Assembly (NCBI GenBank): GCA_013239625.1
Contig: MU053588.1
Coordinates: forward strand, 1,684,508-1,748,507
From: Lama guanicoe
Lineage: Eukaryota
Direction of reading: 5' to 3'
DNA length: 64,000 bases
Positions 1-64,000 of this stretch are shown one piece after another (within the stretch, counting starts at the first letter, position 1; each line of letters starts with the position of its first letter). The notes beneath the pieces are model-generated. The model did no database searches. It saw only the letters and a program-made list of their open reading frames with translations, and was not told the DNA's origin. The translations under genes and the position numbers were made by a program.

Positions 1-1152
1 AAAACTTCCCCCCTTAGGTAACCTCTCAAAATCCCTCCTTGTAGATCTCCTTTCAGATCAGCTTTCTAAAGGTCTTCTTCACAACCCCTGTAAATCCTAA
101 GACCCTCTTTATGACACCTCTGGGGTGCAGTTTCTTGGGACCTCCTCATATCTTCTCAGAAACCCCAGCAATTCCCTTGAGTCCTCTGAGATATGCCCTT
201 GAAGTCCCTCCAAGAGACCCTTCCAACAATCCCCAGAACCCCTTGAATCATCACCCAGAGACCTCTTGCCTTACTAAGGGACTTTTCTTAGATTATTTCC
301 CTCCCTGAACTCTCCCTCACAGTTTCCTTCAAATCCTCTAGAACCCTCTATAGAAGACCCCCACCACCACCTAGTCTTGCTTCAGAATAACTCTGAGCTC
401 CTTTTCTTAGAAAGTCCCAGAATTCTTTCTGAAAAACCCTCTACTCTGACATTCCCACATTCCCCTCAGAAGACTCACCTTCCGCATATATCCTTTTGAG
501 GACTTTACTCAAGAGATTTCTCATCTGAGCTCTCTTAGAGTTGTTCCTAAAAAGACCTGTCGTCTTGCTCCAGTAGACCTAGGATCTCTTGCAGAAGACC
601 ACACCTCCCCAGACACCCTTTAGAGAATTTTCTCCAAAATTGCTCTACATCAGCCACCCCAGCACTTTGTGAGACTTCCTCAGACCTCTCCCTCAGATTC
701 TTCCTCTGACATACTTACGAAACCTTATTCAGGGCCCTATCAGACAGACCCTTTTAGAACCCATATTTACATCCTCTGATCTCCTCCGTTCCCTTTCCTC
801 AGAAATTAGCTTAGAGATCCTTGTCAAATCTGAGCTTCCCTTCCCTATTATTTCATCATAGGCCCCCAGCATCCTCCAGATTCCCCCTCTCAAGAGCCTC
901 TGTGTCCCCTTTTATTAAAAAGATCCTCGAGAGATACCCTCACCCCTTGAAATCCCAGCTGTCAGAGATCTTTCTCTCAGACAATTTTTCTTAGGTTCCA
1001 TCTTCATAGACGCCTCCCTTCAGATCTTTGGAGACCGAAAGACTGTTAACACTCTCCTTGGGCTCTTCTTGAAGGCCCCCCATTTTTCTTTCAGAAGGCT
1101 TCTCCGTACTTTTCCCCTTTGAGGCCTCCTCACAAAAGAATCCCTTCCCCTA

Positions 1153-1323
1153 CAGTAATGTTGTCCCTGGACCAGCAGCAATAGCATCACCTGGGAACTT
1201 GTTAGAAATGCAGATTCTTGGGTCCCAACCAGACCCTACTGAATCAGAAAACCTGGGAGCAGGGCCCAGCTACCAGGAACCTTCCTGGTAATTCTGTTGC
1301 ATACTCAAGTTTGAGAACTACTG
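1153..1323. mobile_element. MER5A-like hAT-Charlie DNA transposon remnant
   Basis: cagcagcaatagcatcacctgggaacttgttagaaatgcagattcttggg...tactgaatcagaaa...ctcaagtttgagaactactg is typical MER5A sequence. Confidence 0.8.
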
Positions 1324-2624
1324 CTCTCTAAGAGGATTTCCCTTTCCTCACAGAAAGCCCCCTGGATGGTGCCCCTGTGCCCTAGTACCCACCCTCATTT
1401 TCCTGGGAGTCCCCTTTGTGAAGTACCCACCCTCCAGAAGATTCCTAACCCTCCTTGAAAGGTTTCTGGCTTCTCCATAGGGTTACCCCACCCTCTGAGC
1501 AATTACTCAGATTCTGCCTTTGAATGGTTCCCTTTCACACCTTCCTCAGCACTTTCTCCTCCTGGCTTCTCCTCCACTCCTTCAACCCATCCCCTAGCCT
1601 TTGGTACTTCTGCTCCAAATTGCTCCCTTCTTGAACACACATGTCCATCTCTTCTTATCTGTTCCTCATCTACCCTCCACATAGGCACCCTCCCCTTAAG
1701 GCACCCTCATCTTTTCATTCTGTATGTCTTACTGCCCAGAGCCCTCCATTGTACTTCTTAGAGCACCACCACCTTCTCCCTTGTAGTTTTTCATGGACTT
1801 GCACACTCACCCTCACTGGACTGGGAGTTCAGAAAATACTGGGATGTAGCTTGTTCCTTACTGAATCCCACAAGGTAGGATCTGCCCTCTGTATGTTACT
1901 GGGAATCATTGGCAAATGGGCAGCTCTTTCCTGCCTAGAAATTTCTAAGTTCCTTAGATCTCACTGCTCATAAAATCTAACCTCCTTTCTTCTCTCTCTC
2001 CAGCCCCTTTTGAGTCTTCTCCTAGGAGATGCTGTCTGCCCCACCTTCTCTTACCTGTGGAACTTCTGTTTGTGCTGTTCCCTGATTCTGAGCTACCCCA
2101 CGTCCTATTCCTGGTGATCTGTCTCACCCTAACCTAGTTGACTTCTCAGCCCCTCTCAGCCTGTATATGTCTGGGACCTCTACAGGGCTCTCAGCTTTCT
2201 CTGAGGGATTTTGTTTCTCTCTAAGATTGAGAAGAAAAAACAAAGATCACAAGGTAAACACTGGGGCCTGCCTTCAGGGAGCTCACAGTACAGTCGTGGG
2301 GTTGGGCAGGTAGATGAGTTAGAACATGAGATACAAATTATATACTCACTGTGGAAATTCAGCAGTGAGAGAAGACACCCTTTATTGGAGAGACTTCAGA
2401 AGAGGTGATATTTAGGCTGGGTGCTGTCCACAGTTGAGACAATGATGAGTGGCCTTCCAGGCAGAGGAAGCAGCTTATGCAATGGGTCAAAGACAAAAAA
2501 GACTCTTCATGTCTCACTCAGTGGCATCTCTTCTCTTTACCTAAAGGACAAAGATGAAAGAAAACAGATCTCTTCCATCTGCATTGTATTTGTCAGCTGC
2601 ACTTTGATGACCCAAGGAGTAATA

Positions 2625-2770
2625 ATATTAATGACCAGTGTTTATTAAGTAATTACTATCTGCCAGTCACTGTTTAAGTGCTTCACATGTATTATCTCAT
2701 ATTCATAAGAACTCTATAAGGTAGGTAAATTATGATTATCCTTATTTTACAAAGGATGAAATTAAGGACA
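2625..2770 (-). mobile_element. MIR SINE
   Basis: Reverse-complement MIR core: aagtgcttcacatgtattatctcat...tccttattttacaaag. Confidence 0.65.
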
Positions 2771-2869
2771 GGTGGCACAAATAGAAGGTCTCTGAGTTCT
2801 GTACATTCCAAGATGACAGTGTTTGAAGTCAGAGTTGGATTTTCTGTTCAGACATGGTTGGGTGCAATG

Positions 2870-3112
2870 GGGCATTGTAGTGTAGTGATTAAGTATGCAG
2901 ACTCAGGGGCCAGACAGGCTTTCCGTCCCACATCATTGCTTACTCGTTTTGTAACCGAGGACAAGTTATTTAACTTCTCCCATTCTTAGTTTCCACAGAT
3001 AAAAAATGAAAGTAATAATATCTTACTTCATAGAATTATTATATGGATTAAAGAAGTTAATATGTAGAAAATACTTAGAACAATGTCCTGTACCTAAGTG
3101 CTCAGTGTTAGC

Positions 3113-3113
<1 letters not shown>
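2870..3113 (+). mobile_element. MIR SINE
   Basis: gtgtagtgattaag...acaagttatttaacttctc...agtttcc...aaaatg...ttagaacaatgtcct. Confidence 0.7.

Positions 3114-3152
<39 letters not shown>
3114..3152 (+). repeat. Poly(A) mononucleotide run, A39
   Basis: Uninterrupted A run counted directly. Confidence 0.95.
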
Positions 3153-3154
<2 letters not shown>

Positions 3155-3159
3155 AACAG

Positions 3160-3480
3160 TCAGGGCTCTAAAGGTATAAGTGACAGAACCTTAGCTCAAA
3201 CTGGTTTAATAAAAAAAGAGAATTAATTGGCTCATGTTACTGAAAAGTCCAAAACCAGGATGGCTTCATACCTAGTTGCTTCCAGGAGTTCAGACAATCT
3301 TCCCAGTAATCTCTCCTCATTTCTCCACTGACGTAACCTTCATCCTCAACTGGTTTCTGCCTTATGGCAACAAAGATGGCCCTCAGCAACCTGTGACTTA
3401 AACCCTACCTCCTTAGTAGCCTCAGTGGAAAGACAACTCTTTCCTGGGAGCCCCAGTTTGAAAACAGTTTCTTCCCTGGA
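3160..3480. mobile_element. MLT1-type (ERVL-MaLR) LTR remnant
   Basis: aagtgacagaacc...ctcaaactggtttaa...aattaattggctcatgttactgaaaagtcc...aaagatggc. A related copy lies at 6455-6830. Confidence 0.6.
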
Positions 3481-3959
3481 TAAGTGTGAAATGGTGACAG
3501 AAGATCCTTAAAGACATGTTTTGGGTTCTTTACTCTGGAACTTTCTTGCTGAGCCAGATAGCACTGTGATTCCATCCCATGATCTTTCTGAGTATTGATA
3601 GTAATCCTCCTCACTGTTCCCTAGCCCCAGTCATTCAGGTCTGTATGATTGTTTGGATCCAGAAAGAGAGTTTGTGACTAGTCTGATCCAATCAGACCTT
3701 CCTTCAGGATCTCAGTGGGAGAGAAAAGAATGAGATGAATGGCCTGGTTGGGTAGTAGCCTTGGGGTAGTGGAATCCAAGAGTACTGGTGTTCAGTTCCC
3801 TACCTCAGCTTTGGATTTTCAGGGCTCAGAACTTTATAGAGGGTTAAGTAGATTACTGTTAGTCAAGTTTTGTTTGTTTTATTTGTTGAATAGAGTCTGG
3901 TTGAGAGCAAGTACCAGAACAGCAGTATACAGAATCTGCATTCTCAAATGTCTCCAGCA

Positions 3960-4830
3960 ATTAAACAATTTATGGAGACACTTTTCTAGGTACTGGAGAT
4001 ACAGCAATGAATGAAACAGTCAAGGTCTTGAAATTCTTGAAGCTTATATTCTGATGGAGGGATGATATATAAACAGAAGAAATCAGACAGTGATATGTGC
4101 TATGAAGGAATTAAAACAGTGAAACAGTTTGAAGGCGGGGAGTGGGGGAAGGGGTTGGCCACTGTACACAGGGTGGTCAGAATTGGCCTCTTTGAGGAGG
4201 TGGCAATTGAACCTGATAACCTGAAAGATGAGAAGGCACCAGTTGTGGGAAGATATGGGAGTTGGGCATTCTAATCTAAGCGTTGTTACATGTGGAGAAA
4301 GGACTGCTTTAAGGTGGAGAAGTTTTTCACAAATGTGTTTCAAGGGTCTGTTATGTGCCAGGTCCTATGCTAGGAATTGAGAATGTAACAGTGAATGAAT
4401 AAGACAGCCACAGCCTTCCTTTCCCTCGTGAATCTTACAGTCTAGGCATTTCTGGAAGAGCTACAGCCTTTGAAGAAACACCTTTTGACAATAATTATCA
4501 GGCCAAAGACTCCTTCTTACTGGGGAGATGAGGAAGATTGGGGCACACATGAACCCAGATCTGATTGATGAGAAGGAACCAGCCACGGGATGATCTGGGG
4601 AAGAACATTTCAGGTAGAGGGGTCAGCCTGTGCAAAAACCCTGAGATGTGTTCAAGGAACTGCAGGGAGATCAGTGTGGCTGGAACATAAGTGAGGCAGA
4701 AGAGATAGAAACTTGGAGTGGTTGACAGAGGCCAGATCACATGGGGCCTTGTGAGCCATGGTAAGGCGTTTACATTTCCACTTGAGAGCATTGGGAAACT
4801 ATTAGAGGATTTTTAAAGGAAGATAGTGAC
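3960..4830 (-). mobile_element. L2 LINE fragments
   Basis: atgtgccaggtcctatgctagg..., ggaagaacatttcaggtagagggg...gccagatcacatggggccttgtgagccatggtaagg. Confidence 0.65.
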
Positions 4831-4835
4831 ATGAC

Positions 4836-4930
4836 TGTTGTTGTTGTTTTTAGTTGAGGTACTGGGGATTGAATCCAGGACCTTGTGCATGCTAAACATG
4901 CTCTCTACCACTGAGCTATACCCATCCCCC
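4836..4930 (-). mobile_element. Young tRNA-derived SINE (camelid vic-1-like)
   Basis: Minus strand GGGGGATGGGTATAGCTCAGTGGTAGAGAGCATGTTTAGCATGCACAAGGTCCTGGATTCAATCCCCAGTACCTC followed by an (AAC)n tail; A box and degenerate B box. Confidence 0.75.
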
Positions 4931-5719
4931 TGTTTTTGTTTTTAAGAAAGTTTACTGGTTTCTGCAAGGAAAATGGACAGGAATAGAAGCAGGAGGTGGT
5001 TAGGAGACAGTACTTCTGTCCAGATAAGAAAGGACGGTGACCTGAATATGGTGGTGGTAGTAAAAATGGAGAGATGCTGATATATTTTGGGTGTAGAGAG
5101 AACAGAACTTCGTGATAGGATTAGAGGAAGAGGAACCCAGAATGATAATAGCTAAAAGTTCTATGAGAATATTTATGCCTCACAGCCCTTCAGGTACTGT
5201 TATTAAACCCATTTACAGCTGTGAAAACAGGCACGGCCAGGTGAAATCACTTGCCCAGAGTTATATAGGTGTCCCAGAGCTTCCCAGACTGTGTTATCTT
5301 CCAGGAGGCCTGCCTGGCTTCTCCTCTTCTCTCCCTTGCTTCCCCAGGGCCATTCATACAAAAGCTTCATTCTTGGCTGAGGCAATAATATACATATTTA
5401 ATATACTTATTTCAGGAGTTTCTGAAAATAATAGTTGATTTTCAGGAGAGAGAAGTTGGACTCCCTTGGCTTCTGACATTCTCCTGTTCCTAAGTCAAGA
5501 TAGTGAGTTAACCTTAGGTAACTAGCCTATTGACTTGTTCACGAAGTGTCAGTTCCTCAGAGGCCTGGGTGGGTGCTCTAGAAGGGCTTGGAATGGGTGG
5601 GATGGCTAGTAGGACCCTCCCTTATTTGTCCAGAGACTTGGCATTAAAGGGTGTGCCCTTAGGCCCAACTTTCTAGGCTGTGGAAGGGAACTTACGGGAG
5701 ACTGTGACACTATTCGCAG

Positions 5720-5930
5720 GAGCAAGCAAGAGCTCTAAAGCCAGACTGCCTAGCCTTGAAAATCTCAGCTTAGTTGTGGTAGTCTTGGGTAAGTGACTTA
5801 ACCTTTCCTGTGCCTCAGTTTCTTCATCTATAAAATGAAAATAATTTTGGTATACATATGTACGTTATGTATATAGTGTTCGAGATCAAATGAACTCATC
5901 CATGGAAAGCTGTTAGCACAAGGCTTGACA
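5720..5930 (+). mobile_element. MIR SINE
   Basis: gccagactgcct...gtcttgggtaagtgacttaacc...tgcctcagtttcttcatctataaaatg. Confidence 0.7.
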
Positions 5931-6454
5931 TATGACAATATATGATGTATGAAGAGGTGAAGTATCATGCTAATTTTCTTTATATACATTGTTTCACTTC
6001 ATTCTTAAAACAAGCTTGGCTGAGGAGGAAACTGAGTTACTTGCCAAAGATCAACACAGTAAGTATCAGTAGGAGATCTCAGGTTTCAGCCAGGTCTGAC
6101 TAACTCCACAGTGCTGCTTCTGAATGAAGAGAGCCTACCTCCAGAGGTGCCTCCTGTCTGTGAGCTGCTTCTCACTGTCTGGGGCCAAAGAAAGAGCCCA
6201 GTGGATAGTTTTTCCTGGAACCTCTTTGCCAATTTTTGGCTGCATTTCCCACCCTCCAGGGTTGGAAGATGCTTCTCAAGAAGGTTACTTGGTCTCTTAG
6301 AGACCAAATATGGCAGCCAGATTGTTGGGCTGTTTGAGAGGTTCCCCTCTAGTGTCTTTTCTCAAGGACAGGGAGTCATTTTTGGTCACATGAGGATAAA
6401 GAGACCAGAGCAGTGGTCAGTTACTTCTCTTGTATGGAAGCAGTCAAGGCTTAA

Positions 6455-6830
6455 AGTTGAAACTTTAAATGATAGAAACCCAGCTCAAACTGGCCTCAAC
6501 CAAAAAGGAATTTAGTCCATGTAACTGAAAAGCCTGGCATGGAGACGAGGGGTGGGAGGCTACAGGCTAGCTGGAGATAGTCTTCAAATGATGTGAATGG
6601 GTTTCTCTTTTTTCCCCCTCTCTTGACTGCTTTCATCTGTATTGGCTTCATTCTGAGATAGGCTTTCACTGTGAGGTGGCAGAAGTGGCAATCAGAAATA
6701 TCAGACGTTGTGTAATCTGAGCAACCCTAACCGAGAACTTATTTTACCCTATAGTTCCCACAAAAGTCTAAGAAGGACTTTATTTGGCCAGACTTTACTC
6801 CATGTCTACTCCTGGATCCAAGAAAGACAG
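6455..6830. mobile_element. MLT1-type LTR remnant
   Basis: gatagaaacccagctcaaactggcctcaaccaaaaaggaattt...catgtaactgaaaag...ggcttcattctgagataggct. Confidence 0.55.
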
Positions 6831-7329
6831 TTAATTCTCTGGAGGGAGCTTAGGGGGCTGGTAGCGGTAGATAGGAATGGATATTTTGCAGATAAATCCC
6901 CTCAGAATATATCATAGTAAGGTGCTACCACAGTACGATGCCTTGACATAGTCAATGCTGATGCCTTTTCCCTGGCTGATCTCACCAAGCCAGGTCTTCC
7001 TTTCTCACTGTTGCCAAGCACCCAGGATAGGAAATAACTGGGGGCCTCTAACCCTTTGATGGAAGAAGGCCAACCAGTTCTCCTCTCCAGTCACCATTCA
7101 GACCAAACACCCAGCATCCTTTTCCTGTCCAAAACCTAGAAACCCTTCCTTTAGAAATGACTTAATTCTTAAAATGACTGTTACCTAAAGCCCCAGTGTT
7201 TACTGAGGACTATCCAAACCACCTTGGGCACTAGATCCTCTATACCAATCATGAAGGTGTAGGCCCTTCTCTAGGCCCTAGGGAGGGAAAGTTAGGGGAC
7301 TTCTGGTATTTTCTGAGTTTGTGTCTATC

Positions 7330-7775
7330 TGGTCCAAAGGACTGCAGGCCACAGGCTTTGTTTGTTCTGTATAGTGGTTCATTGTTGCTGTTTTAATGTG
7401 AATTAGTTCCCAACACTTAAAAATAGGGAAATTTGATTTAAAAATCCAGATTTCTGGCTCCTCTTAAAAAGAAAATCTAGGGGGAGGGTATAGCTCAGTG
7501 GAAGAGCATGTGCTTAGCATGCACCAGGTTGTGGGTTCTTTACCTCTGTAAAGAAATAAAAATTAAAAAAAAAAAAACCTAATTACCCCCCCAACCAAAA
7601 AAAGAAAATCTAAGCACTAACAGTACTAGACCCACTTTCCCACGTGGCAGCAGTTGACTAAGGCTAAATAGTAACTTCTCTCTTTAGACAGGGTGTGTGC
7701 TTTCTAACTTACCATAGTCCTCACCAGCCTGCTTCATTGAAACCCTAGCGTTGTAAGCATCATGTTTGAGATCCT
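7330..7775. mobile_element. MER102-like hAT-Charlie remnant interrupted by a SINE
   Basis: aaaatccagatttctggctcctctt...cccactttcccacgtggcagcagttgact...ctttagacagggtgtgtgc. A similar copy lies at 20935-21270. Confidence 0.55.
7480..7598 (+). mobile_element. Young tRNA-derived SINE (camelid vic-1-like) with 14-bp target-site duplication
   Basis: GGGGGAGGGTATAGCTCAGTGGAAGAGCATGTGCTTAGCATGCACCAGG... with A-rich tail. TSD AAAAAGAAAATCTA at 7466-7479 and 7599-7612; TT/AAAA L1-endonuclease site. Confidence 0.85.
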
Positions 7776-8369
7776 GCTGTGTCCCAAAGCTTTGCTTCTA
7801 GCATTTGACTTGAGGGAAGAAGCTGGATTAATGTTTAGTCAACAGTTTGGGGGGCACAGTACTGTTGCTTAGGAAAAGTAACAACCTAGTAAAAGTGTTT
7901 ATAGGAAAGAGTGTGCACAGCTTTGGTCTGTTTGTGGATATGGTCATCTTTTTGCCATAAATGTTGTTGGCATAGCAAACCTCCTGTCACAAATGTTCCT
8001 TCTGAAATAGTAACATGTCCTTCTATCTTACGAGTTGCCACCCAGTGAAGGAATCCCTCCCACTCCCAAGGGATGTTCATCCAGCCTCTGCTTGACCACT
8101 TCCAGCAGCCAGGGAGCTTATTACCTCCTCACATGGCAGCCAGTTCCATTCTTGGACAGAAACATTATTTTAAAATTCTTCCTTCTGTTGAGGCAGCTGC
8201 TGTCTCCTTAGGACTGAAAGCCACAAAATACTGGAGCTGGAAAGGGAAACTGATTTTTTCTGGCATATGAGCTACCACTCATTCGTCCTGTGTCCAGGGC
8301 AAACATTGGTAATCAATGACAGTACTCTTTCTCACTGAACCAGAAAGAAGAATGCAGCCTTAGTTTTTT

Positions 8370-8810
8370 TTTTATTAAATTTGTCTTTAAAAATTACAAA
8401 AGTAATATGTATTCACTAGCAACTAGTGAAATAGTACAAAGTTATACAAAGAGAGTGTTAATAATTTCTCCTTCTCTCCAAGATAACCAAAGTGAACAAC
8501 ATAGGATGTATCATTCTACACATTTCTCTATATATATACATACATAGATATTCTTGTATAAGATATATAAGGGTTTTTTTTTCATTTTACAAAAATGGCA
8601 TTATATTGTACATATTATTGTCCACTTAAGGACATTTCTTCAGGTTGGTAGTTAAAGATCAAACACTATGCATAGGTATAGGTTTTATGTGTGTATTCTG
8701 CTATCAGAATCAAGCATGTTTTTAATTACTGCATAATATCCGCTGATGTGAGGTATACTCCAATTTAGTAATCATTCTCCATTGATGGATATTCCCATTG
8801 CTTCATTTCT
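8370..8810 (-). mobile_element. Old L1M fragment
   Basis: AT-rich; acaaaaatggcattatattgtaca..., tttttaattactgcataatatcc..., attctccattgatggat are typical of antisense L1ME/MC 3' regions. Confidence 0.55.
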
Positions 8811-8814
8811 TCAG

Positions 8815-8875
8815 GATCCTTCTCACCACAGTTTTCCAGGCAACCACTACCAATCGATTAGAGTTAGCCTGTGAA
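8815..8875 (+). other. SAMD4B: Candidate 61-nt non-coding 5'UTR exon of SAMD4B
   Basis: Acceptor cttcatttcttcag|GATCC at 8815 and donor TGAA|gtaaaa after 8875. Size and position (~2.3 kb upstream of the ATG exon) resemble my recollection of human exon 2. The donor is weak. Confidence 0.5.
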
Positions 8876-9299
8876 GTAAAACCCATTTGTCATGTCTGAT
8901 CCAGTCTAGCTCCTTATCTCACACATTCTAGAGAAGGAAAACAGACTACCTCAAAGATTAAAATGAATTAGTAGCTGGGACAAGACTAGAACTGAATTTT
9001 CTTGACTTTAAGCGTTTCCCGTATCTCCTGTTGCCTCTCACTTAGAGCCATCTACCCTGGGTCTCCCCTGGAGTAAATAAATCTAATTCCTCTTCTGTGT
9101 GCTGTTTGATATTTGAGGTTAGTTATGACATTCCTCCTGAGTGTTCTCTTTCCCAGGGGAAATTTCCTCAGTGCCTTCAAATTTTTCTCTTGGGACAAGG
9201 TTTCCATATCCCTTTACCATCCTTTGGGCCATTCTTTCTATCATCTTCTCCCTCAAGGGCTGAAGAAGTCCCTAGTGTGGCTTCCATGCTCGCCTTCTT

Positions 9300-9725
9300 C
9301 TTTATTCATTCATTCAGTAAATTTATGTTGAGCACCTTCTACGTGCCAGTCACTGTTCTGGGCACTGGACAGCTGTATAGCTTGCATTTTGGTGGGAAGA
9401 GAGAAACAACAAACATAAATAAGATGATATCTGAGGGTGCCAAATTATATAGAATAAATGAAATAGAATTAATACAGTAGAGTGACAGAGAGGGAGAGAC
9501 TCCTTAGATTAGATAGGGAAGATCTCTATGAGGAAGTGACATTGAGCTGAGACCTGAGTGACAAGTAGGAGCCAGCCATAGATAGGTCTAGGGGAAGAGC
9601 ATTCCAGTGAACAAGAAAGAACTTGTTAGAATGAGGTTGGAGCGTCCACAGGAGCCTTGTAGGGGGTCCTGTAGGCATTTTATTTAAGTGCAGTGGGAAG
9701 TCATTGGAGGATTTTAAGCCAGGGA
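9300..9725 (-). mobile_element. L2 LINE 3' fragment
   Basis: ttcattcattcagtaaatttatgttgagcaccttctacgtgccag...gaggaagtgacattgagctgagacctgagtgacaagtaggagccagcc. Confidence 0.75.
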
Positions 9726-11209
9726 GGCAACATTTGAGTTTCCTTTTTATTTTTTATTTTATTTATGTATTTATTTATTTTGAGTTCCCTTTTTAAAAGA
9801 TTTCTGGGAAACTTGTTTAACTTGGAGCAAGACTTCATTTTCCCCCACGCTTTTCCTTGTTATAGCCAAAGGGATTAACAGCCAGGCGAGTTTGCTCTCT
9901 TCAGATGTCCCACTGAGGATCTATGAGGTGAATCACAGCCATCGTCAGGTGTATCTCACAGCCCTCCTCAGCAGGAGCATGGAACTTCAGGGAGATGTCA
10001 GTAGCTGCCTGAGACCTGAGCCCAGCAAGTTCAATAGGTCTTTGTATGGAGTTCTCAGTCCTCTTGGCAGCCAGAGGGGAATGGAGCCGAATGTGGTTTG
10101 GGGATAGAGCCAAGGGTACTGGTTGTAAGAGAGACAGACAGGGGAAATGTGAGTGGAGACCTGGAGCTGGAGAAACTTAGAAAAAGGCTTCAGAGTACTG
10201 TCCAGAAAACAGTCAGCTGAAGAATAGGCCTGTTGTCTGCCCGGTTGACACAGCTCCTGTGTAGTTCCTGCCTAAGAGAGGAATTTGGACACCTTCTTGC
10301 TTGGGAGGTTTTGACATTTGATGTGTCCCCTTCTCAGGTTGGCATCCTCTTGGCTCTTTGGAGTCTGGATGACAGTCTGGCATCTCTGGGAGCCAAGGAG
10401 ACTTCCCAGTCCAAAGGGCTTAGGTCAGAAGTAGCCTTCATGGGAATGAGGAAGAAGGCTGGGAGGGATTCACTTCAGAGCAGAGATAGGTGGGATCTTA
10501 GAGATCAGAGTGGGAGAGCTGGGTTGGAGGAGACGAGATCCTTCCAGCCTGTTGGAGATCTTTGAAAAGGCCTCTATCCATGCCCCTACCCTTAGGCACC
10601 CAGACAATTACTGACCAGGTAGCTATCCACATACCTGAGATCTGCAGTAGGGTCACTACCTCACCACCCACTCATATCCTAGCTTTGTGCATCTTAGCTT
10701 GAAATAATGCAAAGAGCCCATAAGGTCCTTTCAGCAGGCGAGCAGTCACTCTGTCCAACCCCCTGGAGGAGGTGGCCAGAGACCAGCAGGGTCAGGGCAT
10801 GTGCTCAGGGTCACATGTCTGCTTAGTCATGTCACCTGGGGCCAGGTCTTCATTAATTTAGAATTCTTCCCATAGTGTGCAGCCTCTCCTATTTCCTGTT
10901 TCTAAAAAAATCTTACCAACTAACTCTGCTTTAAATCCACTTCTTTTGGCCCTGTGACAGCGAGGCTGGAGGGGCAGCATCTTCTTAGTCTAGGTCTCTG
11001 AGTCCCAGTCAAGCCTTTTCTCTGGATCTGTCGATTGGAGGAGAGAGTTGGTTTAGTATCTCATGTTGGCTTCATCTTTCTCCTAGGAACTCAGCAAAGC
11101 AGATACCCTGAAAGAGGAAGGCATGAGGCCTCCTTACCCCCTCAACCCACACTCACCAGGCTAGTTCTAGCCCTTTCATTCTATCTGACTCCCTTGCTTC
11201 CTTTTCCAG

Positions 11210-11416
11210 GAGCCTGGAGAGGCGTGGCTGGACCAAGACCTCCCCCAATGTGAGCAGGTGTCCTCCTCCCCTCACCACCCATTGCCACCACGCCAGGGAA
11301 CATCCTCAAACCCTGGTCCTCAGGGGAGAGGTAACAGGAGTCCGGAGCCGAGACCATGTGACGGCGCTGGCCCTCACCACCGCCGTCCCCCCAACCCTGG
11401 CCCCAGGCCCGGCACC
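11210..11416 (+). other. SAMD4B: 5'UTR part of the SAMD4B ATG exon
   Basis: Acceptor cccttgcttccttttccag|G at 11210. Contains ATGTGA at 11248-11253 and 11356-11361. Confidence 0.8.
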
Positions 11417-14400
11417 ATGATGTTCCGAGACCAGGTGGGCATCCTTGCTGGCTGGTTCAAGGGCTGGAATGAGTGTGAACAGACAGTGGCCCTGCTGTCG
11501 CTTCTGAAGCGGGTCACCCGCACCCAGGCCCGCTTCCTGCAGCTCTGCCTGGAGCACTCGCTGGCGGACTGCAATGACATTCACCTGCTGGAGTCAGAGG
11601 CCAACAGTGCTGGTGAGTCTCCACCCCTAGAGATGGGAACACAGCAGGAGGGAGATCTGGAACAGGAACAGGTGGCTGAGGAGGCCTACCCAACAATGGT
11701 GATAAGAAATGTGGGCTCTAGTGGGTGGGGAGTCCCTGACCTCCCAAGTCATCATGATGGCTCTCCTGGGGCTTTGTTGCCAAATATCCTCAGGCATGGA
11801 GTGGGGGACTCCTGGGGGAGTGTAGTGCAAACTGGAAACTACTCATAGCAGAGGAAAGATTACATAGCATGGCTTGTCTGGGCAGCTGAAAGGAACAGGC
11901 TGAAATCATTACCTATGAAAGGGGGATGAAAGATGAGCATTAATTCATTTCTCAAGCTCTAGGACATCAGAGCTAGGAGGGAATTTTAGAACTCTTCCAA
12001 AATTCACAAGTCATCTTATACTATTCTTTACCCCTCCAAAGGTAGGTTGGACTTAAGGTATAAACAGCTTGAAGAGAGTTTTGAATTTAGATATAATCCA
12101 CATCAGCTCCCTGAGCACTCAAGTAGAGAAGTGCTGTCTATCCCATGAGGTTGGCATTAGGATAGATGAGCTAGGGTTCTCTAGAACCTCTCTCTAGGGC
12201 CCCAAGTGTAGACAGAAGTCAGTCCAGAGAACCATTTCCAGGGGCATCGCTGAAGCCATTCTGACCTTCTGGGCCTCCACAAGGCTGGATGGAGAGCTGT
12301 TGACCTTGGTGACAGGTGGGAGAGATGGAGGCCAAAGAAGAGGGCGAGTTAATGTGCACCTGAAAGCTAGCTGGGGAAGGGACCCAGGGACCTCATGGAG
12401 AATGTTTCCAAACCTTTCCCACCTTCTTCCCCATGATAACAGTTCACAGTGAGCCTCTACAAGCCAAGTACTGGCTTCACTTATATAGCAACTTTGAAAG
12501 CAGTATTTTTCGGTGGCTCTAGAGTCAGACTTTTAGGTTTAAATCTCAGTTCTGTCACTTACCGTATAACGAAGTATCTTAACCATTCTAAGCCTTGGTT
12601 TCCTCATCTTTAAAATCAAGATGATACCTGTGCTTACCTTCTAGGTTAATTGTGAGCTCTGAGAACAGTGCTTGGCATGTAGTAAATACTCAATAAATGT
12701 TGGTTGTTTTTATTGTCGGTAGCTCGTTTAGTGTTCACAACAATCCCATGAGATAAGTAGTGAAACTGTCCCCATTTTTTAGGTAAGGAAATCAGCATGG
12801 GCTGCTAGGCTTAGGTCCTGGGGACCCACAGAGTTGCCTGGCTTCCCTCATCTTCCCAGGTACATTTGCCTTAGCAACAGTCGTCTTTATTTTTCTAAAT
12901 CTTTATGTATACATCACAGAAGCACCATGGTTGTGGGGGAAGACAGTTCCTTAGGCCAGGAGTCACATCCACTTAAGTCCCTGTCTGATAGACAGTGAGC
13001 AGCAGTGACCCACCTTAGCTACAGCAGGCTCAGCACTCAACCGTTTCACAACTCTCCCATCCTCCCCACCAGGAAGAGCTCCCCTCTGCTCTCTGTGGTT
13101 GTGGTATGTCTGCATCCCCAGAGTGGGGGCTCCTTTGTGGCAGGCCAGTGTCTTACACATCACCACCACCCCATCCTGAGCAGACAGTTGGATGAGCACT
13201 GAGTGCCAATCTTGGCTGTATGTCAGAATCACACTGGTACTGCTGTTTATTAGAGCATTTTTAGTTTTTGCTTTTGCTTTCAAAATTTGCCAGAAATCAA
13301 ACCATATGAAAGGTGAAAAGTGGGGTCTCCCTTCCAGACTTCCATGTTCCCAGTTTGTGTATGTCTTATGAGATACTCTGTACACATGTGAGTACATACA
13401 TGTTCTCCTTCCAGCTTTTTCATTTTTGGTTGTTTTAACTCAGCAGAATATCATCCATATTAACCAATTTGCTTTTTTCACTGAACAGTATTACTTGAAG
13501 ATCATTCCATATTTGGCACATACATATGTACCTCGTTGTTAACGGCTGCTTGATGGTAAGAATAGGTAACAGAGAGCCTGACCTGTGTAGCAAGCAGTGC
13601 TTTACCTTTATTACTCATAACCCTCAGAACAGCTCTATAAGGAAGGTCGTACAATCCCCCATTTTACAAATGAAACTGAAGTCTGCAGAGACTAGTGACT
13701 TGCCCTGGGTCGTACAGCTAGTCAGAGGTGGAGCTGGAATTTGACTTCAGAGTTCTTGCTCTTGATCAGTAGGCTGTACTGCATGGTGTGTTCTTATAAG
13801 GAGTGCTATAATGAGTACCCTTTAAGGATCTCTAAGGTAAATTCTTAGAATTTTTGTGGGACTGCTAGTTTGAAGTTATGTACATTTAAAATATTTTTTG
13901 TTACCATGTTGCCCTTCAAAGACTTGGTACACTTTATACTGAGGACCATCCCAGACGGTTTACATTGAGATATTGGGGGTAAGGCTTGTCTTTGAGAATT
14001 GCTGTGGAATGACTTGACTAATGAGTGAATATATGAATCAAGGTCTTTAGCTACAGCCCCATGTCAGATGGTGAGAATAAAGCAAGCTGATACTTAGGTG
14101 GATGGAGAGTTAGGGAAAACTTAGAAAGGGGAAAGAGAGGGAGAGTCGTGGTATGTTCCAGAATCAGTAGGAAGCCTGCCAGGATTAGAGTAAAGTATGG
14201 CTGGAGAGGGAAGTGATCACAGAGGTTAATTCTATAGGGCCTTGAATGCCTCTTCCCTAGGAGACATGTGGGCTCCAAGACTAAGGAGGCCTATGTCTCC
14301 TGTCTCATTCCTACCCTCAAGTAGAGCAGCCGCCCTGTCTTACTTGTGAAGAAAGGAGCTGCTTCCTGGGCTTGGGGGCTTGCCTTGTGGAAGGAGTTCT

Positions 14401-17400
14401 GCATCCTCCATTTTAACTCTTCTGTTTATTATGGCTTTCCCATCCCGTTGTGTTACCCCATTTTGCGTCGTCAGAATCACCTGGTGAGAGAAAGTCAGAT
14501 TCCTGGGCCCCCAGCCCATACCCGCCAAATCAGAATCCTGAGAGGAGAGGCCTGGCAATGAGCACCAAGGTTCTTCTGCTGACCAGGCAGCTTGAGAGAT
14601 GATGCTCTGCTAGATGATTCATTTGTCATGGGACACCCAGGAGTTCTAGATCCAGCTCTGCCACTAACACCTCTTGTGACCTGGGCCAGCCCTGTCCCTC
14701 TTGGGTCCTAGGATTCACATCTAGACAGTGAGGAGATTGTTCTAGATACTCTCTAAGTGCCTCCTGGGCTCTGAAATAATGCACCAAAGAAGGCAGAGCC
14801 ACAGCCAAGCATATTACTTTCTTTGTTAGGGGTCCCAGCACATTCTTCTATAGGAATAATTCTTAGTATTTTATAGGATTGGTCCCTCAGAGAATCTCTG
14901 TGTCCTCCCCACCAAGATGTACACTTACCTACAGACTGAATCTTAGTTGGTCCACCAATTCCTGGATAAGAGTTGCCTGATACAGGATCTGAAGCTCTTC
15001 TTCAGCTTTTCAGATCCCTTCAGGCCAGGAAGGCTGAACAGTGAGGCAGATCCTTTGTCTTTTTCTGGGTTTGTACTCCATGTCCCACCCACCCAACTTC
15101 TCCTTCCTTCAGTTCTCCCAGGGAGACCCTGGGCTCAGATTTGAGTCTGGGTCAGAGCTGCCCACCTGCCCATCTCCTCAGAAAGAGCATGGAGTGCAAA
15201 GGGCTCGATCTGAGGTTTGGGTCCTATCTCCAGAGATTCTGGTGTTTTTTAAGCTGTTTGGCTCTTGTGTTGATCCAGTGGAGAAGTACTGGTCATGATG
15301 CTAACATTGGTTCTGAGTGGGCCAGGAAGGTGGTGAGGGTACTGTCCTGTGATCTACTGTGAGTGGAAAGTTGGGGTGTGGAAGAGGGCTCTGGTCTGTG
15401 CTGTCCCTTCCTCTGAAGCAGCTCAGAGAGGGTAGCGAAGTTCCCCGGCCCAGGCAGCCAGTGTTAGCTGCATGGAAGCCAAATCTGAGACAACACCTGG
15501 GAACAGAAAAGCAACACCCCAAGGGTCTCTGGAACAGGAAAAGAGAAGCCGCAGGTTTCCCTTTGTCATTATCCCCATTCCTTCTCTCAGTGCCTTCCCT
15601 GCCTGCTTGGAGCTCTAACAGTGATCCTAACCCTCTTCTTCCCTTCTTGATGCTGATGTGGGCCAGAAGGGTGGAGTCAGGGAAGCTGAAATCCCCTTGC
15701 CTCTCTGGTCCTATAGCTTCCTGAACCACATTTCCTGCATTTCTTCCCTCCTCCTATCCTCTGAGTCAGAGTCCCTGTATCCAGCAGGTTTAAGCCTCCC
15801 TCTCTGGCTTACTGAGTCTGGGTGGGGAAACTGAGGTCAAGAGGGGGCTGTGTCTCAGTGAGTCACCCGAGCTCAACTCTGATGCCTCCACCCTCCCCTT
15901 CCAAGCTCTACTGACATAGTTCATCAAACAAAAATGTGAGCCCCCTAGCCCTCCCCTGTTTGTGCGAGCTGGGATGAGGCATAGAAAGGCATGTTTGGAG
16001 CCAAACCCCAGCCCCTCTGACTGGTGCCTCAGGCTGCCACACTTGTTGCAACAGCCCAGCACATAAAAATGGGTTTGCTCTTATGGCAGTCTCCAAGGTA
16101 TATATTGGCTCCTGTGACTTGCCAGGACCCAGGGTCATGACCCACTTAACTCTGGTCACCTGGCTAAGGAGAGCACTCATATTCACAGTCTCCCTCGTCC
16201 TCTGGAGTCCAGATTTGCAGCTTGGTGAGAAGCAGTCACTGGCGTCATGGCATTCCCCAGTCCCATCCCCCACCCGCCCACCTCCGGAATTTCATCATTG
16301 CTTGTTGTGTCTCTAGCTCAGAGGAACTGGAGATGTGTCTGTTTTTGGTAAACAACTGCATAAAATTCCCCACCCCTGTCGGTAATCTGCAGGGGGAGGC
16401 CCAGATGTGCCCTATGTGAATTGCTCCCTCCAGCCCAGAAATAGCTTGGGCTCTAGATCTTAAACCAGGAACAAGGACAATAATAGTTAGAATTCGTGGA
16501 GGGCTTAACACATGTCAGGTTCTTTGCAGGATTCTCTTATTGAATCTTTACAACTAACTATGCTGTAGGGGCTTTTACTATCCCCAGTGTACAAAAGAGG
16601 AGACCAAGGCTCAGAGAGGTTAAAGGACTGGCCCACAGTTATATTGACCTAGGTCGTGGAGGCAGAGCTGGATTTTGAATCCAGGCAAATTTGCCTGCTG
16701 ACTTGTGCGCTTACTCAGTATGCTCTGCTAGGATATAAGACAGGGTGACCTGAGGTCAAGGGATCCTAGAGAGGACACACACAGACACCACTACCTTCCA
16801 GGAGGCCATCTGGGTTCAATTGTGCAGGTATTCATTGGGCCTCTGCTGTGCCTCAACTCTGGGCCAGACTTTTCTAATCTGGGCAGGAAACTAGAAGTTC
16901 CATCCCCACCCATCATCTGCAGCCCCAGCTGGGCTCACCCCAAGGGGACTGAGGCTGTGCAGATTCCTTGGACCAATTCCAGTGCTCACTGATGCTTCCC
17001 AAACATGGAGGCCCGCCCTCCCCAGCACACCACCTCACAGATACATGAACACACATTTTTCTAGGGTCAGCCTCCATTCGTCCCAAACTCTCCCCTTTCT
17101 CTGCAGTAGAACAAGGTCCTTCATTGAGCCCAGTCCTTGGGGCTATTCTGTCACATCCCCTGGCAGTACCAGAGGAGAAGCTGTGTCCCTTAGCCCTGGG
17201 GTCCTGGCAGTACTCTGGGGTGGGGGAGGGACTAGACAAGGCTTCTCTATGTCCCAGAGCTACCCTGCAAGGCCAAAACAACAGCGATTGAGGGCATCAG
17301 GGTAGGGCTAAAGGGGTAGTCGACTCTGCTGGAGGGGAAGGGAGAAAAACACCAATCATTGAATCACATACTGAGTGCTTACTGTGGACAGACTCTGTCA

Positions 17401-20400
17401 GGTGTTTTACATGCATTGTCTGCCTAAATCCTCTCAGCAGCCCTGCAATCCCTCTTTTACAAAGGAGGAAACATATTGCTGAGGCAACTGCACAATACAG
17501 CTGGGGTGCAAGTCCTTGAGTTTCTGTTCCTAATCTAAACACTATATTTCTTCTACCTTCTCATCAAAAACTGAAAACTCAGGGACTAAGTCAGGGAAAT
17601 GGGGTACCAGTGAATTCCTTCCCATGTGATCCAGTGACATATGGAGGTGGAGGTGGGACAGCGTGAAAGGTGAAGGCTTCCTGAAGTCAGGAAGGATTGT
17701 CCCACCATGGGAAGCTCTTTAGATATAGAGATGACCTAAGAGACAGCTCTGTGGTCGTGAGGAGCTGGTTTAGGAGAAGATGAATGGAGAGGATCAGGCT
17801 TCCTAGCCTTGAGTGGCAGGTCCTCAAAGGGATCTGGAAAGCCAGGGACTGAGGAAGAAGATACGTGGCATTGGAGAGAGAATAGAGGATTGTGGCTAAA
17901 AGTTTTTCCCAATTCTGGAGGCAGACGGACCTGGGTTCAGATCTTGGCTCTGTTACTTTGGGTGAGTGACTTAACCTTCCCAAATCTATTTCCTCATCTG
18001 CAAGATGGGGGTGCTAAAAAAACAAGGTTGAAGTGAGGATAAAAAATGATCATGTTCTTAGCATGTGTCTATGCATAGTAAATGCTCATTATTACTATTG
18101 TGTAGTATTACTACTGGTTCTATTTTGGCTAGTACTATGGGCATTGCACAAATTGATGACTCTAGACAAATAGATGAATGCCTAGAAGCTTGGGACAGTG
18201 AAGCCCAGGCCAAGAAAATATGGCCAGGAGTTGGGAGTTGTATGTGATTTGTTTTCTTAGAGCTACAGATGTAAGAATTAGAAATTTATGTGAATTCCCA
18301 GGCCATAGATTTCCAAACAGGTCCTTAAGAGAAAGAGATGTGTGAAAAAGGTATTTCTCAGGTTCTTATGCAAGGCTCCCAGTGGCCAGGTGTCTCACCT
18401 ATAGTGTGCGCAGAGGAGACCAGAGGTCCTTCGAATGTTAAGTCTTAAGGAAGTTGGATTGAGACACCATCAGAGGCAGAGGGGTCCAGATCAGGGCTTG
18501 CTTGAAATCCAGATGCCTGGAATTCTGAGGCTCTCCTTATGTATATGCTCATTCACAGCCTCTCTGTTTCCTGGTCCAAGAGTTGGCTTGTGCCTTTAGA
18601 ATCTGTAGGTATTTGAAAGGAAGGAGCCACTGTAAGATATAATAACCATGGTGTTAAGAGTGATAGCTGATGTTTACCCAGTACTTACTTTGTGCCATGG
18701 TCTTGTAGCAACCATGCCAGGTAGGAATGATTCTGAGCCCCACTTTACAGATAGAGAAAGTAGAGCTCAGTGAAGTGATCACATTTGCCCAGAGTCACAT
18801 AATCAATAAGTAGGAGAGGAGAGACATAGTGATATCTCTCCCAGTTCCTTTTCCTCATCCACCTCTCTGGAGTCCTAGTTCTGTTTGGTTAGAGTCAGCT
18901 CCTTTGTCCCTTTCCAGGACCTCACAAATAGCCCAGTAGCTCACCTCTGTTTGTTAGGTGTTTGAAAATCATCACCTTTGCTACAGATAAGAGCTCGATG
19001 GCCCAAGAGTGAGGGCAGAGTTGGCCTCAGTCCTTGATGGTTGTTTCTTTTCTCAAGTTTTGATATTTCTGTCCTTTTCCCTTGCCCCATCAGTATTACC
19101 TGCCATCCTCCACTCCACTGAGCTAGTCATGGAAGTGGTAACAGTTTTTCAGGAAGGACAGTCAGACCTGTAACAGTTCCTTCCCAAGGCCACCATTGTG
19201 TGGCCTGCTTGGGGCCTTACTCTTGGGGAGCTGACTTCTGGGTAGAGAGAAGAAACTTCACTCATCTTCATAGGACAGACAAGCCCTCAGACCATGGGAT
19301 ATAAAGGAGAGGTCACCAGATCCTCATGACATGGAGTAGCCAGGGAAGGCTTTCTGGAGGAGGCTGGATTTAGGCAGTCTGTAAAAGACTTAGAATTTGG
19401 ATAAGAGGAAGGAGACTGTTGCAGGCTAAAACGTTGAATCTCAGCCTGCGTGTGGAAGCTTGGATGAATATGGCATGGAGAGAGCCCTGGGAAAGATGGG
19501 AGTGTCCTAAACTGAGTCTTCATCTGGAGGAATGGAGATGGAGGGGTGCCCTGAAAGTGAAGGTGATGTTGGACTAGGAGCTCTTGAACTTGAGTCTGTT
19601 GGTGCTGGTTGCCACTGTAAGCTTCTGGTCAGGAACAAGATATCCTGGTGTGCTTTAGGAAGATAAATCCATCTGGGTGTATGGGATGAATTGGAAGGGG
19701 AGACTAAAGGCTGAATGTCCCGTTTAAAAAGCAACAGAAAGCATTTATTAAACATGTTCTGTATGCCAAGCCACTTCCCATTCTCTGTTAACTCATTCAG
19801 TCTCAGAGCAACACTTTAAATTGAGTAATGTTAACTATCTTCAGAATTTTTCAGGTGAGGACACCAGTACTCTGTGAGGTTCAGGTCCAGCTAGTAAGCT
19901 GAGGAGTCCAGACCATCTGATTCCAGAGCCCAAGTTTTTAACCACTGTATTCCATTGTCCTCCAAGTCAGGAAAGCAGCTTTTTTGATTGTCAGGGGCAA
20001 GGGGGTAGAGGTCATGAAGATGAAGTGGGGATAGCAAGAACAGGCCTGGGGGCAGCAGGAGGAGCTCAGATTCCAGAGTAGCAAGTTGGACTGATTAGGA
20101 GCCACAGCAGGTTTCTGAGAGTAGGTGGTAGAACCAGAAAAAATTACTCTGAAAGCAGGGTGAGTGTATAGATATCACCTATATGAGGGACAAGGTCGTG
20201 GTCATGAAAGGGGAAGGGAAAGGAGATTGGAACTGAGGGAATAGGCGGTAGGGACCTCTGCTAGTTTTATAGTAGTCCCCCACCCTTGTTCCCCTGACAT
20301 TCCCTCTTGTTCTCTCTGTAGCCATTGTCAGCCAGTGGCAGCAGGAGTCCAAAGAAAAGGTGGTGTCCCTCCTGCTGTCCCATCTACCCCTGCTTCAGCC

Positions 20401-23400
20401 AGGCAACACGGAAGCCAAGTCGGAGTACATGAGGCTGCTGCAGAAAGTGCTGGCCTACTCAATCGAGAGCAATGCCTTCATCGAGGAGAGCCGCCAGCTG
20501 CTCTCCTATGCCCTCATCCACCCAGCCACCACACTGGAGGACCGCAACGCGCTGGCCCTCTGGCTAAGCCACTTGGAAGAGCGCCTGGCTGGCAGCTTCC
20601 GCACCCGACCTGAGCCTACCTACCACTCGCGCCAGGGCTCGGATGAGTGGGGAGGCCCTGCAGAGCTGGGCCCCGGGGAGGCAGGGCCAGGCTGGCAGGA
20701 CAAGCCACCCCGGGAAAATGGACACGTGCCCTTCCATCCACCCAGCTCAGTGCCGCCAGCCATCAACAGTATTGGGAGCAACGCAAACGCAGGTGAGGAG
20801 GTGGGAGTCCTGGGAGACCGTGCTTACTTGAAAAGGGTCAGACTGGGTTCTCTGTTTACTCGCTCTGTGGCCCTGAGCAAGTCACATAACCTCTCTGGGC
20901 CTCAGTTTTGTGAGGCAGTGCAGAGGTTGTGAAGTGGCATTCCCAGAGTTATTTCTGACCTGCAGATATGTTTTATTGAGCTCAAACTCAACAAAACTTT
21001 GGTTTCATTTTGTTGCGCTTTTAAATAAATTTGCCAATATAAGGAGTTGGGAATTTTCCCCTAAAAATCCAGATTTCAGCTTCTCTTGAAAATTCAAAAG
21101 ATCTGACAACTCAAGGCCTGTGTTCCTGGTGACAATGATAAGATGGAGTTGAATATTGGTCACTACTTTTAGACCCTGCACATGTGTCCCAGTCAGCTTC
21201 TGCCCCTACCACCACACTCTGGGCATGTGTAATACCTGCCTGGCCTCTGAAGACATTGAGTTGATCACCATAATTTGAGGTCCCTTCCAGCTCAGACATT
21301 CTGGATTTTTGTAACTGGCCCCAGCTTACAGCCTCATTTCTGAGAAATGTATATTTGTAAGCCTGTTCATATAAAGATGTAACGCATGCTACAAGGCATT
21401 AATAATAGTAGGTAACATTGTTGAGCACTGACTGTATTGGGTACTCTTTTATAAGCACTTTCCAGACATGATCTCATTTAATCCTCATCACAGCCATATC
21501 ATTAGTCCCATTCTACAGATGAGAGCACTGAGACTCAAAAGAGGTGAAGTCATGTATTCAAGGTCACAGAACAAGTGGTGGAACTGGCCAAGGTTTGGAC
21601 CCAGGCAATCTGATGCCAGCGTTTGCCTCTGACCAGTATGCTATTGTCCTAACTAAGTGGTCTCAAAAGGGCTTAGTAAGCACCCCCAAAGACTGGGGTG
21701 AGCAGGAGGAGCTGGTATTGCAGTGAGCTGTTGAAGTGAACAGGATAAGGAAGAGTGGCATTTCCAAGGCTTAGTAAGGTGACTTGACTTATTCAAGGCA
21801 AGGGGTTTCCAAGATTTAACCTCAGGGTAGCCAGCCCCCTTCAGCAGGTACTGGTTAAAGCAGGCCAGGAGAGGGAGAGGGTGGCCGTGAAATGTCATCT
21901 GTGCCAGTGGGTGGTGTGAACCCTGGGTCTTTGGTACCTAGCTGTGTTGTACCAGGTACACATCAGTTACCCCTGAGCTTCATTTTTTCCCCAGTTGAAT
22001 ATGGATGTCCTGGTCACCTGCCTCCCTCACAGATGCTGGCAAGAATCAGGGAAGATAGTGGAATAGAGGGGCATTTCCGGGAACTTTAGCAACCCAAGGT
22101 GTCTTGGACCTTGTTTTCCAGTCTTGGAGCATGACAGTTCCTGAGTCCAGATTGGGAGGATGTATTAATAATGATAATTCTAACTAAAATATATTCAGTG
22201 TTTAATCTTTGCCAGTAGCTGTTCCGAGAAGTTTATACCTGTAAATTCATTGGTTGAATCACAGAAAAGTCACTTGTCCATGGTGGTGTAGCCAGAATTT
22301 AAATCCAGGCAGTCTGGCTCCACAGCTCATATTCTTTACTACTCTGCTACACTGCCTCCATCTAAAAGTCACCTTCCCGAAGATGCTCAGACCTCATCAA
22401 GGGGTCGGGTCATCCATGCAGGGTGCCCATTCATTTCTTCCCCTCCATGATGGGGACAGTAGCTTTTAAAAGACCACGCTGGAATAATGTTGGATAGGGG
22501 ATTTGAACCAGAAGAGAGAAGGGAGTTGGGCATTCCAGGTAGAGGACATAGCATGAATTGAAGGCATAGGGGTGGCAAATAGGAGGGGACAGTATGCAGA
22601 CAAGTCTGGCTGGGATAAAGAGGTGCAGGGATTCAAATGAGTAATAGCAGTAGCAAATATTCATGTTTACCATGTGCCTGCCCCTGTGCCAAGGACTTCA
22701 TGTGGAAATGGAGGCAGAGGGAGAAAATGAAGTGACTTGCCCAGGATCATGAAGTTAATAGATGGCAGAATTTGATCTCAGGTCTGCTTGATTCTCAGAT
22801 CTCAGTATGTTAGGGCCACATTCTGGGGGCCTTGAAGGGTGGGATGAAGCTTTCCAATTTCAATTTTAAGCTGTTGCAGGAAACAGGAAGCCATTAAAAT
22901 ATTTTTGAGTGGGGAGCAAGGATTGGCCTGTAAGGGCAGGCAGGGTGGGTTTGGGGTGCTGCCAAGGACAGACCAGGGTTTCTTGGAGAGTGTGAGGCCC
23001 TGGATCTCTGACCAGCATTCCTGTTTTTATAGTTCTCATGCTGTGGCCAGCCTCCACCCCAGTGCAGGGTCAAGCAGGGCTCCTCAGGAACTGCACAGTC
23101 ATTCCAATCAGGATAACTTCCTGCCCTCTCAGCCTTGCCTGCCCCCTTGACTGAAAAGGGAGGAAGGAGGAGGCCAGGGGCACCAAGACAGGCCAAAAAA
23201 GTCCTGTGTTGAGGGTTCCCCACTCCCTCAGGACTCAGAAGGTGCCATCTTCTTCTGGGAGTCCAGAGCCTTGGGAGGAGCCCCATCCAGAAGAACCCTA
23301 GAGGTCACAGATAGGGGTGGAGGGTGTCCTTAGTGGGTAGGTCAGTGCACTGCCTTGTCCCTCAGGTGACTTCCTGGCTAGGAGCATAGGTACTGCCACA

Positions 23401-26400
23401 GATAAGGGAAGATGCTTTGGGGCCTATACCCAGGCTGGTCGTCCTTCCAGGGTTGAGTATCAGTGTAGCACTGGCAGGAATCCCAGCCTTTCCATCAGAA
23501 ACAAGGTGGGGGTTCTTCTGTCTCTACCTCCAACCTCTATGGGAACTGGGGCAAAGGACTTCTGTTCCCTGGGCCTCGGTGTTCTCACCTACTCAAGGTG
23601 AGGTTTCTTTGGCTTATTTCTTTTTCTTTCTTTGACTTGAGATACTTCTAGATTTCCTGTGTCAAGCTCAGAGGCACCCTTAGGATGGTGGGTCCCCTCC
23701 TTTTGGACTCCGTGAAACTTTGGGCACTCCTGTGTATCATGCCCTGGTCGGGGGATGCAGAAATGATTGAGTAGGCTTGCTGCCATCCTACACAAGCCCA
23801 GAGTCTAGTGAAGCAGGCTAGTGAATGGGGTAGTAAGTGCTGGGCTTGAGGTAGCAGCACAGGGGCCCAGGGAACACAGAGGAAGGAGTCACAGAAGAGG
23901 ACATACTTGAGCCAGGAGAAAGGTGAGCATGGCTGGCAATGGTGTGCTCAGGAGAGGGAGTAGCACATGTAAAGGTCTAGAAGCTCCTGGGAACCTGCCC
24001 TGTCCTGAGAATGGTTAAAAATCAAGTTGGATCCCTTTTCCTGTCTCCAGAATGGGATGGATGGAGGATGTGAAGCATCCTGCGGAAGAGGGCCTGATTC
24101 AGGCTCAGTACAGAAAAAAGTCATTTGGAGGTGATAGAGCCCAATAACAGAGGTGTTGAGGAAGCACTTTATGTCCTTCACTCATTGCTTTACAAGTAGT
24201 TATGAAGAACCTCTTGTCATCAAGGCTCCACTGTGGTGACTAAGGACACAATGATGTTTAAGACAGGACAGGTCCCTGCTGTCACAGATCTTGTAGGAAC
24301 GTACAGTTAATAAACAAGTGAACAGATAATTGATAAGGTCACTTGAAGTTGTGACAGGTGCTGTAAGAAAGATAGAGTAATGTGATAGAGTAACCAGGGT
24401 TGGTTGGGGGGCAGCTGCTTACTATTGAGGGTTCAGGGAAGGCCTCAGAAGAGGTGATACTTGCCTGAGATGAGACCTGGAGGAACCAACTGCTAAGATC
24501 AGGAGGATAAGAAGGAGGAGCAAGTGCAGAAGTCCTGAGGCTGGAACAAGATTAAGTGTCTAGGAACAAATTGGGGGTGGGGGTGGGCAAAGGCTAGAAA
24601 GGCTTGAACCAAAAGGGTAAGCTACGGGAGATGAGACGTCAGTGAGAAGCCAGAGATAAGCAGGGCCCACGGCCTACAGGGACCTGTGTGTGGAAAAGTT
24701 TGAATTTCATTCTCAGTGTGAAGGGAAGCTATAGGTAGGATCTAATCAGGGACTGACTGGGTCAGATTTGCATTTTAAGAAGGATCCGTGTGGCTGCTGT
24801 GAGGTGAATAGACTATATGGGGCAAGAACAAAGGCAAGAAACCAATGAGGAGGCTGTGGCAGTAACTCCTACTAGGGATACCAGTGACTTGGTCCAGGGT
24901 GCTAGCAGAGAAAATGGAGAGTTCAGAGGAGTGGCTGACAGCTGGCTGACCAGTTGGGTGTGGGGAAATGAGGGAACCATCAGTACCTGGTAGGCGATTC
25001 CCCTCAGACCCTAGGGTCCTTTCCCCTTGTTGGATTCTACAGCTGAGCTGCCATCCATAGCACTGCCCGGGGAGAGGGGGTGGGGGCATGGTCTCCTGTG
25101 ATCAGATCCCCAAGCCTGACCTCTTGCCTCTCTCTCCACCTCTGGCCAGGTCTCCCCTGCCAAATCCACCCCAGCCCGCTGAAGCGCTCCATGTCACTCA
25201 TCCCCACAAGCCCCCAGGCCCCTGGTGAGTGGCCAAGTCCAGAGGAGCTTGGGGCCCGGGCTGCTTTCACTACACCAGACCACGCACCCCTCTCGCCCCA
25301 GAGCAGCGTGGCCTCCTCTGGCAGTGAGCAGACGGAGGAGCAGGGCTCCAGCCGGAACACTTTCCAGGAGGACGGCAGTGGCATGAAAGGTACAATGGGG
25401 GAGGGTAGCACTAGGACCCTCCTCCAGAGGCTTCTGCAGAATTTAAAGGGACCTTGAGCTGCCACCCTGCCTTCCTGTCCCTCCCCAACTCAATTCCTCC
25501 CCTCCCCCCCCAGAGAAGGAGATTAGACAGTCCCTGCACTTAGGGCTCAAGCCTGAGCAGAGAGACCCTCACAAGCCCCAGTCTGATCGGAGAGAAGCCC
25601 CTGCCCTCAGACACCCGAGTCTGAGAAGAAAGCCAGGACACAGAGGTAACTGATGGAACAGAGGTTCCAGGAATACTTGTAAAAACATCAGAGGTCATCC
25701 TAGTACATATCCAACTGAGCAGCTCAGAAGGGTCGGGTGTCCTGGTCAGGGAAGGCCACCTGGAAGGGTCTGACTGGGCAGAAGAATTAGCAGGTTATGG
25801 ACACTTGGCTTTTCCATACCCTCTTCCAATTTACTTCACCTTTTAAGGCTGTCTGTGGTTTATGCCTGGTCCTTCCCCACAGCTGTCACCAGGACCAGAC
25901 TCCTGACCTTCTGCCCTCCCTCCTTTTCTGCAGATGTGCCCTCATGGCTCAAGAGCCTCCGCTTGCACAAGTATGCGGCCCTCTTCTCACAGATGAGCTA
26001 CGAGGAGATGATGACACTGACTGAGCAGCACTTGGAGTCTCAGGTGACGCTAAGGGGACCATTAGGGCAGGGTTGGGGGCAGCACCATTTTGACATTACC
26101 CTTGCAGCCCAAACAAACCTTTTCCATCTCTTTGGGCCTTGTTGGGGCACCCCAAGTACCTCAACCTCCCATTTCCAGCTCCCTCTCCCCTTCTGCTCCT
26201 ACCACAGAATGTCACCAAAGGTGCCCGCCACAAGATAGCCCTGAGTATCCAGAAGTTGCGAGAGAGGCAGAGCGTTCTCAAATCCCTAGAGAAGGTGAGG
26301 ACCGGGTATCCCCGTCTCCAAGGCCAGCTGGCTGCTCAGCGGTACCAGTGGCTGAAGGCTCTGGGTCAGTCTTGCTGCCCATGTGGCCTCCCCTTAGGGC

Positions 26401-29400
26401 CTCCCCAGCCCTAGGGAGCCAGGCTCTGGGGACCAAGTGCAAGTCAGTCGGATCACAGGGCTCACTTGCCTGTGGCTAAGATAAGGCGCTCTTCTCCCTG
26501 TCTCTCCTGGTGTGTATCTGCAGAATCTGTCTGTTGATTCAATCCCTTCTTTTCTATTGCACTTTTCCATTTCTGTCTGCTCTTTCTTGTAGAACAGAGT
26601 GTCTCCCCTATGTGCATGATCTCTCTTTCTCGTCCACTCACTCTCTTTCCGTACCTGCCTTGATTTGCATTCCTTTTTCCCTTTCCTTCCCACTTGCCTT
26701 CTGATTTTTACCCTCTCCTCCCAGCCCCAGTCTCAGTCCATATCTCTGGATCTGAATCTGGTTCCATCCTCGGTGGGACCTTGAGGCCCCAGCATTAGCC
26801 TGCCTTCTCCTGGGCCCCATGGGATTCCACCATGAAGGGGAAAAGAGAGAATGTGTGTGTACAGTTGTGTGTCTGTATATGTGTGTGCTCTGACAGTGCC
26901 CTTACCTGCCTTCTCTATGTGCTGGAACCCAGGGTCCTGCCAACTTTCTCCAAGGGCTGTCTGACCCCACTTTTGTAGTCATTATACATAGCTGTGAGGG
27001 CTGGCATGTGACCTGGGCTGTGTCCTCCCCACTCAGGATGTGCTGGAAGGCGGGAATCTGCGAAACGCTCTGCAGGAGCTACAGCAGATCATCATCACCC
27101 CCATCAAAGCCTACAGTGTCCTCCAGGCCACTGTGGCTGCTGCCGCTGCCACCACCCCTGCTGTCAAGGATGGGGGCCGGGGGGAGCCACCGCTGCCAGG
27201 TGCTGAGCCTCCCCTGGCTCACCCCAGCACAGACAAGGGCAGTGAGGCCAAGGACCCTCCAGCTGCAGAGAGCTACCCTGCTCCACCAACTCCAGCTTCC
27301 ACTGATGGTAGTGAGCCAGCCCCAGCTCCCGTCGCCGACGGAGACATCCCCAGCCAGTTTACACGGGTGATGGGCAAAGGTGAGATCATACAGGGCCCAA
27401 TAGGAAATTCTGGGGAAGGGAGCCAAGTGAACCCAGGCATCAAGGGTCAAATCTAATTTAAATGATGGGAGCAGAGCTTTTTAAAGTACCCTGGGGACTA
27501 GAGCACTGCAGAGAATGGCTAAGACTAAGGATGACAAGGCCCCTGCCCTCAGGTGTGTCCAAGCTGATGGTAGGAGACAGCCCTTACCCTCAAAAGTGTC
27601 TCTATCCTGAGCAGAAAATGAGACAGTGTGTTAGTGAAACTGCATATAGTAAACAATGAACAGATAAGGCAAATCTATTGGTTCTTTCAAAGGGAACTGA
27701 AGTCTACCGGCTGGGTATGGTGAAGCTCTTAATGGGGGCTTGGCCTTTCTTAAAGCAGCATGGCATAGGCAACTTTACACCTGGGTCTATATTCTTTCAG
27801 CTGTGTGACCCCGGACAAGTGACTCAACCCCTCTGAGCCTCAGGCTCCTCAGGCTAAAAATGCCTACACTGATGAGACTGTTGCAAGAGTTAAAAGGAGA
27901 AAAGGTGTCATTGACTTTGTATCTGCCTTGCACTATGACTGGCACTTTATATAGTCTCGTGATAAGCCAGGTACAGTGCTTGGCACATAGCTAGTACTTA
28001 ACTTATCGAGCATGAGTTTCCTGACCCACTCTTTGTGCCATCCAGCTGTGGCTGGGGAAGCTGGAACATGGCAGAGGGCATGCTGGGGGCTAACCTCTTG
28101 CCCTTTCCTGTGTCCCCAAGTATGCACCCAGCTGCTGGTGTCCCGACCAGACGAGGAGAATATCACCAGTTACCTCCAGCTCATCGAAAAGTGCCTGAGT
28201 CATGAGGTAAGGCCTTCTCTAGGGCTTCCAAGAGGGGAAGGGCTGCCCAGTCACTCTCAAGACCAACATTCATTATGTGGCCAACAGTGTCCTGCCTGGC
28301 TAGCCCCGCCCACCTCTCCAGCCCTCATCGCCCCCACGTTGTGTTCAGTGGATGCCCTGAGCTCTCCTTCTCAGATTCAAACATAATCTTCTCTGAAGGC
28401 TGAGCCCCCCTCCCTCCTACTGGTCCCTCAGCTCTCAGTTCAGATGTTTGTATCTCAGGGATATCTTCACCGGCCCTCATAACATCAGGTTTCTTATGCC
28501 TCCTGTGCTTCTCCTCACAGCACTTAGCACAGTTATGATTGTGTATGTGTCTTCTCCCCAACTAAACTGTAAGCTCCGTGAGCACAGGTCACCTCTTTGT
28601 CCCAGCATTGCCCAGCACAGGGCAGGCAGTTGATAAATATTTGAGCAAATGGATAGAAAGCAGATCTGCAAGAAGCACACACACACACACCCCTTCCCCC
28701 GCTGATTCTAGGCTTTCACGGAGACGCAGAAGAAACGGCTGCTGTCCTGGAAACAGCAAGTGCTGAAGCTCCTCCGGACCTTCCCGCGCAAAGCCGCACT
28801 AGAGATGCAGAACTACCGGCAGCAGAAAGGGTGGGCAGGCGGCCAGGGCACAGGGACCTTCCTTCCCTACACCCTTGTTGGTTAACAGATAGTGCTTAGA
28901 GGGGTGATTGTGTTCTGGGCTGGGAATTGGTTCTGTTCATTCAGTCGCTGGGTGACCTTATACAGGTCACCCAGTGAAGACTTCCCCATAAGAAAATCAG
29001 GGTGTCCGATACCCACAGCATAATAGGGTCTTACTGGCAGCTGGATCTGGAGTCTGGATGTTGCTCTACGAAGACCTTGGATAAATTTTTTTTAAAGAAA
29101 GAAAAGAAAAGAAAATCAGGGTGTTCCTACCACTAGAATAGAGTGCTGAGCTGGCAAAACCAGTGCATGTCCTGATAGCCGCCCCTTTCCTGTCCCTTGT
29201 TCTCACCTGTGTGCAGAGTGCTCTGAAGTCCCTTCTCAAATAACAGAAATATTGAGAACTAAAGTTAGGAGAGCTGCTTTGATTGGACTCTAGGAAACCT
29301 TTGTACACTCCCCATCTCCATCCTGGGAGTACCCTTGGGGCAGGAGGAGACAGAACGTACTGTGCAGGGACTTGGACAGAGTAGATCTGTGTTCTGTCCC

Positions 29401-32268
29401 GCGCCTGAGGGTTATAGGGGTAGATGAGTAAGAGATGGGGCCCATCCACCTAAACTGACACCCTGCCTTCTGCTCTCTCACAGCTGGGCATTTGGCTCCA
29501 ACTCACTCCCCATAGCTGGCTCTGTGGGGATGGGAGTGGCCCGGCGGACCCAGCGACAGTTCCCAATGCCTCCGCGGGCCCTTCCGCCTGGTAGGATGGG
29601 CCTTCTGAGCCCCTCGGGCATTGGGGGTATCTCCCCCCGACACGCCCTCACCAGCCCCAGCCTTGGGGGCCAGGGCCGACAGGTGAGCCAGTTGGAAGGA
29701 GAGGGCCTGGCACATCTGGTTTTGGGGTGGTGGTGCCTGAGATGTGTGTGTCCTTCTCTTTGTGTCTGGGCCCAGTTTAGAGGGAAGAAGACTCCCTTGC
29801 CAACTCTACCACTCTAAGTCTGGGCCTCTTCCCCACTCACCTCCTGCTCTCTCTTGTCTCCCATGGCCATGCAGAACCTGTGGTTCGCCAACCCCGGAGG
29901 CAGCAACAGCATGCCCAGCCAGAGCCGCAGCTCTGTGCAGCGTACCCACTCGCTCCCAGTCCACTCATCGCCCCAGGCCATTCTCATGTTCCCTCCAGGT
30001 AAGGTGCCCACCCTTGAGACTGCCTCAACACCCCTAGCTTGCCTTTCTTTTCTGTTCTGGGTCTTGTACGAACTATCCCTTGCATGTGTTGTGTGTGTGT
30101 TTCTCTCTCTCCAGCTCATTGTGTTCATCCCACACATCCCCACCTTCCCCTCTTCCCCCTCTCCCCCGGCCCCCAATCTTCGCATCCCTGATTCCCGCCG
30201 CCCTATCTCTACTTCCCTCCCTGTATGGGTCTTGTACGAACTATCCCTTGCATGTGTTGTGTGTGTGTGTTTCTCTCTCTCCAGCTCATTGTGTTCATCC
30301 CACACATCCCCACCTTCCCCTCTTCCCCCTCTCCCCCGGCCCCCAATCTTCGCATCCCTGATTCCCGCCGCCCTATCTCTACTTCCCTCCCTGTGTCATA
30401 ATCTTAGTGTTTTTGTCTCTGTCACCATCTCTTTCAAGGATCATTAAGTACTCAGCTTGGAAGGGGTAGAGGGGATGAGACAAAGTGAGTTTTCTTTGGA
30501 GGGGAGCCCTGCCTGTCAGTCCACTGGCATGCTTCAGAAGTAGACTTCAGCTCTTGGATCAGATTCTATACTAAAGGTTGTTGGAAGTGAAAGGGCTGTT
30601 TTCTCTCTGCTCACAGACCAGCCTAGAGATGGGAGATCAGAATGAGGGCAAAGTGGGCAAAGGAGAGGTTAGAGAAGTGTTAGCCCTGCATTGCTCAATG
30701 AGACAGAGGTGACATCCTGTGCCAGGCCTGCTGCTGGGTTCTGAGGCTGCAGAGGCAGAGAAGGCTGGTCTGGAAAAGGGAGAAAACTTAGATTTGCCTT
30801 TGACCCTAAGCTCTTAATGTCACAAACAGCCAAATCACTACAGATTCTTAATTTATGAGATTATGTAGACTGCTATCTCTGGGAGGCAGAAGACCCTGTT
30901 AGTCATGTTCATTCTAGCACAGGGCTTGGCATATGGTAGACATCTGTAAATGATGTTAAATGACTGGATTGATGAACTACAGGAGTGAAAAATTAGACCA
31001 GTTCTTTTTATTGGTATGCTGTGTGCTGGACTGTGTGTCAGACAGCTTTCCTGCACTGTTGAAAAATCCTCCCAACTGCACATGTGAAGGCACTGATTCT
31101 ATTCCCATCTTATTAGTCATGAGTCTGAGTCTCAGTGAGGTGACTTGCCCAAGGTCAAAAAATTTTTTCATTAAGGAGAGACAAGTAGATGGTCTAACAT
31201 GGCCTGAGATCAGGATTCAGAGGGGACGTGGTGAGAGGTGAGGTTGGAGGGTGAGAGCAGGATCTTCTACACCCACATAAAAAGATCAGCATTCCTCTCA
31301 AAGCAGTGAGGAGCCCAGGAAGGGTTTTAAGCAGTAGATGGGGGTTAGGGCTACCCAGGGGTCTGGTGGGCTGAATAGGAGGCCCTTTGAGAGGTAGTAT
31401 GAGGACAAGCCCCATGGCTGCTGTCCACATTCGCCCCACCTGCCAGGCCTGCTTCAGGCACATCCTGCCCAGAGGAGCAAGTCCATGTGGGGTGGGAAGG
31501 GTTCTAATGAAGCTTCTGCACCAGGTACAGAGCAGGTCATCAAGGAGCATAGGGCTGTCCAGTGCTCAGGGCAGCTGCCTAGACTGTGCCAGAGGGAACG
31601 TGCAGTGAATGTGTGGCCTCCAGGCAGCTCCCCCTGCTTTTCATCGCTTCCTTTGTCTGCAGGTCAGGTTTTCTCTGTGTCACCAAGCCTCTGTCCTTGT
31701 CATCTGCCTGCTTTGTGACACACCCAGGCCTGTCTCTGTCCTTCATCTCTGCCCAGCCACACCTTCCATCTGAGTGTGCGCATGTCTCACACTCTGCTGT
31801 TTCCATCTCTTGCCTTTTGTCTCTTCTCTCTCTCCCTTTCCCTTTCGTGCCCCTCAGCCTCTCCCTCATTCAAGCCTTTGTCTTCACGTCTCTGCTCTTC
31901 ATCCATCCAGTCCTTACTGTTTCCATTCTCCTTTCTCCTACCCAGACTGCCCGGTCCCTGGGCCTGACCTGGAGATCAATCCCACTCTGGAGTCTCTGTG
32001 TCTGAGCATGACAGAACACGCCTTGGGTGGTGAGCATTTCCTCTTTCCCTGACCCAGCTCCCACCTACCCGGCAGCGTCTCCACCTCTGAACTGAGCAAC
32101 TCAGAGTCATCCTGAGGGGTCCCTAGGGGAGGCCGGACTCCAGGGAGGGCCTGACTGGGATGACAGGCTACCTGAGCGCTTTTTCTTGGGCCTCCTGCCA
32201 GCTGCTGATCTTCCTCCCTTCCTCCCTTTCTTACCACAGATGGGACAGACAAAACTTCCACCATCTGA
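11417..32268 (+). CDS. SAMD4B: Smaug homolog 2 (SAM-domain RNA-binding translational repressor), 12 coding exons, 695 aa
   Basis: Coding exons 11417-11612, 20322-20792, 25150-25389, 25934-26043, 26208-26294, 27037-27379, 28121-28206, 28712-28830, 29484-29682, 29875-29998, 31946-32029, 32240-32268. All GT-AG with consistent phases, total 2088 nt. N-terminus [25 protein letters not shown] domain [55 protein letters not shown]-terminus DGTDKTSTI*. The promoter and first exon lie upstream of the window. Confidence 0.97.
12510..12715 (+). mobile_element. MIR SINE
   Basis: ctctagagtcagac...tttcctcatctttaaaat...gaacagtgcttggcatgtagtaaatactcaataaatgtt. Confidence 0.75.
13560..13780 (-). mobile_element. 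MIR SINE
   Basis: ccccattttacaaatgaaactgaag...gtgacttgccctgggtcgtacagctagtcagaggtggagctggaatttga. Confidence 0.7.
14470..14610. mobile_element. MER5-like DNA transposon remnant
   Basis: tcagaatcacctgg...cagattcctgggcccc...aatcagaatc...gcttgaga. Confidence 0.55.
16480..16730 (-). mobile_element. MIR SINE
   Basis: aggctcagagaggttaaaggactggccca...gagctggattttgaatccaggc. Confidence 0.65.
17885..18100 (+). mobile_element. MIR SINE
   Basis: ctggaggcagacggacctgggttcagatcttggctctgttac...gtgacttaacc...tttcctcatctgcaagatgggg. Confidence 0.7.
20935..21270. mobile_element. MER102-like hAT-Charlie remnant
   Basis: aaaatccagatttcagcttctcttgaaaattcaaaagatctgacaac. Confidence 0.55.
21400..21650 (-). mobile_element. 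MIR SINE
   Basis: atctcatttaatcctcat...cccattctacagatgagagcactgagactcaaaagaggtgaagtc...aaggtcacag. Confidence 0.75.
24180..24910 (-). mobile_element. L2 LINE fragment
   Basis: ttcagggaaggcctcagaagaggtgatact...gtcagatttgcattttaagaaggatccgtgtggctgctgtg...aggaggctgtggcagtaa. Confidence 0.7.
30058..30394. repeat. Near-perfect tandem duplication, unit ~168 bp, in the SAMD4B intron after 29998
   Basis: 30058-30224 and 30226-30394 are identical except (GT)5 versus (GT)6. Confidence 0.95.
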
Positions 32269-33651
32269 CGGGACCCACAGCCCAGCGCACCCATAGTCTC
32301 CCTGGGCGGCGGGCGGGGGCCAACCCCCAACGGGCTTCACTGCGACAGGAAGAGGGTGGGCTGGCTCAGCTATACATTCTAATATTTTTCTACTCTATCA
32401 CCCTTTTAACTTTTGTTTAACATTGGCACATGCCTTGCTCAATCCCAGGCCCGTTGAGGGATCTCTGCTGAGGCCCAGGGAGCAGGGATAGGGGGCAGCC
32501 TGCCTGCCTCTCCTTCCCTCTTTCATCCCCCACCAGGCCCCATCCCACCCCTGCCTCCTCCAAACCACCGGCCACCTGCCCCTCCCAAGGAAACAGTCTC
32601 CTCTAGAGACTCACTGACCCACCATCTTGTGAGGCCTGCTCAGAACCATCTGACATTTAGGGAGAGAACAGCAGGGTCCATAGCCTGCTCTCCTGAATGT
32701 TATTTGAGAGGAGCTGAGAAGGCAGGTGAGGGGAGGAGGGTGTCTGCCCATCTCTCTCCCTCCCTCCCTCTCTCTCCCTCTCTCCCTCTCCTCTCCTCCT
32801 TCCCACCCACTTCTCCTTCCCCATTCTCATCATTCCCCAGGACAGGAGCCACCCTCCTCTCACTCACCTCCTTTTGCCCTGTTTATCAGAGGTTCTCTAC
32901 AATTAATTTCTTAGGCCTATTTAAGATACATATTTATATAGTTCTTAACGGTTTTTCTCTCTAATCATTCCCTCTCATTTTTAGAATCCCCAGGCCTCTC
33001 TCTGAGCCAAGAAAGTGGCAGGGGGAGCCTAAATTTTACAAGAGGAGAGGGCAGAGCCCCCTCCTCCATACCCCCTAGCCCTTCCCCACTTACCCCCAGC
33101 CCTGGCTCCCTAAGATGCAGAGGTTGAAGGTGGGGAGCCAGGGCAGCCAGTGAGGTCAGGAAGTCTGTTGCCTTAACGTCCCCTTCCCCCACCAACACAA
33201 ACCCTTCTCCACTCTCAGGTCTGGTTGCTGAAAAGACTTGGGGGTAAGGAATAAGGGAAAGGGGATGGTTTTTGGTTTCTTTTCCCCACTCCCACTCCCT
33301 TTTCTTTCAACCTTCCCCCCACCATCCCCCGCCATTCTGTCATGACCTCACTTAAGTGGAACACTATATCATAACCCAGAGATTCGTCCCAGCCCTGGAG
33401 TTACACAGACCCTCTGATCCCTGTTCCTACTGAGGGGTTGTGCTAGGGCCCAGGTGGAGGGAAGGGGATTTGGGGGTTCAGGCTGTGGAGAAGCCAGGGT
33501 CCCCTATTCCTCCCCCCTTTCCCCTTAACCTCCCCTCCCCCACTGGGACATTCTCAAGCTTTTCACACCGAAAAGGAAAAAAATGTTATTTTTAGATACA
33601 TTTTATGAATAACTTTTGTTATGAATATGGCTGGTAACCATTGTGTATGTT

Positions 33652-33657
33652 ATTAAA
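33652..33657 (+). terminator. Candidate poly(A) signal ATTAAA in the SAMD4B 3'UTR
   Basis: ATTAAA in an AT-rich stretch with TGTA just upstream. I found no canonical + strand AATAAA between the SAMD4B stop and PAF1. Confidence 0.4.
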
Positions 33658-34420
33658 GATACAAAATGTTGGGAAAAAAACAAAAAACCAAAAAAAAATT
33701 TTAAAACCACCGCCCTCCCTGCACTCTCCCCCAGTTCCCCAGACCTTCTTGCCCCTGTCCTCCTGGTCTGGACCTCCCTCAGCTCTAAGCCCAGGAGAGG
33801 GAGGAAGCCAGGGGGCAGGGTGGCCCTGGGGACCTGCTCTAGGTCCCCACCTCCTCTCCCAGTGCCGGGCTGGGTGGGGTGTCAGGTTTATTTATGTACC
33901 TCTTGCACACTCATCAACCTATGCAAGTCCCCCATCCCGGCTCCTCCATGTTTCTGTGCCTTTGCTCATTCCCCTCCAACTCCCAGGGCTTCTCCAATCC
34001 TCCTCTTAGCCCGGGGAAGTGGGATGGACAGGGGCCACCTCGTTTGGTGTCAGCAGGGTGTCCCTCTTAGAGACCCTCACCTCTTCCCAGCCAGTCCTGT
34101 CTTGTTCACTACCCATCAGGGTGAGCTGGGTCTGCCTGGCACTGGGAGGTGGTGAGGGACACCCCCACACACAATGGGAGGCAAGAGCTGCCACCCTCCC
34201 CCCACCTGACAGCAGAGTATGCAGGACGCAGGCGGCCTCACTCTGATGGGCAGGACCCTGACCCGCTCCCACCCCTCCCTGCCCCCTGGCCCCTCTGCCA
34301 TGATTTCACCCTTCTATCCCCAGCCCCACTGGCAGAATCAGCTTTGAGTAACTGTATAGTTTTTCTCGCTGTTGGAGAAGACATTTGTTGGAGTTTCACT
34401 TGTTTATTGGTCTGGGCTTA

Positions 34421-39057
<4,637 letters not shown>

Positions 39058-39620
39058 GACGATGAAGAAACAGCAACCCTAGACAAGAGCCTTAAGAAAG
39101 TACAAGAAAACGCAAAGGGGCGTGCCGGACGACCAATCCGAGGCAAGGCTCGGGTTGGCGCCGCTCTCCTCAGGGATAGGGTCAGAGTAAGGTGTACTGG
39201 TGAGAAGAGTCCCAGTAACACGAGCAATACTTAGTATTCAGGTAAACGCGCAAGCAGCGCCACGAACTGACTCCCAGGTCCGGCTCCACCAACTGCCGCC
39301 AAGACGCTGAAGACCGCAGGTCGCCTCACACCGTGAGGCCTTCTGGGAAATAGAGTCTGATTGGTTATACATCCGGATTGGCGAACGGCTGCGTAAAGGG
39401 CGGAACGAGGCAGAGAGAGCTTCTTGTGATTGGTGTATTGGTATTTCAGTCTGGACGTCGGATTTGAGAGTCAAGTGTTGGAGGGCGGTTTCTTTCCCCT
39501 CATTGACTGAAGTTTCTGGGAGGCGGAACTAACTAGCAAACAGGGCCTAGAGACGAAGACGCTAAAAAGAAACCGGGAAGACGCACTTGTGACGTACGTC
39601 CGGCGCCGTAAGCGAGGAAG
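39058..39620. promoter_or_regulatory. PAF1/MED29 bidirectional CpG-island promoter
   Basis: Divergent ATGs separated by 563 bp. CpG-rich. ATTGG/CCAAT boxes at 39133, 39360, 39377, 39429, 39437. TTCTGGGAA at 39341. TGACGTA near 39590. YY1-like AAGATGGC overlapping the MED29 ATG. Confidence 0.85.
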
Positions 39621-42600
39621 ATGGCTGCGTCCCAGCAGCAGGCTTCAACGGCTTCCTCTGCCGCTAGTGTGTCGGGTCAGGGTTCGGCTGGTGGCTCGGG
39701 TCCCCAGCAGCAGCCGCAACCACCGGCACAGCTGGTGGGGCCTACCCAGAGCGGACTTCTGCAGCAACAGCAACAGGACTTCGATCCTGTGCAGCGCTAT
39801 AAAATGCTCATCCCGCAGCTGAAGGAGAGCCTGCAGGTGATTGGCCAGGAGCTGCGAGAAGCGAGCCAGATTTGGCTTTCCGACTTCGCTGGGGCGGGCG
39901 GAGGGGTTATTTAGTCTGGGAGAGAGCAGAAGGAGCGTTTGGCAGGAATGAGGAGTGAAACTTGGTACTCTTCGTGAGACCAAAGTGATGCTCTGTGGAG
40001 TGACAGTGCGATGTCTTGAGCCTGAGATTGACAGGAATTCGAGTGGGAGGGAGTTTAAAAGAGAACAACCTAGCTCTGGTGGTTAAAGCCCGGGGAAAGG
40101 ACTTGCCTATACAGAGACTTACCGTGATTGCTGAGTGAAGAAGGTCTCTAAACCATGTCCAGGAGGTTACTGGCGAGAACCCCAGGTGAGAGCGGGCCTC
40201 TGGAAAAATACGGGTGGTTACTGCCCTAGAGAAGAGGAAGCGGGAGTTTCTCTGGAGTGACAGGAGGGCAAGTGCGAAGTGAAGAGGAGGCCTGAGATTG
40301 GTTGTATCTTAAGGAAGAGTGAGGTCTACCAAAAGTGTCCTCTTCTGTTTCTCCATCTCCCACACCTTTTTTTGTAACTAGACCTTGATGAAGGTTGCAG
40401 CCCAGAACTTGATTCAGAACACTAACATTGACAACGGACAGTGAGTACTTTCCTTTCCCCAGGAAATCCTATCTCTATCCTAGTCTTAGAAACTCATCCC
40501 CCCCCTGCACTCCACTCACCCTCGTTTTTCTCTTATTTTCAAGCCTGGCTCCCTAGCGCCTGACCTTGCCCGTTTTGTCCCTTGTACTATTAACTGTCCC
40601 CTGGGCCCTGCCTCGGGTCTCCTGGGCCTATACCTGGTTTCTTGATGGATATTTGGTTGGGTAGTCACGTATTTCCCAGAGATGGCGATCCATTCCCCAC
40701 CTTCTTCTCCTGGACTGTAGGAAAAGCAGCGACGGACCCATACAGCGCTTTGACAAGTGTCTGGAGGAGTTCTATGCACTCTGTGATCAACTAGAGCTCT
40801 GCCTGGTAAGGGGCCTCCTAGACACCAGGTGGCCACAGCCCTGCCTTAGTTCCTGGGGCTTTGGGAACCTTGATTCAGTCAATCAGCACATGCTCACTGA
40901 GTACCTCCTGTGACCCAGACCTGTGCTGATGCTGGGGACATAGTGTTGCCTGAGCCTTGCCCTCACAGAGCTTCCAGTTCAGTGGGGTGACAAATATATC
41001 CTCAAACATTGTCAGCCCAGAGTAGTCAGGGCTCTGATGGGAGAATCTCAGGTCATGGAGGCTATGTCGGGGGAAGCACAGGCAGAAGGGTCAGGGATGG
41101 GATGGGGAATGGGGAGGCATAAGCAGAGGGGTCAGGATTAAAATGAGGGAAGTTCAGGGGGCTGTGGAAGCCCAGAGAAGGCACCTGAGCCTGCCTAGGG
41201 TAGGGTTAGGGAGGAAGTGGCTCAGGGTAGGCTACTAGTGGAGAGCACATCTGAGCTGAGGCTGGAACAGAAATGGAAGAGGGGCGGGAGTTGAGGGGAG
41301 GGCAAATGGCTAAAAGCACAGCCTCTGGAATCAGAGGTACCATGAATCTCTACCTCTGAGCCTTGGGTTCCTCTTTTGGAAAATGGATTTTGGGGGAACA
41401 CTCAGCACAATCTTGCATGTAAAGCACATAACATTGTACTAGGCACATGGTAAATGTTTCCTGTAGTATCATCATCATCATCATCGTTATTTTGAATTGG
41501 GAATTGAAGGAAAACTCAGTTTGAGAAGCCTGGTAGCGGTAGAAGGGTGTTCCAACCAGAGGGAACAGCTTCTGTTTTAAGTTCCCTTTAGGAACATTAC
41601 AACATTCGGTCAGGCTGAAGTGTGGTAGGCACTGGGGCTTGTTGGATTTTGAACGTAGCCCTGAGGGCGCTGCGGAACCATGGAGGGTTTCAAGCAAGGA
41701 AGAACATGGACTCATTTGCTTTTTTAGGAACATGCGCATGCTCTGGCTGCCAAATGAGGGGTGGGTTCCGGGTGGGGGGCTGCAATTGGAGGCTGCGAGC
41801 CCATGGCAGGATTGAAGAGGGCTAGGTTCCAGCAGGGCAGGTCCTAAGGAAGTGGGGACAGGCAGATGGGAGAGACTCTCAGAAGGCTTTGCGCACAGGG
41901 CCGTGGGACTGACTATGGTAGGAGACTCCAGGAGGTGGCCCAGGGCTCTCGTGGAATGGTAGGGCCATCCCTGAGACAGGGACCCAGGGAAAGGAGCAGC
42001 TTGAGGGGCAGAGTCTGAAAGGTCTGGGATTTTAGGGGAAGCTGGACGCACATATGTGTGTCATCAGTGCAGAGGTGGGAACTGAGTGGTGCCTGTGGGT
42101 GCCCTAGAGGGTGTGAGAATGAGAGGAGGACCCGGGACCTGGGAACTGGCACATTTAAGGAAGACTAGGAAGTACCTAGAAGGACCAACCAGAGAAGTAG
42201 GAGGAAAACGAGGAGGAGCAGGTGCCACCAGAGAAGCCAGTGCCAATGCCAGGCCTGGGGTCAGGACAGTGACAGTAATAGCAGTTGACATTCATCAGTT
42301 AGCACTTAAGAGCCAGGACCTGCATCTGTGTCTCATGTACTGCTCTCCGCATTCTCACCTTATGAAGTAGTACAGGTGGTTATTAAACCCATTTTCCAAA
42401 GGAGGAAACCGGCTCAGAGGAGCAGCCACATGCCTGAGGTCACCCAGCAAGTGATTGGTAGGGCCAGGCTCTGACCCCAAGACCCCAGAAAATTCCAGAG
42501 ACCAAAAAGGTTACCCTAGGCTGGCCCTTTGGGTGGGGTTGGCAGTACCCGGAGTGAGGCTGATGTCACACCTTGCCTGCCCCTCCACAGCGCCTGGCAC

Positions 42601-42833
42601 ATGAGTGCCTGTCACAGAGTTGCGACAGTGCCAAGCACTCTCCGACACTGGTGCCCACAGCCACCAAGCCTGATGCCGTGCAGCCTGACAGCCTGCCCTA
42701 CCCGCAGTACCTGGCGGTCATCAAAGCCCAGATTGCCTGTGCCAAGGACATTCACACTGCTCTGTTGGACTGCGCCAACAAGGTCACAGGCAAGACGCCT
42801 GCACCACCTACGGGCCCCGGGGGCACCCTGTGA
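39621..42833 (+). CDS. MED29: Mediator complex subunit 29, 4 exons, 200 aa
   Basis: Exons 39621-39836, 40382-40440, 40721-40805, 42591-42833, total 603 nt. MAASQQQAS...QQQQQDFDPVQRYKMLIPQLKESLQTLMKVAAQNLIQNTNIDNGQKSSDGPIQRFDKCLEEFYALCDQLELCLRLAHECLSQ...GPGGTL*. Confidence 0.97.
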
Positions 42834-42947
42834 GCTGGCAGGGCTGGGAGGGGGCAGGCAGTGTGGGGAGGGGTTGGGGAGGGAATGAAGAGTGGCCTCA
42901 AAGCAGCTTTGTCTCTGACTTTTCTTCCCGCCTGAGCCCTGCGGCCG

Positions 42948-42966
42948 GAGCCAGCAGGGGGCAGCA
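42948..42966 (+). promoter_or_regulatory. CTCF motif (forward)
   Basis: GAGCCAGCAGGGGGCAGCA matches the CCASYAGRKGGCRS core. Confidence 0.6.
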
Positions 42967-44477
42967 GAGGCCGCCAGGGAGCACGCAAGGCGGGGCCTTG
43001 CCTCCCGGCTGTCTGTCCTTCCTGGCTGAGAGGGTGGACTTCCGGATGGCGCCTGTTGCAGACCTCTTCCAGAGGCTCTCCCCCTACCTGGCCTGGGTGT
43101 GGAGCCCTGACTGGGCCGCTCTCCCACAATCCTTCCTTGATTCTCTCCCAGTTTGGAGGTGCTCTCTGTGTCTGCTCTTTTTCCAGCTGTTCTGTGTGTC
43201 TCGTGTCATTCAGTCTCTTTTTGTCCCTGTCTCCCTATCTCTGACCAGCTCTCTCCTAGTCACCCTTTGCTGTCTTCTGCCCCCACAGCGGACTGGGACT
43301 TTGCCTATGCAGGGGCCAGAATGGGAACCAGAACCCCTGGGTTTCCTGGGGCTCAGGGAGGGAGCTTCACTTCCACGGGCTGCAGCCATACCCAGGGATC
43401 CCCACACCTCTCATGTCAGCCCAGCCCCCAGTGCGCTTGACCCAGGAAAGGGGAAGTACAGGGGTCTAGGCCCTGATCTCAGCATGCCTGGTTGGGGAGC
43501 AACCCAGCCTGGGCCCCCACCCATACCCAGGGCCTGCGTCAGCAGTACTCAGACCTAGGGCGTTGTGCAATCCGCGGTGAAGCCTGGCCCAGCTGGATGC
43601 CTGGGTCCCTGTATTTTTAGCCCCAAAGGAGAAGTGAAAAGGCCCCAGCAGGGGTGACTCATCAGCCCTGGGGAAGAACCCAGGCGCCTGGGCCCCAGCT
43701 CCGGGAAGCAGACCTTGGGGAGGGGGCTTCAGGGAGGGGGTGCCCCACCAGGTTCCCCACTTCCCTGAGAGTGAGAGCTTCAGGGAGCTCAGCCATGGCC
43801 TTCAGGCCTGGGCAAGTGCAGGGTGGAGCTCCCAGGCCAGGCCCAGCTGGGGAGGGGGGTGTGAAAGGCTCAAGTGACTCAGCCAGGTTGGGGGACTGCC
43901 CCACCCAACACCTTCTATGCCCTGGTTGCCATGTCACCACCCAGAGGCCTCCTGTCCTGGACCCCACATCTGCAAGGAAAACCCGGGACCATGGCGACCT
44001 GTGATTCACCCAGAGCCCAAGTCTCCACACTGGAATCCTGGGAAATGACCTGCCGGGGGGGCCGGGGGGGGGGGCCGGGGGGTCTACACATCTCAGGAGT
44101 TCCTTCCCTTTCTCCATGTCCTTCCTTGAAGTGCCAGGCACATAGGACAAGCCTCTTGGGTGCTAACTGATGCTGCCGTCCACAGGTAGAATTTCTTCTT
44201 AAGGGAAGCCACAGCTCTGCCCATTTATCTGACTGAATCAGCCCCCACCCCCAGGTGACTCCCCAGATCTTCTAGGATAATCTCCTTTACTAAAAGTGAA
44301 CTGATTATAGACTTATTCACACTTACAGAATACCTTCACAGCATCATCTAGATTAGTGTTTGATTACATAACTGGGGACTGTAGCCTGGCCAAGTTAACA
44401 CATTAAACTGACCATCACAACCTTGTCCTTGTCTATTTGGCACCCGTACCCACCTCCTTACCCATACTTAGTCTCCA

Positions 44478-44483
44478 AATAAA
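44478..44483 (+). terminator. Candidate MED29 poly(A) signal AATAAA
   Basis: First AATAAA I found downstream of the MED29 stop; ATTAAA also at 44402. Confidence 0.45.
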
Positions 44484-46739
44484 CACAAGGACAGAGTCAA
44501 TTTCAACCTAAGGTGACACAGTTATCTCTGGTCAGCCGGAAATGCACTGTTTCCCCAGAAAAGCCTGTTGGCTTCCAGCCGGGGGACACACACTCAGGAT
44601 GAGGTAGAGCTGGCTCTGTGAGGTGGCATCCACACAGCAACATCACACACAGATGGGGACATGGCATCCCAGCAGCCAAGATAGGGGCCCAACAGTACCT
44701 AAAACCACGCCCAGAGAGGCAACAGAGACCCCTGTGGGCAATGGGGTGATGGATACACAGCTCAGCAACCACACACAGGGTGGAAGTTGTGCACCAGGAA
44801 GCTGAGTTCATTTGACACATATATGCTGAACATCTAGTTTGGGCCAAGCCCTGTACCCAGTGAACCAAAGATCCCTGTCTTCCTGGAGGTGATGTTCTAG
44901 AGAGAGACAGTTAAGTGTGATAAAGTAAAACACAGCATGTCAGATGGTGAGAAGCTCCAAGAAGGACAATAAAGTAGAGAAGTGAGATCAGAAATGGAGA
45001 GAGAGAATAGGAAAAAAAAAAAGTACTTAGGAATAAATCTCAATGTAAGATTTGCCCACAGATTTACATTACTTTATTGGAAAACATGAAAGTTGGAGAG
45101 CTTAGTTTGGGTAGTGGTTCAAGTGTATTAATATGATCTGTAAATAGATTTGCATGCATTTATTATTTGTTAAATAGATGGCAAGATTATTTTCAAACCT
45201 TTTAAAAATCCTTTGCTTAGGTCACAGAGGCCTCATTGAGAAGATGGTACTGGAGTGAACTTGAAGGAGAGGGAGTAAGTCCTGTGGACATTCTAGGGGC
45301 AAGAGCTTTCCAGGGAGAGGGGAGAAGGTGCAGAGGCAGAAGTGTGCTGGTGTGTTTGGGGAATAATGTGGAGGCCTGGACCACAGTGAAGAGACAGGGA
45401 CAGGAGAGGCCCTTAGTGAAGATTCTTACTGATCATTAGACCCAGAGGGAGATTGTACAGCCTGGTGTGCAACCACCCACGCTGAAAAGGGGGGGGGATG
45501 AAAGCCACAGCCACACAGGGCAGAACAGACCAGGTCACACATGACACCCCTCCCCCTAGCACAGGAGAGTGTAACCCACCATCCTCCAATCACTGTCCCC
45601 AGAGTCTCCGTCCCAGTGACGGTCCCATAAACAGATTCTAAAGGAACAATCCAACCATGTGAATACACAAACAACCCTCTAACCACCACTTAACCCACTA
45701 TCTCTCACCCCATCGCAGACTTTGCCCATCATGGGCTGACTCAGCCCTGCTCTCAGCTCAACATTATCAAAAGCAGCCTGGGCTGAGTTTAGATAAGGCT
45801 TCTCACGTTCAAGCGTGTGCGTGCGCGCGTGTATGCCACAGCACGGCCCACGGAGGCCGGCAGGAACAGCAACATGGAGCCAGGAGTGGGCCAGCTGCCC
45901 TCCCCATCTGCGCACTGTAGACGTCAGGAACCAAAGTTCACGGGTTTCACTGCCTTGTGACTGAGCCACAGAGGAACTACTCCCAGACACTGGCCTCCTG
46001 TGTTTTCAGCTACACCCCAAGGACACAGACACACAGGAACACTATTCACACACCTGATGACCTCACAGTGAGCTACAGATGCCTTGCACACAGCCACCAC
46101 TGCCTACAGTCACACAGGTGCTTACACACACCCTCAGCTTACAAGCTGTGTGCGCCCAGGTCATCACACCAAAGCGCACAGTCACCCTCACCAGCCTCCC
46201 TCCAGGAGTTACACGCACTTAGTCACTTCAGATCCCACGGTGGTTCAGAGCTACACACAGATGTGCAGGTAGGTATGTCACACGTTCTCATGGATGCCAC
46301 CTCAAAGCCAGTTACAGCTGACTACACACTCCCGCCCCCAGGGATGGTTAGAGCAAACACGGTATGGTCAATCACACAGGCATCGGTGGTTTCATTTATT
46401 CACACAACCACGTCAGGCGGGTTGTAAGGACACAGCCTTGATGCAGGAAACTGGGCGCACTCGTGTCCCACACCTGCTTCCCTGTTTGCACACCCAGGCA
46501 CGCCAAGGCCCTCCCCCCTCCACTTCGCACCTGCAGTGCTCAAGCTGTTCACTGTGTGGTACACGCGCTGCTTGGCCCGCGCGGCTGCGCACACGGCCAA
46601 TCGTGCCGGGCGGACACATGGCCCTGGCACACGTGCCGCGAGTACACGGTCCCCAACCCGCCCGCGCACTCGCACCAGCTCTCACACCCCCGCATTTCCC
46701 GTCCTCGCTTGTTTTTCTGGAAACTCTGCTCTCCGTTCC

Positions 46740-47820
46740 CCTCCCCCAGGCCGGAAGTGCTTGCCGTATTTTTAGCCTCTCTGGTTTCCGCCCCTTTCCC
46801 CCTTGGTCGGCCCGCCTAAGACCTGCCCCTCAGAGCCCCGCGGGGGACCCCGGCCATCCCCTTCCCCGCCGTCATTCCAGAGGGGATTCCCGGCCTTCGC
46901 CCGGGCACGGATTTTCCCGCTGGCTACGTGGGGAGTGGGGTGGAGTCCTGCCCTGAACTTCCTCCTGGGCTGAGACGCCCGAGGCCTGGACGGGTGGGGG
47001 TGGGGAGGATGGGAGCCAGACTCCTAAATGGGAGGGAGGAGGGGGCTGGGGGCTCGGACTCCGGGGGGTTTGAGGGCAGGGGGTGGTGCTGGGGGCCTGG
47101 ACTCCCGGGTCTGATGAAGGAAGGGGCTGAGGGCCGGGTCTCCTGGGTCTGAGCGAGGAGGTGGCTTGGAGACCGCGACCACTAGATAGGAGCAAGGAGG
47201 GCCTGAGGCCCGGACTTTTGGGACCCCCGCCCCCGTCATTGTTTCGAAGGGTGGTCAGTCCTTCAATGCGCAAAGCCCCCTCCAGCCTCTTCGAGAGTCG
47301 CCCAATCCGAAGCGTTCTGGCTCTAGGGCCGATGAGTCAGCAGATAGGAGAGGGGAGGGGGTCAAGCCTGACTCAAGGATGGGAAATACTCCTGGTCTCC
47401 AGGGAATCGAAATTGGTATCCTTCCTCCAAGATCGCGGCCAAAGCCAAGCTGGACTCCACCGGGTACCCCAGGGTGGTCCCCACCATCCCTCTGGTTTTA
47501 CCGCTGCCTTAGTCCTGCTAGCGGCACAGGGATTTTAGAGCCCAAACGAGCGGCGGGTGCCAGGCACCTCCCCATTCCCCCTTTTCCCGTAGTACTCGAG
47601 CCTCTGTTTACAGGCGACAGAAGCCCTGGTTACAGAGAGGAACCCGGGCGTCCGGGCCGAGCCTCCTCGTCACGGCTTCCAGGAAGCCCCCCTTCCCCGC
47701 CCCTAGCGAGTGAGTCACAGGCGAGAGGGAGGCTGCAACCGTGCCAGAGCCGCCCGCAGCTCACGGGACCGGCTGGGAAGGCCCCTCGGCACCAGAAAGC
47801 GCCGCACCAGGGATTCCCCC
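46740..47820. promoter_or_regulatory. CpG-rich upstream enhancer cluster of ZFP36
   Basis: ETS CCGGAAGT near 46751. NF-kB GGGGATTCCC 46882-46891 and GGGATTCCCC 47810-47819. AP-1 TGAGTCA/TGACTCA at 47333, 47369, 47711. GAS TTCCAGGAA 47677-47685. Confidence 0.65.
46970..47230 (-). repeat. MSR1-like ~37-bp GC-rich minisatellite (degenerate)
   Basis: Units such as ctgggggcctggactcccgggtctgatgaaggaagggg and ctgagggccgggtctcctgggtctgagcgaggagg match the reverse complement of CCCCTCCTCCCTCAGACCCAGGAGTCCAGGCCCCCAG. Confidence 0.7.
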
Positions 47821-49139
47821 GTGCTCTGTCCGACGAGTAAGCCGCATGCCTAACAGAATCTCCCCACCTCAACACAAGCCCGCAGTCTGCAGTTGCAGTC
47901 TTGCAAGAATGAACTTTTCAACCATTATAACTGCACTCCGTGGCAATGATTTATTTCTACCCCCGTATTTTCTCTGAGGGCAACCAGCTCACCAAGACCT
48001 TCTTTAAAAATTAGTTATTTTCTCCAGATCTTAAGAAAGTCTCAGATCAACCCTTTGTCAGTAAAAGACCTGTCAATAAGGGGAGTGGCTTCTGCAAATT
48101 TAGAGTTCTCTCAAGGCACACCTCCTTATAAGAAACCCATCCGACCATCAGTTGGGGATGACCCATTTCTTCCCTCTTCAGACACCTTTCCACCAAGGAA
48201 ACCCTCCACCGTAATAAAAGACCTCCTCCTTTCCAATCTTTTGAGTTTTCTCTGAGTGTGAACTCTTAACATAATTTAAGGCCCTGGTATTATAGGCTGC
48301 TCCCATTTACCAACTGCAGAATAACAGCCTCTCGGCTTGAGTCTCCTCGTGTATAAAATGGGCATAATAATACTTCCCTGAGTTAATGTATGTAAAGCAC
48401 TTTCATGCAACAGTGCCTAGCCCAGAAGCGATCAGAAATGCCATTATCTGCGTGAGGGTGAGAAGTCACAGCTGCCCTGAAATAGGAAAGGAGGCCCCTT
48501 TCCAGCCTTGCCAGGTAACCGGGACCCCAGCCCCCTAAACCCCGTGAGTGGAGGAGGGGAGGGCGGTCCAGGTCTCTGGATCTGAGAGCGAGACTGTACC
48601 AGACTGCCAAGTCTCAGGAGAGAATTCTCCACCAAGCCTGTTGGTCTCCTCTCCCCGTTTTGCTCCAGAGGATTCTCTGTGGATATTTGTTTCTCCGTGT
48701 CTTCTTTTTTCTGTTTCTTTATGTGACCCTCCCTCCCCTTTCTCGCTCTGAGTTTGTTTCTCTGAAACTGTCTCTTATCACGTCTTTTCTAGGATGCCTT
48801 CTCACCTCCCTTCTTCTCCTTACCCTGTCTCTCCCTCTCTGTGCATGTCTCCCTGTGTGTCTCTCCCTGTTTTTTCTTTGCGTCCCATCACTTCTCTCTC
48901 TAGCTCCCTCTGCGCCTCTCCCCGCCCCCGTCGGTCGGTCTCTCCTGCACACGCCCTCTCGGCCTCTGCCCTAGTCAATTCCCCCAGGAGCCCTTCCCCC
49001 ACCTCCGTCCCAGTTCCCTTCTCAGCGCCTCAGTCTCGAGCCTTGAAAACTGAGCCGACACCGCCACCCCACGCACTCCCCGAGGGGTCGCGACCGCCAA
49101 CGGGCCAGGTTCTGGCGAGTCCGGGCCGGGTCCTCCTCC

Positions 49140-49343
49140 GCCCAGGCCCCGGCGGGGACCTGGCGGGCTGCGCTGGGGGCGCGCGTCCGGGAAGCGCCCC
49201 TCCTGGGCCTGCCCTCCAGGGCCCGCCCCCCGGCCCCGCCCCCAACGGCTGGATAAAAGCGGCGGCTCTTCCAGCTCGCCGCAGCCTGTCTCCAGCGCTC
49301 CCACGTTCGGCCGTCCCTTCAGCCTTCGGCCATCCGCCGCGCC
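49140..49343 (+). promoter_or_regulatory. ZFP36: ZFP36 proximal promoter and 5'UTR
   Basis: GC boxes (GGCCCCGCCCC near 49232), CGTCCGGGAAGC 49184-49195, TATA-like GATAAAA 49252-49258, Kozak gccATGG at 49344. Confidence 0.75.
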
Positions 49344-51141
49344 ATGGATCTCACCGCCATCTACGAGGTGAGCCCCCGCTGACCGGCACCTCGGGTTCCT
49401 CTTGCTTGACTCCCTTCTCCAACTAGGGCTCTCTAGCGCCATAAACTCCCGCCCGGGACTCCTGGCTTCCTTCTCAAACTGAGGTTCCTTTACGCCTGCC
49501 TGACATTCTGGCCCGGGGTCCCTGCTTCCCTTTTAAGACCAGTGTCATCCTCTGGAGGTGAAAATGGAGCCCATGACTTTCGGGTCTCGGCGAAAACATG
49601 AGTGGGACGGCCCTCGGAGATGGAAAGCTGAAGGACTTTTCTCAGATTGGGGCTGTCTGGAGGCGGAAATGGCCCCACACCTGCCTTACCCCTGTAGTTG
49701 CTGAGGGCGCGGTTTTGCGCGGAGGCGTTTCTGGGGCTGGAGTCTCAGGGTACAGGGAACCGAATTCTGTCTCTCCACTCCCTGACCCAGAGGACGACTC
49801 TGGGAACTCTAAAACAGAAGAGATCGGGACTCCTAGGTTAATTTTGTCCGCTCCTCCAGTTGTGAAACTGGAGAACCCGACGTGCGGAATCAGATCCCGA
49901 GAGACCCAGAGGCTTAAAACTGGAAAAGAGTTGTGTCCCCTGACTTTAGGGCCCCTCTTGATTCAGCGGTGGGAGCTTGGTTCCTTGGATCCCCTGGGAT
50001 AGGCTTCAGTCGCGAATAAACTCAGAACCTCCAAATCGGGATTCTTGCGATCCGGAACCCACGGGTGTCTGCGGGTGGGTGGGGCTCAGGTCAGGAGCCC
50101 ACAAACCGGACTGGCAAGCTCTTGGGTGCCCTGCAGCTGGGGCGGGGCGTCACCCTGCATTTTCGGTGTCTTAACCGATCCCTGTTCCCACAGAGCCTCC
50201 TGTCGCTGAGCCCTGACCTGCCATCCGATCATGGAGAGACTGAGTCCAGCCCGGTCTGGGCCTCCTCGGGACCCTGGAGCCTCAGTTCATCTGACTCCAG
50301 CCCGGCTGGGGTCGCTGCCCGGCTGCCTGGCCGCTCCACCAGCCTGGTGGAGGGTCGCAGCTGCGGCTGGGTGCCCCCACCCCCAGGCTTCGCACCCCTG
50401 GCTCCCCGCCCAGGCCCTGAGCTGTCGCCCACCTCACCTACTGCGACCCCCACCACCTCATCCCGCTACAAGACTGAGCTATGTCGGACCTTCTCTGAGA
50501 GCGGGCGCTGCCGCTATGGAGCCAAGTGCCAGTTTGCCCATGGCCTGGGAGAGCTGCGCCAGGCCAGTCGCCACCCCAAGTACAAGACGGAACTCTGCCA
50601 CAAGTTCTACCTCCAGGGCCGCTGCCCCTACGGCTCGCGCTGCCACTTCATCCACAACCTCAGCGAGGACCTGGCTGCCTCCGGCCACCCCCACGTGCTG
50701 CGCCAGAGCATCAGCTTCTCAGGCCTGCCTTCAGGCCGCCGACCCTCGCCACCACCAGCAGGCCTAGCAGGCCCTTCTCTGTCCTCATGCTCCTTCTCGC
50801 CCTCCAGCTCCCCACCACCACCACCTGGGGACCTTCCACTTTCACCCTCTGCTTTCTCTGCTGCCCCTGGGACCCCTGTGGCCCGAAGGGACCCCACCCC
50901 AGCCTGTTGCCCTTCCTGCCGAAGGGCCACCCCCAGCAGCGTCTGGGGGCCCTTGGGCGGCCTGGCACGGAGCCCCTCTGCACACTCCCTGGGATCTGAT
51001 CCCGATGAATATGCCAGCAGCGGCAGCAGCTTGGGGGGATCTGACTCGCCTGTCTTTGAGGCTGGGGTTTTTGGGCCACCCCAGCCACCTGCAGCTCCCC
51101 GGCGACTCCCCATCTTCAATCGTATCTCCGTTTCTGAGTGA
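49344..51141 (+). CDS. ZFP36: Tristetraprolin (TTP), tandem CCCH zinc-finger ARE-binding mRNA decay factor, 2 exons, 323 aa
   Basis: Exon 1 49344-49367 (MDLTAIYE), exon 2 50194-51141. Two fingers: [26 protein letters not shown] and [36 protein letters not shown]2/14-3-3 site. C-terminal CNOT1-binding motif [12 protein letters not shown]. Confidence 0.98.
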
Positions 51142-51619
51142 CAAATGCCTACCCAGTACAGATCAGCTGGATCTTAAGGGGGGCCATTTCTCTCATGCTA
51201 GGGGTTCCAGGGCTGTGGGGAACCAAGGGACTCTGAATTAAGTAGCTCCCCCCCACCTACCAAAGTGCATTAACTCACTCCCCTGACCCTACGCTGGGGC
51301 AGGTCCCCAGTGTGCAAGCTCAGTGTTAATGGTGTTGGGAGAAGGAGTGTTTTCTGGGGTCTTAAAAAAAGATGTAGCAAATTTGAGGGAGGCAGTGAGC
51401 CCTCTAACTCTCCCACCTTTCCCTTGCCCAGTGCTGTGAATAATAGGCTCCCAATACCCCCTTTCAATTTTTTCTAGATCCTGAGGTTCCAGTGTCAGAC
51501 AGTGACCTGAGCCTCCCCTGAAGGGGAATCCTGGTGCTCAAATTTCCCTCCAAAAGCAAGTAGCCAAAGCCATTGCCAGCCCCCTGTGCTCCCCACTACC
51601 TGCCCCTGCCTTTAGGCCC

Positions 51620-51672
51620 TTTATTTATGACGACTTTATTTATTCTAATAGATTTTATAGTATTTATATATA
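51620..51672 (+). promoter_or_regulatory. AU-rich elements in the ZFP36 3'UTR (autoregulation)
   Basis: TTATTTATG, TTATTTATT and TATTTATA clustered; UUAUUUAUU is the canonical TTP binding site. Confidence 0.85.
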
Positions 51673-51809
51673 TTGGGTCGTCTGCTTCCCTTGTATTTTT
51701 CTTCCTCTTTTTTGTAATATGGGAAACGATTAAATAATTAAGTATACTATAATAATATATTAAGTAATATATTGTTAAAAGTTTATTTTTGTGTTTTTTG
51801 GAATTTTTA

Positions 51810-51815
51810 AATAAA
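51810..51815 (+). terminator. ZFP36 poly(A) signal AATAAA
   Basis: AATAAA after a U-rich tract, followed by GT-rich sequence. Confidence 0.8.
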
Positions 51816-51939
51816 AGAAATCGGTGTGTAAACTGGAATCCTGGCTTTCCTGCGGTCTAGAGGCTGTGAGAGGAGAGGGGAGGATGGTGTGGCCTTTTTT
51901 TTTTAAGAAATGGGGTAGAATCTATGGATAGCTCCTCCG

Positions 51940-52930
51940 AACCTTCCCGGGGCCCAGCCGCTGGCGTTGCTTACCTGGCGGGAAGTGACGTCACCTGGTC
52001 CGGCCTTTCACCTGAGAGGGCGGGGCCAGGTGAGGTCACCCGGTAGGAACCGGGAGAGCCAGTTCCCAGGGCGGGGGTAGGGGGCCGGCGCTTCTGTCCC
52101 GCTGGGCTCCTTGACCCAGCTCTCGGCCAGGCGCGGGCGGGGACTGGATGTTTCCGTCCCCACGGGGCCGAGGGAGGAGGGCGGGGCGGAGTGGGGAGGA
52201 CGGAATGTGCCGGGGCGCGAGCCCAGCGCGGGCGGGGGCAGCCAGCGCGGCCGTGGGGGAGGGGTTGTCCCGGAAGCCGGGGCGTCCGGGGTCCCACCGC
52301 CCGGCCTTCCAAGACTGGAGGTGGTGAGCGGGGAAACCACGCTTTCGGAATCTTGGAGGGGGGAGCGTGAAAGCCTCAGGATTGTAAAATCTCAACATTC
52401 TGGAATCTCAGAGTAAGACTCTCGGCGACTTAGAACTTAGATCGGTGGTGTCTCAGAACGTTTAGGAATCGCAGAATTGTAGCCTCAGGCTTTCCGGGCC
52501 TCTAGAACCTCGGAATTCCAGAATCTTGCCCTGTCGGGCTTCGAAGAAGTTCGGGATTGCAGGCTCTCGACAGTTCTGAGCGGTGGAAGCGCGGCCCCGC
52601 GTTCTAGGTGGGGTAGGGGGTCGCGGTCGCGGTCGCTAGCCAGGGTATGTGGGTCTCGGCGGCGTCGGGGTGTGGCCCCGGGACAGCAGCGTCCTCGGAC
52701 CATACAAGGCAAGAGGCGGCGAGAGCCACCCCGGGGTGGAGGAGCCGCGCGCCCTGCGCCCGGAAGCCGCCCCGCGTCAGCGCCTGCGCCCCGCCCCGCT
52801 TCCGCCGCAGCCCTTTCTTCCTCGACCCCTCGTCTCTTTCGCCCTCTTTTTCCTCTCTCCCCACTTTCCTCTCTTGGCCCTCCTCCCCTCTCTGAGCTCC
52901 TCCCCGCTGGACCCTTCTGCGCCGCCCTTT
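51940..52930. promoter_or_regulatory. CpG island immediately downstream of ZFP36
   Basis: High CpG density. Perfect CRE TGACGTCA 51986-51993 overlapping GGAAGT. Several GC boxes. Confidence 0.7.
52084..52140 (-). ncRNA. Sequence orthologous to human MIR4530 hairpin (probably not a bona fide miRNA)
   Basis: Minus strand GAGCTGGGTCAAGGAGCCCAGCGGGACAGAAGCG resembles the human MIR4530 precursor as recalled, at the same position just 3' of ZFP36. Stem GCTGGG/CCCAGC at 52101-52120. Confidence 0.35.
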
Positions 52931-53489
52931 CTCTCACCTTCTTCCCCCACCCTCTTTAACTCTTCCCCTCCCCCAGCACGCCTCTCCCCTTCCCGTTTTT
53001 AATCTCCTTCCATTCCTGACCCCCATCCCCTGTCCTTTACCCACTTTCTCTTTCCTTCTAGTTCTCCCCCTCCTCTCCCTTCTCCCCCTCTTCCACTCAC
53101 CTCCTGGGTTCCACCTCCCTCCCCACCCTATAACCTGTGAGTGTGCTTTTCGTCCCTTGTAGTCCCTTTCCCTTCTCCCGTCCCGTCCTGACACCTTGCT
53201 CTCTCTGCATTAGCCCTTTTCCCTTGCCCAATGACAGGCCCTGACCTTTGATCTCCTCTTTCAGGACTCCCCCCCACCACCTTGTGGGAAAGGGCTCAGG
53301 TCCCCATACTTGGGGAAGAGGGTTGGGAAAGAGAAACAGAAACCCAGAGATCCAGAGACATTGGGGGTGTAGAGAGGAAGTGCAAACCACACAGAGACAT
53401 TTACAGACACTGAAATAACGAGAAGAAACACATCTCTGGTCCTTCCCTTAGCAAAAACAGATTCTCTGCTTCTTCTAAACAAATCCTCA

Positions 53490-54250
53490 CTTGAGAAAAT
53501 GGCACCTACTACCAGCTACCTGTGAGTTGGTCCCCTTGACTTTCTCATACCCGCACCCCAATCCAGCAGCAGTCCTGTCTGATTCACTTTCTAATGAGAT
53601 CTACAGTCCACCCTCCCGTCTCCTCCTCTGGCCCCCACCCTGGTGCTATCCAGCACCATCTCCCATCTGAACCATCATGGCAGCCCCTTCCTGGTCTCCT
53701 AGCTCAGGCCCCTGTCCTCGGTCTCCTCCCCACTCTCCCCCGCTCCCCGACAACCAAAAGAAACCTGTCATGACACCTGAGTCAGATCACGGAAAAGCCA
53801 AAGTCCTAAGTCTTTACCAGCCTACACAGTTTGGCTCTCATCTTTGGTCACTCTTGCTCTAGTCACTCTGGCTTTCACCAACATGTCTGACATGTTTCAG
53901 CCACAGGACCTTTGCACTGGCTGTTCCCTGTGCCTGGAATACTCCCCCATGGCTCACTCTCCTCCTTCAGGTCTCTGCTCAAATGTCTTCTCAGTAAGAT
54001 GGTGTCTGAGTACTATTATGGCAACCCCCATCCTCCCTACCTTGCTCGACTTTTTCCATGAGGTTTACCATCATATAACATACAAAATGTACTTAGATCT
54101 TACGTTTGTAGTTATCTGCCCCCTGCACTACAATGTCAAATCCTCAGGGGCAGGGACTTGTAATTTGTCTTGTTCACTGCTGTATTACTCACACCTAACC
54201 CTAAACAGGAACCGGTCACATTAATGGTTATAAATTTCAGGATTTGTTGA
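53490..54250 (+). mobile_element. L2 LINE 3' fragment
   Basis: caggacctttgcactggctgttccctgtgcctggaatact...ccttcaggtctctgctcaaatgtcttctcag...gggcagggact...gtcttgttcactgctgtat. Confidence 0.75.
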
Positions 54251-54299
54251 AAAAAAATTGATTCAGAAATGGAGAGGGAAAGAGAAAATTCCAAGACAC

Positions 54300-54465
54300 A
54301 GGGAAAATAGTAGTAACTATGTGAGGTAATTGATGTCGACTACATTTATCGTGGTAATCATTTCACAATTTATACATTTTTACAATTTTACATTTATACA
54401 ATTTTAAATCATGTACACCTTGGACTAACAGTTTTATGTGGCAATTTTACCTCAATAAGACTTCG
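54300..54465 (+). mobile_element. L1MA-like 3' terminal fragment
   Basis: gtaactatgtgaggtaattgatg...gtggtaatcatttcacaat...atgtacacctt...caattttacctcaataag. Confidence 0.7.
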
Positions 54466-54612
54466 GGGAGGGGAAAATCCAAGACAGAGAAAGATGGAGA
54501 AAGAAGCAGTGACATCAATATACACATTTTGCGGAGGACCTACAGCCTGACATCATTTACAGAAGTCTTAAACTGGTATTTGCAATTAAATGTCCAGGCA
54601 TCTAAGAGGCGA

Positions 54613-54631
54613 TACCACCCCCTGGCGGCCA
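54613..54631 (-). promoter_or_regulatory. CTCF motif (reverse) next to the tRNA gene
   Basis: Minus strand TGGCCGCCAGGGGGTGGTA matches 16/19 positions of the consensus TGGCCACCAGGGGGCGCTA. Confidence 0.6.
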
Positions 54632-54797
54632 AGAGGAAAATGGCACCTCACCACACAAAACACTCCATAACCGATCGTCGCCAGTCCCAGGAGTCTTTAC
54701 AGCTTGAAAATCCAGAAAATCGAAACGTTCACTCCTCTTAACGATGTAGATGTTTGGGTTGATTAAAAAGATGTATAGATTTATAGAAAGTTAAAAT

Positions 54798-54890
54798 TGC
54801 TCCAGGTGAGGATCGAACTCACAACCTCGGCATCGCTCCGCTCGCACTGCTATATAAGTACCGCGCGCTAACCGATTGCGCCACTGGAGC
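54798..54890 (-). tRNA. TRI-TAT: tRNA-Ile (anticodon TAT) with 19-nt intron
   Basis: Minus strand GCTCCAGTGGCGCAATCGGTTAGCGCGCGGTACTTATA [tagcagtgcgagcggagcg] ATGCCGAGGTTGTGAGTTCGATCCTCACCTGGAGCA. Exons 54890-54853 and 54833-54798, anticodon 54856-54854. A and B boxes intact; TTTT terminator at 54796-54793. Confidence 0.98.
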
Positions 54891-54899
54891 TTCGGCCGC

Positions 54900-56520
54900 A
54901 CCCTTGCGCAGCGGGGTCCTTCAGTCATTCGTGGCCACGTGACCTCGCTGAGCCAGCCCCGCCTTATTCTTGCATATACCAAAAAGAATCTTCGGGTTGG
55001 CTAATAGGAGCAAGTACGTCACCATTTCCGGATTCTCACGCCTCCAAGGCTCTTGCTGTAAAAGGGAAAAGTCCGCGAGGCGTTAGGAATGTGGGGGTGT
55101 AGCCTGCCTGGGACGCGCCTTCTTATGAATATTCAGAATCCGGGGAGGAGGGGGTCTTAACCCCTCACTGACTGGCCGGCCGGAAGGCGGCCCCTCCCCC
55201 CCGCGGGCGGGAACAGGATATGAGCCTGGGCGGCTGGGGGGAGGGGAAGCCCCAGGCGACCGCCCCCCGCCCCACAGCTAGGACCAGACTTTACAGCCAC
55301 AGATGTGGCGCCGCCGCCGCCGCCAGAGCCCCGTGCCGCGCATCCCGGAGCCTGACGGGTCCAGAGTCTCAGACTCCAGCCGCCCGAATCTCTGCACCGC
55401 GTCTTGAGAGACCCCGAAGCCCAAGCCCCGGCGTCCAGGCTAGAGGACCCCAGATAGCCAGGTGCCCAGCGCCCCCTCCTGGAGGTGCCGGAGTCCGGGA
55501 CATTAGCCCCGTGCGACCCTGGAGGCTGAGCTTCCTGCACCCGGTTTCGAAGAATTTAGGATCCCAGACTGGAGATTCCCTCTGGGGTTTCCCAGAAAGC
55601 TGAGCTCAAGACTCCCGGGGTTGGAGGAACTTGGGTTACAGACGCCTAGCGCCTCAATCAGCCCGTTTTGGGTTGAAGCGCCCACTACTTAAAGAGGACT
55701 CTGGAATTTGGGACACCCTGCGCTCCTGCCTGGAAGTGGTTTAATCCCTGTTCCTAGATTTAGGGAACTCACAGGAATTCGGGTCCCCTCACTGCCCCAT
55801 CTAGAAGACTCAGTAATTTGGGCCCCCAACACCCCCAACTGAGACCCAAGAGCCGAGACTCCCAGCATCTTCCATTTAGAAGACCAAAGAAATTCGGACC
55901 ACTGCCCCCCAATCTCCGAAAGACGCCGGATTCTGGTTCTCGGAGCCTACAAGCTCGAAGTTTACGCCCCTGACTTGCAGAGACCCAGGAGCCCCGGCTC
56001 TGCGCCTCCCCGGGGACCGTGCTCGAGTCGAATAGGAACCGGACTGCCTCGGTTCGGGGCTGGAGACTCCAGGGGAGGTGAGGGGGAAGGCGAGGGGCCC
56101 CACCGGGCTGGGGGAGGGGGCGGCGCCGCTGCAGCTGAACAATGAGGGGGCGTGCCGGCGGGGGGCGAGCGGAGGCGCCGGCGGGAGTTGGGGGCTAGAG
56201 GGGTGTAGGGAGGCGCTCGGCGGGAGCTGCGGCGATGGGGACAGTGAGCAGATCGCGGAGGGACTGGCTGGAGGGGGTCGAGGACTCAGGGCCAGCGCCC
56301 TAGCTCGCAGCCGTTCGCGGGGGAGGGAGCCGTCTGCAGGACCCTGGCATCCGGTCCCCCAGCCTCCTCCGCCCTCCCCTGGGACCCTGCGGCCTCCCGC
56401 CTACGGCTTTTTCCCAGCCCTGCCCCTGGCCCTCGGCTCCAGCCAGAGCCCAAAAGTTCCCAGGATCCCTGAACCTCCGGCCCCAGACACACTAGACTCG
56501 GGGCTTCGGCGACTCTTTTG
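54900..56520 (+). promoter_or_regulatory. PLEKHG2: PLEKHG2 CpG-island promoter and 5' non-coding region
   Basis: CpG-rich. E-box CCACGTGAC near 54935, CRE half-site TACGTCA near 55016, GC boxes. Lies upstream of the ATG exon (acceptor at 56750). Confidence 0.65.
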
Positions 56521-56770
56521 CTCGCTTCACTCTCCTTTGTCTCGTCCTTTCCATCCATCTTTTTTCAGTATTAAAGCTCCTTGTCCCTTTCCTTCTGTCA
56601 CTTTGTCTCTGTCTCCCTTTTTAGTTACTCCCAGGACCCCCTCCCTGGATTTAGACCACACTCCTAGTTCTCAGCCCCTAGTCTGTGAGTTGGGGGGGGG
56701 CAAGGAGGCTTATGGGGTCCTGATATCCAAGAAGGGGGTCTTTCTGCAGAAGCTGCGGATCCACTCAGCC

Positions 56771-64000
<7,230 letters not shown>

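What the first reader, a model, noticed from the sequence alone, without database searches (positions are those of the whole stretch)
11248..11387. Twin AUG-UGA start-stop elements plus a GC hairpin in the SAMD4B 5'UTR
Seen: the only two upstream ATGs in the visible 5'UTR (11210-11416, plus candidate exon 8815-8875) are both followed directly by TGA, at 11248-11253 (ccaATGTGA) and 11356-11361 (accATGTGA, -3 A). The second stop runs straight into a hairpin: GACGGCG (11360-66) pairs with CGCCGTC (11381-87), extended by TGG/CCA across a C-C mismatch. That element lies 55 nt before the main ATG-ATG. Known: elongation-less start-stop uORFs, as in ATF4, can hold ribosomes and tune reinitiation. Inference: a translational repressor whose own synthesis is gated by a tandem start-stop/hairpin module. 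I am not aware of this being described for SAMD4B.
Basis: partly seen in the sequence, partly recalled or inferred. Interest (0 to 1): 0.7.

Follow-up and report, generated by a model that had tools for sequence, protein, structure and literature searches.

The report
SAMD4B start-stop pair with hairpin
The leader of the SAMD4B mRNA carries two conserved start-then-stop signals, one followed by a hairpin, which probably explain why making this RNA-silencing protein depends unusually strongly on the ribosome-restart factors DENR and MCTS1.

Summary
ATG-TGA lies at 11248 (weak context) and 11356 (-3 A), and a 10-bp hairpin lies at 11360-11387. Human SAMD4B has the same two 1-codon uORFs, 107 nt apart, with 40S footprints on both. 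Published supplementary tables make SAMD4B a top DENR/MCTS1 target: log2 translation efficiency -1.0 in mouse Denr knockdown, -1.44 in DENR-KO HeLa, -1.5 or -2.7 in MCTS1-deficient T cells (row 1 of 98), and +1.09 on MCTS1 rescue; SAMD4A is unchanged. Read-through translations from mammal-like relatives keep both elements and the stem, while the loop varies. A fish-like SAMD4B locus also has a start-stop followed by a different hairpin. Best reading: ribosomes are captured at the start-stops and reach the main ATG by DENR-MCTS1-dependent reinitiation, as for JAK2. This causal link and the hairpin's role are inferred, not shown. An ATF4-like stress switch is not supported. Against: 40S signal on these stops falls in DENR-KO cells, and no covariation test was possible. 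A new member of a known class and a good test substrate.

The parts
11210..11612 (+). First coding exon of SAMD4B: 207 nt of 5' leader plus 196 nt of coding sequence
   Evidence: Pyrimidine tract and AG before 11210, GT-GAGT from 11613. Read-through ORF P0252 joins GC-rich upstream sequence exactly at this acceptor, which suggests a spliced RNA contig (inference).
11248..11253 (+). Start-stop 1 (ATG-TGA), weak context (-3 C), no stable downstream hairpin
   Evidence: downstream fold -5.2 kcal/mol; human counterpart at transcript position 174; compatible residues in 9 of 9 main-frame and 6 of 6 frame+1 read-through ORFs.
11356..11361 (+). Start-stop 2 (ATG-TGA), -3 A context, 55 nt before the main start; probably the main capture site (inference)
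   Evidence: human counterpart at transcript position 281; compatible residues in the same 9 and 6 ORFs.
11360..11387 (+). 10-bp GC hairpin at +5 to +32 of AUG2; overlaps the stop codon; holds 4 of the leader's 9 CpGs
   Evidence: -16.0 kcal/mol, pair probabilities 0.98-1.0; 0 of 9 stem codon columns vary against 34 of 104 elsewhere, and 3 of 5 loop columns vary.
11417..11422 (+). Main start, ATG-ATG in acc context
   Evidence: the product matches Pfam PF25479 and named SAMD4B proteins.
8815..8875 (+). Candidate 61-nt non-coding exon (unverified); no ATG; near-cognate CTG-TGA at 8869-8874
   Evidence: AG and GT flanks; skipped in the spliced-looking ORFs P0252 and P0255; not tested with reads.

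Best explanation
The two ATG-TGA elements are functional start-stop uORFs that make SAMD4B a reinitiation-dependent mRNA. Steps: (1) scanning 43S complexes partly initiate at the weak AUG1 and mostly at AUG2 (inferred from context; 40S footprints on both stops are shown in human). (2) The hairpin directly behind AUG2 must be melted as the AUG approaches the P site; this slows scanning and raises capture despite the unavoidable U at +4 (inferred, about 0.4 on its own). (3) The 80S terminates at once; DENR-MCTS1 clears the initiator tRNA from the 40S (established for the class). (4) The 40S scans 55 nt, regains ternary complex and starts at 11417. SAMD4B output is therefore kept low and follows DENR-MCTS1 activity rather than eIF2-alpha phosphorylation. 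The gene-level dependence is shown in published data; that these two elements cause it is inferred.
For: Human 1-codon ATG-TGA uORFs at 174 and 281 of ENST00000598913, in a list of uORF stops that carry 40S footprints (PMC7494916). Translation efficiency, log2: -1.006 in mouse Denr knockdown, adjusted p 4.7e-21, 12th row by size of change in a sheet of 10,529 rows, and second-lowest p as I infer from the p/adjusted-p ratio (PMC6547434); -1.44 in DENR-KO HeLa and -2.70 in MCTS1-deficient T blasts, first of 98 shared genes, above ATF4 (PMC10841658 Table S4); -1.52, adjusted p 6e-15, and +1.09, adjusted p 6e-8, in two xtail tables that I take to be the T-blast and the rescue sets; SAMD4A -0.12, adjusted p 0.99. 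A Kozak-based model already predicted up to 30.5% dependence against a 37% genome-wide maximum (PMC5473865). Conservation: start-stop and stem codon columns 0 of 15 variable against 34 of 104 elsewhere (Fisher p 0.004; stem only 0 of 9, p 0.034). Two decayed copies (P0255, P0236) change the stem, and P0255 also changes AUG1. Fish-like locus L001: its only ATG in the 222 nt before the main start is a start-stop with -3 A, followed by a hairpin of -19.5 kcal/mol (0 of 3,150 shuffled windows as stable). Six of six fish-like read-through ORFs that reach this far are compatible with it.
Against: No mutation of these AUGs has been seen; the link is by inference. 40S signal on both stops is lower, not higher, in DENR-KO cells (log2 KO/WT -0.73 and -1.82, not hits), unlike JAK2. 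A long human isoform with at least 15 uORFs could carry the dependence. The mouse leader sequence was not seen. Mammalian conservation rests on amino-acid read-throughs from a few related clusters, which cannot fix third positions, favour frame-preserving relatives and are not independent. One cluster breaks the terminal pair at 11387. No compensatory change was observed. The window-to-L001 leader alignment is not significant (1,127 of 2,000 shuffles score as well). The hairpin is below the 12-20 bp, -19.9 to -34.1 kcal/mol range of uAUG-ds, and its 5' arm lies inside the ribosome when AUG2 is in the P site (footprint extent recalled).
Confidence: 0.72

Rival explanations
1. The start-stops are functional and DENR-dependent, but the hairpin is incidental: a GC-rich leader folds by chance, and the stem is conserved for another reason such as a protein-binding or splicing motif.
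For: 39 of 200 shuffled UTRs contain an equally stable 28-nt fold. No compensatory change was seen. The stem starts at +5, closer than the roughly 14-nt spacing I recall as optimal. In HOXA11 the proposed start-stop and stem-loop cooperation was disputed.
Against: The stem is invariant while the loop varies, and 4 of 9 CpGs sit in the stem (binomial p 0.021). A hairpin of different sequence follows the fish-like start-stop at a similar place, core pairs +10/+31 to +17/+24 with probability about 0.9.
Confidence: 0.45
2. The DENR/MCTS1 dependence comes from uORFs in upstream exons of long isoforms, and these two start-stops add little.
For: ENST00000314471 has at least 15 uORFs, three further ones with 40S footprints. 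Coding-sequence footprints cannot be assigned to an isoform. 40S signal does not rise on the start-stops in DENR KO.
Against: The start-stops are uORFs 1 and 2 of ENST00000598913. One-codon uORFs are the class most dependent on DENR in human cells. The dependence is seen in mouse and human. None of those three other uORFs is a 40S hit either.
Confidence: 0.12
3. The elements act mainly as ribosome-retention gates (repeated initiation, termination, splitting and rejoining) that cut ribosome flux. DENR loss shifts 40S into re-joined 80S on the element rather than blocking one recycling step.
For: PMC13338717 reports the smallest 40S rise and the largest 80S rise on start-stops after DENR depletion, which fits the falling 40S signal here. 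It is compatible with the best explanation and differs in step 3.
Against: No 80S data for these two sites were seen; the 40S values may be noisy.
Confidence: 0.3
4. ATF4-like stress switch: the pair raises SAMD4B synthesis when eIF2-alpha is phosphorylated.
For: Two uORFs in series; PMC11790910 speculates that multi-uORF layouts may sense phospho-eIF2-alpha; skipping AUG2 after AUG1 would give some buffering.
Against: Neither element overlaps the main frame or blocks reinitiation; start-stop constructs respond little to stress. No stress data for SAMD4B were seen.
Confidence: 0.1
5. The leader encodes an N-terminal extension, and ATGTGA is a by-product of x-Cys-Glu and x-Cys-Asp codons.
For: The main frame is open through all 69 leader codons.
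Against: Frame +1 is open too and the leader has only 26 T in 207 nt. Human spacing is 107, not 108, which shifts the frame. The L001 main frame is closed upstream. No long protein with the extension was found among 17 candidates (weak evidence).
Confidence: 0.03

Closest known systems
JAK2 5' leader (two start-stop stuORFs, MCTS1-dependent; PMC10841658)
   Same: Two start-stops in series and a strong fall of translation efficiency without MCTS1 or DENR; SAMD4B falls as much or more in the same tables (-1.52 against -1.35; +1.09 against +0.95).
   Different: JAK2 was tested by mutation and shows 40S build-up on the elements. SAMD4B is untested, and its 40S signal falls. JAK2 has a third uORF; I saw no hairpin mentioned in the passages read.
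Start-stop elements / 1-aa stuORFs as a class (PMC13338717, PMC5473865, PMC11790910)
   Same: AUG directly followed by a stop, purine at -3 for AUG2, GC-rich flanks, DENR dependence.
   Different: A tandem pair with a stem on the second; among the strongest effects in the tables; similar layout in a fish-like orthologue.
uAUG-ds hairpins (PMC10499604) and the HOXA11 start-stop plus stem-loop (cited in PMC13338717)
   Same: A stable hairpin just downstream of an upstream AUG.
   Different: This stem is shorter and weaker (10 bp, -16 kcal/mol) than the reported range and overlaps the stop codon. No structure probing or helicase data exist here. The HOXA11 case is disputed.
Human ATF4 leader
   Same: Contains a start-stop; is a DENR/MCTS1 target.
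   Different: ATF4's stress induction needs uORF1 and an overlapping uORF2; the SAMD4B short leader has neither.

Membership tests
Start-stop element (1-aa uORF) | [quoted passage not shown] | tested here: met
Start-stop element (1-aa uORF) | Lies in the mature mRNA leader | tested here: met
   Listed on two human Ensembl transcripts; P0252 joins at the same acceptor. Not shown with reads for this window's own organism.
Start-stop element (1-aa uORF) | Not nested in a longer AUG uORF | tested here: met
   No other ATG in the exon or candidate exon; holds for the short leader only.
Start-stop element (1-aa uORF) | Ribosome occupancy on the element | tested here: inconclusive
   40S footprints on both human stops; read depth and 80S peaks not seen.
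Start-stop element (1-aa uORF) | Represses the main ORF (mutation raises output) | not testable with these tools
   Needs reporter or allele editing.
DENR-MCTS1-dependent stuORF target (JAK2 type) | Main-ORF translation efficiency falls on DENR or MCTS1 loss | tested here: met
   Published orthologue data in four comparisons.
DENR-MCTS1-dependent stuORF target (JAK2 type) | Strong Kozak context on the 1-aa uORF | tested here: inconclusive
   AUG2 has -3 A, AUG1 has -3 C; predicted 30.5% dependence; no measured initiation rate.
DENR-MCTS1-dependent stuORF target (JAK2 type) | 40S build-up on the uORF stop without DENR | tested here: not met
   log2 KO/WT -0.73 and -1.82, not hits. PMC13338717 finds this rise weakest for start-stops as a class, so it may not be defining for them.
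DENR-MCTS1-dependent stuORF target (JAK2 type) | Dependence is lost when the uORFs are mutated | not testable with these tools
   Bench test.
uAUG-ds (downstream hairpin enhancing uAUG use) | Stem of 12-20 bp, -19.9 to -34.1 kcal/mol, downstream of the uAUG | tested here: not met
   10 bp, -16.0 kcal/mol against the range; L001 11 bp in the local fold, -19.5.
uAUG-ds (downstream hairpin enhancing uAUG use) | Structure forms in cells and raises uAUG initiation | not testable with these tools
   Needs SHAPE or DMS probing and compensatory mutants.
ATF4/GCN4 delayed-reinitiation switch | A permissive first uORF plus an inhibitory long or overlapping uORF | tested here: not met
   Both elements are 1 codon and none overlaps the main start.
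Smaug recognition element (autoregulation) | CNGG(N)0-3 loop closed by a stem of 4 bp or more (definition recalled) | tested here: not met
   None in the exon or in L001; the 3-bp candidate at 11225-11235 has pair probability under 0.05.

The most novel reading that the evidence does not exclude
A start-stop with an abutting hairpin is a bony-vertebrate-wide module in the SAMD4B leader. The hairpin is what makes ribosome capture, and so DENR-MCTS1 dependence, extreme. It would define a structured subclass of start-stops and tie the level of a general mRNA repressor, but not of its paralogue SAMD4A, to reinitiation capacity.
Probability: 0.3. Interest if true: 0.7.

Novelty: new member of a known kind. 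Interest (0 to 1): 0.5.

Why it matters
SAMD4B is at or near the top of DENR and MCTS1 target lists from two laboratories and two species, yet none of those main texts names it. The leader offers a simple natural substrate (two start-stops, one hairpin, no other AUG in the short form) for open questions: how start-stops retain ribosomes, what DENR-MCTS1 does on them, and whether local structure sets their strength. Because SAMD4B represses other mRNAs, its loss could contribute to secondary effects in MCTS1 or DENR deficiency (inference). The class and the factors are known, so this is a well-supported new case, not a new mechanism.

Tried and rejected
N-terminal extension: rejected (see rivals). 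Smaug autoregulation through an SRE in its own leader: rejected. Tandem duplication as origin of the pair: an 11-nt repeat follows both AUGs (75 of 3,000 shuffles reach 11 nt), but relatives differ at 11376, so the repeat looks specific to this lineage. Leader alignment between the window and L001: not significant, so I cannot say which mammalian element the fish-like one corresponds to; distance and frame point to AUG1 (163 against 169 nt), context and hairpin to AUG2. No related loci in genome contigs (0 of 302 candidate stretches) or viral contigs (0 of 29); the metagenome scan gave 3 of 465. With two unalignable DNA stems no covariation test could be run. Sequencing runs: no RNA holder listed on record; no read layout was obtained, so splicing in this organism is untested by reads. 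No whole genome is held. SAMD4B was not found in 3 supplementary files of PMC11057154, and in PMC7494916 only in 1 of the files searched, one file being unreadable. Supplements not seen that may bear on the claims: PMC13338717 (start-stop gene list), bioRxiv 10.1101/2021.07.26.453809, PMC11790910 (Denr and Eif2d datasets). Earlier scan notes: nothing found. Rows left out of the conservation count: P0255 and P0236 (frameshifted, decayed copies), P0004 (covers only the last residues), P0122 and P0124 (no upstream part).

Full report
Observation. The exon runs from 11210 to 11612, the main ATG-ATG is at 11417, and the only ATGs in the 207-nt leader part are at 11248 and 11356, each followed by TGA. 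The first has C at -3, the second A. The stem at 11360-11387 folds at -16.0 kcal/mol with pair probabilities of 0.98-1.0. Two or more start-stops occur in 38 of 100,000 shuffles of this leader, but the test is post hoc and 1,417 human genes have one. The hairpin is unremarkable as such (39 of 200 shuffled leaders hold one as stable). Its place behind AUG2 is less so (63 of 3,000 windows; most stable of 71 ATG-stop sites in the window).

Gene identity. The 65-residue coding part is identical to named human SAMD4B, later exons follow, and PAF1-, MED29- and ZFP36-like sequences lie downstream (found with recalled peptide motifs). This is the intron-containing gene.

Human orthologue. Supplementary file 7 of PMC7494916 lists uORF stops that carry 40S footprints in HeLa cells (9,982 rows). 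SAMD4B has 7 rows. Four are 1-codon ATG-TGA uORFs: positions 174 and 281 of ENST00000598913 (its uORFs 1 and 2), and the same two as uORFs 14 and 15 of ENST00000314471. The spacing of 107 nt matches 108 here. So both elements lie in annotated mRNA and meet ribosomes in human. The one-base difference also shifts the frame, which argues against the coding-extension idea raised by the open main frame.

Function at gene level. SAMD4B translation efficiency falls when DENR or MCTS1 is lost. Mouse NIH3T3 Denr knockdown: log2 -1.006, adjusted p 4.7e-21, 12th row by size of change; the ratio of adjusted to raw p implies second place by p (my calculation; PMC6547434). PMC10841658 Table S4 lists 98 genes hit in both DENR-KO HeLa and MCTS1-deficient T blasts; SAMD4B is the first row (-1.44 and -2.70), ahead of ATF4. 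Two xtail tables of that paper give -1.52 (adjusted p 6e-15) and +1.09 (6e-8); I assign them to the T-blast and rescue comparisons from the JAK2 values and section 12. I cannot explain the gap between -1.52 and -2.70. SAMD4A is unchanged in the second table. PMC5473865 predicted 0 to 30.5% dependence across isoforms. One result runs the other way: 40S signal on the two stops is lower in DENR-KO cells (log2 KO/WT -0.73 and -1.82; direction checked), whereas JAK2 shows build-up. PMC13338717 reports that start-stops as a class show the smallest 40S rise and the largest 80S rise, and a larger fall at the second site could reflect loss of flux from upstream, but both are my inferences.

Conservation in mammal-like relatives. 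No mammalian DNA could be fetched, so I used gene-caller ORFs that read through the leader. Of the best 120 of 219 hits, 2 cover the leader in the main frame; their clusters add 7. All 9 keep Cys-Glu at AUG1, Pro-Cys-Asp-Gly-Ala-Gly at AUG2 and the 5' arm, and His-Arg-Arg on the 3' arm. A frame +1 search gave 5 hits and 2 further cluster members. Six of these 7 keep the residues over AUG2 and the stem; the seventh, P0255, is frameshifted inside the stem and was left out as a likely retrocopy (its flank looks LINE-1-like to me from recall; Pfam found nothing). Over both frames 0 of 9 stem columns and 0 of 6 start-stop columns vary, against 34 of 104 other columns and 3 of 5 loop columns (Fisher p 0.034 for the stem, 0.004 with start-stops). 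These columns and sequences are not independent, third positions are invisible, and one cluster changes the terminal pair at 11387. The loop codon takes four states that fit decay of one CpG, while the four stem CpGs show no visible change. No compensatory change was seen. P0252 joins GC-rich sequence right at the acceptor and skips 8815-8875.

Fish-like orthologue. L001 encodes a SAMD4B-type exon (83% identity) that resembles a protein named from a carp (P0108). In the 222 nt between a likely acceptor and the main ATG its only ATG is followed by TGA, with A at -3, 163 nt before the start. A start-stop appears in 10% of shuffles of that stretch. It is followed by a hairpin of different sequence, -19.5 kcal/mol, core pairs +10/+31 to +17/+24 with probability about 0.9; 0 of 3,150 shuffled windows are as stable. 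Six further fish-like ORFs reach this region and all fit: three read Asn-His-Val-Arg, three read Thr-Met-Trp, where Trp stands at positions that are TGA in L001, so these look like TGA-as-Trp gene calls (inference). The leaders of the window and L001 do not align beyond chance, so descent from a common element is likely but not shown, and the acceptor in L001 is assumed. The paralogue locus L002 has four ATGs in the corresponding stretch; its one ATG-TGA ends an 8-codon uORF and has no stable hairpin.

Mechanism. Most likely, scanning complexes leak past AUG1 in part and are caught at AUG2; the 80S terminates at once; DENR-MCTS1 frees the 40S, which scans 55 nt and reinitiates at 11417. A two- to threefold fall without these factors implies that at least half of SAMD4B synthesis passes through reinitiation (inference). 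The hairpin covers +5 to +32 of AUG2, so its 5' arm is inside the ribosome at AUG2. It cannot be an intact roadblock there, but unwinding its inner pairs would coincide with arrival at the AUG and could slow scanning. I put this role at about 0.4. Shown: elements, human presence and footprints, gene-level dependence. Inferred: causality, relative weight of the two AUGs, the hairpin's role. The short leader lacks an inhibitory overlapping uORF, and published reporters show little stress response for start-stops, so an ATF4-type switch is unlikely.

Comparison and novelty. It works like the JAK2 leader and belongs to the start-stop class on every sequence feature tested; the mutation test is missing and the 40S build-up test is not met. 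It resembles uAUG-ds but misses its size range. Searches for SAMD4B with uORF (3 papers), DENR (2), Smaug2 and translation (9), reinitiation (1) and MCTS1 (1) showed no paper on this leader; I opened two of these (PMC13382800, PMC9893680) and judged the rest by title and abstract start. SAMD4 has 0 mentions in the main texts of PMC13338717, PMC6547434, PMC5473865, PMC11790910, PMC10841658 and the bioRxiv preprint. Figures are not held and may label it, and subscription journals are not covered.

What I saw of each paper. PMC13338717: abstract, sections 26, 28, first part of 29, passages; supplement unreadable. bioRxiv 10.1101/2021.07.26.453809: passages. PMC7494916: passages, supplement rows, first part of file 7. 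PMC6547434: passages, first part of the supplement. PMC5473865: passages, one supplement row. PMC10841658: passages, sections 12 and 13, supplement rows, first part of file 4. PMC11790910: passages, section 9, no supplements. PMC10499604: passages, section 6. PMC11057154: listing and supplement search. PMC9893680 and PMC13382800: passages. PMC8813921: listing only. The optimal hairpin spacing, ribosome footprint extent and SRE definition are recalled.

Verdict. The hairpin is the open and more novel part. Interest 0.5.

Noticed in passing
window 30058-30394: A near-perfect tandem duplication of about 170 nt (140-nt copies 99% identical) in a late SAMD4B intron; it may be real or an assembly artefact.
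   Followed up: no
window 8869-8874: The candidate non-coding exon ends in a near-cognate CTG-TGA, in the same frame as the two ATG-TGA if spliced.
   Followed up: partly
L001 1978-2006: Upstream of the assumed acceptor the fish-like locus has ATG-ATG-TGA and a 3-codon uORF; whether this stretch is exonic is unknown.
   Followed up: no
L002 670-1200: The SAMD4A-type locus has four upstream ATGs, one ATG-TGA ending an 8-codon uORF; human SAMD4A is not MCTS1-dependent.
   Followed up: partly
P0255, P0236: Two diverged, frameshifted copies of the SAMD4B leader and start, probably retrocopies, which could serve as neutral controls.
   Followed up: partly
window 11210-11416: Two of three frames are open over the whole leader; the leader holds only three stops, all in one frame, two of them the start-stop TGAs.
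   Followed up: yes
window 38300-50600: PAF1-like (minus strand), MED29-like and ZFP36-like coding sequences with CpG islands at 39001-40000 and 46501-49500 (names from recalled motifs).
   Followed up: no
PMC8813921 (listing): DENR is reported to be phosphorylated and stabilised in mitosis; if so SAMD4B synthesis might follow the cell cycle. Seen as a search listing only.
   Followed up: no
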